Shown here: positions 1 through 64,000 of the stretch, piece after piece | Numbering within the stretch: the first letter of the stretch is position 1 | Layout: the number at the start of each line of letters is the position of its first letter | NCBI GenBank assembly: GCA_036337155.1 | Contig: JAYZET010000027.1 | Coordinates: forward strand, 8,009-72,008 | DNA length: 64,000 bases | Source of the DNA: Pseudomonadota bacterium | GTDB lineage: Bacteria; Pseudomonadota; Alphaproteobacteria; UBA8366 | Direction of reading: 5' to 3' | Notes under the pieces: model-generated | Told to the model about the DNA's origin: nothing | The model's database searches: none | The model's input: only the letters and a program-made list of their open reading frames with translations | Made by a program: the position numbers and the translations under genes

Positions 1-27
1 GGATCTCGCACAGCCTGGCGACGCCAA

Positions 28-1416
28 ATGACAATGGAAATTTATCCCATGGCAGCATCTTCGCAATCTGGCGGTGAACCAATTACCGGCAAGGCGCAGC
101 TGGTCGAGTACCTTGAAGGTGGCTGCAAACCACGCGAACAGTGGCGTATTGGAACAGAACACGAAAAATTCGCTTATAATCTCTCCGATTTGACACGCCT
201 TCCCTACGAAGGTTCGCCAGGAATAAGCCTCTTGCTAGACGGATTGACTCGTTTCGGTTGGGAACCGGTTTTTGAAAAAGGCAATGTTATAGCATTGCGC
301 AAGTCGGACGGCGCTTCGGTTTCGCTAGAACCGGGGGGACAGTTTGAACTGTCCGGTGCCATGATGGAGACGATTCATCAGACATGCGCCGAGGTTCAAA
401 CACATCTTAAAGAGGTCAAGTCGGTCTGCGAGGAAATTGGAGCGGGGGTGCTCGGCCTCGGCTTCGATCCGAAGTCGCGTCGCGAAAATGTTGGTTGGAT
501 GCCGAAGGGCCGATACAAGATCATGCGCGATTATATGCCTAAAAAAGGTAACCATGGCCTCGATATGATGCTGCGGAGTTGCACCGTACAAGTCAATCTA
601 GACTACGTCTCGGAAACAGACATGATCCGCAAAATGCGTGTCAGTCTGGCCCTGCAACCGATCGCCACCGCACTGTTCGCAAATTCACCTTTTGTCGAGG
701 GCCGGCCTTGCGGATACCAGAGCTTTCGAAGCTTTATCTGGACCGATACAGATCCAGACCGTTGTGGCATGTTGCCCTTCGTGTTCGATGAAGGTTTCGG
801 CTTTGAAGCCTATGTTGACTACGTGCTCGATGTACCAATGTACTTCGTCCATCGAGATGGAAATTATATTGACGTCAGCGGTGCATCATTTCGCGACTTC
901 ATGGCCGGCACACTGGACCCGGTAAAAGGCATCTCCGCCATGATGGACGATTGGGTAGACCACCTTACTACACCCTTTCCCGAAGTTAGGATGAAGCGCT
1001 TCATAGAAATGCGAGGCGCCGACGGCGGGCCGTGGCGAAGCTTGTGCGCGTTGCCAGCGTTTTGGGTAGGTCTTCTTTACAACCAGACAGCACTCGATGC
1101 AGCCTGGGACCTCTGTCGGGACTGGAGCGACGAGGAACGCGAATATCTCCGCAGAGAGACCCCAAAAACGGCCCTTGATACACCATTCCGCGGTGGCACC
1201 GTCCTCGACCTAGCCCGCCAAGTTTTAGATATCGCCGAGGCTGGTTTGAAACTTCGAGGGAAGGTAAATGACGCTGGCGTCGATGAAACCATGTTCTTGG
1301 CGGAATTGAGGGAAATCGCCGACAGTGGCCTAAGCCGAGCTGCGCGATTGCTCTACGCCTATGAGAATGTCTGGGATGGAGAAATTGAAAAAGCCTACGA
1401 AGTGATGTCTTACTGA
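28..1416 (+). CDS. gshA: Glutamate--cysteine ligase (alphaproteobacterial/plant type)
   Basis: RIGTEHEKF, SLEPGGQFELSG, TVQVNLD, FPEVRMKRFIEMRGADGG motifs; true start may be a downstream Met (e.g. 49). Confidence 0.95.
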   Translation: MTMEIYPMAASSQSGGEPITGKAQLVEYLEGGCKPREQWRIGTEHEKFAYNLSDLTRLPYEGSPGISLLLDGLTRFGWEPVFEKGNVIALRKSDGASVSLEPGGQFELSGAMMETIHQTCAEVQTHLKEVKSVCEEIGAGVLGLGFDPKSRRENVGWMPKGRYKIMRDYMPKKGNHGLDMMLRSCTVQVNLDYVSETDMIRKMRVSLALQPIATALFANSPFVEGRPCGYQSFRSFIWTDTDPDRCGMLPFVFDEGFGFEAYVDYVLDVPMYFVHRDGNYIDVSGASFRDFMAGTLDPVKGISAMMDDWVDHLTTPFPEVRMKRFIEMRGADGGPWRSLCALPAFWVGLLYNQTALDAAWDLCRDWSDEEREYLRRETPKTALDTPFRGGTVLDLARQVLDIAEAGLKLRGKVNDAGVDETMFLAELREIADSGLSRAARLLYAYENVWDGEIEKAYEVMSY

Positions 1417-1593
1417 TTTACCCCATAGATGCGCCATTGCATGGTGACACATACAAAAGCCATCTTACCTCGAGCAGTGGGTTATTTCCCAGGCAATACA
1501 ATTTTTGGTTTCCAGATGGTATTCCATTGTGACGCCTATGGACCTTATTTTGGTTCGCGATTAACCAGCATTACTAGCCTGGTCAACAAATGA

Positions 1594-2025
1594 TTAGCGC
1601 ACGTCGACCTTATCAGCCTCAACAAACAAGGTTTTCATTACACGTATATCATTGCCGGCATCATCCTTACCCCAGTATTCGATCGTGATCGTATCCCGAG
1701 CCTGCCGCGTCGCGACAAGATGGTCAGATTGTTCCAAACTTTGCCCACCATCTATTCGATAGTTTACCCGCGCACTTAGGCAGGATTCGCCATTCTCAAT
1801 GCAAACTTTGCCAATTTGCAGCGTCACGCCGGTGCCGCCCGATTCAGAATATTTCCGCTTATGGAAGTAGGTATGGCGCCCGTCCAAGATCTGATGGCGT
1901 AATTCCGCTATTTCAAGGACGAGTTGCGCCGGGCCTGAACCAATTTGTTTCGTTGCCTCTTCCTCATCACAACCAACGAGGAAGGCCAAGATGGCGAACG
2001 CTATGTGGAGTTTCCAAAATTCCAC
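1594..2025 (-). CDS. Hypothetical lipoprotein
   Basis: 143 aa ORF; hydrophobic signal ending in lipobox LVGC; 25 nt downstream of tldD on the same strand. Confidence 0.65.
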   Translation of the reverse strand: MEFWKLHIAFAILAFLVGCDEEEATKQIGSGPAQLVLEIAELRHQILDGRHTYFHKRKYSESGGTGVTLQIGKVCIENGESCLSARVNYRIDGGQSLEQSDHLVATRQARDTITIEYWGKDDAGNDIRVMKTLFVEADKVDVR

Positions 2026-2050
2026 GATGCCCTCAAAGTGGAAAACCCAA

Positions 2051-3484
2051 TCAGGCCGCGGTTCCCCCGACTGTTAGCCCATCGAGCCGCATCGTCGGCT
2101 GCCCGACCCCAACGGGTACGCCTTGCCCTTCCTTGCCGCAAGTTCCAACGCCCGGGTCCAACGCCATGTCATTTCCAATCATCGACACCTTTGTCAATGC
2201 ATCCGGGCCATTGCCTATCAAAGTCGCGCCTTTGACCGGGGCAGCTTTTTTACCTGATTCTATTTTGTATGCTTCCGTGCAAGTGAATACAAACTTGCCG
2301 CTCGTGATATCGACCTGACCGCCGCCGAAATTCACAGCATAAAGTCCATGGTCAACCGACGCCAAGATTTCCTCGGGATCCTTGTCGCCAGCCAACATAT
2401 ACGTATTAGTCATTCGAGGCATCGGTGCATGCGCGTAGGATTGGCGGCGACCGTTACCTGTTGCAGCCATATCCATGAGGCGCGCGTTCAACCGATCCTG
2501 CATGTAACCGACGAGAATACCGTCCTCTATCAAGGTCGTGCTCCGCGTTGGCGTTCCTTCATCGTCAATTGATAGCGAGCCACGACGACCGGCCATGGTA
2601 CCGTCATCGACTACAGTCACACCGGGAGCAGCTACCCGCTCTCCCATCAAGCCGGAGAACGCTGAGGTTTTTTTGCGATTGAAATCACCTTCGAGACCGT
2701 GCCCAATTGCTTCATGCAAAAGGATGCCCGGCCATCCCGGACCAAGTACAACCGTCATCTCTCCCGCTGGTGCGGGTATAGATTCGAGATTAACCAGCGC
2801 CTGTCTCAGGGCTTCGTCAGCGTAGTCGCACCAGGTACCCTCATGGAAGAGTTTCGAATAGGCGGTGCGACCGCCAGCACCGAAACTACCTGTTTCCATC
2901 CGCTCGCCGTCCTGAACCACCACCGCAACATTCAGACGGACAAGCGGTCTAATGTCTGCCACACGATAGCCGCCCAGCCGTATAATTTGAATCGCCTTCC
3001 ATTCGCCCGAAACGCTCGCCATAACTTGGGCAACGCGCGGATCTTTTGCGCGCAAGTAGCGGTCTATATCTGACAGAAGCGCCACTTTCCGATCGAACAC
3101 CACCTCGCCAAGTGGGTTTTGCTCCGTATAAAGGCTCGCATTGGTCTGCATCGGCGCATCGGCATAAATACCGCCGTGTCCCGACCGCGCCGCCTTCACC
3201 GTGTTGGCCGCGCGGCGCACAGCATCTTCGGAAAGCTCAGTCGAATGCGCATAACCCGTGGTATCGCCTGAAACAGCGCGCAACCCGAAACCCTGCGCCG
3301 TATCGAAACTGGCGTTTCGAACCCGTCCATCATCGAAGGAAACGCTTTCCGATTGACAGTATTCGAGAAACAGTTCTCCGTCGTTCGCGCCTATTAATGC
3401 GTCACCCAAAATGGATTCGAGACGCACCCGATCAAGGCCGCCATGATTGAAGAAAAGATCGTCGGTCTGGGTCAGGTCGGTCAT
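2051..3484 (-). CDS. tldD: Metalloprotease TldD
   Basis: GWPGILLHEAIGHGLEGDFNRK, RMTNT, CGKEGQGVPVGVGQPT motifs. Confidence 0.96.
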   Translation of the reverse strand: MTDLTQTDDLFFNHGGLDRVRLESILGDALIGANDGELFLEYCQSESVSFDDGRVRNASFDTAQGFGLRAVSGDTTGYAHSTELSEDAVRRAANTVKAARSGHGGIYADAPMQTNASLYTEQNPLGEVVFDRKVALLSDIDRYLRAKDPRVAQVMASVSGEWKAIQIIRLGGYRVADIRPLVRLNVAVVVQDGERMETGSFGAGGRTAYSKLFHEGTWCDYADEALRQALVNLESIPAPAGEMTVVLGPGWPGILLHEAIGHGLEGDFNRKKTSAFSGLMGERVAAPGVTVVDDGTMAGRRGSLSIDDEGTPTRSTTLIEDGILVGYMQDRLNARLMDMAATGNGRRQSYAHAPMPRMTNTYMLAGDKDPEEILASVDHGLYAVNFGGGQVDITSGKFVFTCTEAYKIESGKKAAPVKGATLIGNGPDALTKVSMIGNDMALDPGVGTCGKEGQGVPVGVGQPTMRLDGLTVGGTAA

Positions 3485-3697
3485 TCAAATTAATCCGCGC
3501 TGTTTTGCCTACAAGGCATCGGGTGTGTTGCATAATGAAATTAGATGAAGCACCCCTTAGCCTTCCCAATGGCACACTTTTACAACATGCATAGCTTATA
3601 AAATTTTTGAATTTTCAGCACGCATAATTATTACCGATTCAGTCGCCGGAATAAATTAACGCCAAACGGCCGAAAGCTTGGCAATTCAACCAATTTT

Positions 3698-3712
3698 GCG
3701 ACATAGTGTCGC
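3698..3712. promoter_or_regulatory. RegA/RegR/PrrA-type binding site upstream of the cox operon
   Basis: Perfect palindrome GCGACA-tag-TGTCGC in the tldD/coxB divergent gap; matches the GCGRC...GYCGC RegA/RegR consensus. Confidence 0.6.
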
Positions 3713-3926
3713 GAGAGATGCTATCGCAGAGCGCGACTGTTATATATGATCTCGTTATTGCAAGGCTCGGGTCTTTGCTTCGGTCGTATTTGGCCGTAAA
3801 TTAAGTGGCCTATCTTGCGCCCGAGCAGGTTAGAGTTTTACCGAGCGCCTTCTTCGGTGCTTAAATTCCGGTTCGTTAAGACTGACCGGAACATCGGAGA
3901 GGCAGGTTGATGTGGGAGAATGCAGG

Positions 3927-4784
3927 GTGAATAAGCTTTTCGTTACAGCGACCATACTAATATCAACAGTTTTCAGCGGGCAGGTCGCCGCCAGCGAGCC
4001 TACACCATGGCAGATTGGGCTGCAGTCGCCCGTTACGCCAACGGCCGTAATGATCAACAATTTTCATGACGCCCTAAACGTGATCATTTTTTTGATCACA
4101 ATATTTGTGCTTGGATTGCTGCTTTATGCATGCTTCAGGTTCCGCGAAAGCAGAAACCCTACACCTTCAAATACGACCCATAATACGCTCATCGAGATTC
4201 TTTGGACAGTTATCCCAATCGCCATACTTGTTGGCATCGCCATTCCTTCCATGAAGTTGTTGTATTTCGCAGATAAAGTAGAAGACGCTGATATGACGCT
4301 CAAGGTCATTGGCCATCAATGGTATTGGGAGTACCAATATCCAGATCATGGAAATTTTGGCTTCGACGCTAACATGATCCCGGAGGATGAATTGAAGCCG
4401 GGTCAAAAACGGCTTATGGATACAGATAATCCTGTTGTATTGCCGGTTGGGAAGAAAGTTAGGCTTCTATTTGCATCTGTCGATGTCATTCATAATTGGT
4501 CGATGTCCAGCTTCGGCGTGAAAGTAGATACAACACCGGGGCGTCTCAACGAGACCTGGGTCCAAATCGACAAGGCGGGCACTTATTATGGCTTCTGCTC
4601 GGAACTGTGCGGGGTCAATCACGCATTCATGCCTATTATGGTCCAAGCGGTGCCCCCGGCAGATTTTGCTGCTTGGGTTAAAAGGGCGCAAAAAGAATTT
4701 GCGAGGGTCGATAAACCCAGAGCGCCTGTCGGTCAACCAGCCGAGGCGGCCATAAGGGTCGCCGCACGCGATTTGTCCAAGTAG
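3927..4784 (+). CDS. coxB: Cytochrome c oxidase subunit II
   Basis: GHQWYW, DVIHNW, CuA ligands CSELCGVNHAFM; GTG start at 3927 after GGGAG. Confidence 0.96.
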   Translation: MNKLFVTATILISTVFSGQVAASEPTPWQIGLQSPVTPTAVMINNFHDALNVIIFLITIFVLGLLLYACFRFRESRNPTPSNTTHNTLIEILWTVIPIAILVGIAIPSMKLLYFADKVEDADMTLKVIGHQWYWEYQYPDHGNFGFDANMIPEDELKPGQKRLMDTDNPVVLPVGKKVRLLFASVDVIHNWSMSSFGVKVDTTPGRLNETWVQIDKAGTYYGFCSELCGVNHAFMPIMVQAVPPADFAAWVKRAQKEFARVDKPRAPVGQPAEAAIRVAARDLSK

Positions 4785-6419
<1,635 letters not shown>

Positions 6420-6443
6420 CGTCGCGGAGTTCGGAGATAGATC

Positions 6444-7346
6444 TTGGCGCACACCGCCACTCCATCGGCTCCAGCAACGGGCGACGTAAGAGATTACGTG
6501 GCACTCTTAAAGCCGCGCGTTATGTCGCTGGTCGTGTTCACGGCCTTCGCTGGTCTTGTCATAGCGCCGGTAGGGATGCATCCGATACTGGCAGTGGTGG
6601 CAGTTCTCTGCGTAGCCCTGGCGTCAGGCGCGGCGGGCGCAATCAACATGTGGTACGACCGCGATATCGATGCTATCATGCAGCGAACTAACTGCCGCCC
6701 TCTTCCGACTGGCAAAATCGAGCCTGCTGAAGCGTTGTCTTTTGGTATCATCCTTGCCGCGGGCGCGGTGATGTTGATGTTCCTGGCAACAAACGCGGTT
6801 GCGGCAGTGCTGTTGGCCGCAGCTATATTGTTCTACGTTTTCGTGTACACGGTGTGGCTGAAGCGAAGAACGCCGCAAAACATTGTCATTGGGGGCGCCG
6901 CGGGAGCTTTCCCGCCGATGATCGGCTGGGCTGCTGCGACAGGCGACGTTGGAATCGAAGCGGCAATTTTATTCTTTCTGATCTTCTGCTGGACGCCGCC
7001 CCATTTCTGGGCGCTGGCGCTTTATCGCAAAGACGACTATTTCGCGGCAGGGATACCGATGATGCCTATCGCCCGGGGTGCCGCGGCGACAAAACGGCAG
7101 ATGCTCGCTTATACAGTTGTGTTGCTGCCTCTGAGTCTCACCCCTTGTTTATTAGGTTTCGCCGGGTGGCCTATCTTTGGCACGGTCGCAATCATCTTAA
7201 ACGCCGTGTTTTTGTCCCTTGCAGTGGCGGTAGTGCGAGACCCGACCGACCGTAGCGCGCGACGAATGTTCGGTTATTCGATTTTCTATCTCTTCAGCTT
7301 GTTCGCTGTTCTTGTAGCAGACAATCTTGTTACCAGGATACATTAG
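6444..7346 (+). CDS. ctaB: Protoheme IX farnesyltransferase (heme O synthase, CtaB/CyoE)
   Basis: LLKPRV, NMWYDRDID, LKRRTPQNIVIGG, WTPPHFWAL. Confidence 0.95.
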   Translation: MAHTATPSAPATGDVRDYVALLKPRVMSLVVFTAFAGLVIAPVGMHPILAVVAVLCVALASGAAGAINMWYDRDIDAIMQRTNCRPLPTGKIEPAEALSFGIILAAGAVMLMFLATNAVAAVLLAAAILFYVFVYTVWLKRRTPQNIVIGGAAGAFPPMIGWAAATGDVGIEAAILFFLIFCWTPPHFWALALYRKDDYFAAGIPMMPIARGAAATKRQMLAYTVVLLPLSLTPCLLGFAGWPIFGTVAIILNAVFLSLAVAVVRDPTDRSARRMFGYSIFYLFSLFAVLVADNLVTRIH

Positions 7347-7355
7347 GAATACAGA

Positions 7356-7517
7356 ATGATTGTAGATACGATGAGCGATACGGAACAGAAGAGTAAAGAG
7401 CTAGCAAGCGCTCAGCGTCGGCAACGCCGTAAAAATTATACATTAATGACTATTTTGTTTGCATGGGCCGTGATTATCTATCTTGTGGCAATCCTTCGCA
7501 TGGGGGGCGCCTCATGA
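7356..7517 (+). CDS. Small CoxF-like membrane protein (53 aa), absent from the ORF track
   Basis: MIVDTMSDTEQKSKELASAQRRQRRKNYTLMTILFAWAVIIYLVAILRMGGAS; basic patch plus one TM helix; its TGA overlaps the ctaG ATG (ATGA). Confidence 0.75.
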   Translation: MIVDTMSDTEQKSKELASAQRRQRRKNYTLMTILFAWAVIIYLVAILRMGGAS

Positions 7518-8116
7518 CGTCACTCGCCCAAAGAAATCGCCGCCTCGTCTTTGGCCTTGGCGCTGTTGCCATTGGTATGGTGGGCCTATCCTACGCAGCT
7601 GTCCCCCTGTACGACCTCTTTTGCCGGGTGACCGGCTATGGCGGCACGACGCAAGTTGCGATAGAACACAGCGCTGTAGTATCAGAACGTCCTATAAAAG
7701 TGCGGTTTGATGCTATGGTTACCAACATCAACTGGGCCTTCCAGCCGGCCCAGCGGGAGATTGAACTAAAGGTCGGCGAAAACGCCTTGGCTTTCTACCA
7801 AGCCACCAACCGATCATCACAAACCCTTACCGGAACGGCGACCTTCAACGTGACACCGCTTAAGGCCGGAGCCTATTTCAGCAAAGTTGAGTGTTTCTGT
7901 TTTACGGAACAGACACTGGCCCCAGGTGAAACAATAGAAATGCCTGTATCCTTCTTCGTCGACCCAGAAATTGACAAAGATCCAAACCTGAAAGACGTAA
8001 AGACCATCACACTTTCTTACACGTTCTATCCAACAGAACCGACGGATCGGCAAGACGATGAACGACAAGTTAGCGCCAACATCGGTCCCGGAGACCGGTT
8101 GCGGTTGATACAATAG
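7514..8116 (+). CDS. ctaG: Cytochrome c oxidase copper assembly protein CtaG/Cox11
   Basis: YAAVPLYDLFCRVTGYGG, FSKVECFCFTEQ, TITLSYTFY; start at ATG 7514. Confidence 0.95.
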   Translation: MTSLAQRNRRLVFGLGAVAIGMVGLSYAAVPLYDLFCRVTGYGGTTQVAIEHSAVVSERPIKVRFDAMVTNINWAFQPAQREIELKVGENALAFYQATNRSSQTLTGTATFNVTPLKAGAYFSKVECFCFTEQTLAPGETIEMPVSFFVDPEIDKDPNLKDVKTITLSYTFYPTEPTDRQDDERQVSANIGPGDRLRLIQ

Positions 8117-8152
8117 CATAATCCCTCTCAGAGAGAAGAATGAGGAAACGAG

Positions 8153-9025
8153 ATGAGCGCAACGACTGACGAACATCACAGTCACAGCCACCCCTATCAC
8201 CTAGTCGACCCAAGCCCCTGGCCGGCCGTAGGTGCGATTGCCGCCTTCCTACTTACGTTCGGCGTCGTACTTTTCATGCATCCAGACATGCTTGGTGAAG
8301 GCCTCGAACCGATGATTTCTTCGATCGGTGCCCTTATCTTCGTGCCCGGTGTGTTACTCGTGCTCTACACCATGTTCGTTTGGTGGCGCGATGTCGTTCG
8401 CGAAGCCGAACACGAAGGCCATCATAGTCCGGTAGTACAGTTGGGGCTGCGGTACGGAATGGCGCTGTTCATCTGCTCGGAGGTAATGTTTTTCGTTGCT
8501 TTCTTCTGGGCTTATTTTGAATCGAGCCTTTATCCAAAAGAGATCCCTCACGATCCTCTTGCAGCCGGTTTCGCAGGCGGTGTTTGGCCGCCGGAAGGTA
8601 TCAAAACATTCGACCCCTTTGATCTACCATTGATGAATACCTTGATCCTACTGCTGTCCGGCGTAACAGTGACCTGGGCACACCACGCATTGCGTGAAGG
8701 CGACCGCGATGGACTCATTAAAGGTCTCGCCTACACCATATTGCTCGGTTTGTTGTTCACCTGCGTGCAGGCTTACGAATACGGGCACGCGGCCTTCACA
8801 TTTACCGGCGGCATTTATGGCTCAACTTTCTATATGGCCACCGGCTTTCACGGGGCGCACGTGATAATCGGAACTACATTTCTGATCGTTTGCTATTTCC
8901 GGGCCCGAAGGGGTCACTTCAAGCCAGATCATCACTTTGGCTTTGAGGCTGCAGCTTGGTATTGGCACTTTGTCGACGTAGTTTGGCTATTCCTGTTCTG
9001 TTGCATTTACTGGTGGGGCGCTTAA
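8153..9025 (+). CDS. coxC: Cytochrome c oxidase subunit III
   Basis: HPYHLVDPSPWP, SEVMFF, ATGFHGAHV, AAWYWHFVDVVW. Confidence 0.97.
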   Translation: MSATTDEHHSHSHPYHLVDPSPWPAVGAIAAFLLTFGVVLFMHPDMLGEGLEPMISSIGALIFVPGVLLVLYTMFVWWRDVVREAEHEGHHSPVVQLGLRYGMALFICSEVMFFVAFFWAYFESSLYPKEIPHDPLAAGFAGGVWPPEGIKTFDPFDLPLMNTLILLLSGVTVTWAHHALREGDRDGLIKGLAYTILLGLLFTCVQAYEYGHAAFTFTGGIYGSTFYMATGFHGAHVIIGTTFLIVCYFRARRGHFKPDHHFGFEAAAWYWHFVDVVWLFLFCCIYWWGA

Positions 9026-9075
9026 ACAGCGCCTGAGGTTCGAGGCGTGAGGAAGATCCTCGCGTCCGTCAGCCC

Positions 9076-9426
9076 TTGTTGATCGGTTGGCAATGCCGGG
9101 GCCTAAACTGCAGTATCGGTTTCGACGGTTTGCTTAGCGTGAAAATTGTTTGGGACATTTGCAAACGAGAGCTCAAGGCGAAAGCCAGCGGCGATGGACC
9201 GGCAGTGTCCGTAATCCTTATTATCAGATCAATCATTTTCGGATTGGCGTTTTGGCCTAAGATTATGATCGCAGCTACCTAACCGATGCACATAGTGCTA
9301 AGGCTACCGCTCCTCTTCGTGCAAAGCGTCTGCCTATTGCCACTCTTTAAAGCCACATTTATCACGCTTCAATTTCACGACTCGGCCTATAGAAGCAATC
9401 TCAGTACACTGGACCCTCAGGATTAG
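9076..9426 (+). pseudogene. Degraded DUF983-family gene
   Basis: FDGLL, SGDGPAV-VILI, then in-frame TAA (9280-9282) followed by PMHIVLRLPL...LLPLFKATFITLQF; CxxC motifs eroded; usual DUF983 position between coxC and SURF1. Confidence 0.75.
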
Positions 9427-9427
9427 C

Positions 9428-10135
9428 ATGACTTATCGCCCAAAACTCTGGCCTACGCTCTTTACAGTACCCGCACTGCTTACATTGCTCGCACTTGGCG
9501 CATGGCAAGTCGAGCGACTTAATTGGAAAGAGGAATTGATTGATCGCCTGCGGGAGCGCTCCACCGCAAAGCCAGTCGACCTACCTCACTGGATCGATAA
9601 TTTAGAAAATTTTGAATTCCGCCTCGTCTCCGTCACGGGAAAATTTCTCCATGAGCATGAGTTCTACCTTTTCAATCGTTCGCTAAAGGGTAAACCAGGT
9701 CTGAACGTTTTAACCCCTCTGAAACGTGCCGATGGTAACGGACATGTATTAGTGAACCGTGGCTGGGTGCCATTCGATAAAAGAGAGCCCGAAACAAGGC
9801 TCCAAGGACAAATTGGCGGCAGCGTCACCGTTGAGGGGATCGTGCGAATATCCAAAGGACCCGGGCTTTTCACGCCCGTCAACGAACCCCACAACAACAC
9901 CTGGTTTTACGTCGATCCGTCCCAAATGTCTGCTTCCACCAAACTGCCGCCGCTTCAGGGGTATTACTTACTCGCAGCTAACGATTCGCCAGGGGGCCTT
10001 CCCGTCAGTCATCAATGGCGGGTCGATATTCGCAACGATCATCTACAATATGCAATCACCTGGTTCGCTTTGGCCTTCAGTCTGATCGTCATCTATATCG
10101 TTTATCATATCCAACCGGACCGTAAAGACTTGTAA
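9428..10135 (+). CDS. SURF1 family cytochrome oxidase biogenesis protein
   Basis: LGAWQVERLNWK, VLVNRGWVP, NDHLQYAITWF. Confidence 0.95.
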   Translation: MTYRPKLWPTLFTVPALLTLLALGAWQVERLNWKEELIDRLRERSTAKPVDLPHWIDNLENFEFRLVSVTGKFLHEHEFYLFNRSLKGKPGLNVLTPLKRADGNGHVLVNRGWVPFDKREPETRLQGQIGGSVTVEGIVRISKGPGLFTPVNEPHNNTWFYVDPSQMSASTKLPPLQGYYLLAANDSPGGLPVSHQWRVDIRNDHLQYAITWFALAFSLIVIYIVYHIQPDRKDL

Positions 10136-10136
10136 C

Positions 10137-11636
10137 ATGACGCAGGCCTACCAAGCCCTTGAGGAACGGTACCGCCGTCTGTCGCTCCTCAGCGAAACGC
10201 TGGGCATATTGCGATGGGACATGTTAGTCATGATGCCACCGGAGGGAACCGGGGCTAGAAGCGAACAGATCGCAGCCTTGAAACTCCTCAGACATGATTT
10301 GATTTCGGACCCTGCCGTATCTGATTACCTCGACCAAGCGGAGGAAAATGAAGATCTGGATGATTGGCAGGCGGCCAACTTGCGTCGTATGCGACGCCGA
10401 TGGCTGCACACGACTGCTGTACCCGCAGATCTAGTCGAGGCGACGTCTCGCGCTATAGCGGTAACCGAAACAGTTTGGCGAACCGCCAGAATAGAAGACG
10501 ACTTTCAGACCATCCTACCGCATCTAAAAGATTTGCTAGCTCTCATCCGCGAAGTTGCAGCAGTGAAATCTATAGCACTCGGCATGCCCGCCTACCAAGC
10601 GATGATGGATTTGTACGAACCCGGCGCAACCACAAAAATGGTAGATCAACTTTTCAACGACTATGCCGAATTCCTCCCTGAATTCCTTGATGCAGTGCTG
10701 CGGTGTCAGAACGCCCAGCCGGCCCCTGAACTGCCGATGGGCCCCTTCCCTGTGGATCAGCAAGAAAGGCTCTGCCGCAATCTTGTAGAAACAATCGGCT
10801 TCGATTTTGCGAGCGGCCGGCTCGACACGACGTCACATCCTTTTTCCACCGGTGTGCCAGAAGACAGCCGCATTACCACACGCTACGACGAAGCCAATTT
10901 CATGCCGGCGATAATGGCGGCAGCTCATGAAACGGGCCATGCGATGTACGAACGTGGTCGACCCAGCGAATGGCGCTATCAACCAGTCGGTGAAACGCCC
11001 GGCCTCGGAATGCACGAAAGCCAGTCGTTAATCGTCGAGATGCAAGTCAGCCGTTCGAGGCCCTTCTTTCTATGGGCAGCCCCAAAAATACGCTCCGCAT
11101 TCGATGGTACGGGTGAAGTATGGTCTGCGGAAAACCTTTATCGCCTAGCCACCCGCGTTTCTCGGAGCTTTATTCGAGTCGATGCCGATGAGGTAACTTA
11201 CCCCGCCCACGTGATCCTGCGTTATCGTCTAGAACGAGCGATGATTGAAGGCGACCTCGCTGCGGCCGACCTGCCCAGTGCTTGGAATGAAGGCTTGCGA
11301 GCATTGCTCGACGTCGTCCCCCCCGATGACCGCAACGGTTGCTTACAGGATATTCATTGGTACGATGGTGCCTGGGGATATTTCCCAACCTATACCATTG
11401 GCGCAATGGCAGCAGCGCAAATTTTCGATTCGGCTACAAATGCTGACCCTAAAATAGAGAGCGGAATTGCAAGAGGCAATTTCGAAGCTTTGATGCGGTG
11501 GTTGCGAAAAGAGGTTCATAACCTAGGCGCGCGATTTTCGACCAACGAATTACTAAAACAGGCGACAGGTCGGCCGCTCGATTCTGCGGCTTTCACAAAA
11601 CATCTGAAGACCCGATACCTGAGAGACATATCATGA
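10137..11636 (+). CDS. Carboxypeptidase, M32 family
   Basis: HPF, RITTRY, HETGH (HEXXH), HESQS, IRVDADEVTY, GCLQDIHW, GYFPTY. Confidence 0.95.
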   Translation: MTQAYQALEERYRRLSLLSETLGILRWDMLVMMPPEGTGARSEQIAALKLLRHDLISDPAVSDYLDQAEENEDLDDWQAANLRRMRRRWLHTTAVPADLVEATSRAIAVTETVWRTARIEDDFQTILPHLKDLLALIREVAAVKSIALGMPAYQAMMDLYEPGATTKMVDQLFNDYAEFLPEFLDAVLRCQNAQPAPELPMGPFPVDQQERLCRNLVETIGFDFASGRLDTTSHPFSTGVPEDSRITTRYDEANFMPAIMAAAHETGHAMYERGRPSEWRYQPVGETPGLGMHESQSLIVEMQVSRSRPFFLWAAPKIRSAFDGTGEVWSAENLYRLATRVSRSFIRVDADEVTYPAHVILRYRLERAMIEGDLAAADLPSAWNEGLRALLDVVPPDDRNGCLQDIHWYDGAWGYFPTYTIGAMAAAQIFDSATNADPKIESGIARGNFEALMRWLRKEVHNLGARFSTNELLKQATGRPLDSAAFTKHLKTRYLRDIS

Positions 11637-11868
11637 AATAAATATAGAGACCTTTAGACGTCTTTGTCGAACTCACATTGCTCTAGGAGTAAGCGTCACT
11701 GCAATCAATCCCTATCCTTATCATACGTTATTGATTCCTCTGCAAGTTCAACAGAGGGAAACAGTCCTTCTCCGCCTCTACCGAACAAGTCGACAACACA
11801 GCTAATACCGGCGCTTGCTTGGCCCCAGCACGCCAGATACGCTAACCCGCTACGGGAGCTAAAAACGA

Positions 11869-13269
11869 GTGCAATACGTAAGTACACGCGGTAAGTCGCC
11901 AACCCTAGAGTTCGACGATGTTCTGCTTGCTGGGCTGGCGGTTGACGGGGGACTTTACCTCCCGGAAAATTGGCCTGTGTTTAAGCGGGAAGACATCCGA
12001 GCTATGCAGCAGATGAGTTACGCTGAACTCGCTATCCGGGTAATGACCCCGTTTCTCGGTGGCCGCATCCACGAAAGTGACTTTGCAAAAATAGTAAATG
12101 ACACCTACCACAGCTTCGCCCACAGTGCCGTGGCACCGCTCAAACAACTCGAATGCGATATCTGGCTAATGGAACTGTTCCATGGCCCTACACTCGCCTT
12201 CAAAGATTATCCCATGCAGCTAATCGGTCGGTTGTTCGATCATGTGCTGACACGACGCGGCGAGCGGGTAACCATCGTTGGCGCAACGTCAGGCGACACC
12301 GGGTCCGCAGCGATCGAGGCTTGCCGTGACCGAGAGGCAATCGACGTCTTTATTCTTTATCCGCATGAGCGCGTCTCGGAGGTGCAGCGGCGCCAGATGA
12401 CTACTGTATCGTCACCCAACGTGCATTGTGTTGCCGTCGAGGGTACCTTCGACAACTGCCAAGACCTTTTGAAGGCGATGTTCGCCGATACTTCCTTTCG
12501 TAACACCATGAATCTATCCGCCGTCAACTCTATCAATTGGGCCCGCATCGCGGCTCAAATTGTTTACTATTTCCACGCTGCGGTCACTTTGGGTGGCCCA
12601 GATCGACAGGTATCCTTTGCCGTACCGACCGGAAATTTCGGCAATGCCTTTGCCGCCTACGCCGCTAAATACTGCGGATTACCAGTCGAACAGTTAATTA
12701 TTGGCACTAACAGCAACGATATCCTGACCAAATTCTTTGAGACCGGTAAGCTCAACATCGGCACAGTAGATCAGACAATTTCACCGAGCATGGACATTCA
12801 GGTATCGAGTAACTTCGAGCGTTTCCTATTCGATCTCTACGGTCGCGACGGTATTGCACTAAACAATGCAATGTTGGAATTCCGGCAAGCGGGTATTCTC
12901 TGCGTGGGCGACAAACTGCAGGCTGTAGCGCGTGACACAATTGCGGCTACGCGCCTGAATGATGCCCAAACGATGCAAGAAATGGCGCGCGTCCTGGATG
13001 CGACCGGAGAGTTAACCGACCCACACACGGCGATCGGCATCGCAGCGGGTCGACTGCTGAAACGGCCGGGCGGAGCGCCGGTCGTTGCCCAAGCGGCAGC
13101 GCACCCAGCGAAGTTCCCGGACGCGGTCGAAAAAGCGACTGGAATGCGCCCCAAATTACCACTGCATCTCACAGATCTGCACCAACGGCCAGAACGCTTT
13201 AACATATTACCCAATGACCTCGGCGCGGTACAGGAACACGTACGTGCCCAAACTTCACTCTCGAGGTGA
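11869..13269 (+). CDS. thrC: Threonine synthase
   Basis: YVSTRG, ELFHGPTLAFKD, ATSGDTG, NSINWARI, VPTGNFGN, HPAKF. Confidence 0.96.
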   Translation: MQYVSTRGKSPTLEFDDVLLAGLAVDGGLYLPENWPVFKREDIRAMQQMSYAELAIRVMTPFLGGRIHESDFAKIVNDTYHSFAHSAVAPLKQLECDIWLMELFHGPTLAFKDYPMQLIGRLFDHVLTRRGERVTIVGATSGDTGSAAIEACRDREAIDVFILYPHERVSEVQRRQMTTVSSPNVHCVAVEGTFDNCQDLLKAMFADTSFRNTMNLSAVNSINWARIAAQIVYYFHAAVTLGGPDRQVSFAVPTGNFGNAFAAYAAKYCGLPVEQLIIGTNSNDILTKFFETGKLNIGTVDQTISPSMDIQVSSNFERFLFDLYGRDGIALNNAMLEFRQAGILCVGDKLQAVARDTIAATRLNDAQTMQEMARVLDATGELTDPHTAIGIAAGRLLKRPGGAPVVAQAAAHPAKFPDAVEKATGMRPKLPLHLTDLHQRPERFNILPNDLGAVQEHVRAQTSLSR

Positions 13270-13270
13270 C

Positions 13271-14530
13271 ATGACCGTTTCAGTCAGCAAACTACAGAAT
13301 GGTATGCGGATCATCACCGAGACGATGACGCGTGTGGAGACGGTTTCCTGCGGCGTCTGGATTGGAACTGGTGCACGGAACGAAAGGGCGGAGGTCAACG
13401 GTGTCGCGCATTTGCTAGAGCATATGGCGTTTAAAGGAACCAAGCGACGAAGCGCCCAGGACATTGTTGAGCAAATAGAATCTGTCGGAGGTCATCTCAA
13501 CGCCTATACCAGTCGAGAGCAGACAGCATACTATGCTAAAGTATTGAAAGAAAATACAACTCTTGCACTCGATATTCTCGCTGATATTCTGCAATATTCC
13601 ACTTTTAATCCCGATGAATTGGAACGGGAGCGGGCTGTGGTAATCCAGGAGATCGGGCAGGCACATGATACTCCCGATGACTGTGTTTTTGATTACTTTC
13701 AGGCTGCGGCGTTTCCGAACCAAGCATTAGGTCGGCCGGTGCTCGGTGAACTAGAGACTGTCACCGCCATGCCGCGAGAAGTCCTGATGGATCATATGCG
13801 AACCGGCTATGGGGCCGATCGTATGGTATTAGCTGCTGCCGGAAATTTAGACCATGACGAGATCGTAGGCACTGCGGAGCAATTATTCAGTTCCATTCCA
13901 ACCGAAAGTTGTGTCGAGATGGAGCCCGGTGCCTATGTTGGCGGGATGCATTTGGACGATCGCGATTTTGAACAGGTGCATATCTTGCTTGGTTTTCCGG
14001 GCTTTTCCTATGAGGACGATCAATTCTACGCGACGTCCGTTATGTCAACACTGCTTGGAGGCGGCATGTCCTCGCGGCTATTCCAAGAAGTTCGAGAAAA
14101 AAGAGGTCTTGTTTATTCTATCTATTCCTATCCATCCTTCTACCGGGATTGTGGATTATTTGGAATTTATTCCGGCACGGGACCCGAAGACGTCAATGAA
14201 CTATTACCCGCGATCTGCCAGGAAGTCCGTCAACTGCACGATTTTCTGGACGACCGGGAAGTCGATCGCGCCCGCACACAGCTTAGGGCTGCGACCATGA
14301 TGTCGCTCGAATCGACAGGATCCCGATGCGAACAGATGGCACAGCAAATGCTAATTTTCGGGCATCCCTTGAGCACCACTGAACAGATCGAGCGGATAGA
14401 AGCGATCGACCGCTTCGCCGTCCAAGAGAGCGCCGCGCAAATTTTTTCCGGTCAACCCACAATCGCCGCCATCGGTCCAGTAAAACAAATTATGGAATAT
14501 GATCGATTGGTAACGACGCTGGCAAACTAG
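13271..14530 (+). CDS. M16 family zinc peptidase (pitrilysin/MPP-like)
   Basis: GVAHLLEHMAFKGT (HXXEH), NAYTSRE, GGGMSSRLFQEVREKRGLVY; start ATG 13271 right after thrC stop. Confidence 0.95.
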   Translation: MTVSVSKLQNGMRIITETMTRVETVSCGVWIGTGARNERAEVNGVAHLLEHMAFKGTKRRSAQDIVEQIESVGGHLNAYTSREQTAYYAKVLKENTTLALDILADILQYSTFNPDELERERAVVIQEIGQAHDTPDDCVFDYFQAAAFPNQALGRPVLGELETVTAMPREVLMDHMRTGYGADRMVLAAAGNLDHDEIVGTAEQLFSSIPTESCVEMEPGAYVGGMHLDDRDFEQVHILLGFPGFSYEDDQFYATSVMSTLLGGGMSSRLFQEVREKRGLVYSIYSYPSFYRDCGLFGIYSGTGPEDVNELLPAICQEVRQLHDFLDDREVDRARTQLRAATMMSLESTGSRCEQMAQQMLIFGHPLSTTEQIERIEAIDRFAVQESAAQIFSGQPTIAAIGPVKQIMEYDRLVTTLAN

Positions 14531-14561
14531 AGCCGCAACCGACCGAGGAGGGAGGCCAATC

Positions 14562-15149
14562 GTGTTGGATCTCCTATTCTTACCCTATTCAAAGGCCTCG
14601 CTGCGCGGCGAGTCCGTCTATTTGCGTGCGCCGCGACCGCGGGACCAAAAACAATGGGTGGATATAAGGCGAATCAGCCGAGATTTTCTCCAGCCATGGG
14701 AGCCAACTTGGCCAGAAGACGGTGCTGAACCGAAAGCATTCCGCAGACGCCTTAAGCACTTTAGCGAAGATTGGCGATCAGGAGATGCTTATCCCTTTTT
14801 TATTTTTCATCGGAATAGAAACGATCTACTCGGCGGCGTAACTCTATCTAATATCAGACGAGGCGTCACCCAGGCGGCAACGATCGGCTATTGGATGGGT
14901 TATCCCTATATACGGCGAGGCCACATGGCGGAGGCTGTCAACCTGGTACTCGACTACGCTTTCGAAAATCTACGTCTACACCGGGTCGAGGCTGCCTGTC
15001 TCATCCATAACGAACCAAGTCGCCGACTTCTGCTTAAACTAGGCTTCCACGAAGAAGGGCTGGCCCGCCAATATCTTTGCATTAATGGGCAGTGGCAGGA
15101 TCACCGAATATTTGGGATCTTAGGTTCAGATCGTCCCTCTAAAAATTGA
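14562..15149 (+). CDS. RimJ/RimL-family GNAT N-acetyltransferase
   Basis: FLQPWEPTW, NIRRGVTQAATIGYW, LHRVEAAC, YLCINGQWQDH. Confidence 0.88.
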   Translation: MLDLLFLPYSKASLRGESVYLRAPRPRDQKQWVDIRRISRDFLQPWEPTWPEDGAEPKAFRRRLKHFSEDWRSGDAYPFFIFHRNRNDLLGGVTLSNIRRGVTQAATIGYWMGYPYIRRGHMAEAVNLVLDYAFENLRLHRVEAACLIHNEPSRRLLLKLGFHEEGLARQYLCINGQWQDHRIFGILGSDRPSKN

Positions 15150-15158
15150 ATTCCGCCT

Positions 15159-15722
15159 TCAAGCGTGCCCCGCGTCTCCCGATAACAACGAGAGATCGAC
15201 GCCAATCTTTGCAATGGCGAACTCCCATTTTTTTTCGATATCGGGGCCAAAAATGAGCTCCAGATCGGCAGGCACATGCAACCAAGTATTTTGCTGAATT
15301 TCGTGGTCGAGTTGTCCTGCACCCCAGCCGGCATAACCAAGGGCCAAAAAGAAACGCTTCGGCCCGTTGCTCTCAGCAATATCCTGCAGAATATCAATTT
15401 TTGCCGTAAGACTGACGCCGGCACCCACATCAATTGTGTCATCACCAACGTAATCTGACGAATGCAGAACAAAACCTCGACCTGTCTCTACCGGGCCACC
15501 GCAATGAATTGGTGGCGATGGCGCCATGCCCAAGGTCTTTAAATTTAATTTATCAATCAAGTCAGAAAAAGCTATATCATGGACAAGCTTATTGATAATT
15601 AAGCCCATTGCGCCGTCCTCATTGTGCACACAAATGTAGATGACACTTTTTGCGAAGCGGGGATCACCCATCGCAGGCATTGCAATTAACAATTGACCGG
15701 TTAGGTAATCCGCCTCCCTCAT
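15159..15722 (-). CDS. YqgE/AlgH family protein
   Basis: GQLLIAMP, GAMGLIINK, GGPVETGRGFVLHS, LGYAGWGAGQL. Confidence 0.95.
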   Translation of the reverse strand: MREADYLTGQLLIAMPAMGDPRFAKSVIYICVHNEDGAMGLIINKLVHDIAFSDLIDKLNLKTLGMAPSPPIHCGGPVETGRGFVLHSSDYVGDDTIDVGAGVSLTAKIDILQDIAESNGPKRFFLALGYAGWGAGQLDHEIQQNTWLHVPADLELIFGPDIEKKWEFAIAKIGVDLSLLSGDAGHA

Positions 15723-15877
15723 GACGCTCGCTCCAACGTTTCATCGCCGCCTTCCGACAATGATATGATAGTCTTACCTAAAGTGTTTGAATAGGCCGCA
15801 TCATATTAGAATGGGTACGCAGCCGTTTATGATGATGCGGTTTTACCTTCAGACCTTTGGCTTAAAAAAACACCGGA

Positions 15878-18007
15878 TTGTTTAAGAGGTTGAACGTGGA
15901 TCGAGTTTGGTTCGTACTAATCTTATTTACTATATTCCTACCTCCTGCCCTAGGTGCCTCTAAGACCGTTGGGGAGTGGGATCGCAATGAGCATGTCCAA
16001 ATGCGCCTTATTTCAGGTGTTAAGGCGGTCGGCGAACGCGTGACATTACCGTTCGGTTTACAATTTCGGATGAAACCCGGCTGGAAACTCTATTGGCGTT
16101 CACCCGGCGATGCCGGGTTTCCACCAAGACCGGTCTGGGACGGATCGGAAAATATCGCGGACGTGAGTGTTCATTGGCCGGCGCCAACACGTTTCTCAAT
16201 CTTTAATTTTGAGACGCTCGGATATACTGATCAAGTCATCTTACCATTGACCGTAACGCTCGAACGCGCCGGCAATGAGGCCACTTTACGAGCCAAGGTC
16301 GACTACCTCACCTGTAAAGACATTTGCATCCCATATCAGGGAACGGCTGAATTACCGCTTAAAATCGGCGCCGCCTTGGCCTCCCCGATTGCCCACGAAC
16401 TCGACCGTTATCAAGCCCGCGTACCCGGTAACGGCCGCCTACACGGGCTAACCATCATAGATGCACAACTCAAATATTTGGGTGATCGCGTCGAAGTTAC
16501 AGTCGTGGCCACAGCTGACGAACCGTTTGATTCACCCGACATATTCATTGAAGGTCCCGAAGGCACTTTTTTTGGTAAGCCTAAAGTCCAATTATCCGAA
16601 GGCGGACACCGAGCGACAGCTGTCGTACCAGGGAGTGGCTTCAGAATCCCCACCGCCTCCGAGAGTGTACCATTGACCCTTACTCTTGTCGATGGCAGCC
16701 GAATGTTGGAACAACCGCGGATGACCAAGCCGGGGGAACCTTCCGCGCATACCAGTAATGACGCACCGGAAAGTCAGCCGATCTTTGTGATCCTGCTTTT
16801 GGCTCTTGTGGGTGGGTTCATCCTCAACTTTATGCCCTGCGTTTTACCTGTCCTATCCTTGAAACTTCTTAGCGTAATTAACCAAGGCGGGAGAGACTCT
16901 CGCAAAGTACGGAGCGGATTTATTGCTTCCGCCGCGGGTATTATTTTTTCATTTCTGTTGATCGCGGGCAGCCTCATCGCCTTAAAATCCGCCGGTATCG
17001 CGATCGGCTGGGGCATCCAATTCCAGCAACCTTTATTCATCGTTACGATGACGCTGGTCGTAGTACTATTCGCGGGTAACCTTTTTAATTTCTTCGAGAT
17101 CGTTCTGCCCAGTTCGATAGCCTCTCTAGCAGGGTCGGTGCGGCGTGATCATTCGCTTGGTGGGCATTTCGCGACCGGCACCTTTGCAACCTTGCTGGCG
17201 ACACCCTGCAGCGCACCATTTCTTGGCACCGCAGTCGGTTTCGCGCTAAGCCGCGGCCCAACTGAAATTTTGGGCATCTTTTTCGTTCTCGGTCTAGGCT
17301 TGTCGCTTCCGTACCTCCTTGTCGCCGTATTTCCACAACTAGCCACACGGCTTCCGAAGCCCGGCAATTGGATGATCTGGCTTCGGCGCTTCCTTGGTCT
17401 AGCGCTAGCCGCAACTGCTATTTGGTTGCTTATGGTCCTCGCTGCACAGATTGGAGCGGACAAGGCTTTTGGTGTCGGCTCAATAACGATGCTAATGGTG
17501 GTGGTGCTCGCGTTGAAGCGGTTGCCGGGCTCGCGGCTTGGTTGTCACGCCGGCAAACTGACGGCTATACTGGCGTTAACTGCTTTGGTTGCCGGTGGCT
17601 TCGCGACCACCTCAGAAACCAAGACCTATCGACCGTCAGCAAATTGGCACGTCTTCGATAAGGATGTGCTAAGGCAAATTGTCAATTCGGGAAAAACGGT
17701 ATTCGTCGATGTCACGGCCGATTGGTGTCTGACCTGCCAATTAAACAAGAACCTTGTGCTGGACACCGAGCCGGTAGCAACGTGGCTTGAAGATGATCGC
17801 GTCGTCGCCATGCGGGCAGACTGGACAAGACCCAACCCAATTATTACCGCCTATCTCGCAACTTTTGGTCGATACGGAATTCCGTTCAATGCAGTGTATG
17901 GCCCCGACGCGCCAAATGGCATAACGCTACCCGAACTGCTCACTAGCAATATCATCGCTGAAGCTGCCGGTCGCGCAGACACCAAAGCAACTCTCAAACA
18001 TCGCTAA
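15878..18007 (+). CDS. dsbD: Thiol:disulfide interchange protein DsbD/ScsB family
   Basis: YWRSPGDAG and CKDIC (N-domain), LNFMPCVLPV and ATPCSAP (TM domain), VTADWCLTC (thioredoxin domain). Confidence 0.9.
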   Translation: MFKRLNVDRVWFVLILFTIFLPPALGASKTVGEWDRNEHVQMRLISGVKAVGERVTLPFGLQFRMKPGWKLYWRSPGDAGFPPRPVWDGSENIADVSVHWPAPTRFSIFNFETLGYTDQVILPLTVTLERAGNEATLRAKVDYLTCKDICIPYQGTAELPLKIGAALASPIAHELDRYQARVPGNGRLHGLTIIDAQLKYLGDRVEVTVVATADEPFDSPDIFIEGPEGTFFGKPKVQLSEGGHRATAVVPGSGFRIPTASESVPLTLTLVDGSRMLEQPRMTKPGEPSAHTSNDAPESQPIFVILLLALVGGFILNFMPCVLPVLSLKLLSVINQGGRDSRKVRSGFIASAAGIIFSFLLIAGSLIALKSAGIAIGWGIQFQQPLFIVTMTLVVVLFAGNLFNFFEIVLPSSIASLAGSVRRDHSLGGHFATGTFATLLATPCSAPFLGTAVGFALSRGPTEILGIFFVLGLGLSLPYLLVAVFPQLATRLPKPGNWMIWLRRFLGLALAATAIWLLMVLAAQIGADKAFGVGSITMLMVVVLALKRLPGSRLGCHAGKLTAILALTALVAGGFATTSETKTYRPSANWHVFDKDVLRQIVNSGKTVFVDVTADWCLTCQLNKNLVLDTEPVATWLEDDRVVAMRADWTRPNPIITAYLATFGRYGIPFNAVYGPDAPNGITLPELLTSNIIAEAAGRADTKATLKHR

Positions 18008-18306
18008 AAAATTTATCAAATCTCTAAAATCATTAAACTATTACCGCTTGGGGCACCGAAGTATGAGTTGCGTCTTAGGTCGCAATTGAAGACCAACATC
18101 GCTTGAAAGAACAAGTTGGTGGCGATTGAAGTTGGAGGACATCGTAAGCAGCCTGGCATACGGGGCAAACACTTGGTCCTGGCATCGGGGGTCGCATAAA
18201 AAAATACTCACCCTAAAGACGAAGTATGGCCGACCATAATCAGCGCCGAAGAAGTTCCAAAGCCTATAGATACAAAACCAAAAAATCATCAAATGGTTTC
18301 CAGCAC

Positions 18307-18765
18307 TCAGCTGGGAGTATGTAGCTTTACTTCCTGCAGCGCGGCCCGTGCAAGAGCATCCGCACGTTCATTCTCCGGATGACCCGAATGACCCTTAACC
18401 CATCGCCACTCGATTTCATGGCTTCCCAGCACATCATCCAGGGCTAACCATAGATCCACATTTCTAACCGGCTTCTTAGCAGCAGTCCGCCAATCGTTTT
18501 GCTTCCAATTGACTATCCACTTAGTGATACCGTTCTTCACATAGGTGCTGTCGGTGTAAACAACTACACGCATTGGTCGCTTTAGCGCTTGCAAACCTTC
18601 AATCGCGGCACGCAACTCCATACGGTTGTTAGTGGTATCCAACTCGCCTCCGGACAACTCCTTTTCCGCTCCCTTGAAGCGCAAAATCGCACCCCAACCG
18701 CCCGGACCGGGATTACCGCTACATGCGCCGTCGGTAAATATCTCAACTATGGCCCACTTATCCAT
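18307..18765 (-). CDS. rnhA: Ribonuclease HI
   Basis: [39 protein letters not shown]; ATG at 18765 overlaps the thrB TAA. Confidence 0.96.
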
Positions 18766-19727
18766 TAATCTATCCCGTACTGGGCAGGACTGAATACGCC
18801 CTGGTGGAATTGTAAAATTGCAAGGAATTCGATTGGGTCTTTCGGCCTTACAAAGGTGCCTTCGCGATGATTGAGCCAATCGTATAGACGCGTTAGCAGG
18901 AAGCGGAGTGCCGCTCCCCGCGCAATCGTAGGCAGTGCTGCAAGTTCGTTGTCGGAAACATGTCTTTCGCGGCGGTAGGCCGATAGCATGCGGCGTGCCT
19001 TTGTAACGTTGAAACTGTTATCACGCTCAAAGCACCACGCATTGATACAAATCGCTAGATCGTAGATGAGAAAGTCGTTGCAGGCGAAATAAAAATCGAT
19101 CAATCCCGACAATTTATCTCCACGAAAGAATACATTGTCGGGAAAAAGGTCCGCATGGCAAACCCCATACGGTAAATCCTTAGGCCATTTTATTTCAAGA
19201 AAGTCGAGTTCGCTGGCAATGAGCCCGGCAAGATCCGGCTGCACTTCATTGACCCTGGCTCGCGATTCTTCGAATAAGGATCTCCATGCTGGCAATGCCA
19301 ACGCATTCTGGCGCTCCATCTCGAAATTTTCACCCGCGTTGTGGAACATCGCTAAGAATGTGCCAACTTCGGCACAGTGGGACGCGTTAATGCGCTTAGG
19401 CCACATGCCTTCCAGAAACGTTATAATCGCAGCTGGACGATCGCAGAGTATACGAAGCGCCTTACCGTCACGCCCGTGTAGCGGCGTCGGGCATGGAATG
19501 CCCGCCTCAGCAAGATACGTCATAAGGTTGAGAAAATAGGGTAAGTCCTCCACCGCCACTCGCTTTTCATAAAGCGTTAAAATGTACTGCGACTGATCCG
19601 TCTGCATCAAATAATTCGTATTTTCGACACCTTCCGCAATTCCCTTGCAAGAGACGACCGTTCCAATGTCATATTCGGCAACAAACGCCTCTAGTTCTTC
19701 ATCTGACACTTCTGTATATACGGCCAT
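18765..19727 (-). CDS. thrB: Homoserine kinase type II
   Basis: [44 protein letters not shown]. Confidence 0.95.
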
Positions 19728-19860
19728 ATTTCTGTATCCGCCTCCGCTTGTGCTGATTGGGTTGGTCTCCTAAAATCAATAAGTAATGTCGAACAAGACA
19801 CGACTTGGCACCCTAAATTGCAACGGCATATTACGCAGCAACGGGAGAAGGGAAAGACCT

Positions 19861-20100
19861 ATGGCTGAACCGGCGATCTCTCAGAAGGCGCCTTACGGCG
19901 TGGATGTTGAAGAAGGCAAAAGTTATTGGTGGTGTGCCTGCGGCCACAGTAAGGAGCAGCCTTTCTGTGATGGTAGCCACAAAGGCACTGGGTTCGAGCC
20001 ATCTAAATATACGGCGAAAAAAAACGATACTATTTACTTCTGTGGCTGCAAGAATACCAAGGATGAGCCGGTCTGTGACGGCACGCATTCCAAGCTGTGA
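19861..20100 (+). CDS. CDGSH iron-sulfur protein with two CDGSH motifs (MiNT/CISD3-like)
   Basis: WCACGHSKEQPFCDGSH and FCGCKNTKDEPVCDGTH; start ATG 19861. Confidence 0.92.
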   Translation: MAEPAISQKAPYGVDVEEGKSYWWCACGHSKEQPFCDGSHKGTGFEPSKYTAKKNDTIYFCGCKNTKDEPVCDGTHSKL

Positions 20101-20651
20101 AAAGACTAGACCGAGCGATCAAATCAACAGCCATATTTATTATCCTCGCTTTACTCGCCAGTGCGTGTGCTAAAAACAGTAAGTTGTTCGGCGGCGGTGA
20201 ACTTTCCGGTTTGGCCTGCCCACAAGTGGCCGTGTTGGAGGGACCTGGCGAACTTACCAGGTTCGTCGACGGGAAAACCGGTAAAATTGCGGATGTCCTA
20301 TTCCAAGCCCGTGTAGAAATAATTGGCAGCACTTGCACTTACGAGGGAAACTCCGTCGTCGTAACGGCGGATACTAAACTCAGAGTTATCCGCGGCCCGG
20401 CAGAAACTAAACGCGAGGTTAAGTTAACTATCTTCGTCAGTGTGATAGATGAAAAACGGACAGTCATATTATGGGAAGCGATGCCGATCGTTGTAAAGTT
20501 TCAAGGCCCAAACCGAAATTTTGAGTTCGAAAATCCGGTGTCGGTACAAATCGACTTAAAAAAAGGTGTCGACTTGGCGAGTTATTCGATCTACGGCGGA
20601 TTTGAGATGACCTCGCAGGAACTTGAATTCAACCGACGTCGCCAACGCTGA
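20097..20651 (+). CDS. Hypothetical lipoprotein
   Basis: Lipobox LASAC, CPQVAVL motif, C-terminal GFEMTSQELEFNR; GTGA overlap with the CDGSH gene. Confidence 0.75.
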   Translation: MKRLDRAIKSTAIFIILALLASACAKNSKLFGGGELSGLACPQVAVLEGPGELTRFVDGKTGKIADVLFQARVEIIGSTCTYEGNSVVVTADTKLRVIRGPAETKREVKLTIFVSVIDEKRTVILWEAMPIVVKFQGPNRNFEFENPVSVQIDLKKGVDLASYSIYGGFEMTSQELEFNRRRQR

Positions 20652-20665
20652 CGGCTGAACGTTGG

Positions 20666-20693
20666 TTGACATTCCTACCGCCTCTTGTAGCCT
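20666..20693 (+). promoter_or_regulatory. Putative sigma70 promoter of the gcv leader
   Basis: TTGACA-N16-TAGCCT upstream of the riboswitch. Confidence 0.45.
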
Positions 20694-20727
20694 ATGCATG
20701 GATGCTATGCATCGACAAAATGCCCAT

Positions 20728-20910
20728 AGACCCCTGTGGGAGAGACCTGCGTTAAACGTAGGCGCCGAAGGAGCAACCACCCCGGAATCTCTCAGGCGAA
20801 AGGACCGTAGGGGGAGGGCACTCTGGAAAGCGGCCGCCAAACCTTAGCGCGGCACACCGAAGGTGTAAGCCAGCCTAGCTGGTGACACTCTCAGGTCCCG
20901 GGACAGAGCG
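20728..20910 (+). ncRNA. Tandem glycine riboswitch
   Basis: Aptamer 1 GGAGAG..CGCCGAAGGAGCAA..CTCTCAGG..GGACC; aptamer 2 CTCTGGAAAG..CACCGAAGGTGTAA..CTCTCAGGT..GACAGAG; directly upstream of gcvT. Confidence 0.95.
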
Positions 20911-20966
20911 GGGAGGAGCCGGCTTATAACGGAGTGGCTTCGAACGCGCAATGTCGGAGGGATCGA

Positions 20967-22091
20967 TTGACAGAAAATCACTCACTGCAGCACCCATTGC
21001 AATCCACGCCATTGCGCGACTTGCATGGTGAACTGGAGGGCCAAATCGTACCATTCGCAGGTTACGAAATGCCGCTTCAATATCCGCTCGGAATACTTAA
21101 AGAACATCTCCATACGCGTTCAGCAGCGGGCCTTTTTGATGTTTCACATATGGGGCAATTAGCTATTGTAGGCGACGACCCAGCAAGTGTGATAGAGTCC
21201 TTGGTCCCAGGCGATATCATGGAGCTTGAACACGGGGCAACTCGCTACACTCAACTGACTGACGACAACGGCGGAATCCTAGATGACCTTATGGTAACAC
21301 GGGATGGTAAGCAATTACTGCTGGTGGTGAACGCAGCATGCAAAGTGAAAGATATAGCTCATATCCGGAGCGCTTTACCAAATGGGCATGAGTTGCTTGA
21401 ACTGCAGGATCGAGCCTTAATCGCTTTACAAGGCCCAAAATCCGCATCCATTCTTTCCGAACTCGGATCGGCACAACTTTTAAGAATGCCATTTATGTCG
21501 ATGGCTGAGGTTAAAGTAAACGGTATTGCCTGCAGAATCTGGCGGTCCGGTTATACCGGAGAGGACGGATACGAAATTTCTTGCCGGGCTGGCGACGTCG
21601 AAATTATCGCTCGCTTGCTCCTAGCGAATAAAGCTGTCGAGCCGATCGGATTGGGAGCCCGTAATTCACTACGCCTTGAAGCCGGACTATGCTTATACGG
21701 TCACGATATAGATTGCTCCACAACGCCCGTCGAGGCCAACTTGTTATGGTCGATTGGCAAGCGCCGTCGGGAAGAGGGAGGATTTCCGGGAGCGGAGTTC
21801 GTGCAACGTCAAATTTCTAAGGGGGTTGCGCGGCGCCGTGTCGGCATCAAACCGGATGGCCGCGCACCAATGCGCGAAGGCGTTGAACTGTTCGATACGG
21901 AAGGCGTCTCAATAGGAAACGTAACAAGCGGTGGGTTTGGGCCGAGCATCGGGAGACCCGTTGCCATGGGATATATAGCGACGAGATCTGCCAGAGCCAA
22001 AACCCCAATACAGGGGAATGTCCGCGGCAAAATGCTTGATGCTTCGGTCGTTCGCATGCCGTTTATTGAACAACGCTACTTTAGGGGATAA
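20967..22091 (+). CDS. gcvT: Glycine cleavage system aminomethyltransferase T
   Basis: FAGYEMPLQY, LFDVSHMGQ, RSGYTGEDGYE, LRLEAGLCLYG; probable TTG start at 20967 after GGAGG. Confidence 0.95.
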   Translation: MTENHSLQHPLQSTPLRDLHGELEGQIVPFAGYEMPLQYPLGILKEHLHTRSAAGLFDVSHMGQLAIVGDDPASVIESLVPGDIMELEHGATRYTQLTDDNGGILDDLMVTRDGKQLLLVVNAACKVKDIAHIRSALPNGHELLELQDRALIALQGPKSASILSELGSAQLLRMPFMSMAEVKVNGIACRIWRSGYTGEDGYEISCRAGDVEIIARLLLANKAVEPIGLGARNSLRLEAGLCLYGHDIDCSTTPVEANLLWSIGKRRREEGGFPGAEFVQRQISKGVARRRVGIKPDGRAPMREGVELFDTEGVSIGNVTSGGFGPSIGRPVAMGYIATRSARAKTPIQGNVRGKMLDASVVRMPFIEQRYFRG

Positions 22092-22107
22092 CCAAAGGGA
22101 GGCAGGC

Positions 22108-22476
22108 ATGGCCTATGTCAAATTTACCAAAGACCACGAATGGATCCGGGTCGATGGAGCAGTCGGCACAGTCGGCATTACCAATTTCGCACAAGAACAG
22201 CTAGGCGATATAGTTTTTGTCGAATTGCCGGAACCAGGCACCGCTTTTGGTAAAGGTGATCAGGCCGGGGTCGTCGAGTCCGTTAAGGCGGCGTCGGAGA
22301 TTTATAGCCCAGTCGGAGGAGAGGTGTTGGAGGCTAACGATAATTTGATCGAAGGGCCCAACATCGTCAATTCGGAGGCCGAAGGTGATGGTTGGTTTTT
22401 CAAAATTAAAATTTCCAACTTGGATGCACTCGACGATCTTATGGACGAAACTGCTTACAAAGAATTCATTACCTAG
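22108..22476 (+). CDS. gcvH: Glycine cleavage system H protein
   Basis: FTKDHEW, GDIVFVELP, lipoyl motif VESVKAASE; ATG 22108 after GGGAGG. Confidence 0.96.
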   Translation: MAYVKFTKDHEWIRVDGAVGTVGITNFAQEQLGDIVFVELPEPGTAFGKGDQAGVVESVKAASEIYSPVGGEVLEANDNLIEGPNIVNSEAEGDGWFFKIKISNLDALDDLMDETAYKEFIT

Positions 22477-22506
22477 AACGTCTTATCTGAAGAGAGGACT
22501 TCCGAC

Positions 22507-25383
22507 ATGTCAGATACGGCACCGTCATTAATCGGTCTGGAACAAACCGACGATTTCGTCACCCGCCACATCGGTCCACGAGACGCCGATATATCGAGCA
22601 TGCTCAGGGAAATCGGCGTCGCGTCCCTCGGGGAATTGATTAATAACACCGTACCCTCAGCAATCCTCGACAAATCTCCACTCGGCTTAGCGCCGAGCCG
22701 GTCGGAAAGCGACGTTCTGGCTGAGCTGCGCGAAATAGCCGATACCAACCGTGTCATGAAGTCGTTGATCGGCGCTGGATATTACAATTGCATTACGCCG
22801 ACGGTTATCCTACGCAACGTTATGGAAAATCCAGGCTGGTACACGGCCTACACGCCCTATCAACCCGAGATATCGCAAGGCCGGCTGGAAGCCTTACTTA
22901 ATTTCCAGACCATGGTTTCCGATCTCGTCGGAATGGAAATAGCTAACGCCTCACTTCTAGACGAAGGAACAGCTGCGGCGGAGGCGATGACCATGGCGCA
23001 CCGCGTCGGAAAAGCAAAGAATGACCGGTTCTTCGTTGCTTCTGATTGCCATCCGCAGACCATCGACGTGCTGAAGACCCGCGCCGCACCACTCGGTATC
23101 GAAATTGTAGTGGGTGACATCGCCCACGACCTCGATCCGGAGAATGTTTATGCAGCACTAATTCAATATCCGTCGACGAATGGAAGCATCAACGATTACC
23201 GCAACATCGCGGACACGCTTCACGCAGCAGGCTGCATGTTGGTTGTGTCAACCGACCTTCTGGCCTTGACCTTACTTAAGCCACCCGGTGAGTGGGGCGC
23301 CGATATAGCGGTCGGCACCGCCCAACGATTTGGTGTTCCGCTCGGGTTTGGGGGCCCACATGCAGCATTTTTCGCAACCTCAGATGCGCACAAACGGGCA
23401 ATACCGGGTCGCTTAGTTGGCGTTTCCGTCGACAGCGCCGGGCGTCCTGCACTACGCCTCGCTCTGCAGACCCGCGAGCAACATATACGGCGCGAGAAGG
23501 CAACGAGCAATATATGCACCGCACAGGTATTACTTGCTGTCATGGCTGGCCTCTACGCCGTCTATCACGGCCCTGATCGTCTTAGAACCATCGCCCAACG
23601 AGTGCACCGACTGACGGCGATCTTGGCAAGTGGTTTGAAAAAAGCAGGTGTCGAAGTCGAGAACGAGACGTTTTTCGACACAATAACCGTCCGAGTAGAT
23701 GATGCGGATGCGGCGCACAGTCGCGCGCATGCCGCCGGCTACAATCTACGGCCGATAGACAAGGACCGCATCGGCATCTCGTTTGACGAAAGGTGTATGC
23801 GCAAGGACGTTGAGGCACTTTGGCATATTCTCGGTGCCACAGGTACGGATGTTGACGAGCTCGATGGATCGGTGCCGTTAGGCTTGCCGACGGCACTTAT
23901 CCGAGAATCGGATTACCTAACACATCCATCCTTTCACCAGTACCATTCCGAAACAGAAATGCTCCGTTATCTCAGGCGGCTGCAACAGAAAGACATTGCG
24001 CTTGACCGATCGATGATTCCTCTGGGCTCCTGCACTATGAAACTTAACGCGACGACCGAAATGATCCCAGTTACATGGCCTCAGTTCGCCGACATTCACC
24101 CATTAGCGCCACTTAACCAAACGCCGGGGTATCGCCGGCTAACGGAAGAGTTGGAAGAGATGCTTTGTAAAATTACCGGCTTCGAAGCGGTGTCTTTGCA
24201 GCCGAATGCCGGTTCGCAGGGAGAGTACGCCGGTCTTTTAGCAATTCGGCGTTATCACGCAAGTCGGGGCGAACCCGAGCGGGATATTTGTCTTATTCCA
24301 AGTTCAGCACACGGTACAAATCCAGCGAGTGCTGTGATGGCCGGAATGCGCGTCATAGTCATCGGCTGCGATGAGAACGGTAATATCGACGTAGGCGACC
24401 TCGAGAGCAAAGCATCCGCGCACGCATTGGAGCTCGCCGCCCTTATGGTAACTTATCCATCGACCCACGGCGTGTTTGAAGAAAGCGTCATCGACATCTG
24501 CGAAACCGTGCATCGCCATGGCGGTCAGGTCTATATGGATGGTGCCAATCTAAACGCTCTGGTCGGTCTTTCGCGGCCGGGACAGTTCGGACCCGACGTG
24601 GCACACCTCAATTTACATAAAACATTCTGCATTCCTCATGGTGGCGGCGGCCCCGGAGTTGGTCCAATCGGAGTCCGCACGCATTTGAAACCTTTCTTGC
24701 CGGGCCATCGGCACCTCGCCGATCCTGCACGAAAAAGCCATCCCGTATCTGCCGCCCCTTGGGGTAGCGCAGGTATTTTACCCATCTCATGGGCCTACAT
24801 CACCCTGATGGGCGGCGATGGGCTTAAGCGCGCGACTGAAATTGCGATCCTAAATGCCAACTATATGGCGTTTCGCTTGAAACCGCATTTTCCAGTGCTC
24901 TACAAGGGCGCCGGCGGATTCGTCGCGCACGAATGTATCATCGACGTCCGGTCCCTCAAAGACAGTGCCGGGGTCAATGTCGAGGACATCGCCAAGCGTC
25001 TTATGGATTTCGGTATTCACGCGCCAACCATGTCCTGGCCCGTTGCTGGAACCCTAATGATCGAGCCTACCGAAAGCGAATCAAAAGAAGAGCTGGACCG
25101 TTTTTGCGACGCCATGATTACAATCCGCGAAGAAGTACGCGCTATTGAGAGAGGCGAATACGACGATAAGAACAATCCGTTAGTAAACGCACCGCATACG
25201 GTGAACGACGTAGTCGGGGATTGGGAACGCCCTTACAGTCGCGAACAGGCAGCGTATCCGGCGGCGGCACCGCGAGGGGATAAGTATTGGCCACCGGTCA
25301 ACCGAATCGACCAGGTTCACGGCGACCGGCATCTGGTCTGTTCCTGCCCACCGCTTGAAACATATCTCGACGCCGCCGAGTGA
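22507..25383 (+). CDS. gcvP: Glycine dehydrogenase (decarboxylating), single-chain P protein
   Basis: [51 protein letters not shown]. Confidence 0.97.
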
Positions 25384-25459
25384 CATTAATACCAATTATT
25401 TAGAAAGCATTTTTGCCCTAACTACACCTTACGTCAGCACCCAATCGTTGCTGCGCTAA

Positions 25460-25503
25460 TTTCCGAAGGCCGGAAAAAATTATAATGTTACGGCCTTCGG
25501 AAA
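25460..25503. terminator. Inverted repeat, probable terminator hairpin between convergent gcvP and atpF
   Basis: TTTCCGAAGGCCG-N18-CGGCCTTCGGAAA, a perfect 13-bp stem. Confidence 0.55.
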
Positions 25504-25770
25504 GCCCATAAAGCCATAGATAATTTGAGGTTTCTCAAAGTACGAGCCGTCTATTTTCAACGCATAATAATGGAAAATCTCGCTTTATTTGAGCGCCATC
25601 AGTGTAGGTGAAGGTCCTATACCGACCATAGCCAATGTGGTCGCCGTAGGTCACAGCATATAGTCTAATTTACAATACCGGCAGCGTCTTCTGCGGCATC
25701 AAGGCACCAACCACACACAACAAACACATCCCCGCCAACGCGGAATTTCGATGTGGTATTTGAAATCTCT

Positions 25771-26262
25771 CTATTGCAGTTTGCGAGGAATGTCTTCAAT
25801 GGCTTGATTAATGAGATTAGATCCTTCTTCATCGATGAGCCGGTCCGTTAGAAGCTTTTCCGCTGCTGCCATCGCAAGCTCAACCGACATCTCACGTATT
25901 TCCTGAACTGCTATGGCCTCGGCCTGAATAATCTTCTCACGTGATTGCTCTTCCTGCCGACGCACCATATCTTTCATCGCCTCATCAGCTTCGAACCGGT
26001 AACGTTCCGCCTCCTCCTTCGCCCGAGTCACTATTGCCTCGGCATCTTGAATCGCCTGGCGTTGCTGACGCTGATAGTTGGCTAGCAGGCTCTGAGCTTC
26101 TTCCCGAAGCTTCTCTGCTTCCTCTACCTCCTGACGAATTTCCAAGATTTTCGCATCCAGACCGCCTATCAGCGCACCCTTAATCGGTTTGAAGATCAGC
26201 ACAACGAATACGACAAAGGCGACCGCAACCCAGAAGGTCGGGTCGTGAATGAAGGCGTCCAT
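25771..26262 (-). CDS. atpF: F0F1 ATP synthase subunit b
   Basis: N-terminal TM (FWVAVAFVVF) plus coiled coil; last gene of the F0 operon. Confidence 0.92.
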   Translation of the reverse strand: MDAFIHDPTFWVAVAFVVFVVLIFKPIKGALIGGLDAKILEIRQEVEEAEKLREEAQSLLANYQRQQRQAIQDAEAIVTRAKEEAERYRFEADEAMKDMVRRQEEQSREKIIQAEAIAVQEIREMSVELAMAAAEKLLTDRLIDEEGSNLINQAIEDIPRKLQ

Positions 26263-26265
26263 GGA

Positions 26266-26757
26266 TTAGGTTCCTCCCTGCATCGCCGCCTTGACCGCGT
26301 TCTTGGCATCCGCATTCGCAATATCATCGTCTATCAAACGTTTGACGGCTGCACGCGTCACATCGCCGGCAATCTCGGGAATAATTTCCATGGCAGCTGC
26401 CTGTTCATCCGCAATTCGTGCTTCCGCAGCGTGTGTTTCTTCGGCCAATCTAGCCGCTGTTTTTTCTTGCAGTTTGGTTCGTGCCTCGGAAATCGACTGT
26501 ACCACATCGCGATGTATGCCGAGCGCCTCAGCCGCAGCATCAGCATGCGACTTCTCCAAGGTAGCCATCACGGTTTCTGCCTCCTCACGCAGGGACTCAG
26601 CTTTTGCGAGGTCATCTTCGATGCGACGTTGGCGATTGTCGCGAACGTTAACGATTCGTGGTAGCGCAACCTTCCAAACCACGAGGAAGAGCACCGCAAA
26701 GGTGATCGACAGCCAAACTAGCTGCGGCGGAAAGGTCGATACGTCGAGCTGTGGCAT
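26266..26757 (-). CDS. F0F1 ATP synthase subunit b'
   Basis: MPQLDVSTFPPQLVWL N-terminus typical of alphaproteobacterial b'. Confidence 0.92.
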   Translation of the reverse strand: MPQLDVSTFPPQLVWLSITFAVLFLVVWKVALPRIVNVRDNRQRRIEDDLAKAESLREEAETVMATLEKSHADAAAEALGIHRDVVQSISEARTKLQEKTAARLAEETHAAEARIADEQAAAMEIIPEIAGDVTRAAVKRLIDDDIANADAKNAVKAAMQGGT

Positions 26758-26789
26758 AGGCCTTCCCCCGTAATGATGGCGCGGCGCCG

Positions 26790-27020
26790 TTAACCGAACA
26801 AAATTAATAACGAGATCACCAGCGCGAAGAGCGCGATAGCCTCGACCAACGCAAAACCAAGCATGGTCATCGTGAAGACCTCGCCACGCGCTGCGGGATT
26901 ACGCCCGACCGCGATGATAAAAGAGGAGAAAACACTGCCTATACCAATCCCCGAACCGATCATGCCAATAACGGCGAGGCCCGCTCCGATAAGCTTTGCA
27001 GCTGCTACTTCCATGGTCAT
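26790..27020 (-). CDS. atpE: F0F1 ATP synthase subunit c
   Basis: AKLIGAGLA, GIGIG, RNP loop, ALVEAIALF; start may be 27014. Confidence 0.96.
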   Translation of the reverse strand: MTMEVAAAKLIGAGLAVIGMIGSGIGIGSVFSSFIIAVGRNPAARGEVFTMTMLGFALVEAIALFALVISLLILFG

Positions 27021-27069
27021 TACCTCTTGTTGGAAAGTGTCATTCGTTGATTTCGTTTAGCAGCCCGCC

Positions 27070-27807
27070 CTAATGCAGGTGGATTGCGTCGTTAATGTAG
27101 AGGCAGGTCAGTATCGCGAAGACATAGGCCTGCAAGAAAGCTATCAAAATTTCCAACCCGGTCAGCGCTACGACGAGAGCAAATGGCAAAATACCCGCTA
27201 CGCCTAACAGTGCGATAAAGCCAGCAATCACTTTAATCAAAGTATGTCCTGCAAGCATATTCGCGAACAGGCGGACCGAGAGACTAATAGGGCGTGAGAG
27301 ATAGGAAATGATTTCGATCGGCACTAACAATGGTAACATCACGACCGGTGTACCGGGTGGTGCGAAGAACGAGAAAAAGTGAATGCCATGACGCACAAAA
27401 CCGAGGATTGTAACGCCGATGAATACAACCATTGCCATCGCGAAGGTGACCGCGATATGGCTTGTGAAGGTAAAGCTGTACGGCACCATTCCCAATAGGT
27501 TTCCGAGAAGCACAAACATGAAAAGGGTAAAAATTATTGGAAAGTACTTACGCCCTTCCACGCCGACCGTATCGCGCAGCAATCCTGCTATAAATTCATA
27601 AGACAGCTCAACCGCAACTTGCCAGCGCCCCGGCACTATATCGCTACGCCGCATGCCCAGCACCAAGAAGATTGTAGCCAGCACAACCGCGATGGTCATA
27701 AACAGCGCTGAATTCGTAAACGACACGTCGATACCGCCGATTTCCAACGGGACAATCGGCTTAATTACGAATTGTTCGAGAGGGCTGTGTCCACCACCTG
27801 ACGCCAT
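27070..27807 (-). CDS. atpB: F0F1 ATP synthase subunit a
   Basis: [33 protein letters not shown]. Confidence 0.97.
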
Positions 27808-27839
27808 GGTCGATCCTATTCGTTCCTCTTGTAATCCGG

Positions 27840-28172
27840 TTAATCATCGCCGTCCTTGTTGCTGTATCCGACGGCATAACCGTATCCGCTCATCGTGCGG
27901 AAGATATTCAAAAACCCGGCCGCGCTTCCTAAAACGAAAAACACAACCATCATCCAAGGCTTTGTTTCGAGCCAGTAGTCGAGCAACAAACCAATTGCTA
28001 CACCGACACCAACAGCCGAAACGAACTCAACTCCGATCTTAAGCGCCATGCCCAACCCACTCCCGGGCTTACTACCGCCATTTTTCATATCGGTCTCTTC
28101 ACTTTGTCTCCGAGCCGCCTTCAGCTTCGCGTGCAATTCTTCAAGCGAGGATGAGGGGCGCTCTTCAGACAT
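27840..28172 (-). CDS. atpI: AtpZ/AtpI family protein
   Basis: [27 protein letters not shown]; first gene of the F0 operon. Confidence 0.9.
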
Positions 28173-28220
28173 CGTTCAATTAGCCCGTTCTGACGCCTAA
28201 ACAGCGCCGGGAGCGGCCGC

Positions 28221-28249
28221 AACATAAAGGCCACTTCTAACCAAGTCAA
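28221..28249 (-). promoter_or_regulatory. sigma70 promoter of the atp F0 operon
   Basis: Minus strand TTGACT-N17-TATGTT followed by a GC-rich discriminator. Confidence 0.65.
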
Positions 28250-28308
28250 GTTGCGGCATTACGTCATGCCAACGTTGAATTTGCGGGCTTTCCGGACTTC
28301 CTCAGCAC

Positions 28309-31300
28309 TTACGCCGAGTCGCTAAACGCCTCTGCCTCGCGTAGGTCGACCGATACCAACTGACTGACGCCCCGTTCACCCATTGTGACGCCAAACAAGC
28401 GGTCAACTTTGGCCATTGTCAGTCGATGATGAGTGACCACGAGGAACCGCGTCCGCGACGCCTTGGTGATCTTATCCAGGAGTTTGCAGAAACGCTCAAC
28501 GTTAGCGTCGTCCAGCGGCGCATCCACCTCATCCAGGACGCAAATCGGCGCCGGGTTTGTCAAAAATACAGCAAACAATAACGAAAGTGCAGTCAGCGCC
28601 TGCTCACCACCGGACAGCAAAGACATCACCTGAAGTTTTTTGCCGGGCGGACTGGCCATGATCTCTAGGCCCGCCTCTAATGGATCCTCCGCATCGGTCA
28701 AAGCTAAGTGGGCGTGCCCACCTCCGAATAGCTGGACAAACAGTTCTTCAAAATGGCGATTAACCTGCTCGTAAGCCGCTAATAGCCGTTCCCGTCCCTC
28801 ACGGTTGAGGGAAGAGATTCCCTGCCGCAGGCGCGCAATCGCTGCCAGTAGGTCTTCGCGATCCATCTGCATGGAACCAATCTGCTCTTCGAGCTCGATC
28901 AACTCCTGCTCGGCACGCAAATTCACAGGTCCCATGTTATCGCGCTCCCGGATCAACCGCTCGAGCTTTAGCTCGACAACGTCGCGCGGCGGCAATTGCC
29001 CGTCGGGATCGATATCGGTATCTGCAACAATCGTCTTAGGTGTGCTATCGAGCCGTTCGGCCATGCGTTCCGACACCGCATCGCAATCTGAATTTGCCTG
29101 TTCTACAAGTGCCTCGGCACGCACACGCTCTTCCCGGGCCTCCCCGAGCGCCGCTTCGGTGCGGCGCAACGCGGTATCCGCTTCCGTGAGCCCATTCTCC
29201 ATCTCAACGAGGCGGTCAGCGGCCTCATTTCGCTTAGTCTCAGCGGCCTCAATGATGTCGAGCAACTCGTCCCGTCGTGTCACGATCTCTGCCGGCCGGG
29301 CCGCGAGTCGCTCCTTACGAATCTCTTCCTCGCTGCGGCGAGCCTGCAGTTCTTCTATTCGGCCGCGCACGCCTGCAACTCGCTCCTCCCAAGAAGAGCG
29401 CTCGTTGGAGATTGCATCGAGGCGGGCCACACGCAGTTCCGCTTCATTGGCGATGCGGTCGCGGGTACTACGGCGTTCGCGTTCAGAGGAACGCGCCTCT
29501 TCTATTTCAACACGCAACGCCGAAATTCGCTCGCGTGCCTCGACCGGATCAGTGAGCTGCGAAATCGCGTTTTCGGTCGTAATCCGCTGATCATGAATCT
29601 CGGTGAGATCCGTCCGCAAGCGTTCAAGCAATTCGCCAAGCGATTCGAATCTGGAGCGAGACCCCGAAGTCTCCTCGGTCAATCTTGCATAGATTTCTCT
29701 AGCTCCCGAGAGCGCGTCATAGGTGGACTGCAGATCGAAGCGGGTGGTTCGCTCACGATCCGTCGCCTGCTTCGCGCTATCTTGCGCATCAGCATGAGCG
29801 AGACGTATATCATTGAAATTCTTATCTACAACGGAAAGCTGCTTTCGAATTTCGGAAAGGCGATTGCGCTGACTGAGCCGCGTCGCCGCCGAAGTCTGAG
29901 CACCAGCCGTGATCGTAAAACCATCCCATCGCCACAGCGCTCCATCACGGCTAACAAGGCGTTGACCTTCACGAAGCGCTCTATGAAGACTAGGACCCAG
30001 CGTCTCGTCGTCGATTACACAGATAGCATTGAGGCGTCGCGCGAACGCCGGTGGTCCCTTCACGAACTCTGCAAGAGCCGACACGCCTTTTGGAAGGGGC
30101 GCGGGAGCGGACAACGGAGGCAGCGCGTTCCAATGTATCGGTGCCGCCGTATCTATTGGCGCCGTCAACTCGTCATCAAGTGCCGCTCCAAGCGCTTTCT
30201 CATAACCTGGGGTCACTTCCAGAGCGTCGATCAGCGGTGGGAATAAGTCCGTATCATCTTCCTTGAGTAGATCAGACAACGCGCTTTCCTCGGCACGTAG
30301 CCGATCGCGCGCCGATTGAGCCTTCTGCAGCCGGGCGCGGCGCTCAGCCTCTGCATGTTGGGCCTCCCCTCGCAGCTCTTCTGCCTTGTCCGCGGCCAGG
30401 CGCGCAATTTCGACAGCTGCTTCCGCTTCTGTCACAGCGGTGGCAGCTTCTTCTAACGCCGGGTCGGCTTGCATTTTCACCAGGAGTTGTTCCCGCTCTT
30501 GGTGAAGCGAATTTATTCTTTCGGTAAACCTAGTGTGACGGTCCCCAAGTTCGTCCCAGCGATTTACCAAGGCATCTCGATTAGCCTCGGCAGAGGCAAT
30601 CATCTGTGTAATTTCGGCAAGCTCACTCTCCTGCTCCCGGAGTACATCGCCAATTTCTTCGAGCGCTATTCGCGCCTCCTCACTCCGTTCGTTTTCGCCT
30701 TCACGGGCCACCTCAATAGCGGTGAATTCCTCATCAAGCCGGCGGATCGCCGCCCCCGCATCCTCGCCAAGCGAGGTTTCACGGTTCATATCCACGCCGA
30801 TTTGCTGCAACCGTTGATCAACAACGACAAGCGCTTCAGTGATACGATCTTCTTCCGCCTCAAGTTCGCGCTGAGCAACAAGATAACGCTGCAGTTCGGC
30901 CGCAGCCACCGCTTCCGCTTGTCGAAGATCGGGCAGTTTCACCGCTATATTAGCTTGAAGCTGGGCCGCTTCAGCGGCCAGCCCGGTGCGCAAAGTCACC
31001 TCATTCTCTGCAGCCGACAAGTCTTTACGCGCCTCATCCAATGCAGCGGTCACCTCCTGCCAGCGAAGATACAGCTGCATTGCCTCGTGACGCCGGATGT
31101 GCCCGCCAAGGCGGCGATAACGCCCCGCCTGGCGTGCCTGACGCTTAAGGCCCTGAAATTGACCCTCGAGAGCGACGACGACGTCGTCGAGACGCTCAAG
31201 GTTGGTCTCAGCCGCCCGCAGACGAAGTTCCGCCTCGTGTCGGCGCGAGTGCAAGCCTTTGATGCCAGCGGCCTCTTCGAGCAATCCGCGCCGTTGGGTT

Positions 31301-31770
31301 GGCTTGGCACCAATCAACGTACCCACCCGTCCCTGATTAACCATTGCGGTGGAGTGAGCTCCGGTGGCAAGATCGGCGAAGAGGAGTTGCACATCCCGGG
31401 CGCGCACGTCCCGGCCGTTGATTTTGTAGTTGGAGCCCGAGCCGCGTTCGATGCGCCTTACAATCTCGAGCTCGCTCTCATCGTTGAACTCCGACGGAGC
31501 ATTACGATCGGCATTATCCAAGATCAAAGAAACTTCCGCGATGTTACGGGCGGGCCTATCGTCTGTGCCGCCAAAGATGACATCGTCCATTTCGCCACCG
31601 CGCATCTGCTTCGCGGACGTCTCACCCATCACCCATTTAAGAGCCTCGACGACATTCGATTTACCGCAGCCATTCGGCCCAACAATACCGGTAATCCCGT
31701 CCTCGATCTGGACTTCAACCGGATCGAGAAAAGATTTGAAACCAACAAGGCGGAGCTTTTGGAAATGCAC
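28309..31770 (-). CDS. smc: Chromosome segregation protein SMC
   Basis: GFKSF, Walker A GPNGCGKSN, long coiled coils, LSGGE, LDEVDAPLD. Confidence 0.97.
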   Translation of the reverse strand: MHFQKLRLVGFKSFLDPVEVQIEDGITGIVGPNGCGKSNVVEALKWVMGETSAKQMRGGEMDDVIFGGTDDRPARNIAEVSLILDNADRNAPSEFNDESELEIVRRIERGSGSNYKINGRDVRARDVQLLFADLATGAHSTAMVNQGRVGTLIGAKPTQRRGLLEEAAGIKGLHSRRHEAELRLRAAETNLERLDDVVVALEGQFQGLKRQARQAGRYRRLGGHIRRHEAMQLYLRWQEVTAALDEARKDLSAAENEVTLRTGLAAEAAQLQANIAVKLPDLRQAEAVAAAELQRYLVAQRELEAEEDRITEALVVVDQRLQQIGVDMNRETSLGEDAGAAIRRLDEEFTAIEVAREGENERSEEARIALEEIGDVLREQESELAEITQMIASAEANRDALVNRWDELGDRHTRFTERINSLHQEREQLLVKMQADPALEEAATAVTEAEAAVEIARLAADKAEELRGEAQHAEAERRARLQKAQSARDRLRAEESALSDLLKEDDTDLFPPLIDALEVTPGYEKALGAALDDELTAPIDTAAPIHWNALPPLSAPAPLPKGVSALAEFVKGPPAFARRLNAICVIDDETLGPSLHRALREGQRLVSRDGALWRWDGFTITAGAQTSAATRLSQRNRLSEIRKQLSVVDKNFNDIRLAHADAQDSAKQATDRERTTRFDLQSTYDALSGAREIYARLTEETSGSRSRFESLGELLERLRTDLTEIHDQRITTENAISQLTDPVEARERISALRVEIEEARSSERERRSTRDRIANEAELRVARLDAISNERSSWEERVAGVRGRIEELQARRSEEEIRKERLAARPAEIVTRRDELLDIIEAAETKRNEAADRLVEMENGLTEADTALRRTEAALGEAREERVRAEALVEQANSDCDAVSERMAERLDSTPKTIVADTDIDPDGQLPPRDVVELKLERLIRERDNMGPVNLRAEQELIELEEQIGSMQMDREDLLAAIARLRQGISSLNREGRERLLAAYEQVNRHFEELFVQLFGGGHAHLALTDAEDPLEAGLEIMASPPGKKLQVMSLLSGGEQALTALSLLFAVFLTNPAPICVLDEVDAPLDDANVERFCKLLDKITKASRTRFLVVTHHRLTMAKVDRLFGVTMGERGVSQLVSVDLREAEAFSDSA

Positions 31771-31812
31771 GTGTGCAACGACGTCCGTTTTGACGGCGAT
31801 CAGACTAAGCGG

Positions 31813-32418
31813 CTACTTTACCTTCTTTGCGAGGATTTTATCAAATTCCTCGTATGGTTCCGCGCCAATGATCTTGTGATCACCATCTATGATGAAAGTT
31901 GGTGTCGCGTTTACATCAAAGTTCTTCTGACCATCAAGTCGCTTTTTGACGAGACCGTCCACAAGGGCTTCATTTTTTAGACACGCCTCAAAATCAGCGG
32001 GGTTTAAACCGCCGAGCTTACCAATCTTCACAAGAGCCTCGAACGGCGTTTTACTGCGGCTCCAGTTCGACTGTTGCTCGTATAGCACCTCAATGAATGC
32101 AAAGTATCGATCCGACATTGCGCAGCGCGCCATAACAGCAGCCATCAGGCCAAGCTGGTCAAACGGAAAGTCTCGATAAATTAACTTCACTTTTCCGGTG
32201 TCTATATAGGTTTTCTTTAGATTAGGCAGGGTTTCGACGTGAAATTTGCGGCAATGAGAACATGTAAGAGAAGAATATTCGACAATCGTGACTGGCGCAT
32301 TAGGGTCGCCAAGAATGCGATCGGCCAGTGCCGCTTCCGTCGTGGGCGGCGTTGCTAGAACGGTAAAAGACAAGATAAAAGTGACGGCGACGGTCGCCAA
32401 CGGTAAAAATCGTTTCAC
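31813..32418 (-). CDS. DsbA family thiol-disulfide oxidoreductase
   Basis: GDPNAPVTIVEYSSLTCSHC, YRDFP, ATPTF. Confidence 0.92.
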   Translation of the reverse strand: MKRFLPLATVAVTFILSFTVLATPPTTEAALADRILGDPNAPVTIVEYSSLTCSHCRKFHVETLPNLKKTYIDTGKVKLIYRDFPFDQLGLMAAVMARCAMSDRYFAFIEVLYEQQSNWSRSKTPFEALVKIGKLGGLNPADFEACLKNEALVDGLVKKRLDGQKNFDVNATPTFIIDGDHKIIGAEPYEEFDKILAKKVK

Positions 32419-32533
32419 GCTGTCCTCCTCGAGACAGAAAGCGAATAAAGCATCTAACGAATGCGTTTAGCTCGTATTAAAACGAAGCGGAGTATAGGAA
32501 GGCAATTGCGGTAGTATCAAGTCCGCGAGCGGG

Positions 32534-33061
32534 TTACTTTTTTGTTGATTTGCGCGACTCGGACAATATAGCCGATCCAAGTCTATTGAGCGTTTCCCGC
32601 AATTCGGCATCTTCGACATGAGCCAGAGTGGTCTCAAGCGCATTAAGTTCCGCGGCCGCTGGGGTCCGATACTGAGGCTTCGGGATTTTCTCTATCGTTT
32701 TAGACTGTGCCTGGATCAAACGAATTTCGGTTACTGCCCGATAGCCGAAATAACCATTGATGCGCTCGAGCAGTCGCGGTGTGTCGTGCTGCACTTCAAG
32801 GGCAACCGGCCCAGAAGCCCGCAGATGCAGAACGCCCCGGCTACGTTCGCCGCGCGGAAAAGCGAGTTTTTCCGGCTGACATTCGTTGGCAATTTCCGGC
32901 CCAACAATAGCTGGCCAGTCGACGATAAGATTAGCATGCGCGAGGCCACGTTTGCCGAGAGCCTTTTCTGTGAGTCTCGGAACGAGTTGCGCGACTGCAC
33001 GCGGCGGGCCGCCGCGCGAAGTGGCCGAATCGTGCTTTTTCATCTTATTGTCGTCGCTCAA
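32534..33061 (-). CDS. DUF721/DciA family protein
   Basis: WPAIVG, LEVQH, ERINGYFGY; usual position between dsbA and mutY. Confidence 0.85.
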   Translation of the reverse strand: MSDDNKMKKHDSATSRGGPPRAVAQLVPRLTEKALGKRGLAHANLIVDWPAIVGPEIANECQPEKLAFPRGERSRGVLHLRASGPVALEVQHDTPRLLERINGYFGYRAVTEIRLIQAQSKTIEKIPKPQYRTPAAAELNALETTLAHVEDAELRETLNRLGSAILSESRKSTKK

Positions 33062-33099
33062 ATCTTATCCTCCGCACGCCGGTGCTCTATAATAATGTC

Positions 33100-34164
33100 A
33101 TGAGCGACCACAATGCCACCCACGCTTCCCAGGTTCTCGCCTGGTACGATAGACACGGCCGCGTATTGCCCTGGCGCGCACCACCGGGAAAGCGCCACAA
33201 ACCCTATATCGTCTGGCTGAGTGAAATTATGCTCCAACAGACAACAGTCGCCACGGTCGGCCCCTATTTCAAAGAATTTCTATCCCGTTGGCCGACGGTA
33301 GAAGCGCTCGCTGCAGCAAAACTCGACGACGTCCTACATTGTTGGCAGGGCCTCGGCTATTACGCGCGCGCACGTAACATGCATCGGTGTGCCATAATCG
33401 TTGCACAGGATTTAGAAGGCCACTTCCCAAAAAATGAGAAGGCACTGGTAGCATTGCCAGGCATCGGACCATACACTGCGGCTGCTATCCGCGCCATCGC
33501 ATTCGACAAACGTGCCGTCGTCGTCGACGGCAATGTCGAGCGGGTCATGGCCCGACTATTCCGAGAAAAAAAACCACTGCCAGGGGTAAAGGAGGTGTTA
33601 AGGAATCACGCTGATAGATTGACCCCCAATGATCGTCCGGGCGACTACGCTCAGGCAGTTATGGATCTCGGAGCGACGATCTGCCTGCCTCGGCGGCCAA
33701 AATGCTCGATATGCCCATGGATGCAAGACTGCCGCGGACGTAACATTGCAGAAAAGCTCCCCGCGCGCCGGCCTAGACCGAAGAAACCAATACGACGCGG
33801 CGCCGTTTTCTGGATCGAACGTCCAGACGGGACGGTTCTACTTCGGCGACGGTTGGAAAATGGCTTGCTCGGTGGGATGATAGAGTTTCCTTCCAGCGAC
33901 TGGCGCGAAGGAACCCTCCCCATCGAGATGACTTACGCGATAAAACATGCGCCGTTACCAGCAAGTAAATGGTTTCGGCTGGATGGTTTGGTACGCCATA
34001 CATTTACACATTTTCATCTCGAACTCGTGGTATTTAAAGGCCACGTCACACAGGGCGCGCCTGCACCGGACAACGCATTTTGGTCCTCGATAAATGGTTT
34101 CGCAGATCAAGCCTTACCGACTGTAATGAAGAAAGTTGCCGAAAAGGCGATAACATTCGGGTGA
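33100..34164 (+). CDS. mutY: A/G-specific adenine glycosylase
   Basis: WLSEIMLQQT, GLGYYARARN, LPGIGPYTA, VDGNVERV, C-X6-C-X2-C-X5-C cluster, HTFTHF. Confidence 0.96.
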   Translation: MSDHNATHASQVLAWYDRHGRVLPWRAPPGKRHKPYIVWLSEIMLQQTTVATVGPYFKEFLSRWPTVEALAAAKLDDVLHCWQGLGYYARARNMHRCAIIVAQDLEGHFPKNEKALVALPGIGPYTAAAIRAIAFDKRAVVVDGNVERVMARLFREKKPLPGVKEVLRNHADRLTPNDRPGDYAQAVMDLGATICLPRRPKCSICPWMQDCRGRNIAEKLPARRPRPKKPIRRGAVFWIERPDGTVLLRRRLENGLLGGMIEFPSSDWREGTLPIEMTYAIKHAPLPASKWFRLDGLVRHTFTHFHLELVVFKGHVTQGAPAPDNAFWSSINGFADQALPTVMKKVAEKAITFG

Positions 34165-34273
34165 AGTTCCTGTGCGATCATATGACTACCCCACCGTTAC
34201 CTCGGCATAGGGTATGGGCCAGTCAAATTCTTGTTATCTGCCAAAAATAGTTGCCGAAGATAGAGATAACTCG

Positions 34274-35473
34274 CTATGCGGTATTTTGTGCAAGCCGAGC
34301 CAAAGGCTGTTCCCGGATTGGCCAATGCAGAAACGCGGCTACAATGCCGAGAGCGGCAGCCGCAAGCCACATCAAATCATAAGAACCTGTCTCGTCAAAG
34401 ATAAGGCCGGCAAGCCACGCCCCAAAAAAACTACCTAATTGATGGCCCAACATCACTACGCCGAAAAGCATAGAGAAATAACGGGTGCCAAAAATTTGCG
34501 CTACAATTCCGCTAGTGAGGGGCACAGTCGCAAGCCAAAGCAGGCCGAATGCTACGCTAAACGCAATTGCGGTGATCTCAGTGATTGGGATCATCAAGAC
34601 CAGCGCCATGACCGCGGCCCGTGCCGCGTAAATTAGCGTCAGCAGGTTTTTCTTACTGAATCTATCACCAAGCGCACCAAAGATATAAGCGCCTGCAACG
34701 TTAAACAGACCAATCAGACCGAGCGCATAGGATGCAAATTCACCAGATAGACCTTCGTCCATCTGAAACGCAACAAAGTGGGTTCCGATAAATGTAACGT
34801 GAAATCCACAGACGAAGAAGCCTAGCGTGAGTAGAATGTATCCCGAATGGGAACGAGCTTCCAAAATGGCATCTGAAATCGACTGTCTCGCGCCATCTCC
34901 CTCGGTAATTTTTGCGCCCTTTAGACCAATCGCGGCTAATGTTAACAGGGCGACCATAACCGCGAGGCAGAAAAAAGCATCCCGCCATCCAATTGCGTCA
35001 ATGAGCTGTTGACCACCTGGAACGAAAAAAAACATTCCTACCGACTGCGCGGCAATCACGGTGCCAAACACAATACTGCGGCGTTCATTCGCCACCACCT
35101 TGCCGACAGCCCCAAGAACTAATACTTGCGTCGGACCGCTAAGACCAAGGCCGACCAGAACGCCTAGCGACATCATGAATTCCCATGAATCACCGCTGAT
35201 ACCAGCCCACCAGAGCCCGATGGAATAAAGCAAAGCGCCTGAGACCATGATACGAACCGTACCGTATCGATCGGCAAGCAGTCCGGCGACGGGCTGCGAA
35301 AATCCATAGATTAGGGCCTGCGTTGCCATCACCAAGCCAAAAAACTGGCGGTTCATTTCCAGATCAATGGTAACGGGATAGAGAAATACCCCAAATGCCT
35401 GTCGCAGGCCTCCGCCTATAAGCACTATCGCGACGCCACAAGCGACAATTAACAGTAAGCGGCCACTCATCAA
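34274..35473 (-). CDS. MFS transporter
   Basis: About 12 TM helices; GLLADRYG, GFFVCGFHV, HQLGSFFGAWLAG. Confidence 0.9.
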   Translation of the reverse strand: MMSGRLLLIVACGVAIVLIGGGLRQAFGVFLYPVTIDLEMNRQFFGLVMATQALIYGFSQPVAGLLADRYGTVRIMVSGALLYSIGLWWAGISGDSWEFMMSLGVLVGLGLSGPTQVLVLGAVGKVVANERRSIVFGTVIAAQSVGMFFFVPGGQQLIDAIGWRDAFFCLAVMVALLTLAAIGLKGAKITEGDGARQSISDAILEARSHSGYILLTLGFFVCGFHVTFIGTHFVAFQMDEGLSGEFASYALGLIGLFNVAGAYIFGALGDRFSKKNLLTLIYAARAAVMALVLMIPITEITAIAFSVAFGLLWLATVPLTSGIVAQIFGTRYFSMLFGVVMLGHQLGSFFGAWLAGLIFDETGSYDLMWLAAAALGIVAAFLHWPIREQPLARLAQNTA

Positions 35474-35711
35474 ATACAGCCTGCAATTCCTACATTAAAA
35501 TCCGAGAAGGTCATTTCGGCACGGAAGTGCCATCCTAAAAAAAATAACAAACTTGCGCCTATTTATTGATTTAGACCGTCACAAGCCAGCAATACCTAAT
35601 TTACAATATCTATAACAGTTGCTGCGAGTCTAACATCCAGTTTCATCTTGAGCGGTAATTCTGAACGAAGTCAGTGCCTCCATACAGAAAACGGCCCCAA
35701 GAGTAAATCAA

Positions 35712-36809
35712 CTAGGCCATTTCTGCTCGGATTTTGCTACGTAGGACGTCAAGTGGAACTTCCTTGCCGTCACTCGGGAGATACCAGAAAGTCCATCCGT
35801 TGCAACTGGCAGCCCCCTGCACTGCCGCGCCGACCTGATGGATCGAACCGCGATAGTCCGAAGCGATGAGCGTTCCATCGGCCCGTACCTTTGCAGTCCA
35901 GCGTCGACAATGACTCCGTAAGATGGTGCCCGGTTCAAGCAATCCGCGCTCAACCAACCAACCAAAAGGAATCCGTGGCTCTTTTCGTTTTGACGGCGTT
36001 TGGACTAGGTTGAGATCGACTGTACCCGGAATTTTCTCTAAGCGCTTACGTGCGACGCGTGCGTAATCCGGATTTTGTTCAAGACCCAAGTATCTTCGGC
36101 CCAGCTTCTTCGCCACCGCACCCGTCGTGCCGGTCCCAAAGAAAGGATCGAGCACTATGTCTCCCGGGTTAGTCGACGCCAGTATGGCCCGGTGCAACAA
36201 TGCTTCTGGTTTTTGGGTCGGGTGCGCCTTTGACCCGTCCGTTTTTTTTAGTCTTTCGTGTCCAGTGCAGATCGGTATGGTCCAATCGCTTCGCATCTGC
36301 AAATCATCATTAAGCGCCTTCATAGCCTCATAATTGAAGGTGTATTTTGAATCCGATGAACGCGCACACCAGATCATCGTCTCGTGTGCGTTTGTGAAAC
36401 GTCTGCCCCTAAAATTTGGCATCGGATTGGTCTTAATCCAGATGACATCGTTCAGAATCCAATAACCAAGATCCTGCAATGTCGCACCAACGCGATAGAT
36501 ATTATGGTAGCTGCCGATGACCCACAATGTACCATCATCCTTAAGGACACGGCGGCATTCATCGAGCCATTTCCACGTAAAACGGTCGTATGACGTGAAA
36601 CCGTCGAATTTGTCCCAGTCTTCCTCCACACCATCAACGCGGCTATCGTTTGGGCGTCGCAACTCTCCGTTCAGTTGAAGGTTGTAGGGCGGGTCTGCAA
36701 AAACCATGTCTACCGAACGATCCGGCAAAGAGGCGAGCATTTTCGTGGAATCGCCCAGTAAAACTTCATTTTCTGGAAGTACTTCGGAGTATTCATTTAT
36801 TTTACTCAT
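35712..36809 (-). CDS. ccrM: Cell-cycle-regulated DNA adenine methyltransferase CcrM (GANTC)
   Basis: FADPPYNLQL, NPMPNFRGRRFTNAHET, HPTQKPE, DPFFGTGTT, C-terminal SCNGWTFW domain; downstream of rnhB; start ATG 36809 preferred. Confidence 0.92.
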   Translation of the reverse strand: MSKINEYSEVLPENEVLLGDSTKMLASLPDRSVDMVFADPPYNLQLNGELRRPNDSRVDGVEEDWDKFDGFTSYDRFTWKWLDECRRVLKDDGTLWVIGSYHNIYRVGATLQDLGYWILNDVIWIKTNPMPNFRGRRFTNAHETMIWCARSSDSKYTFNYEAMKALNDDLQMRSDWTIPICTGHERLKKTDGSKAHPTQKPEALLHRAILASTNPGDIVLDPFFGTGTTGAVAKKLGRRYLGLEQNPDYARVARKRLEKIPGTVDLNLVQTPSKRKEPRIPFGWLVERGLLEPGTILRSHCRRWTAKVRADGTLIASDYRGSIHQVGAAVQGAASCNGWTFWYLPSDGKEVPLDVLRSKIRAEMA

Positions 36810-36815
36810 GTAATA

Positions 36816-36844
36816 AAGATGATTCATAGAAATCACCGCGTCAA
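36816..36844 (-). promoter_or_regulatory. Putative ccrM promoter containing a GANTC site
   Basis: Minus strand TTGACG-N17-CATCTT ending 6 nt before the ATG; GATTC at 36821-36825. Confidence 0.45.
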
Positions 36845-36907
36845 TATGAAGAATTTTCCTAGTAAATTATGGAATGTATATGTCAACATATTGAGTCTTA
36901 AATAACT

Positions 36908-37522
36908 TTACTGTCTATATCTTGTTAATGCCTCACGTATTGGGGCAAAACTGCCCCGGTGCACTGACGTTACACCGAGGCGCACAATCGCCTCTCGGTG
37001 CTCTTTCGTCCCATAGCCAGCATTGCGTTCCCAACCATAGCCGGGAAATTTCTGGGCGAGTTTCACCATCATCCGATCACGTGTGACTTTAGCCACAACG
37101 GAGGCGGCTGCGATAGAGAGGGACAGAGCATCGCCTTTGACGACGGTTCTTACCGTACAACCGAGTTCCGGCGCACAATTTCCGTCAACTAACGCCGTTG
37201 AGGGTTCAGCAGGTAAATCACTAACAGCACGATGCATGGCAATCATCGTCGCCTGCAGTATGTTCAATTCGTCAATCTCCGATACCGTCGCTACACCAAC
37301 ACCAACCTGCGCGGTCGACTCCAACACTGCCAAGAGCGCTTCGCGAACATTACGATTCAACTTCTTCGAATCATCGATTTGGCCGCACAATTCAGCCGGC
37401 AAGTCATTTGGCAGAATAACAGCAGCCGCAACAACGGGCCCCGCCCAGGGTCCACGGCCCGCTTCGTCTATGCCAGCGACGGGTGCAATGGCTGCATTTT
37501 CAAATGTGAAGTCAGGCATCAT
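36908..37522 (-). CDS. rnhB: Ribonuclease HII
   Basis: GIDEAGRGPWAGPV, DDSKKL, KGDALSLSIAAASVVAKVTRD, GYGT, HRGSF. Confidence 0.96.
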   Translation of the reverse strand: MMPDFTFENAAIAPVAGIDEAGRGPWAGPVVAAAVILPNDLPAELCGQIDDSKKLNRNVREALLAVLESTAQVGVGVATVSEIDELNILQATMIAMHRAVSDLPAEPSTALVDGNCAPELGCTVRTVVKGDALSLSIAAASVVAKVTRDRMMVKLAQKFPGYGWERNAGYGTKEHREAIVRLGVTSVHRGSFAPIREALTRYRQ

Positions 37523-38882
37523 CGTCTGTCTTGATGATGGGCGAGGAGGAATTGCGGCTTTGTCGACGACGCTTACGAAGGTTTCGGCGCGCCCGTTCGC
37601 CAGCGATCTCCGCCTGCGTCACCAGCCAATAAATTGCATCGTAAAGTACCTTGCTATTGCGCCGTGTAAATCGCCATTCGCGAAAATACACAAGCCGCAA
37701 TAATCCACCGAGGGTTTTCATATGAGCTGCGGCTCTATGTTGAACGCGCCGCGCACTATTCATCCAAAGGGGGCTAGTTACTAGCGACAGAACCGTGACG
37801 GCAACGACTAGGCGATACAAGTCCGTATTAATAATTTTGCTCTCCAGAGCGACGCCGCCGAGTATGAAGCTGAACTCTCCAATTTGTGCTAGAAATAAGC
37901 CAGAAAGGAACGCGTGCTGCCAAGTCTCACCCATGGAACGAAAAATGGCAGCATTAAGAATCGTTTTGAATATCGTCACGAAAGCCCAAAGGAGTAACAC
38001 CAAACCGAAATTATTCCACAAGAATTCGAGATCGATTAGCAGGCCAATGGATAGAAAGAAAGTCATTAGCAAAATGCTTTCTACCGGTTTCGCTGCTTCA
38101 TAGAACTCATGGCGTTGATGACTACTGCCCACCACAAGACCAGCGAGGAAAGCCCCGAACACAGCTGAGATACCGATCAATCCCGCGAGCGCTGCCGCCG
38201 AGAAACACCAGGCTAGGGCCGCTACAGGCCGAAGGTCCAACTTACCAAGCACGAGTTTTGCAAATGGCAAGTCAAATTTGCGATCGCGCGCCAGGTAGCG
38301 GATCAAAACTACCAATAGGATGACAGCGACGATAATCTCAACAAATACAATCGCGTCCAATCCCTCACCCACAAGGCTAGTAAGAACAATCATCATCAGG
38401 GCAACCGCGAGATCTTGCGCGATCAACACGCCAACAGCGATCCGCCCAGTTCGGCGCCGTAAAGCGCCAACGTCCTCCATCATCTTGACGGCGACCGCGG
38501 TACTAGAAAGAGCCAAGACGAAGGCAAAAAGTACGACATGCGTCATTGGCCAATCGAGTGCATAGCCAAGGAACAAAATGGCTACGAGGCTGACCAAAAT
38601 CTGCAGACCAGTAGTGAAAACGGCGATTCGCCACATGCGCCTAAAACTGCGAACGGAAAGCTCCATTCCGATGATATAGAGCAGCATGAGAATGCCGAGT
38701 TCAGCTAATACTGCTACCTGACTCCGGTCTTCGACCAAACCCAACCCGGAAGGGCCGAGTATCACACCTGCCAAAATATATCCAACGATAGACGGCTGAT
38801 TGAGCCGAGCCATCACCATGCCGCACAGTGTGGCAGCCGCCGCTACGACGGCTAATCCCGTTAGTTCAATTCCTTGTTCCAT
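37512..38882 (-). CDS. Cation:proton antiporter (CPA2/Kef-like, no TrkA-N domain)
   Basis: GYILAGVILGP, LALSSTAV, LIAQDLA, GAFLAGL, LAQIGEFSF. Confidence 0.9.
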   Translation of the reverse strand: MEQGIELTGLAVVAAAATLCGMVMARLNQPSIVGYILAGVILGPSGLGLVEDRSQVAVLAELGILMLLYIIGMELSVRSFRRMWRIAVFTTGLQILVSLVAILFLGYALDWPMTHVVLFAFVLALSSTAVAVKMMEDVGALRRRTGRIAVGVLIAQDLAVALMMIVLTSLVGEGLDAIVFVEIIVAVILLVVLIRYLARDRKFDLPFAKLVLGKLDLRPVAALAWCFSAAALAGLIGISAVFGAFLAGLVVGSSHQRHEFYEAAKPVESILLMTFFLSIGLLIDLEFLWNNFGLVLLLWAFVTIFKTILNAAIFRSMGETWQHAFLSGLFLAQIGEFSFILGGVALESKIINTDLYRLVVAVTVLSLVTSPLWMNSARRVQHRAAAHMKTLGGLLRLVYFREWRFTRRNSKVLYDAIYWLVTQAEIAGERARRNLRKRRRQSRNSSSPIIKTDDDA

Positions 38883-39315
38883 GTAGCGTTGACGTTAGCT
38901 CATTCCGGGATGAGCCGTTGACGATTCCAAATTGGCCTCGCGCCCGGCAAGATCTAGCTTACTATAACACAGCAAAAGATTCGAAATTCTTTGGAACCGA
39001 ATCACAACGGATCAATAAAACTTTTGCCTAGCCCACTATATTACAAGTTTTTATAGGTTGCCGGACTATGCGAAATTCAGTTTGTATCCAGCTCAACAAG
39101 AATTTAGGTCAACTCGCAAGTTTTGGTTTAAGTAAAGGGACTGAAAGTATCTCAAGATGCATTCGTCGTGGCTGAACCGTTAGCTTTAAAGATAAAAACA
39201 CCTGGCGGTAAATTCAACTGCTACAGATCCCCGGCCACTTCGACTGTCAAATTTAATCCGAGACGCATTAAGAAAGATGTTAATACCTCCAAATCAGCAG
39301 ATCTACACCTCACCT

Positions 39316-39617
39316 ATCACGGTGGAGTAATTTCAACTGGTGAAATAACATCAAACAAAAATCCCTATTCTCACTACATTTGTTTCACAATTTCCGTCAG
39401 AACCAACAAACTCCAACACTACCAAAACAGGTTCACTCAAGAACAAGAGGAATCCCATTATCTAAATCAGAGAGGTATCACCGCCAGTAAAGGAAACAGG
39501 TGGAAGAACACCCAAGTGTTTAGTGTCCTCAAAAGATACAGAGAGAGACAAAAACGACGGGACTTCATTGAGAAGGAATACAAACCAATATGGGAAAGAT
39601 GGAACTTAAATCATTAA
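39316..39617 (+). pseudogene. Remnant with a serine-recombinase-type DNA-binding motif in an AT-rich insert
   Basis: HYLNQRGITASKGNRWKNTQVFSVLKR fits the LN..GI....G..W....V..IL motif of the Recombinase domain; no catalytic domain and no clean start. Confidence 0.45.
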
Positions 39618-39736
39618 AGAATATGGTTAGGTCTGGTGAAAAATGGGTAATCCTCATCTCCCTCTATGATATTTAAATGTTGCAGCTATAGTCAGCGAGT
39701 GAAAAACCTACTCCTCATATTCACAATCATTTTCGT

Positions 39737-39970
39737 TTGTTCTTTTCAAATCTCAAACTCGGCAAAGCAAAGGATGTTGCCTTTACAACTGGTGCATCTT
39801 CAGTAGCAGAATGGATTTACCTAAGCGGTCCGTCCTCAGTTGCTGATTGGATTTATGTTACTAGAGATTCATCAAGAGCAGATTATTCCATATGTTTTCC
39901 GCGTGGTTTCAGATACACCGAGAGACATATTGCCGCTATTTACGTGACATCATTGAAAATAGAAAAGTAA
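39737..39970 (+). CDS. Hypothetical protein (possibly 5'-truncated) with short internal repeats
   Basis: SSVAEWIY / SSVADWIY / SSRADYSI repeats; the DNA copies differ mainly at third codon positions. Confidence 0.4.
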   Translation: MFFSNLKLGKAKDVAFTTGASSVAEWIYLSGPSSVADWIYVTRDSSRADYSICFPRGFRYTERHIAAIYVTSLKIEK

Positions 39971-40106
39971 AAAATTGAAATTTCACCCGCTAGTAGTGAC
40001 AATGTCATTTCACAGGTAGAAATAACTCCGTCACAACGGAGGCAAAGTTGACCGAGTGCATTATCGCTCAAACCGATGAATATAAATTATAACCGAGTAG
40101 ACGAGA

Positions 40107-41186
40107 TCACAAGAGATCGAGTTGAACTCCGGCATGGGGCGGGCGACGAAAGCGCGACAAGTCGAGATCCGCGCTCTGCTTGTCCAGCCCGTATTTACGA
40201 AGCACTCGTTTGAAGCGTTGGCTCAGCATATCCGCATATGGCCCAGAACCAACCATGCGCTGATTCCAATTAGAATCATATATTTTTCCGAGATGGGTAT
40301 CCCTCACCAGGTTGAGAACGTGCGACGCCTTATCCGGAAAATGAACTTTCAGCCACTCCGAAAATAAATCACTGGTTTCCAAAGGTAAGCGCAAGAGCAC
40401 ATATCCGGCTCTGACAGCCCCTGCCTTCGCGGCTTCCCCCACAATCTTTTCCATCTCGATATCGTTTAGTGCTGGGATAATCGGAGCAACCAAGACACCG
40501 GTTCTAATACGGAGTGACGCAAGGGAGACAATCGCGGCCAGCCGCTTTTGCGGCGTCGGCGCTCGCGGCTCCAATTTATGTGCGAGAGCACGATCAAGCG
40601 TTGTCACGGAAACAGTCACGGTAGCCATTCCTTTAGCCGCCATGGGGCCGATTATGTCCGTATCCCGGAGTACCAAGTCGGATTTGGTAACTATACCGAA
40701 AGGGTGGTTGTATTCCGCGAGAACCTCTATAATACGACGCGTCAATTTTATCTGTCGCTCGATTGGCTGATAGGGATCCGTATTGGTGCCCAGCGCCATC
40801 ACATCTACCGCATAATTTTGCTCATCTAATTCAATTCGCAATCGTTCTGCCGCATCCGGCTTGTAGAACAATCGCGTCTCAAAATCGAGGCCTGGCGACA
40901 ATCCATAATACGCGTGCGTAGGCCTCGCAAAACAATAAATACAGCCGTGCTCACATCCGCGATAAGGATTGATAGAACGATCAAACGGCACGTCGGGTGA
41001 ATTGTTACGCGTAATGACAGTGCGGGCCGTATCCACCGAGAGGGTCGTGGCTATGTGTTCCGGCTCATTTTTCTCAGTAACCCAACCGTCATCGATTAGA
41101 TAGCGTTCGGCCGTCTCAAAGCGCCCGGAACGATTGCTAATCGCGCCGCGTCCCTTGCGAATCCTATCCTCTAGTCTCCAGTCCAT
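40107..41186 (-). CDS. PA0069-family (SplB-like) radical SAM protein
   Basis: RSINPYRGCEHGCIYCFARPTHAY (CxxxCxxC), GTNTDPYQPIE, LEPRAP, YVLLRLP, C-terminal QLDL. Confidence 0.93.
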   Translation of the reverse strand: MDWRLEDRIRKGRGAISNRSGRFETAERYLIDDGWVTEKNEPEHIATTLSVDTARTVITRNNSPDVPFDRSINPYRGCEHGCIYCFARPTHAYYGLSPGLDFETRLFYKPDAAERLRIELDEQNYAVDVMALGTNTDPYQPIERQIKLTRRIIEVLAEYNHPFGIVTKSDLVLRDTDIIGPMAAKGMATVTVSVTTLDRALAHKLEPRAPTPQKRLAAIVSLASLRIRTGVLVAPIIPALNDIEMEKIVGEAAKAGAVRAGYVLLRLPLETSDLFSEWLKVHFPDKASHVLNLVRDTHLGKIYDSNWNQRMVGSGPYADMLSQRFKRVLRKYGLDKQSADLDLSRFRRPPHAGVQLDLL

Positions 41187-41200
41187 CTCGTGATTATGTA

Positions 41201-41215
41201 GAACAATTAAAGAAC
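41201..41215 (-). promoter_or_regulatory. Alphaproteobacterial LexA (SOS) box
   Basis: GAAC-AATTAAA-GAAC (GTTC-N7-GTTC on the minus strand), 14 nt upstream of the radical SAM ATG. Confidence 0.8.
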
Positions 41216-41282
41216 ATTAAAACTGCAATTCATGATAATTCGAAACTCCAACAGTCCCATCCGGCATGCTAAAATTGGTACC

Positions 41283-41969
41283 ATGGCGGAACTCAGTATC
41301 GTCATACCAACCTATAACGCGGCGCGTATGCTCGGCCCGACACTCGCCCTACTAGCGCAAATTGAGTCAGTCGGCTTGATCAAAGAAGTTGTTGTTGCGG
41401 ATGGAGGCTCGACCGACCACACCGTAGCAATCGCACGCGAGGCGGGAGCATTGGTAGTCATATCGAACCTCGGACGAGGGCAGCAACTAAAGACAGGAGC
41501 TTCAGTAGCAACAGGAGCCTGGCTATTATTCCTACACGCTGACACCCTCCTTGAGGCAGGATGGAGCGAAGTGGTCCGAGAATTCATTGGCCACCCGAAC
41601 ACCCGAGGAATGGCCGGTTATTTTCGTTTTGCACTTGGGGACCATACACCAATGGCACGACGCCTCGAGCGTACCGTCCACTGGCGCAATCGGGTACTTG
41701 CTCTACCCTATGGCGACCAAGGCCTACTCCTTTCGAAGTCTCTGTACGAACACATTGGCGGATATCGACCCCTTCAGCTAATGGAAGATGTCGACTTGAT
41801 ACGCCGGATCGGCCGTAGGCGTCTACGCCAGCTTGGAGCAACGGCGATCACTTCGGCCGAACGTTATCGAAAGGAAGGTTATTTGCAGCGCTCGGCACGT
41901 AATCTGATTTGCCTTGGATTATATTACCTCGGCGTACCTACTCGTCTTATTCTCTGGTTATACGAATGA
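41283..41969 (+). CDS. TIGR04283-family GT2 glycosyltransferase
   Basis: SIVIPTYN, ADGGSTD, GRGQQL, LFLHADT, LPYGDQGL, LMEDV, TSAERY. Confidence 0.88.
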   Translation: MAELSIVIPTYNAARMLGPTLALLAQIESVGLIKEVVVADGGSTDHTVAIAREAGALVVISNLGRGQQLKTGASVATGAWLLFLHADTLLEAGWSEVVREFIGHPNTRGMAGYFRFALGDHTPMARRLERTVHWRNRVLALPYGDQGLLLSKSLYEHIGGYRPLQLMEDVDLIRRIGRRRLRQLGATAITSAERYRKEGYLQRSARNLICLGLYYLGVPTRLILWLYE

Positions 41970-42553
41970 GACAGCGGCACCTAATTATCTTGGCCAAGGC
42001 ACCTCGATTGGGCCGAGTAAAAAGGCGGCTTGCCCGCGACATAGGTGATTTAGAAGCCCTAAACTTTTATCGCACTACCCTAACCCGCACCATCCGAAGG
42101 CTTAGTCGTGATCGCCGTTGGCAGACCTGGCTGTTTGTCGACAACAACTCGGCACGTTGGCCTGGCGGTCTGCCAAGACGGCAACAGACACAGGGTAATC
42201 TCGGTCGGCGCATGGAGAAGGCGCTGCAATCCGTGCCGTCTGGACCAGTTGTACTCATCGGCTCCGACATACCGTGCGCAAATGCGTCAGATATCCGAGC
42301 CGCTTTCCATGCGCTTGAAGGCATGGACGCAGTTTTCGGCCCCTCGACAGACGGAGGATATTGGTTAATCGGAATACCAAATAACCGTGCAGCCCCCACC
42401 CTATTCCAGGATGTCCGCTGGTCTAGCGAACACGCCCTCTCAGATACCATTCACAACCTGCGTCTGCCCCGCAAATTTGGTCTGGCTCCGGTCCTCAGTG
42501 ACATCGACAATGGGATTTCCTTTGCTAATTGGCGATTGGAATCAGGCCATTAA
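41966..42553 (+). CDS. TIGR04282/DUF2064-family transferase
   Basis: AKAPRLGRVKRRL, QGNLGRRM, IGSDIP, GPSTDGGYWLIG, VRWSS, LSDID; ATGA overlap with the upstream gene. Confidence 0.88.
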   Translation: MRQRHLIILAKAPRLGRVKRRLARDIGDLEALNFYRTTLTRTIRRLSRDRRWQTWLFVDNNSARWPGGLPRRQQTQGNLGRRMEKALQSVPSGPVVLIGSDIPCANASDIRAAFHALEGMDAVFGPSTDGGYWLIGIPNNRAAPTLFQDVRWSSEHALSDTIHNLRLPRKFGLAPVLSDIDNGISFANWRLESGH

Positions 42554-43149
42554 TGAAAAGTGGATTAATCCTCAATAGAGTATTTTGAAACCCCAACTCA
42601 GGCTGCAATTTTTTCTGACGGGAAGTAATGAGCGTTAGCCAAAAAAAAACTAAGGGAGCATTATATTTTTTGAAACACCAACGCATTTTGGTTGTCGACA
42701 ATATGTGCAATTCGGAGTTCGTCAAAAATTTGGAGGCCATTGTTTCACGGCGCCTTGCGTTTTAATCAAAGGTTCGATTAGCCGAAAATCAGACCAATAC
42801 CTCGCGGGGAAGCCGTCCAACATGACAGTGCTCTTAAAATTTCGACAGACCTCCGCTGTCAGTTGATTTTGAAATTAGATTTGGCGACCCGTCGTAAGAC
42901 GTGACATCAACATCTCGAGTAATCGGCATTTCTGTTCCAATCTGCTACATGCTCGAAGAAACGCTGCATTACTCCAGCATTTCAAGCTAAGCCTTCGGCA
43001 CTATCGTCAAACTTACGGTCTCTGGCGGCGCGATGTCGCTAAAAGGCTCGGTAATGGCAACTTCAGGCTGTTTTCGAGCCAACCGCATCGTAATGGCCAT
43101 CTATCAATGCACCACTGTTTTTTTATACAAAGGTGACTCTAATTTGGGT

Positions 43150-43680
43150 TTAATTTTCTTGGAGGCGGGGCATAAGTTCCACAAAATTGCACGGACGAAA
43201 TCGGTTATCCAACTGGTGGTGAAGGATATCATCCCAACCATCGCGGCACGCGCCGGTTGAACCCGGTAGGGCAAATAAATATGTGCCATTTGCGACACCT
43301 GCAACTGCCCGGCTTTGTATCGTAGAGGTACCAATCTTCTGAAAACTAACCCATCGGAACAGCTCTCCAAAGCCCGGTATGTCTTTTTCGCAGACACGAG
43401 CAAAAGCTTCGGGTGTCACATCGCGGCCAGTCACCCCCGTGCCGCCAGTCGAGATCACGACATCAACATTCGAATCTCTAACCCAATATAACAAACGCCT
43501 TTCTATAGCATCCACATCGTCCTTCACGATAGCCCGATCCACGAGCTTGTGTCCGTCTGCCTTAAGGCATTCAACCAGAGTATCTCCCGATTTGTCGTCG
43601 ATCTCCGTGCGCGTGTCGGAAATGGCCAACACTGCTATATTGACGGGTAGAAAAGGACGATTTCCGTCAACCGGCATCAC
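43150..43680 (-). CDS. moaB: Molybdenum cofactor biosynthesis protein B
   Basis: ISDTR, DDKSG, TGGTGVTGRDVTPEA, IPGFGELFR, LPGSTGAC, RPCNF. Confidence 0.95.
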   Translation of the reverse strand: MMPVDGNRPFLPVNIAVLAISDTRTEIDDKSGDTLVECLKADGHKLVDRAIVKDDVDAIERRLLYWVRDSNVDVVISTGGTGVTGRDVTPEAFARVCEKDIPGFGELFRWVSFQKIGTSTIQSRAVAGVANGTYLFALPGSTGACRDGWDDILHHQLDNRFRPCNFVELMPRLQEN

Positions 43681-45541
43681 GCGCCACCTTCTTCAAATTC
43701 TTATCAAGGGCCTTATAATGCGGCCAATTCCCAGCTGCAACCGCATCAAGTGACGGGGTGGGCTGACCCAACCGGAACCGATAAATCCAGAGGTTGGTCA
43801 GCACGCGTTCAACAAATGCACGGGTCTCGCGAGACGGAATGCTTTCAATAAACAAGAGCGGATCGTCCCGATACTCGGATTTTCTACGCCACTTTTTGAG
43901 ATTTCCGGGCCCCCCGTTGTAAGCTGCCATCGCGTAAAATAGATTTTTGCCAATGCTTGGATTTTCGAAGAGATGATCAATATATCGTTGGCCTAGCGCG
44001 ATGTTGTATTCTGGATTAAACAGCGCGTAACGCCCACGACTTCGCAAACGCTTGCCAATTACGAACCCGGCTGTTCCCGGCATCAGCTGCATCAATCCTC
44101 GTGCGCCGGCCTTGCTCTTTGCTTTTGGTTTGAAGCCAGATTCCTGACGAATCAGTGCGTAGATCATTGCACGATCAACATGAAAGCCACTTTTGGGCTG
44201 CCAATTAGGCAAAGGAAAGAGTGCGGCATCGTATCTGTAGCCTCTATGCGTTTCCAGCAATCGCCCCAGCCTATAGGCAAGAGCTGGCAAATTGGCCTTC
44301 GCGGTGAGGCCTAACAAAATTCGGCCCAACTCCGGAGAAAGGTTGCCCGTGAAACGCTTCAATTCCCATTCGGCGCGAACCGTTTCGCCCACTTGAATCA
44401 AGGCGAGAGCACGTTTCGCCGCCGGCGCATGTGAAAGTAGGTTCATCTCTTTCGTCCCGAGTCGCGGCAGCTTCCACTCAAATTTCGGCAGTTCACCAAG
44501 AGAGCGCGACGCTACGAGACCATAAAAGGTGCGCGAATGACGCGCTGCAAACGTAAGTAGAGGGCTCACCTTAGATGCGTTGCGTGCCGCAAGATTTGCC
44601 CGCGCCGCCCAATAAGCCGCACCTGACGCGATCCAGTCGTCGTCGAGCTCGGTTTTGGCCAAATGCTCGAAATTCATCGCGGCCAGCGCAAACTTTCCAG
44701 AACGGAAAGCAGCGAGGCCTGACCACCAGAGGGCCATCGGCACTCTTGTACCAGACCTTTCTATCGCCGTCGCAGCCGTTTGCAGTGCCTTTTCGTCTTT
44801 ATTAGCGTGATAATAGCCACGCGCCACAATGGCGAGCGCTTTATCATAATGAACAGCGTGGAACCTGCGGCGGATATCCTTGCGCTGAAGGCGTTTGAGC
44901 GCCTGAGTTGGGCGTCCACGTCGCACTAGAGACTTAATTTGCCGGGTCACATAGCGTGCGTACCGTTGTTGCTTGCGCGTGCCGAAGCGCTTTTTGGAAG
45001 TTTGTTTAGCGCTGGAGTTGCCTTCCATCTCTGGTAAAAACAAGCCGAAGGAAACACCAATTGGCCGTTGTGGCGCCCGCGAATTACTAGGCTTCCTGCG
45101 CATGGCCAACCGATATACGCGACGGGCCCCAGGATGGTCGGCATATGCACCCATCCATTTTTTAAGTTCGACGTAACGAGAACGGTACTTCGTTGGATGC
45201 ATGTAACGTTGATAAAGGATGTGCCCAATCAATAGGCTATCCGTCAGTGTTTCAATAATCTCATCAGCGGCACGCCAATTACCGTCCTGTTGCAATTTGA
45301 AGATTCGCCGGTATCGCACTGCATCGGCAGCGGGTAAAATTTCGGGTAGCGTAAAACCAGCGTTGTCTACGTCGACTACGATTGGTAACGCTGCGGTATC
45401 TCGTGGAACGTCGGCGGCAACTGAAAAACCTACACATGCAACGCTAGCAGCGACAATCAAAATGCCGCGCTTACATTTTAGATCCCATAATTGAAAGATA
45501 ATTCGCCTCCGAAGTCTTAGTATCCGAGCCGAGCTCTTCAT
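43667..45541 (-). CDS. Soluble lytic murein transglycosylase (Slt-like)
   Basis: IRQESGF, GARGLMQLMPGTA, AAYNGGPG, FIESIPSRETR; true start probably downstream of 45541. Confidence 0.9.
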   Translation of the reverse strand: MKSSARILRLRRRIIFQLWDLKCKRGILIVAASVACVGFSVAADVPRDTAALPIVVDVDNAGFTLPEILPAADAVRYRRIFKLQQDGNWRAADEIIETLTDSLLIGHILYQRYMHPTKYRSRYVELKKWMGAYADHPGARRVYRLAMRRKPSNSRAPQRPIGVSFGLFLPEMEGNSSAKQTSKKRFGTRKQQRYARYVTRQIKSLVRRGRPTQALKRLQRKDIRRRFHAVHYDKALAIVARGYYHANKDEKALQTAATAIERSGTRVPMALWWSGLAAFRSGKFALAAMNFEHLAKTELDDDWIASGAAYWAARANLAARNASKVSPLLTFAARHSRTFYGLVASRSLGELPKFEWKLPRLGTKEMNLLSHAPAAKRALALIQVGETVRAEWELKRFTGNLSPELGRILLGLTAKANLPALAYRLGRLLETHRGYRYDAALFPLPNWQPKSGFHVDRAMIYALIRQESGFKPKAKSKAGARGLMQLMPGTAGFVIGKRLRSRGRYALFNPEYNIALGQRYIDHLFENPSIGKNLFYAMAAYNGGPGNLKKWRRKSEYRDDPLLFIESIPSRETRAFVERVLTNLWIYRFRLGQPTPSLDAVAAGNWPHYKALDKNLKKVARDAG

Positions 45542-45611
45542 ATGACAGTCCTACTTGAGAACGGGATTCTGTGCAAGTTGCCCCTGAAAATATGGCCCAG
45601 AGACCGGAATA

Positions 45612-46445
45612 CTATCCCAGTTCCCCAAGCTTTTCCTGGATTGCTAGAAAATCGTGCCATGCTTCCCGTTTTTGCGCCGGTTGTCGCAATAGAAAAGCCG
45701 GGTGAAAGGTCGGCATCGCCGGGATCGGTGAATTGAGGCCATCACTTATATAGTCAAACCATTTGCCGCGCAGACGCATGATGCCCTGACTACGATCGAG
45801 CATGGTTTTGGCAGCGCTCCCGCCAAGAAACACCAACACTTTCGGCCGAGCTAGTTCGACGTGGCGACGCACGAATGGCAAACAGGCGGCCGTCTCGGTC
45901 GCCGACGGGCTGCGATTGCCAGGTGGGCGCCAAAATAGAATATTAGTTATATAAACGGAGCTTCTATCGCGTCCGAGTGCCCTCAGCATTTGGTTTAACA
46001 ACTGTCCGCTGGCACCCACAAAGGGCAGGCCTTGTCGATCTTCATCAACTCCGGGCGCCTCCCCAATGAACATCAGGTCGGCACCGGGTTCCCCATCGGC
46101 AAATACTGTATTGGTCGCTGTGAATTTGAGGGCGCACCCGTCGAAAGCCTCGAGTCGCTTGCGCAACTCCTCTAATGTACCGGCACCCGCCGCGACTTCG
46201 ATCGCATCTCGGGCACCTTCAGCCGGTGCAAGCCCAGACCCACTCACCTGTCTTGTTGCCTCCGTATTTTCTATTAGAGGCGCCGGTGGGGCCTTGATCT
46301 CTGATGCCGCAACGGTTGTCTTCACCACGGCCGAGTATCGGTCGACTGAATTATCGTCAATCAACTCATCAACACCCATCTCGATATGCCACCTAAGCGC
46401 ATCAAGTGAATATAAAGATGATTTGCTTCCTCGTTTTACCATCAT
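45612..46445 (-). CDS. Uracil-DNA glycosylase family 4
   Basis: IGEAPG..ED.QG.PFVGASG.LL, WRPPGNR, PTFHPAFLLR. Confidence 0.92.
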   Translation of the reverse strand: MMVKRGSKSSLYSLDALRWHIEMGVDELIDDNSVDRYSAVVKTTVAASEIKAPPAPLIENTEATRQVSGSGLAPAEGARDAIEVAAGAGTLEELRKRLEAFDGCALKFTATNTVFADGEPGADLMFIGEAPGVDEDRQGLPFVGASGQLLNQMLRALGRDRSSVYITNILFWRPPGNRSPSATETAACLPFVRRHVELARPKVLVFLGGSAAKTMLDRSQGIMRLRGKWFDYISDGLNSPIPAMPTFHPAFLLRQPAQKREAWHDFLAIQEKLGELG

Positions 46446-46549
46446 AGCAGATCAACCCCTTCTTGCTAAAGTATCTACCAAATTTAGCCGCGTTAATATA
46501 GAGAACAGGAATGGTTTTGAGATGCATATCTGTGGAGTGAGGTGTTTCA

Positions 46550-48196
46550 GTGGAACGCGATTCGATAGAAGTGGATGTTGTGATTGTTGGCGCCGGCCCA
46601 TCCGGTTTGGCAGCTGCCATTCGCTTAAAGCAACTCGCGGCTAAAGCAGGCCGCGATATCGAAGTAACTGTTCTAGAAAAAGGCTCGGAGGTCGGCGCGC
46701 ATATTCTGTCAGGCGCAGTCCTAGAGCCACGCGCCTTAAACGAACTAATCCCAGATTGGAAAAAAAAGGAAGCACCGCTCAACACGCCCGTGACAGGTGA
46801 GAAATTCCTATTTCTGAGTGAGACTGGCGGCATTTCTTTTCCAACTTTCCTGTTGCCGCCGGCGATGAAGAACCATGGCAACTATATCATCAGCCTAGGC
46901 AACCTATGCCGATGGCTCGGCGAACAGGCAGAATCGCTAGGAGTAGAAATCTATCCCGGTTTTTCGGCATCCGAGATCCTCTACAACGAGGACGGTTCCG
47001 TCAGTGGCGTAATGACCGGCGACATGGGGATCACAAGTGAGGGTGAACAAGGCCCAAATTTCCAGCCGGGCATGGAACTCCATGCAAAATACACATTCTT
47101 CGCAGAGGGCTGTCGCGGCCATCTCGGGAAACAACTGATGGAAAAATTCAATCTGCGGCAGAACGTAGAACCGCAGACATACGGAATCGGTATCAAAGAG
47201 TTATGGGAGATTAAGCCGGAAAAACACAAGCAAGGGCTTGTGGTCCATAGTGCGGGCTGGCCGATGAAGTCCGATACATATGGAGGATCTTTTCTTTACC
47301 ATCTCGAAAACAATCAGGTTGCGGTTGGCTTTGTAATTGGCCTCGATTACAAGAATCCCTATTTAAGCCCATTTGAAGAATTCCAACGCCTCAAGATGCA
47401 TCCAAAATTCCGCCCAACCTTCGAAGGTGGTCGCCGGATTGCCTATGGTGCCCGGGCGCTGAACGAAGGTGGCCTGCAAAGCCTGCCGAAGCTAACCTTT
47501 CCAGGCGGCGTGCTGGTCGGTTGCGAGGCCGGCACACTCAACACACCAAAAATTAAGGGCAGCCATACGGCGATGAAGTCTGGCATGCTGGCCGCCGAGG
47601 CAGCTTTTGCAGCGATTTCAGATGCTCGCAGCTCGGACGAATTGGTCGATTATGCAGACGCGCTGCGAAATTCCTGGGTTTATCAGGAACTAAAAGATGC
47701 GCGAAACGTCCGGCCTGGTTTCAGATGGGGTTTGCTGGGCGGCACTCTCAACGCCGGGATCGATCAAGTTTTGCTGCGTGGCAAAGCACCATGGACATTA
47801 TCACATAGGCATTCAGACCACGAGACGACCGGCAAAGCTCAGGACTATCAGCAGATTGATTATCCAAAACCCGATGGCTTGATCTCCTTTGACCGGTTGA
47901 CCAGCGTCTCTTTTTCCGCAACAAACCACGAGGAAGATCAGCCAAATCATCTTAGGTTGAAAGACGAAAGTGTTCCGATTGACGTTAATCTTGCGGATTT
48001 TGCGGCACCAGAACAGCGTTACTGCCCAGCTGGTGTCTATGAAATACTTTATGAGGACGACGGTTCAAATCCTCGGCTCCAGATTAATTCCCAAAACTGC
48101 GTACACTGCAAGACTTGCGACATTAAGGATCCTACCCAAAACATCGTCTGGGTGGCACCGGAAGGTGGTGGCGGCCCGAACTACCCAAATATGTAG
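46550..48196 (+). CDS. Electron transfer flavoprotein-ubiquinone oxidoreductase
   Basis: [43 protein letters not shown]. Confidence 0.97.
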
Positions 48197-48292
48197 ATTC
48201 GCCGAACACCGTCGACGGAATCGTCTGCTGGCTAGGGTCTACTATATAGAGTATCCTTAACAACCCGATCCGGGTCGGTTAGCTATTGGCTT

Positions 48293-50083
48293 ATGGCAGC
48301 AGAAATCCATAGTACTAGCGGTAAATGTTGGCTTAGCGCGCGCGTATTACATCTCATCGCGATCGGTGGCTTACTTATATCTTCTGCCTGTGTAGCAAGC
48401 GGAAATGATTCATCATCAAATTTACAATATACAAACCGCTTATCGACTTTAGTCAATGGAGAGCCTTTCGATAAGTCGACTTTTGGCAGCTACCTAGCTG
48501 GAAGGTTCGCGGAGAGACGGCAAGACCTGTCAGTAGCCGCAGACATGATGAACCGCGTTCTAAGAGATCATCCCGACAACGATCAACTACTTCGCCGCAC
48601 TTTCAATTTAACTCTCGGCGCGGGTCAAATCGACGAGGCGCTGCGGCTCGCCGAGAAACTCGCCGAGCAGAAGGCGGGAACAACAATATCACTGCTATTG
48701 CTCGCTGCGCGAGACGTCAAAGCTGATCAATACAGTTCCGCCAAGACTTGGCTGCAGGGTATTTCGAACCGCGGCTTAGCGAAATATAGCAGACCAATCG
48801 CGGCCGCCTGGATCGACGCCGGCCTTGGTAAGTTCGATGAAGCAGTGGCCAGTCTAAAGCCACTAGCGGCAGAAAGCGGTTTTGGGAAGCTGACCGATCT
48901 GCACACCGCGTTATTGCACGACATAGCTGGGCAATCAGACGACGCCCTTGCTATCTATAAAAAAGCGACAGAAAACATGAGCAAGGCGCCGTTACGAATG
49001 GTGCGAGCCATGGGCGCGTCCCTAGAAAATGCAAATAAGGTCGAGGAGGCTCGCCACCTTTACGAGAAATATCTTAAAAACCATCCAACCAGTTATCTAA
49101 TGGCGTCGGAAATGCAGCGGCTCAAGGCCGGTAAAGAACCAAAACCCATTGCAGCCAATGCCCCCGCCGGTTTTGCAGAGGGCATGTTCAACCTGGCTTC
49201 CGCGCTGCCATTAACACGAGGAGGAAACCATTTATTACTCTATGCGCAGCTGGCTATTTATTTAAAACCAAACTTTCCTGTCGCGCAATTGTTGATGGGC
49301 GATATCCTAGATCATCGCAAGCGGCACACAGATTCGATCGCAATTTATCAAAGGATAGAGCGGAATTCGCCCTATAGCTGGCTCGCCCGATTAAAAATAG
49401 CCGTCAATCTTGACCGCATCGATAGAATTGACGAGGCTAAAACCCTTCTTGAAGAGATGGCGAAGGAACGCCCGACTGAAATCGAGCCACTGGTTAGGCT
49501 CGGCAGCTTTTTGCGTGCCCGTAAGGATTTCACCGGGGCCGAGCACGCGTACAACCGGGCATTTCAACGCCTGGGACAATCGAAGCCGAAAAACTGGTCG
49601 CTTTACTATTATCGTGGCATTTCGCGTGAGCGGCTCAAGAAATGGGATCAAGCGGAAAAGGATTTTCTCAAAGCCCTTGATCTTAATCCCGATCAGCCAA
49701 ACGTCTTGAATTATCTCGGCTACTCCTGGGTGGATCAAGGCATCAATCTCGATCGAGCTCGGAAAATGATTGAGCGTGCTGTCGAACAGCGACAAGATGA
49801 CGGTTATATAATCGACAGTATGGGCTGGGTGCTCTACCGCCTCGGTGAATATGATGACGCGGTCCAACATCTCGAACGGGCTGTTGAATTACGCCCACTG
49901 GACCCCATCATCAGCGATCATCTCGGTGATGCCTATTGGCAGGTGGGTCGACGTCACGAGGCGCGATTTCAATGGCGTCGGGCGCTCAGCTTGGACCCTG
50001 AGCAAGACGCTATCTCCAAGATTAAGACCAAGCTCGAAAAGGGTTTGGCTACACCTGCGAGAAAACCGGGTTCCGGTGGATGA
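48293..50083 (+). CDS. TPR-repeat (lipo)protein
   Basis: GSYLAGRFA, LNYLGYSW, IIDSMGW, DHLGDAYW; usual position upstream of ispE. Confidence 0.9.
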   Translation: MAAEIHSTSGKCWLSARVLHLIAIGGLLISSACVASGNDSSSNLQYTNRLSTLVNGEPFDKSTFGSYLAGRFAERRQDLSVAADMMNRVLRDHPDNDQLLRRTFNLTLGAGQIDEALRLAEKLAEQKAGTTISLLLLAARDVKADQYSSAKTWLQGISNRGLAKYSRPIAAAWIDAGLGKFDEAVASLKPLAAESGFGKLTDLHTALLHDIAGQSDDALAIYKKATENMSKAPLRMVRAMGASLENANKVEEARHLYEKYLKNHPTSYLMASEMQRLKAGKEPKPIAANAPAGFAEGMFNLASALPLTRGGNHLLLYAQLAIYLKPNFPVAQLLMGDILDHRKRHTDSIAIYQRIERNSPYSWLARLKIAVNLDRIDRIDEAKTLLEEMAKERPTEIEPLVRLGSFLRARKDFTGAEHAYNRAFQRLGQSKPKNWSLYYYRGISRERLKKWDQAEKDFLKALDLNPDQPNVLNYLGYSWVDQGINLDRARKMIERAVEQRQDDGYIIDSMGWVLYRLGEYDDAVQHLERAVELRPLDPIISDHLGDAYWQVGRRHEARFQWRRALSLDPEQDAISKIKTKLEKGLATPARKPGSGG

Positions 50084-50961
50084 GCAAAAATATTGAGACC
50101 AATATTACCGTCGAGGCCGCGGCAAAAATCAATTTATATCTACATGTCCTCGGACGTCGCGCTAACGGATATCACGAACTCGATTCACTCATAGCTTTTA
50201 CTGACGTCTTCGACACACTAACGTTGGAACCGTCAGACGGACTTTCCCTTGATATCAAAGGAACTTTTGCGTCACTACTAACGAATTCGGAGGACAATTT
50301 AGTGCTGCGCGCGGCCCGAGCGCTCGGAGAGGCAGCGGGCGTGAACCCGCTTGCCCGGATCACTTTACAGAAGGAGTTACCGGTTGCAGCAGGCCTCGGT
50401 AGCGGTTCCGCCGATGCGGCTGCGACGCTGCGCGGTCTCGCGAAGCTTTGGAACATCGACGATATGGCTGTCAACCTCAGCAACGTTGGTTTCAGCCTAG
50501 GCGCCGATATTCCTGCTTGCCTTTGGAGCGATACAGTTCACGTAGGCGGCGTTGGCGAGCATCTGCGAGCTGGTCCTGAACTACCCGAGGCCGGATTATT
50601 GCTGGTCAACCCGGGAATAGTACTCGAGACACAATCAGTCTTTCTGGCTCGGCGGGGAGAATTTTCTCCCACGATACCGTTGATGAAATCGGCGCGGTCA
50701 TTCGACACCTTGGTACACGAACTTGAGACTCGCAGCAATGACCTGACAGAACCAGCGCTCCGCCTCGCGCCAGTCATCCAAGAAGTACTTACGGCACTGA
50801 AAGAAACGCCCGGATGCCGACTTGCACGTCTCTCCGGCAGTGGTGCCACCTGTTTCGGTTTATTCGACACGCTTGCAACGGCGGAAGACGCGGCGACCGA
50901 CTTCAACATAGAAGGTTGGTGGGTCCGCCCGACTCGCTTCCGAACCCGAAGCGATAAATGA
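50080..50961 (+). CDS. ispE: 4-diphosphocytidyl-2-C-methyl-D-erythritol kinase
   Basis: AKINLYLHV, LPVAAGLGSGSADAAA, LGADIP, RLSGSGATCFG. Confidence 0.95.
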   Translation: MSKNIETNITVEAAAKINLYLHVLGRRANGYHELDSLIAFTDVFDTLTLEPSDGLSLDIKGTFASLLTNSEDNLVLRAARALGEAAGVNPLARITLQKELPVAAGLGSGSADAAATLRGLAKLWNIDDMAVNLSNVGFSLGADIPACLWSDTVHVGGVGEHLRAGPELPEAGLLLVNPGIVLETQSVFLARRGEFSPTIPLMKSARSFDTLVHELETRSNDLTEPALRLAPVIQEVLTALKETPGCRLARLSGSGATCFGLFDTLATAEDAATDFNIEGWWVRPTRFRTRSDK

Positions 50962-51166
50962 TAGCTTCCAGTCTTCAACTACACTTCAATGTCTTTATTA
51001 CTCGGATGCGCAAGCAATTACCGCTAATGCCATATCTTCAGCGGCCCGACCGAATTTGAGGACTCTGGACCAGCGTATCACCCCTCTTCGACCAGTTAAC
51101 GCTCCGCGCGGACCTAAACAATAATAATACGACGTTTTATCCTGTAGCCCAAACACCACCCCTTAA

Positions 51167-52225
51167 TTAATCCATTAGGAAAACGCCCTTACCCGTAGTC
51201 TGGCTATCAAACAACTCATAGGCCTCGACCGCCTGATCTAGCGTGAATTCATGAGTGAAAAGCGCGTCCACGTCGATGCCCCGGTCCGCCACAAACTCGG
51301 CGCAATCTGCCTGACCATTCTTACTGAAAGTCCAAGAACCGACAACCGTAACCTGCCGGCGAAGCATGTCGTTTGAAACATCAATAGTAACGTCACCGCC
51401 CTCTCCGACGAAGCACGCGGTGCCCCAGGTTCGTACACATTGCACCGCGGCGCGCCGGGCTTCCGAACTAGAGCTACAATCGAGAGATTTTTGCGCACCC
51501 TCGCCGTGCGTAAGATCCCGGACCGCTCCCACGACGTCATTCTTTCCCGGATCGATAACTTCGTCAGCACCAAACTGTTTTGCGAGTTCGAGACGTTCAT
51601 CACCGATATCAAGTGCGATTACGCGGGCGCCCATGGCCTTCGCGAGTTGCGTCGCGCTGAGCCCCACCGGGCCCTGTCCAAAGATCACGATAGTCTCGTC
51701 TCCGGCTAGATCGAGCCTTTTTAAAGCGCCAAATGCCGTCCCGGTACCGCATGAGATAGCTGCGCCAGTTTTATAAGACAAAGTATCGGGTAACTTCACC
51801 AGTGTGTGCGCCGGCACCTTCATATACTTGGCATGCGCGCCATGACCCGTAGCACCGTAGACGGTCACCCCGTCGAGGCACAGCTGAGACCAGCCGTCTC
51901 GGCAATGCTTACACACACCACAGCCGCTGTAGTGATGGTCCATCACTCGATCGCCCACCTTCGCAAGCGCCTCCGGCACACCTTTGCCAACAGCGGAGAC
52001 CACGCCGCAAGGCTCATGCCCTGCGACCAACGGAGAACCGTCGCCGACAAGGCCCAATGCGGCGGCCCCCCCTTTTGCCCTATACATCTTCAGGTCACTG
52101 CCACACATGCCAGAGGCCTTGATCTCAATCACGGCCTCCCCCGGACCTGGCGTGGGATCGGGAAATTCCATAAATTCGATTTTGCGGTCGCCTAAAAACA
52201 CCACGGCCTTCATCGCCACCTCCAT
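51167..52225 (-). CDS. Zinc-dependent alcohol dehydrogenase (MDR family)
   Basis: CGSD, GHE, CGVCKHC...C structural Zn site, GQGPVG. Confidence 0.92.
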   Translation of the reverse strand: MEVAMKAVVFLGDRKIEFMEFPDPTPGPGEAVIEIKASGMCGSDLKMYRAKGGAAALGLVGDGSPLVAGHEPCGVVSAVGKGVPEALAKVGDRVMDHHYSGCGVCKHCRDGWSQLCLDGVTVYGATGHGAHAKYMKVPAHTLVKLPDTLSYKTGAAISCGTGTAFGALKRLDLAGDETIVIFGQGPVGLSATQLAKAMGARVIALDIGDERLELAKQFGADEVIDPGKNDVVGAVRDLTHGEGAQKSLDCSSSSEARRAAVQCVRTWGTACFVGEGGDVTIDVSNDMLRRQVTVVGSWTFSKNGQADCAEFVADRGIDVDALFTHEFTLDQAVEAYELFDSQTTGKGVFLMD

Positions 52226-52294
52226 CTGTCTATAGGTCTAGTGCTTATCAGAAACGGTAAGTTCCAGGTAGTAGCGGGCAAGCATCATCGCCCC

Positions 52295-52323
52295 TTGCGA
52301 GGCAGCTCGGACGGTCTTATGTT
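52295..52323 (+). promoter_or_regulatory. tRNA promoter
   Basis: TTGCGA-N17-TATGTT plus CCGCC discriminator, 11 nt before the tRNA. Confidence 0.6.
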
Positions 52324-52334
52324 CCGCCTCGGAT

Positions 52335-52409
52335 TGGGGCGTGGCCAAGTGGTAAGGCACCGGTTTTTGGTATCGGCATTCGCAGGTTCGAATCCTGCCG
52401 CCCCAGCCA
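52335..52409 (+). tRNA. tRNA-Gln (TTG)
   Basis: Acceptor stem TGGGGCG/CGCCCCA, D-arm GCCAAGTGGTAAGGC, anticodon arm CCGGT-TTTTGGT-ATCGG, T-loop GGTTCGAATCC, encoded CCA. Confidence 0.97.
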
Positions 52410-52439
52410 CCGATCAAACCCCAAAAACGCATACTCAAA

Positions 52440-53339
52440 TCACTTCTCCCGCAATCTTGGGTCGAGCAGGTCTCGTAACGCGTCGCCCCAGACAAAAAAT
52501 GCGAAGACAGCGAGGGTGATAGCCAAACCCGGGAAGACGGCCGTCCAATAAACGCCAGTCATCGATTCCTCTGTCGCCCCCTGTAGCATCAAGCCCCAGG
52601 CGGGCAGCGGTTCATTTACACCAAGGCCTAGGAAGGACAAAGCCGCTTCCGCCAGGATTGCACCACCAACTGCCGCCGTGAAAATAATAAGGTAGGACGC
52701 CATGACATTCGGCAGCATGTGCCGGAGAATAATCCGAGCGTGTCCAAAACCTAGCGAAACTGCAGCGTCGATATAGGGAAAACGGCGGACCTGTAAGGCG
52801 TTGGAGCGGATGATACGAGTGCTGTCAGGAATGATTGAGATAGAAATTGCAAATACAACAAAATGCAATTCGTTACCGAAGGTCGCTACGATCGCCATCA
52901 CCATTATAAGCGGTGGAAAGGCCATAAATAAATCAATAAACCGCATAAAGATAAGATCAAAAGCACCACCAAAATAGCCGCTCGCAAGGCCGAGGATGAG
53001 GCCGGTAGTCGCCCCAAGGAAGGCGCTAAGAATGCCGATGAACAACGCAGTCCGTGATCCGTGAATAATTCGGCTGAGTATATCCCGTCCAAAACGGTCG
53101 GTGCCAAGCCAATAATTTGAACTAGGCGCCTCAAGGATCCGCGTATAATTGTTCTCAAGCGGATCGTATGGAGAGACAGAGTTAGCAAACACCGCCATCA
53201 GAACCATCGCTATAATTATCACTGCTCCAAACGCACCAAGCTTCTTTTGCCTTGCCAAGCGAAAGCATTTTTGGCCGAACGACTCGGACACAAACATATC
53301 TTTGGGATTGACTTCTGTGACGCCACCTATTCGTGTCAC
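52440..53339 (-). CDS. Peptide/nickel ABC transporter permease (DppC/OppC-like)
   Basis: WLGTDRFGRDILSR, RHMLPN, AEAALSFLGLG, GDALRDLLDPR. Confidence 0.93.
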   Translation of the reverse strand: MTRIGGVTEVNPKDMFVSESFGQKCFRLARQKKLGAFGAVIIIAMVLMAVFANSVSPYDPLENNYTRILEAPSSNYWLGTDRFGRDILSRIIHGSRTALFIGILSAFLGATTGLILGLASGYFGGAFDLIFMRFIDLFMAFPPLIMVMAIVATFGNELHFVVFAISISIIPDSTRIIRSNALQVRRFPYIDAAVSLGFGHARIILRHMLPNVMASYLIIFTAAVGGAILAEAALSFLGLGVNEPLPAWGLMLQGATEESMTGVYWTAVFPGLAITLAVFAFFVWGDALRDLLDPRLREK

Positions 53340-53351
53340 GCACTGTGCCTC

Positions 53352-54326
53352 CTAAGTATACCGAATGCGCGGATCGAGCCACGCGTAGAAGATATCGACG
53401 ACAAAATTCGTCACTATGAAGATAAAAGCAAACAGTAAGACAAGCGTTTGGGTCGACGTAAAATCATGATTATCGATGGAGAGTACGAACCATTTACCAA
53501 TACCGTTCAAGTTGAAAACCTGCTCGATCACCACCAGACCGCTCATAAGTGCGGCAAATTCCATGCCGAGCACCGTAATTACAGGCAGCATGGCGTTCTT
53601 CAATGCGTGCCGCCGTGTTACGATTCTTTTAAGCAATCCCTTGCCACGCGCGGTGCGGATATAGTCCTCGTGCAGCACCTCGAGCATGGCCGACCGCGTC
53701 CATCGCATCACGGATGCGGAAAAACGATAGCCGACGGCGATCGCGGGCCAAATTAACTGCTCGAGATTACCAACCGGATCGTCAAAAAATGGGGTGTATT
53801 CAAGCGGCGGCATCCAAGGCTGGTCGAACAGTACATGCGTCGATAATAGCAGGCCAACGATGAGCATCATACCGAACCAGAAGGACGGCACAGCAATTCC
53901 GACAATACTAAAAGAACGGACAAGGTAGTCGGTCCAGGTATCCTGGCGCAATGCAGCTACAACGCCTAAGGGAATACCTAGAGCTATCGATACCGTCATC
54001 GCCATAACCGTCAGCTGGATAGAAAGGGGAAACCGCTGACCTAATTCGTCCAAGATGGGATAGTGCGACCACATTGAAATGCCAAAATCAAATGAGACAA
54101 CACCAGCGATAAATTGACCAAACTGGAGAGCGAGTGGTTTGTTCAAACCGTTCTGTTCTCGGCAAAGCTCAACTGCTGCCAAATTGTAGGTGCCGCCCTC
54201 GATGCCACCGAAACGGACTTCGCAGATGTCCCCAGGGATTACGCGCAGCAAAAAAAATGCCAGCATGGCCGCACCGAACAAAGTCGGAAACATCAATAGA
54301 ATGCGTTTGGCGGTGTGTCGAAGCAT
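53352..54326 (-). CDS. Peptide/nickel ABC transporter permease (DppB/OppB-like)
   Basis: PGD, TRSAMLEVLHEDYIRTARGKGL, HALKNA, VDIFYAWLDPRI. Confidence 0.93.
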   Translation of the reverse strand: MLRHTAKRILLMFPTLFGAAMLAFFLLRVIPGDICEVRFGGIEGGTYNLAAVELCREQNGLNKPLALQFGQFIAGVVSFDFGISMWSHYPILDELGQRFPLSIQLTVMAMTVSIALGIPLGVVAALRQDTWTDYLVRSFSIVGIAVPSFWFGMMLIVGLLLSTHVLFDQPWMPPLEYTPFFDDPVGNLEQLIWPAIAVGYRFSASVMRWTRSAMLEVLHEDYIRTARGKGLLKRIVTRRHALKNAMLPVITVLGMEFAALMSGLVVIEQVFNLNGIGKWFVLSIDNHDFTSTQTLVLLFAFIFIVTNFVVDIFYAWLDPRIRYT

Positions 54327-54369
54327 CCGTGTTTACGTCAATCCGCAACCGCACCGATGCAGTACATTT

Positions 54370-55014
54370 CTATTTCCACGGCGGTGCCGCGTTCCATCGG
54401 CCCCAATATGTAGTCTCACTGGTAGGTAATCGGCTAGTTGGCCCAAATTTTCCACGAGGATAGCCAAGCGGGATGCAACAATGAAATACCATGTCGTCCG
54501 GAACACCTAACATCTCATTGACCCGGTCCATTACCTCTGGATGGAGCGTCGTCAGCACGCTACCGATGCCGAGGGCACGGGCCGCCAGGAGCAGGTTTTG
54601 AACGCCAGGGAAAGTCGATGCGGCCGCCACGGCGGAAGCCATCGAATAAGCCAGGATCACCGCAGGTGCTTTGACCATCTCGTCCGCGAGCAGAGCGGCG
54701 AGCCGATATTGCGAACCTTCAGGGATATCGGCCTTACTCGTCCAGCCGTAGGCGTCACGCCGCTTTGCCCACCAAGCCTCATGATATAATTTACCGAATG
54801 CCTCAATATCGGTGCGGTCGCGGATCACCAGAAAACGTGCGGGCTGCGCGTTCCCTCCATTCGGCGCTTTGGAGGCCGCATCCAGTATAATTTTCAACTG
54901 TGAGTCACTTACAGGACGATCCGGATCGAGGCGACGCGTAGCGCGCTGGCTGAACATCGCTTCGCCAATCGGCATCATTAATTCCGCGGGCGCGTCGAGG
55001 CGGACCATATCCAT
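54370..55014 (-). CDS. Nitroreductase family protein
   Basis: SQRATRR, APNGGNAQP, QNLLLAARALGIGSVLT, IPLGYP. Confidence 0.9.
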   Translation of the reverse strand: MDMVRLDAPAELMMPIGEAMFSQRATRRLDPDRPVSDSQLKIILDAASKAPNGGNAQPARFLVIRDRTDIEAFGKLYHEAWWAKRRDAYGWTSKADIPEGSQYRLAALLADEMVKAPAVILAYSMASAVAAASTFPGVQNLLLAARALGIGSVLTTLHPEVMDRVNEMLGVPDDMVFHCCIPLGYPRGKFGPTSRLPTSETTYWGRWNAAPPWK

Positions 55015-55179
55015 ATTTTCGTTCCTTCCGGTTACAGCTCATTCCGAGTCGGTCCCAAGGACCGCCTCTAATCGCAATGATGTGGCGACGCCAGGAAGTT
55101 GCAAGCTAGATTTGCCGGAGCAGCATTACGCGCCTTATAACCAAAGAACCAAAAAAGAATACTCATAACGAGGTCAGCG

Positions 55180-56445
55180 ATGTTAGAAGACGGTTACGGA
55201 AACAATCTCAACACGGTCTCGCAATCCGCGCGCGATTACTATATCGACGGCGTAGAGAAATTTTTAGCGGCACAGCAGGGTGCAGAGGCAGCGTTCCGTG
55301 AGTCCACGGAAGCGGACGAAAACCTAGCGGTCAGTCATGTAGGCGTAGCAAGATGCCGGCTGCTGATGGGAGACCGGAACGGCGCGGCGGCCGCTATCGC
55401 CTCCGCCCGCGCGACAGCATCCAGCCTAAGCTCGCGCGAGGCGGCGCATGTCGAGGCAATTGGCCGGCTTGTCGACGGCGACAGTCCAGGTGCCTACAAA
55501 GCTATCCGCGCCCATGTGACCAAGCATCCGCGCGACGTCATGATCGCACAAACCTGCACCAGCGTGTTCGGTCTGATTGGGTTCAGCGGTCGCGAAGGTC
55601 GCGAAGCAGAGCAGCTTGTGTATACTAGTCTGCTCGCGCCTGCCTATGGAGACGACTGGTGGTTTCTCGGTATGCACGCCTTCGCAAAAGCCGAGGTTGG
55701 ACAACTCGACAGCGCTCGCGAGTTGATCGAAAAGGCGCTCGAAGGTAACCCGCGAAGCGCACATAACGCTCATGTTAGCGCTCACATCTACTACGAGGCG
55801 GGCGACAACAAGACTGGTTACCATTTCCTGAAGAATTGGTGGAACGGCTACAACAAGGGAGGCGCGATTCATGGTCATATCTCTTGGCATTTAGCGCTGT
55901 GGACCATGGCGGCCGGCAACACTGAGGCAGCCTGGCAAATCGTTGATGAGCACTGTAAACCCGGTGGCTCGGAAGGTCCGCCTCTAAACATCCTTACCGA
56001 CACGGTATCATTTTTACACCGCGCATCGCTCGCCGGCATCGAAGTCCCTTCGACGCGTTGGCAAGAGATAAGCGAATATGCAGCGAGCTCTTTCCCAACT
56101 TCGGGCATGGCTTTTGCCGACATACACTCGGCACTTGCCCATTGCATGGCTGGAAACATAGACGCCTACGAAACCCTCACCAAAGAAGCCATAGGCCCAG
56201 CGGCAGAGGTGGTTTCATCCGTTTGGGCCGGCTTCAGCGCCTTCGCCAGTGAAATTTGGGATGACGCGGAGCAACATCTTGGCGCCGCGATGTCGGCCCA
56301 TGAACGCCTCGGCGGGAGTTGTGCGCAGCGCGACCTACTGGAGTTCAGCCTCGCATATGCGATGCGGCAACAGGGCAGAAACAAGGACGCCGAACGGATC
56401 ATCGCCATGCGCCGACCAAGACAATCAGAACTTGCGGTCATCTGA
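55180..56445 (+). CDS. TTC38-like TPR protein
   Basis: HPRD, AHVSAHIYYE, HGHISWHLAL, LGGSCAQRD motifs. Confidence 0.8.
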   Translation: MLEDGYGNNLNTVSQSARDYYIDGVEKFLAAQQGAEAAFRESTEADENLAVSHVGVARCRLLMGDRNGAAAAIASARATASSLSSREAAHVEAIGRLVDGDSPGAYKAIRAHVTKHPRDVMIAQTCTSVFGLIGFSGREGREAEQLVYTSLLAPAYGDDWWFLGMHAFAKAEVGQLDSARELIEKALEGNPRSAHNAHVSAHIYYEAGDNKTGYHFLKNWWNGYNKGGAIHGHISWHLALWTMAAGNTEAAWQIVDEHCKPGGSEGPPLNILTDTVSFLHRASLAGIEVPSTRWQEISEYAASSFPTSGMAFADIHSALAHCMAGNIDAYETLTKEAIGPAAEVVSSVWAGFSAFASEIWDDAEQHLGAAMSAHERLGGSCAQRDLLEFSLAYAMRQQGRNKDAERIIAMRRPRQSELAVI

Positions 56446-56528
56446 ACTACCACTCTCTTGTCGATCATCCAACGACGCATCATTTGTCTCACTGTCTCCG
56501 GACAACCAATGAGAAGATAGAGGGCATA

Positions 56529-56897
56529 TTGATCGGTAAATCCGGAAAGCTGAAAAGAGGTATTTGTACATCAGACAAGGAGAGCACCACGGTTCGCGCC
56601 TGGGACTCGTGCAACGACCTCATGGACGTCATGTCCTCCCTAAAATTTTTATTGTTACACCTGACAGGGCAACCGGCGACGCCGGATCAGGTGTTTTTTT
56701 TGGACGGAATGCTAGACGGGCGAGAGAAACATAGAATGGTGCCATGCGGCCAAGCGGCACGGATGACACTAGCCCGAGCTCCCGAGATGCTTCAGGGGGC
56801 TGTGGCGGCTGGAATCAATGGTGTGGGCTCTGTGATTCTCAGCGCAGCGGAGAACGCTGGTAAACTGCTGGTTCGTGTCGTTACCGAGATGAACTAG
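56529..56897 (+). pseudogene. Truncated citryl-CoA lyase / citrate synthase-like gene
   Basis: IGK..ICTSD...TVR, LTGQPATPDQVFFLD, AARMTLA.APE.LQGAVAAG..G.GSVIL; TAG after about 122 codons; no C-terminal PGFGH half. Confidence 0.7.
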
Positions 56898-57117
56898 AAT
56901 ATTGAAACGGGAGAAGTGACGGCTAGCCGGATTGCGCTGGAGCCTCGCAAAAGCGGTCCGTCGGGGCCCAAATTGGTTCTTCTGCATTCTCGCGTCTCCA
57001 CTTATGTGGCTCTACTGCAATCGAGATAGCCCGATAGCCGAGTTTCCAAACGGATGCAGAATAATAATCATCGTGTTATCCTAATTCTGATTTCTTTAGC
57101 GACGGGGAAGATGAACC

Positions 57118-57636
57118 ATGCCAAATGTGCCGCCAACCGGCCCAGTATCACTGCCAAACACGCAGCGTGTCCGCGCCCATTGCCCCGAACTCCTTGAAGG
57201 GCTCAACACCTATTATGAGAAAATTTGGCTTAGCGACCGGGTTGACGCCGGAATCAAGGAATTGGTCCGTATGCGTTGCGCCACTATCAACGAGTGTCGC
57301 TATTGACTGAACTATCGCTATGCCGCGGGCCGGCATCACGGTATTACGGAGGAAAAACTTGCTGAGGTCTCCAATCCCGACCACATAGTCTTCACACCGC
57401 GCGAGCGTGCCGTCCTGCGGTTCGCGGGCGCGATGTCACAGAACGAGACTGATGCGGCTGAGGGCCTGTTTGCGGAGATGCGTGTGTTCTTCGACGACGC
57501 TCAAATTGTAGAGATTGGCTTCGCTGTCGCGACGCTGCACGGAATGAACATCTTCAATAACATGTTTGACATCGAGCCCGAGGACCAAGTCATGGTAAGC
57601 ATGACAGGTATGCCGGAAGAGCAAGCGGCAGAATAA
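57118..57636 (+). CDS. AhpD/CMD-family peroxidase-like protein, probable selenoprotein (CxxU; Sec at TGA 57304-57306)
   Basis: One frame of 172 codons with a single in-frame TGA: KELVRMRCATINEC-R-Y-[TGA]-LNYRY..GITEEKL..FTPRERAVLRFA..FFDDAQIVEI; family motifs on both sides of the TGA. Confidence 0.82.
57313..57343 (+). promoter_or_regulatory. Putative bacterial SECIS hairpin
   Basis: Lower stem TATCG/CGGTA, 2x2 internal loop, upper stem ATGCCG/CGGCAT, loop CGGGC separated from the TGA by 19 nt, G at loop position 2. Confidence 0.65.
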
Positions 57637-57646
57637 GGAGGCAACC

Positions 57647-58507
57647 ATGCCTAAAGCCCTAACCGAGGAAGCTATCGAACGATTACGACACGAAGGTTTT
57701 CATTTTCCGATTCCTGGCGTTACCAAGGCAGAAGCATTGAGCTACCGGCAACAGCTCGAAACATTCGAGGCTGCCAACGGCGGCGCGCTTAAGGGTGCAT
57801 ATCGGTTCAAGACGCACCTGCTTTTTAAATGGCTCGCCAACCTGGTCCGCGCACCACACATCCTCGACCCCGTCGAAGATCTAATCGGGCCGAACATTCT
57901 TTGTTGGACCACGCATTGGTTTATCAAGGAGGCGAACAGCCCAAACTACGTCTCATGGCACCAAGACAATAATTATTGGGGCCTTGGTACTAAGAAGCTT
58001 GTCAGCGTCTGGATTGCTCTGTCACCAGCAACGCGCGAAAGCGGTTGTATGCAGATGCTGCCAGGCAGCCACCTTCACCCGCCGATGCCCCATACCGACA
58101 CGCAGGCCGAGCACAATATGCTGACCCGCGGCCAGACAATTATGGAAATAGACGAAAGACATGCGGTGGACATCGAACTCCGGACTGGAGAAGCCGCCCT
58201 ATTCGACTATTCGATCGCCCACGCCTCTCCCCCTAACCAGAGCAACGACCGGCGCATTGCCATCGTACTGCGCTACATTCCGCCGGAGACAAAGCAGTTG
58301 CTTGCAGATTGGGACAGCGCAGCCTTGGTGCGCGGTGAGGACCGCTACGGCCATTTCGAGCACGAACCGGAGCCAACTTGTGACATGGATCCAGTCGCTG
58401 TCGCCTTCCACCGCAAGGCCGAAGAGATGCAACGGCAGGTCTATTTCAAGGATACCGAGTGGCAAGACAGCCGAGTGTCCGTCCAAGGAGTAGAATCGCC
58501 TTATTGA
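57647..58507 (+). CDS. PhyH-family Fe(II)/2-oxoglutarate dioxygenase
   Basis: VSWHQD, VWIALS, GCMQMLPGSH, IAHAS.PN.SNDRRI; SD AAGGAGG overlaps the upstream stop. Confidence 0.9.
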   Translation: MPKALTEEAIERLRHEGFHFPIPGVTKAEALSYRQQLETFEAANGGALKGAYRFKTHLLFKWLANLVRAPHILDPVEDLIGPNILCWTTHWFIKEANSPNYVSWHQDNNYWGLGTKKLVSVWIALSPATRESGCMQMLPGSHLHPPMPHTDTQAEHNMLTRGQTIMEIDERHAVDIELRTGEAALFDYSIAHASPPNQSNDRRIAIVLRYIPPETKQLLADWDSAALVRGEDRYGHFEHEPEPTCDMDPVAVAFHRKAEEMQRQVYFKDTEWQDSRVSVQGVESPY

Positions 58508-58764
58508 TAAATTATTGAACAACCTTGAGACGGCGTCCATTGCGGCTATAGAACCGGCTGCTATACCCTCTACGAATGCGGCCATATAGAACATATCCAG
58601 GAAGTCGATTAAGATTTGTACGTTATCCTGATTTAAAGGAGCCTTTCTTGTAATTGCCGGTAACTCACTGTTGTGCAGCGCGAAGTTGGCCACTCGTCCA
58701 TCCTTCAAAGTGGTCTAAATTGCGAAAGAACATTTTTATACCCAGGGGAACGAGGATTTAGGCC

Positions 58765-59940
58765 ATGAAGGTCCAAGATTGCATAAATCTCGACGATCTG
58801 CGGAAAATTGCAAAAAAACGCGTCCCAAAGATCATTTATGATTTCATCGAAGGTGGGTCGGAAGACGAAGCCGGTCTATCGCGCAACGAAGACGCATTCC
58901 GGAACCGCGCCCTGGTCCCGCGATACATGGTCGATATCTCAACGATCAACCAGAAAACGGAACTCTTCGGACGAACCTATTCAAGCGCATACGGAATTGC
59001 CCCAACCGGCGGCATTTCAAACTATCGCCGCGGGGGCGACCTTATGCTGGCCCGCGCTGCACGTGATGCAAACATTCCATTCATTATGTCTGGCGCTGCA
59101 ACCGCCAAGATGGAAGACGTGGCGCGCGAAGCACCGGATCATGGATGGTATCAACTCTATACAGCGAAAGACCGCTCTATCTCGGAAGACCAAGTTAAAC
59201 GAGCTGCCGACCTCGGCTTTCAAACCCTTGTAATTACTGTCGATGTACCGGCGAGCGGCAATAGGGAACGCAACAAGAGAAATGGCTTCGGCCGGCCACT
59301 GCGGCTTTCCTGGGAGTGCAAGTTCGATGCCTTGCGGCGGCCATTATGGCTGAAAGATTACATGACCCACGGTATCGCGATGATAGCAAATTGGGAGAAA
59401 TATGCACCGGATGGCTCGAATGCTCACGAGGTTGGTGAATTCGTCGCCAACCAGTTTCCAGGGCCCCTTACCTGGCAAGACATAGAGCATTTCCGTCGCC
59501 TTTGGTCCGGCAATCTTGTGTTAAAAGGGATCATGCGGGTCGATGACGCCATCCGCGCGGCTGAGGCCGGCGTCGACGGCTTGATGGTTTCAAACCATGG
59601 TGCTCGGCAGTTAGATCGTGCGCCCTCACCCCTCGACGTGCTGCCCGCTATCAATGCTGCTGTCGGTGACCGCATGATTTTGATGTTGGACGGCGGTGTC
59701 CGGCGCGGCGCAGATATTATGATCGCCCTCTGCCTGGGAGCGAGGTTCGTATTTCTTGGCCGACCGACGCTCTATGGATGTATTGCCGGTGGCCAGGTAG
59801 GCGCAGCGAAGGCCGTTGATATAGTGCTGCAAGAAATTGAAACCAATCTGAAGCAGATCGGTTGTCCATCACTCGATCAACTTGGTCCTGACTTCCTACA
59901 CTGGGACCCAGCGGAGGCGCAAAATAATTTTCGAAACTAA
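58765..59940 (+). CDS. FMN-dependent alpha-hydroxy acid oxidase/dehydrogenase
   Basis: APTG, WYQLY, ITVD, LKGI, VSNHGARQLD, DGGVRRGAD, GRPTLYG. Confidence 0.93.
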   Translation: MKVQDCINLDDLRKIAKKRVPKIIYDFIEGGSEDEAGLSRNEDAFRNRALVPRYMVDISTINQKTELFGRTYSSAYGIAPTGGISNYRRGGDLMLARAARDANIPFIMSGAATAKMEDVAREAPDHGWYQLYTAKDRSISEDQVKRAADLGFQTLVITVDVPASGNRERNKRNGFGRPLRLSWECKFDALRRPLWLKDYMTHGIAMIANWEKYAPDGSNAHEVGEFVANQFPGPLTWQDIEHFRRLWSGNLVLKGIMRVDDAIRAAEAGVDGLMVSNHGARQLDRAPSPLDVLPAINAAVGDRMILMLDGGVRRGADIMIALCLGARFVFLGRPTLYGCIAGGQVGAAKAVDIVLQEIETNLKQIGCPSLDQLGPDFLHWDPAEAQNNFRN

Positions 59941-59944
59941 CGCT

Positions 59945-61168
59945 CTAGACGTCCTTCGGCGACGATAGGTAAGCAGCATAAATAGCAAACAGTGAGAGTA
60001 AGGCGAAGGTGGCGGAAGTAAGGAATACCATGGCAGGCAATCCAGCATCGAGAAAGGCTCCGAGCATCAGTGGTGAGATGCTGACACCAAGGGAATACCC
60101 AACGAAGACAAAGCCAAAGACTTTGCCGGTCTGACCAGCTGGCGTTAGAGTTCTCAACATCAGGTCGCGTGGCGGCAGCACTGCACCGAGCCCGATACCC
60201 GCTAAGGCCATAATTGCTATCAAGGTTATATCGGACAGCCCACCAAACATCGGGATCATCGAGGCAACAGTACCCAAAATCAATGCTAAAGCCGCGGTCA
60301 CTATGTGGCGAGGATAGCGATCAGCAATTATGCCAGCCAATAATATGCCAGCGACAACTCCAAATAAATGAGCTGTCAGCGCAGTGTTAGCGACGCTCAA
60401 CTGAAGCCTATGTAAGTCGATTAGCCCGCTGACTGTAAAGGCCAGAAGGCCGCCACTTGCCATCCCGTAAAGCGTGAAGAACGCGAGGAATAACAGTACC
60501 GGAGCCGTAAACAGAAGACCGATGCCGCCATTCTCTGACAGTTTTAATTCCATCGTTTCTGCACCTTCCCCGATCAAAACCTCCCGGCGGAACGCCATTA
60601 TTGTAAAAATTGCAAGTCCCACGGCGCCAGTAGCAATCAATGCTGTACGCCAGTCGAACAGGGCGACAAGCGCCAGCATGCTGACCGGAGCACAGGCTCC
60701 ACCAAGGAAACCTGAAAAAGTGTGCATTGAGTATGCACGTCCAAGTCGCTTTTCACCAATTGCGCCCGCAAGAATTGCGTAATCCGCTGGATGAAAGACA
60801 CTGTTTCCAAGGCCTGCAAAAATCGCCAGGACCAATAGCAACCCAAAAGAAGAGGCAAACCCCATCAACAGAACGGACCCTGATATTAACGCCAAACCGA
60901 CCAATAAAACCCGGCGCGGACCAAGGCGATCGACCAGGAAACCCACCGGCGCCTGGACAACCCCACCAAGTAGGCTGAACGCAGTCATTGCGAGTCCGAG
61001 TTCTAGGTAGGATACTCCGAACTCAACCTTCAACAGCGGAAAAAGGGGCGGCAATACGAGGCCATAAAAATGACTGAGGAAATGTCCAGAGCTGATTAGA
61101 GCGAGCGCCCAGCGTTCGTCGCCTGTCGCCTGGTCCCTGCCAACCTCAGCCAATCTTGCTTCTGCCAT
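59945..61168 (-). CDS. MFS transporter (Fsr-like)
   Basis: HFLSHFY, GFLVDRLG, GNSVFHPADY, PPRDL; start ATG 61168. Confidence 0.88.
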   Translation of the reverse strand: MAEARLAEVGRDQATGDERWALALISSGHFLSHFYGLVLPPLFPLLKVEFGVSYLELGLAMTAFSLLGGVVQAPVGFLVDRLGPRRVLLVGLALISGSVLLMGFASSFGLLLVLAIFAGLGNSVFHPADYAILAGAIGEKRLGRAYSMHTFSGFLGGACAPVSMLALVALFDWRTALIATGAVGLAIFTIMAFRREVLIGEGAETMELKLSENGGIGLLFTAPVLLFLAFFTLYGMASGGLLAFTVSGLIDLHRLQLSVANTALTAHLFGVVAGILLAGIIADRYPRHIVTAALALILGTVASMIPMFGGLSDITLIAIMALAGIGLGAVLPPRDLMLRTLTPAGQTGKVFGFVFVGYSLGVSISPLMLGAFLDAGLPAMVFLTSATFALLSLFAIYAAYLSSPKDV

Positions 61169-61278
61169 CTCACACCCTTCAGCAAGTATCTTGCACGATC
61201 GATCAATATAGCTCGGACGACAATATATGAACGTCGAATGGCCTATTTCGCAGGGATCTAGTAGAAGGGCACATAGCG

Positions 61279-62085
61279 CTAACCCATCATCTTCCGACGT
61301 GTGCCAGGGGTAGGCGGCATGCGTGGCGGTCCGGCGAAACACTGCGCCACGCTCATCCACCTTGTCGCGACCTCACCTATCACCATAAGAGAGGTGTCAG
61401 CAATATTCCGTGTTTGTGTCACCACTTGGCAGAACTCAACGGCCGCTCCTTCAATTCGTTCTGTATCTGAAAGATCGTTCCACTCCCAAACCGCACCGGA
61501 TGGACCAATCAATCGAAGATGAGGCGCCTGCGCCGGCGCTTCCTCGCTACGATTAACGAAGGTCCAGTGGAAGGTGTTCACACCCAGCACGGCAACGTTC
61601 TTGATCCGATCTGTATCCTGCCGTTCGACGCCAAAGAGGTCAAAAACCGCCTGACCATGCGACCATGTTTCCATCAGCCGCGCAGTTATGCTGGATCGCG
61701 CACTCATGTCTGGCCCCACCCATTTGACCCGCTTCTTCGGGTCGGCTACAGAGAAGCGTTCGCTCATCGGCCCATAAAAATGGCGCCAGGCGGCAAGTAA
61801 TTCCTTGCCTGCAAGACCTTCCAGAATTTGGGCTGTCGCCTCCGGCGTATCCATGCCGCCGTCCCGCAGAGCCTTCATCTTCGCATATGTTGCATGAAAG
61901 GCCGCTTCGTCGTTAAGCGATAGATCGGCGAGCCTATTGCCATGATGGAGATGGCGTAAGATATCGTTTGCCGTCCAGTTCTTGAACAGGGTCGGGAGCT
62001 CAAAATCGGCCTCACCAAGTGGCGCGAGGAGGTCATGCAGGACCTCACATTCTTCCCTGAAATCATCTGCTTGCGATAAGGTCAC
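61279..62085 (-). CDS. TIGR03084-type metal-binding protein (MDMPI/DinB-like superfamily)
   Basis: WTANDILRHLH, WVGPDMSARSSITARLMETWSHGQ, FCQVVTQTRN, AQCFAGPP; GTG start after GGGAG. Confidence 0.8.
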   Translation of the reverse strand: MTLSQADDFREECEVLHDLLAPLGEADFELPTLFKNWTANDILRHLHHGNRLADLSLNDEAAFHATYAKMKALRDGGMDTPEATAQILEGLAGKELLAAWRHFYGPMSERFSVADPKKRVKWVGPDMSARSSITARLMETWSHGQAVFDLFGVERQDTDRIKNVAVLGVNTFHWTFVNRSEEAPAQAPHLRLIGPSGAVWEWNDLSDTERIEGAAVEFCQVVTQTRNIADTSLMVIGEVATRWMSVAQCFAGPPRMPPTPGTRRKMMG

Positions 62086-62264
62086 GTCTTGCTCCCATTT
62101 CTCTTCGGTACTGCAACGGCGCTGCTCCCAAGATAAAGCGCAAGGGGCGAAAATCCAACCTGCCTTGCTTGCGGGCGCACATCGGCTATCGTCCACCTTG
62201 TCAAATTCGTATTAGCAATGCGAGAACCTTTCAGCCCTTCGCGTAAATCAAACGGAGCAATACC

Positions 62265-63746
62265 ATGTCAGAGACACTCGCCCGCGAGATCGTCGATGAG
62301 AATGTTTGGGAAAGATCCGTCGAGCACCTTGCAAAGGCCGGCGTCCGCCTGCCACGCCTCTCCGAACTCGCCAATCCAAAGATGATAGACAAACACACGA
62401 TTGCTGCGTACGAAGATATAGATCCCGACGCTCCCGAACCCGGCAACCTGTTCCGAGTGCATTGGCACAATGGGGACGACCGACGGACAATTACAGAGAC
62501 TCCCGCTCATATCGTCCTAACGAAAGAGCTGACCGGCGTCGACGCAAAGATAATAGTCGCCATCGGTAACCGCTTCCCAATGATTCAAACACACAAGGTG
62601 CTCGCAGCATATGGCTGTCTGGCACCCCGTTTGGTGACAGGCCAATTCAACCCCACCCGCCATCGAGCGATATGGCCGTCAACGGGGAATTATTGCCGCG
62701 GCGGGATCGCTATATCGCGAATACTCGGATGCCGCGGCGTCGCCGTCCTTCCTGAGGGCATGAGCGCTGAACGGTTCCAGTGGCTTGAACGATGGGTTGA
62801 CGGTCCAGAGGACATCATTCGGACACCCGGCACCGAGAGCAACGTCAAGGAAATCTATGACGCCTGCCACGTCCTAGCCCAAAAAGACAACAACGTGATC
62901 CTCAATCAATTTAACGAATTTGGAAACTATATTATCCACCGCGCCGTGACAGGACCCGCATTAGAACAGGTGTTTCTAGCCGTTGCGGCGGGAACCCCTT
63001 TGCGCGCCTGTTCATTCGTGTCCGCCACAGGTTCGGCCGGCACAATTGCCGCCGGCGATTATCTTAAATCCGTACTTGGCGTCGATGTTTGCGCGGTCGA
63101 AGCGTTGGAGTGCCCGACACTCCTAATGAACGGCTATGGAGAGCACAATATCCAAGGGATTGGCGACAAACACATCCCCTTTATCCACAACGCTCTTAAC
63201 ACGGATTATGTAATAGGCGTATCGGACGCGGCGTCTGATGCGCTTAACCTTTTGTTCAATACTTCTATTGGGCGGGACTACCTCGCACGGCGCACCGATC
63301 TAGGTTACGAAGCGCTCAGCGCCCTTGCAGATCTTGGACTGTCCGCGATCGCCAACGTGCTTGGCGCGATCAAATACGCAAAATACCAGCAGTTGGGTCC
63401 AGAGGACGCGGTGCTGACGCTGGCGACCGACGGCGCTGAACTCTACAGCAGCGAGATTGATAAGACGCGAAATAAAGCATTCCGCGGCGCCTTTGACAGC
63501 GAATCAGCAGCCGAAATTTATGGACGCTACCTGCTTGGCACGGGGACAGGAGACATGAAAGAACTGACGCGACCCGAGCGCGAGGCAATCTTCAATCTCG
63601 GGTACTTCACCTGGGTCGAACAGCAGGGCGTATCGCTCCCGGATTTCGAAGCAAGGCGCGATCCTAGTTTCTGGGATAATATGATGGAATTAGTGCCGAT
63701 TTGGGATGGCCTTATCGACCGATTCAATGCCGAAACAAATTTATAA
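62265..63746 (+). CDS. PLP-dependent fold-type II enzyme (cysteine synthase/TrpB-like superfamily)
   Basis: [10 protein letters not shown] (PLP Lys), [45 protein letters not shown]. Confidence 0.88.
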
Positions 63747-64000
63747 AGGCTCCGGTTTTACGGCGCTAAGAAAAAAGAAAAAGCTTGAGGGGCGTTCTTT
63801 ACCCTGGACTATACGTCCCTCTTAAAAACGTAATTCTTTGCATAACCGATTTCTCTCAATATTTGCTAATATGGCTCGAGATAACCACTCATATGTAAGG
63901 CATTTATAAAAATCTTGAATTTTTTTGGCTTAATTATGTTTTCAACTATTTGCGCGAACAGCGCGCTGTTATAAATAAACCGGCGGAAACTGCAGGGCCG

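What the first reader, a model, noticed from the sequence alone, without database searches (positions are those of the whole stretch)
57118..57636. Hidden selenoprotein: AhpD/CMD-family gene with CxxU, split into two ORFs by the gene caller
Seen: ORFs 57118-57306 and 57433-57636 share one frame with a single TGA (57304-57306) between them. Read through, the protein is 172 aa with ...RCATINEC-R-Y-U-LNYRY...GITEEKL...FTPRERAVLRFA...FFDDAQIVEI. The downstream ATG has no SD. Established: AhpD/CMD proteins use a CxxC redox motif, and CxxU versions are a known class of bacterial selenoprotein. Inference: the TGA falls exactly on the second Cys and encodes Sec63. The His that usually follows the motif is replaced (LNYRY), which suggests a distinct subfamily.
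Basis: partly seen in the sequence, partly recalled or inferred. Interest (0 to 1): 0.88.

Follow-up and report, generated by a model that had tools for sequence, protein, structure and literature searches.

The report
AhpD-like selenoprotein gene split by annotators
This is a real but ordinary kind of selenoprotein gene, an AhpD-like redox enzyme whose in-frame TGA encodes selenocysteine, from a marine alphaproteobacterial subfamily that public databases record only as two fragments.

Summary
Window 57118-57636 (+) is one 172-codon frame with a single TGA at codon 63 (57304-57306).

Evidence that the TGA encodes selenocysteine:
- All 26 of 26 ortholog sequences examined (window included) carry TGA in that column. 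None has TGC or TGT.
- dN/dS is 0.02-0.26 on both sides of the TGA.
- A hairpin at 57313-57343 meets all four published bacterial SECIS criteria. 98.6% of its cells pair, and three pairs show compensatory changes.
- SelA, SelB and tRNA-Sec are in the genome. SelD was not found in this 74%-complete assembly but is present in 6 of 8 genomes of the genus.
- TGA is otherwise the commonest stop codon.
- In distant full-length homologs the same column is the second Cys of CxxC.
- The modelled fold (pLDDT 95) is AhpD-like.

The kind is well known: CxxU AhpD-like and CMD selenoproteins were described from the Sargasso Sea and GOS data in 2005 and 2008.

What is modestly new:
- The subfamily is all-Sec as far as sampled, and forms one clade with 99% support.
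- It reaches no curated NCBIfam selenoprotein model.
- Public databases hold it only as 62-aa and 97-aa fragments.
- It sits beside three different Fe(II)/2-oxoglutarate dioxygenase genes in three clades.

This is a new member of a known kind.

The parts
57104..57110 (+). Shine-Dalgarno-like GGGGAAG, 7 nt upstream of the start codon
   Evidence: Read directly from the sequence. Purine-rich runs (GGGGAG, GAGAGG, GGGAG) lie in the same place in 6 of the 8 full-length genome orthologs printed. L022 and L023 have AGGTG and GAGGGTG instead.
57118..57636 (+). Complete selenoprotein CDS of 172 codons plus a TAA stop; an AhpD-like / CMD-family protein
   Evidence: Translation. Pfam CMD PF02627, E 4.5e-12, residues 23-103. 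AlphaFold2 model with pLDDT 95.1 and pTM 0.89. Foldseek TM 0.69-0.76 to PA0269, Mlr4105, Atu0492 and the D. radiodurans alkyl hydroperoxide reductase. dN/dS is 0.02-0.26 on both sides of the TGA in the pairs that are not saturated.
57295..57306 (+). Redox motif C60-R61-Y62-U63; the Sec codon TGA is at 57304-57306
   Evidence: The motif is C-x-Y-U in 26 of 26 orthologs. It aligns to CxxC in distant homologs and in PA0269. C60 and C63 are at least 90% conserved across the 107-row superfamily alignment.
57313..57343 (+). Bacterial SECIS-type hairpin. Lower stem 57313-57317 / 57339-57343; upper stem 57320-57325 / 57331-57336; apical loop CGGGC at 57326-57330, 19 nt after the UGA
   Evidence: MFE is -11.8 kcal/mol here and -12.5 to -14.2 in five orthologs. 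Across 19 distinct sequences 98.6% of cells pair, against 24-55% when the partners are slid. Three pairs have compensatory double changes (AU/UA in 9, UA/CG in 5, CG/UA in 4). The hairpin fits all four bSECIS criteria in PMC13188914, section 5.
57316..57318 (+). Codon for R67, at the position of the His that follows CxxC in PA0269-type AhpD proteins
   Evidence: In the HMM alignment, query c-l-n-f-r matches PA0269 C-V-N-M-H. R67 is invariant in the 9 orthologs of A1. Arg is also present in 6 of 19 Cys homologs.
57647..58507 (+). PhyH-family Fe(II)/2-oxoglutarate dioxygenase gene, 10 nt downstream with AAGGAGG in front; a probable operon partner in this clade
   Evidence: Pfam PhyH, E 1.5e-28. 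It lies directly downstream in the window and in all 13 ortholog loci of clade A: L017-L019, L024 and L044-L051, plus L036-L038 and L042, which come from the same genomes as L017-L019 and L024. An RNA-library contig covers 57479-57680, across the junction.
58765..59940 (+). FMN-dependent alpha-hydroxy-acid dehydrogenase gene; conserved neighbour in the closest clade
   Evidence: Pfam FMN_dh, E 3.6e-121. Found downstream of PhyH in L018, L019, L024, L037, L038 and L042.

Best explanation
57118-57636 is one gene for a 172-residue AhpD-like (CMD-superfamily) selenoprotein.

Decoding. The UGA at codon 63 is recoded to selenocysteine. The hairpin at 57313-57343, with its apical loop CGGGC 19 nt past the UGA, serves as the bacterial SECIS that recruits SelB carrying Sec-tRNA(Sec). 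The conserved UGA, the conserved and covarying hairpin, and the presence of SelA, SelB and tRNA-Sec are shown. Actual selenium insertion is inferred.

Chemistry (all inferred). The protein is a small all-helical thiol/selenol oxidoreductase whose redox centre is C60-x-x-U63. Sec occupies the place of the second Cys of CxxC, the most conserved one. By analogy with AhpD, the selenolate attacks an oxidised substrate such as a peroxide, a sulfenic acid or a disulfide. C60 then resolves the adduct into an intramolecular selenenylsulfide, and a cellular thiol system reduces that bond again. Arg67 replaces the His that helps deprotonate the Cys in classical AhpD. This is plausible because a selenol is already ionised at physiological pH.

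The physiological substrate is unknown. Gene context suggests a link to Fe(II)/2-oxoglutarate dioxygenase-based catabolism.
For: 1. There is a single in-frame TGA, and the CMD domain match spans it.
2. TGA is in the same column in 26 of 26 ortholog sequences, window included. These are 9 loci from the relatives search (window included), 1 further named genome and 16 metagenome loci. The metagenome scan used two seeds, HGMN[IQ]FN and YCLN[FY]RYA. The second requires a Cys codon at the Sec position, so it cannot match TGA-bearing DNA, and Cys forms could have matched either seed. The sample was therefore not biased towards TGA.
3. An exhaustive search of 1.84 billion representatives found only fragments among the close hits, ending at residue 62 or starting at 64, 76 or 106. 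The nearest full-length proteins are at most 38% identical.
4. dN/dS for L016-L017 is 0.033 upstream and 0.031 downstream. For L020-L021 it is 0.041 and 0.022; for L022-L023, 0.071 and 0.044. For codons 64-105 it is 0.00-0.32.
5. The hairpin pairs in 98.6% of cells, against 24-55% in the slid controls. Three pairs are compensatory, and 0 of 500 shuffles reach the observed covariation score. RNAalifold predicts the same stem on its own. MFE is -11.8 to -14.2 kcal/mol. All four bSECIS criteria quoted in PMC13188914 are met.
6. SelA scores 529 bits and SelB 459 bits, and the two genes are adjacent on C17. tRNA-Sec scores 81 bits. SelD is over the cut-off in 6 of 8 genomes of the genus.
7. TGA ends 365 of 982 long ORFs, so the genome is not TGA-recoded.
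8. Two peroxiredoxin-family genes in the same genome also carry one TGA each, at the catalytic position (WUPPC and FGNNUS).
9. The aligned column is Cys in at least 90% of the alignment with 19 distant homologs and of the 107-row alignment.
10. The AF2 model has pLDDT 95.1 and an AhpD-like fold.
11. One RNA-library contig at 99% identity or better (X1, 57192-57449) covers the TGA with the TGA unchanged. A second contig from another study (X3, 57169-57336) reaches only 30 letters past it.
Against: - No selD was found in this assembly. The best TIGR00476 hit scores 58.9 bits against a cut-off of 125. The assembly is 73.6% complete.
- Single-sequence folding is not better than shuffles. z is +0.83 for the 76-nt stretch and -1.05 for the 31-nt hairpin, and 28 of 200 shuffles fold as well. 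The case for the hairpin therefore rests on covariation.
- The three compensatory pairs probably reflect only about three events on the tree, and the sequences are related.
- No Rfam family matches.
- One database protein, P0058 (90 aa, 53% identical), spans the site without a stop and reads W where the others read Y-U. It also has a further deletion and an out-of-frame C-terminus, so it looks like an error-rich or decayed copy.
- The RNA contigs come from RNA libraries that may contain DNA.
- There is no direct evidence of selenium in the protein, and no biochemical evidence of activity or substrate.
Confidence: 0.92

Rival explanations
1. The UGA is decoded, but not as selenocysteine. Near-cognate or programmed read-through inserts Trp, Cys or Arg, and the hairpin merely slows the ribosome.
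For: Nothing here measures selenium. selD was not found in this assembly. The hairpin is not exceptional thermodynamically.
Against: The complete recoding apparatus apart from selD is present, and selD is present in 6 of 8 sister genomes. The UGA sits exactly on a catalytic Cys column of a redox motif. The hairpin fits the SelB-type consensus in loop sequence and spacing. TGA is kept in 26 of 26 sequences with never a sense codon, which is hard to explain if an ordinary residue were acceptable there.
Confidence: 0.04
2. There are two separate small genes, or a 62-residue product with an independently translated C-terminal piece, as the gene callers annotate. The TGA would then be a true stop.
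For: Public databases hold exactly these pieces: 62-aa N-terminal fragments in a cluster of 30 members, one of them seen on 64 contigs, and 97-aa C-terminal fragments.
Against: The Pfam domain (23-103) and the confident single-domain fold cross the stop. Codons 64-105 lie in no called ORF of the window yet have dN/dS of 0.00-0.32. The internal start is not conserved: M76 in most orthologs is Ile (ATT) in the window and Val in L041. There is no SD before 57433. The frame is kept across the TGA in 26 of 26 sequences.
Confidence: 0.02
3. The TGA is a nonsense mutation, a pseudogene, or a sequencing or assembly error in this MAG.
For: The window comes from a fragmented metagenome-assembled genome of 36 contigs, 73.6% complete.
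Against: The same TGA is present in 25 other sequences from independent assemblies at 65-98% identity. It is also present in an RNA-library contig that covers the site. Purifying selection acts on both sides.
Confidence: 0.01

Closest known systems
AhpD-like (COG2128 / TIGR01926, CxxU) and CMD domain-containing (PF02627, CxxU) selenoprotein families of marine metagenomes (Zhang, Fomenko and Gladyshev 2005, PMC1088965; Zhang and Gladyshev 2008, PMC2398784; listed in the 2026 review PMC13188914)
   Same: Same superfamily domain (PF02627 over its cut-off). Same CxxU motif with Sec on the second Cys. Same marine planktonic habitat, going by the record titles and sources. Same bSECIS type. I read passages and tables of these papers, not the whole texts.
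   Different: The protein scores only 39.4 bits on TIGR01926, whose cut-off is 81.8. Its orthologs form their own clade with 99% support, away from four other Sec paralogs of related genomes. Whether the published lists already include this subfamily cannot be told, because the sequence lists are in supplements that were closed.
PA0269 (AhpD of Pseudomonas aeruginosa; PDB 2ijc, 2o4d, 7xw1) and Atu0492 (2gmy)
   Same: These are the best matches among solved structures, both by sequence (E 4.5e-17, residues 44-155) and by fold (TM 0.69 normalised to the query, 0.80-0.83 to the target; rmsd 2.2-2.5 A). The CxxC motif is in the same place.
   Different: Only 24-30% identical. They have Cys, not Sec. 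They have His four residues after the second Cys, where this family has Arg67. This protein has an extra N-terminal segment of about 40 residues with an invariant Cys22 (RAHCPELL), plus an invariant Cys54.
NCBIfam NF053654, YciW-related (seleno)protein (GroundWater_YciW)
   Same: It is the best-scoring curated family, and it is itself a mixed Sec/Cys AhpD-like family.
   Different: 62 bits against a cut-off of 310, so this protein is not a member. The same holds for orthologs L041 (62.3) and L058 (78.3).
Mycobacterium tuberculosis AhpD (PDB 1knc, 1lw1)
   Same: Same superfamily and the same CxxC-type redox chemistry. It serves as the mechanistic template.
   Different: The structural match is weak (TM 0.44-0.50, E about 0.6). 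MtAhpD is a two-repeat protein with Cys and His, and it works with AhpC and a lipoamide system.
Bmp8, the CMD-family tetrabromopyrrole debrominase (PDB 6ohi, 6ohj)
   Same: Detectable sequence similarity (E 8e-8, residues 23-156) and fold similarity (TM 0.72-0.73). It shows that marine CMD proteins can do Cys-based reductive chemistry other than peroxide reduction.
   Different: Only 19-20% identical. No halogenase or bmp-type genes are nearby. The comparison with the deiodinase-like mechanism is recalled. No paper on Bmp8 was found in the searchable library.

Membership tests
Bacterial SelB/bSECIS-dependent selenoprotein | In-frame UGA conserved among orthologs, with coding constraint continuing beyond it | tested here: met
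   26 of 26 sequences have TGA at codon 63. dN/dS downstream is 0.02-0.26.
Bacterial SelB/bSECIS-dependent selenoprotein | Cys-containing homologs with Cys aligned to the UGA | tested here: met
   The column is Cys in at least 90% of the alignment with 19 distant full-length homologs and of the 107-row alignment. PA0269 has C-A-Y-C there. No close Cys ortholog exists; the nearest, P0020, is about 35% identical.
Bacterial SelB/bSECIS-dependent selenoprotein | bSECIS hairpin with a 3-9 nt apical loop, a 4-16 bp upper stem, G in the first two loop positions, 16-37 nt from the UGA to the loop, and MFE of -7.5 kcal/mol or lower (criteria as printed in PMC13188914, section 5) | tested here: met
   The loop is CGGGC/U (5 nt, G at position 2, followed by G). 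The upper stem is 6-7 bp. The spacing is 19 nt. MFE is -11.8 kcal/mol (criteria). Three pairs covary.
Bacterial SelB/bSECIS-dependent selenoprotein | selA, selB and selC (tRNA-Sec) in the genome | tested here: met
   SelA 529.5 bits, SelB 459.2 bits and tRNA-Sec 81.1 bits, all over their cut-offs.
Bacterial SelB/bSECIS-dependent selenoprotein | selD (selenophosphate synthetase) in the genome | tested here: inconclusive
   Not over the cut-off in this 73.6%-complete assembly. Over the cut-off in 6 of 8 genomes of the genus; it is lacking only in this one and in a 64%-complete one.
Bacterial SelB/bSECIS-dependent selenoprotein | Selenium actually incorporated at the UGA | not testable with these tools
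   Needs 75Se labelling or mass spectrometry.
CMD / AhpD-like superfamily (Pfam PF02627; NCBIfam TIGR00778 AhpD core domain) | Profile match over the curated cut-off | tested here: met
   PF02627 scores 46.2 bits against 23. TIGR00778 scores 28.1 against 27.8, only just over.
CMD / AhpD-like superfamily (Pfam PF02627; NCBIfam TIGR00778 AhpD core domain) | All-helical AhpD-like fold | tested here: met
   AF2 pLDDT 95.1. 37 PDB chains match at E <= 0.001. All 18 of those listed in the output are AhpD-like or CMD proteins, with TM 0.65-0.76.
CMD / AhpD-like superfamily (Pfam PF02627; NCBIfam TIGR00778 AhpD core domain) | CxxC redox motif followed by His (the proton-relay residue of classical AhpD) | tested here: not met
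   The motif is present as CxxU, but the His position is Arg67, invariant in the 9 orthologs aligned. This excludes a classical AhpD active site, not membership of the superfamily. Six of 19 Cys homologs also have Arg.
NCBIfam NF053654 YciW-related (seleno)protein; TIGR01926 peroxidase-related enzyme; NF041047; NF041238 | Score over the curated whole-protein cut-off | tested here: not met
   62 against 310, 39.4 against 81.8, 27 against 110 and 15.2 against 175. Orthologs L041 and L058 also stay below the cut-offs of NF053654 and TIGR01926.
Published 'AhpD-like 1' / 'CMD domain-containing' marine selenoprotein families | COG2128 or PF02627 domain with a CxxU motif | tested here: met
   Domain and motif both present. 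Definitions come from the tables in PMC2398784 and PMC1088965.
Published 'AhpD-like 1' / 'CMD domain-containing' marine selenoprotein families | Sequence-level clustering with the published members | not testable with these tools
Bmp8-type CMD debrominase | Association with brominase / bmp biosynthetic genes and debrominase activity | tested here: not met
   Neighbours are PhyH, FMN_dh, MFS, TauD, AMP-ligase, ECH and the like. There is no halogenase. Activity is not testable here.

The most novel reading that the evidence does not exclude
This obligately selenocysteine-containing AhpD-like subfamily is a dedicated redox accessory of Fe(II)/2-oxoglutarate dioxygenases. It would either remove the peroxide or radical by-products of uncoupled turnover, or re-reduce the inactivated iron centre. 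The second role is the one ascorbate plays for eukaryotic 2OG oxygenases, a comparison I recall rather than read here.

Basis. The gene lies on the same strand directly beside three different dioxygenases in three clades: PhyH downstream in clade A, TauD downstream in clade B, and a different PhyH upstream in clade C. Within this genome, 3 of 9 CMD-family genes lie within 700 nt of such a dioxygenase, against a random baseline of 3.6%.

Against. The genome is extraordinarily rich in these dioxygenases, with 16 PhyH and 46 TauD matches in 2.3 Mb. Two of the five contexts (L041, L058) show none adjacent. The clades are not independent.
Probability: 0.12. Interest if true: 0.7.

Novelty: new member of a known kind. 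Interest (0 to 1): 0.3.

Why it matters
There are three practical consequences.

1. Annotation. A gene widespread in marine Alphaproteobacteria is recorded in public databases only as two meaningless fragments. The 62-aa pieces are called "carboxymuconolactone decarboxylase family protein" or "alkylhydroperoxidase family enzyme". The 97-aa pieces are called "hypothetical protein" or "alkylhydroperoxidase family enzyme". No curated NCBIfam selenoprotein model reaches it. A dedicated model would repair dozens of records and improve selenoproteome counts for ocean metagenomes.

2. Evolution. As far as sampled, the subfamily has no Cys-containing orthologs. Most AhpD-like selenoproteins have abundant Cys homologs; for example, the GOS table gives 902 Cys homologs for 299 Sec forms of AhpD-like 1. 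This makes it a useful case for asking when Sec becomes irreplaceable.

3. Function. The repeated adjacency to Fe(II)/2OG dioxygenases gives a testable lead to the function of AhpD-like proteins, which are mostly uncharacterised.

None of this changes what is known about how selenoproteins work.

Tried and rejected
- Rfam scan of 57200-57450 at E <= 10: no match. Rfam's bacterial SECIS models evidently do not cover this hairpin.
- Single-sequence folding significance: not significant. z is +0.83 for the 76-nt stretch, and -0.63 to -2.24 for the 31-nt hairpins. I relied on covariation instead.
- SelW-like (Rdx, PF10262) search of the genome: nothing. GRDB/PrdB (PF07355): three weak partial matches, none with a TGA. 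Neither helped to show use of Sec. The Prx search did.
- PhyH as a family-wide partner: rejected. The window's PhyH is adjacent only in clade A.
No earlier notes were used.
- RNA evidence: the 7 RNA runs found hold only small shares (0.05-0.11) of the sampled words. The 4 runs laid give short contigs (151-259 nt) at low depth, and DNA carry-over cannot be excluded. The parts of the stretch without cover say nothing.
- Literature: no paper holding both 'Bmp8' and 'debrominase' in the searchable library. A search for papers joining CMD, phytanoyl-CoA dioxygenase and selenocysteine listed none that held all three terms; 14 papers held two of the three, and I saw only the search listing of 10 of them.
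- P0058, the one protein that spans the Sec site without a stop, was examined as a possible sense-codon form and rejected. It reads W in place of Y-U, has a second deletion, and is out of frame after about residue 57.
- The search for homologous proteins was run only at 'near' lengths, so fused forms were not sought with that tool. The search without a length limit shows two-domain proteins only at 35% identity or less.
- The careful tree search did not finish in the time allowed. The tree cited is the quick IQ-TREE tree with SH-aLRT support.
Full report
OBSERVATION

The window has two called ORFs in one frame, 57118-57306 (62 aa) and 57433-57636 (67 aa). Reading 57118-57636 through gives 172 residues with a single TGA at codon 63 (57304-57306), then TAA. 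The start at 57118 is preceded by GGGGAAG, while the ATG at 57433 has no such run. The Pfam CMD domain match covers residues 23-103, straight across the TGA (E 4.5e-12, 46.2 bits against a cut-off of 23).

IS THE TGA CONSERVED?

A six-frame search of 61 genomes (G000 plus 60 relatives) found 9 places with 69-99% identity, the window's own included. Each has exactly one TGA. A scan of named genomes added one more, L041, from a Pseudomonadota MAG. Its other hits come from the same genomes as before. Their record titles name marine Alphaproteobacteria, Rhodospirillaceae and 'Rickettsiales' MAGs.

A metagenome scan gave 16 further loci at 65-98% identity. It used two seeds, HGMN[IQ]FN and YCLN[FY]RYA. 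The second requires a Cys codon at the Sec position, so it cannot match TGA-bearing DNA. A Cys form could have matched either seed, so the sample was not biased towards TGA.

In all 26 of 26 sequences (window included, some of them near-duplicates) the TGA is at codon 63, in the motif C-x-Y-U-L-N-[YF]-R-Y-A-A-G. None has TGC or TGT.

WHAT THE PROTEIN DATABASES HOLD

A word-based search of 5.8 billion proteins returned 17 hits. All are C-terminal pieces: 15 of 97 aa, one of 106 and one of 124.

An exhaustive HMMER search of 1.84 billion cluster representatives found fragments among the close hits, matching residues 1-62, 64-167, 76-172 or 106-172. The nearest full-length proteins are at most 38% identical.

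There is one exception. P0058 (90 aa, 53% identical) spans the site and reads W where the others read Y-U. It also carries another deletion and an out-of-frame tail, so it looks like an error-rich or decayed copy.

The sources name the fragments 'carboxymuconolactone decarboxylase family protein', 'alkylhydroperoxidase family enzyme' or 'hypothetical protein'. One 62-aa fragment was seen on 64 contigs. No full-length record was seen.

SELECTION

Nei-Gojobori estimates were made on the 28 pairs of 8 full-length orthologs. Many pairs are saturated at synonymous sites. Where dS is finite, dN/dS is low on both sides of the TGA:

| Pair | Upstream (codons 1-62) | Downstream (codons 64-172) |
|---|---|---|
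| L016-L017 | 0.033 | 0.031 |
| L020-L021 | 0.041 | 0.022 |
| L022-L023 | 0.071 | 0.044 |

Codons 64-105 lie in no called ORF of the window, and there dN/dS is 0.00-0.32. The whole frame is therefore one coding unit.

THE HAIRPIN

Thirteen to 39 nt after the UGA lies a stem-loop at 57313-57343. Its lower stem has 5 pairs, its upper stem has 6 pairs, and its loop is CGGGC.

In 19 distinct sequences 98.6% of cells form standard pairs, against 24-55% when the 3' partners are slid by 1-3 columns. 0 of 500 shuffles reach the observed covariation score.

Three pairs show changes on both sides:
- A-U / U-A in 9 sequences. Here the Tyr/Phe codon change is matched by a synonymous GGU/GGA change in a Gly codon.
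- U-A / C-G in 5 sequences.
- C-G / U-A in 4 sequences.

RNAalifold finds the same structure without guidance. MFE is -11.8 kcal/mol here and -12.5 to -14.2 in five orthologs.

The hairpin was tested against the bSECIS model printed in PMC13188914, section 5 (passages read):

| Criterion | Required | Found |
|---|---|---|
| Apical loop | 3-9 nt | 5 nt |
| Upper stem | 4-16 bp | 6-7 bp |
| G in the first two loop positions | at least one | G at position 2, followed by G |
| UGA to apical loop | 16-37 nt | 19 nt |
| MFE | -7.5 kcal/mol or lower | -11.8 kcal/mol |

All criteria are met.

Caveats:
- Single-sequence folding is not better than shuffles.
- The compensatory changes probably amount to about three events on the tree.
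- Rfam has no match.

MACHINERY AND GENETIC CODE

- SelA (529 bits) and SelB (459 bits) lie side by side on contig C17. A tRNA-Sec (81 bits) is on C10.
- SelD was not found in this 73.6%-complete assembly. It is over the cut-off in 6 of 8 genomes of the genus. It is missing only here and in a 64%-complete genome.
- TGA ends 365 of 982 long ORFs, so it is an ordinary stop in this organism.
- Of 10 CMD-domain matches in the genome, only this one contains a TGA.
- Two peroxiredoxin-family genes elsewhere in the genome carry one TGA each at the catalytic position (…WUPPC… and …FGNNUS…). The Sec trait is therefore in use elsewhere.
- One RNA-library contig at 99% identity or better (X1, 57192-57449) covers the TGA with the TGA intact. 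A second contig from another study (X3, 57169-57336) reaches only 30 letters past the TGA, one short of the tool's 31-letter rule for bridging. A third (X2, 57479-57680) bridges the junction to the next gene. DNA carry-over cannot be excluded.

WHAT THE PROTEIN IS

- In an alignment with 19 distant full-length homologs, the column of U63 is Cys in at least 90% of rows. The first Cys (C60) is also largely conserved. Both are at least 90% conserved in a 107-row alignment.
- The best solved relatives by sequence are PA0269 (AhpD of P. aeruginosa, E 4.5e-17), Atu0492 and, more distantly, the debrominase Bmp8 (E 8e-8).
- An AlphaFold2 model built on the 107-row alignment has pLDDT 95.1 and pTM 0.89. 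It is all-helical.
- Foldseek matches it to AhpD-like proteins with TM 0.65-0.76. These include PA0269, Mlr4105, Atu0492, the D. radiodurans alkyl hydroperoxide reductase and Bmp8. The match to M. tuberculosis AhpD itself is only weak (TM 0.44-0.50).
- The His that follows CxxC in PA0269 (C-A-Y-C-V-N-M-H) is Arg67 here, and R67 is invariant in the 9 orthologs aligned. Six of the 19 Cys homologs also have Arg at this position, so it marks a wider branch, not the Sec form alone.
- Two further Cys residues, C22 and C54, are invariant in the orthologs. Their role is unknown.

MECHANISM

Shown: a conserved UGA, a covarying SECIS-type hairpin, the Sec machinery, an AhpD-like fold, and Sec at the catalytic Cys column.

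Inferred: SelB-dependent insertion of Sec. The selenolate of U63 attacks an oxidised substrate, C60 resolves the adduct to a selenenylsulfide, and a thiol system reduces it again. Arg67 stands in for the His because a selenol needs no general base.

The roles of the Cys and His residues in classical AhpD are recalled from my own knowledge and were not read here.

PLACE AMONG KNOWN FAMILIES

The kind is well known. AhpD-like CxxU selenoproteins (COG2128) numbered 27 in the Sargasso Sea data, alongside 4 'CMD domain-containing' CxxU selenoproteins (PMC1088965, passages and tables). 'AhpD-like 1' was the fourth most abundant selenoprotein family in GOS, with 299 sequences and 902 Cys homologs (PMC2398784, table 2).

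This protein reaches none of the curated NCBIfam selenoprotein models:

| Model | Score (bits) | Cut-off (bits) |
|---|---|---|
| NF053654 | 62 | 310 |
| TIGR01926 | 39.4 | 81.8 |
| NF041047 | 27 | 110 |
| NF041238 | 15.2 | 175 |
| TIGR00778 (generic AhpD core domain) | 28.1 | 27.8 |

Only the last, generic model is passed, and only just. Four other TGA-containing AhpD-like paralogs from related genomes (motifs CPFU, CQRU/CRRU, CAYU and CSYU) also stay below every family-level cut-off.

In a quick maximum-likelihood tree of 111 sequences, the 13 orthologs form one clade (SH-aLRT 99) on a long stem. Their sister is a single Cys protein, P0020, which is a singleton cluster (support 88). The four Sec paralogs sit in four other places. 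This fits repeated Cys-to-Sec switches in the superfamily.

Whether the published lists already contain this clade could not be checked, because supplements are closed.

GENE CONTEXT

In the window the gene is followed after 10 nt by a PhyH-family dioxygenase gene with AAGGAGG in front. After that come an FMN-dependent dehydrogenase gene and an MFS transporter gene. Context across the clades:

| Clade or locus | Loci | Neighbours |
|---|---|---|
| A | window, L017-19, L024, L044-51 | This PhyH directly downstream |
| B | L020, L021, L052 | TauD-family dioxygenase 8-11 nt downstream; an AMP-ligase upstream; a second TauD beyond (seen in L020 and L021; L052 ends inside the first TauD) |
| C | L022, L023, L053, L055-57, L059 | A different PhyH about 70 nt upstream. 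An enoyl-CoA hydratase downstream in L022, L023, L053 and L056. L057 instead has a second AhpD-like Sec gene downstream. L055 and L059 end at or inside the gene. |
| L054 | L054 | Enoyl-CoA hydratase downstream; the contig starts 113 nt before the gene, so the upstream side cannot be seen |
| L041 | L041 | MFS, enoyl-CoA hydratase, 2-hydroxyacid dehydrogenase, TPP enzyme and CoA-transferase; no adjacent dioxygenase |
| L058 | L058 | An EAL/cNMP-binding gene |

So 3 of 5 contexts have an adjacent Fe(II)/2OG dioxygenase, and it is of three different types.

The baseline is high. This 2.3-Mb assembly has 16 PhyH and 46 TauD matches. Even so, 3 of its 9 CMD-family genes lie within 700 nt of one, against 3.6% for random positions (binomial tail 0.003). 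This is a lead to function, not a finding.

VERDICT

This is a genuine CxxU selenoprotein of the AhpD-like superfamily (confidence 0.92).

It is a new member of a known kind. What is worth recording:
- the subfamily is all-Sec as far as sampled;
- no curated selenoprotein model reaches it;
- public data consistently split it into two fragments;
- it is repeatedly adjacent to Fe(II)/2OG dioxygenases.

Interest 0.3.

Noticed in passing
G000:C9:16397-16795 (-) and G000:C23:31713-32078 (-), outside the window: Two peroxiredoxin-family (AhpC-TSA) genes each carry one in-frame TGA at the catalytic position (…VWUPPCW… and …AFGNNUSKQ…). They are probably Prx-like and Prx/BCP-type selenoproteins of the same genome.
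   Followed up: partly
L057:2089-2544 (+): Directly downstream of the ortholog in this metagenome contig lies a second AhpD-like gene, 28.6% identical, with its own in-frame TGA in the motif C-S-Y-U. This is a tandem pair of AhpD-like selenoprotein genes. The contig ends inside it.
   Followed up: partly
whole genome G000: There is an extraordinary expansion of Fe(II)/2OG dioxygenases: 16 PhyH and 46 TauD-family matches in a 2.29-Mb, 73.6%-complete assembly, several of them in tandem.
   Followed up: no
G000:C20:7885-8139 with C20:7035-7826; G000:C26:26808-27056 with C26:27464-28285: Two Cys-type CMD-family genes of the same genome also lie 59 and 408 nt from TauD-family dioxygenase genes. With the window's gene that makes 3 of 9 CMD genes adjacent, against a 3.6% random baseline.
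   Followed up: partly
L035:1492-2037 (-), L063:420-950 (+), L064 (+), L065:402-1106 (+): Related genomes hold at least three further distinct AhpD-like selenoprotein paralog types (CPFU, CQRU/CRRU, CAYU). None reaches a curated NCBIfam family-level cut-off, so they are probably mis-annotated too.
   Followed up: partly
window 57343-57345 (codon 76): Most orthologs have Met (ATG) at codon 76, which is why databases hold 97-aa fragments. The window has Ile (ATT) there, so a gene caller falls back to M106 and calls only 67 aa. L041 has Val (GTG).
   Followed up: yes
window 57337: An RNA-library contig (run X1) and the 98%-identical metagenome locus L044 read G where the window has C (His74 to Asp). 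In the RNAalifold structure this turns the lone U-C mismatch at columns 19/37 into a U-G pair.
   Followed up: no
window 56319-56897 (+): This 192-aa ORF upstream has no Pfam match. Its residues 70-192 are 71% identical to the corresponding region of L036. It overlaps the end of the TPR-protein ORF 55180-56445, so the true start is probably later.
   Followed up: no
L041:792-2444 (+), 4520-5371 (-), 5465-6445 (-), 6508-7881 (-): The most divergent named ortholog sits among a TPP-dependent enzyme, an enoyl-CoA hydratase, a D-2-hydroxyacid dehydrogenase and a family III CoA-transferase. This acyl-CoA / 2-hydroxyacid theme recurs in the other contexts (AMP-ligase, ECH, FMN-dependent hydroxyacid dehydrogenase).
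   Followed up: no
G000:C17:49703-52758 (-): selA and selB are adjacent, 44 nt apart on the same strand. tRNA-Sec lies on a different contig (C10:178731-178821).
   Followed up: no
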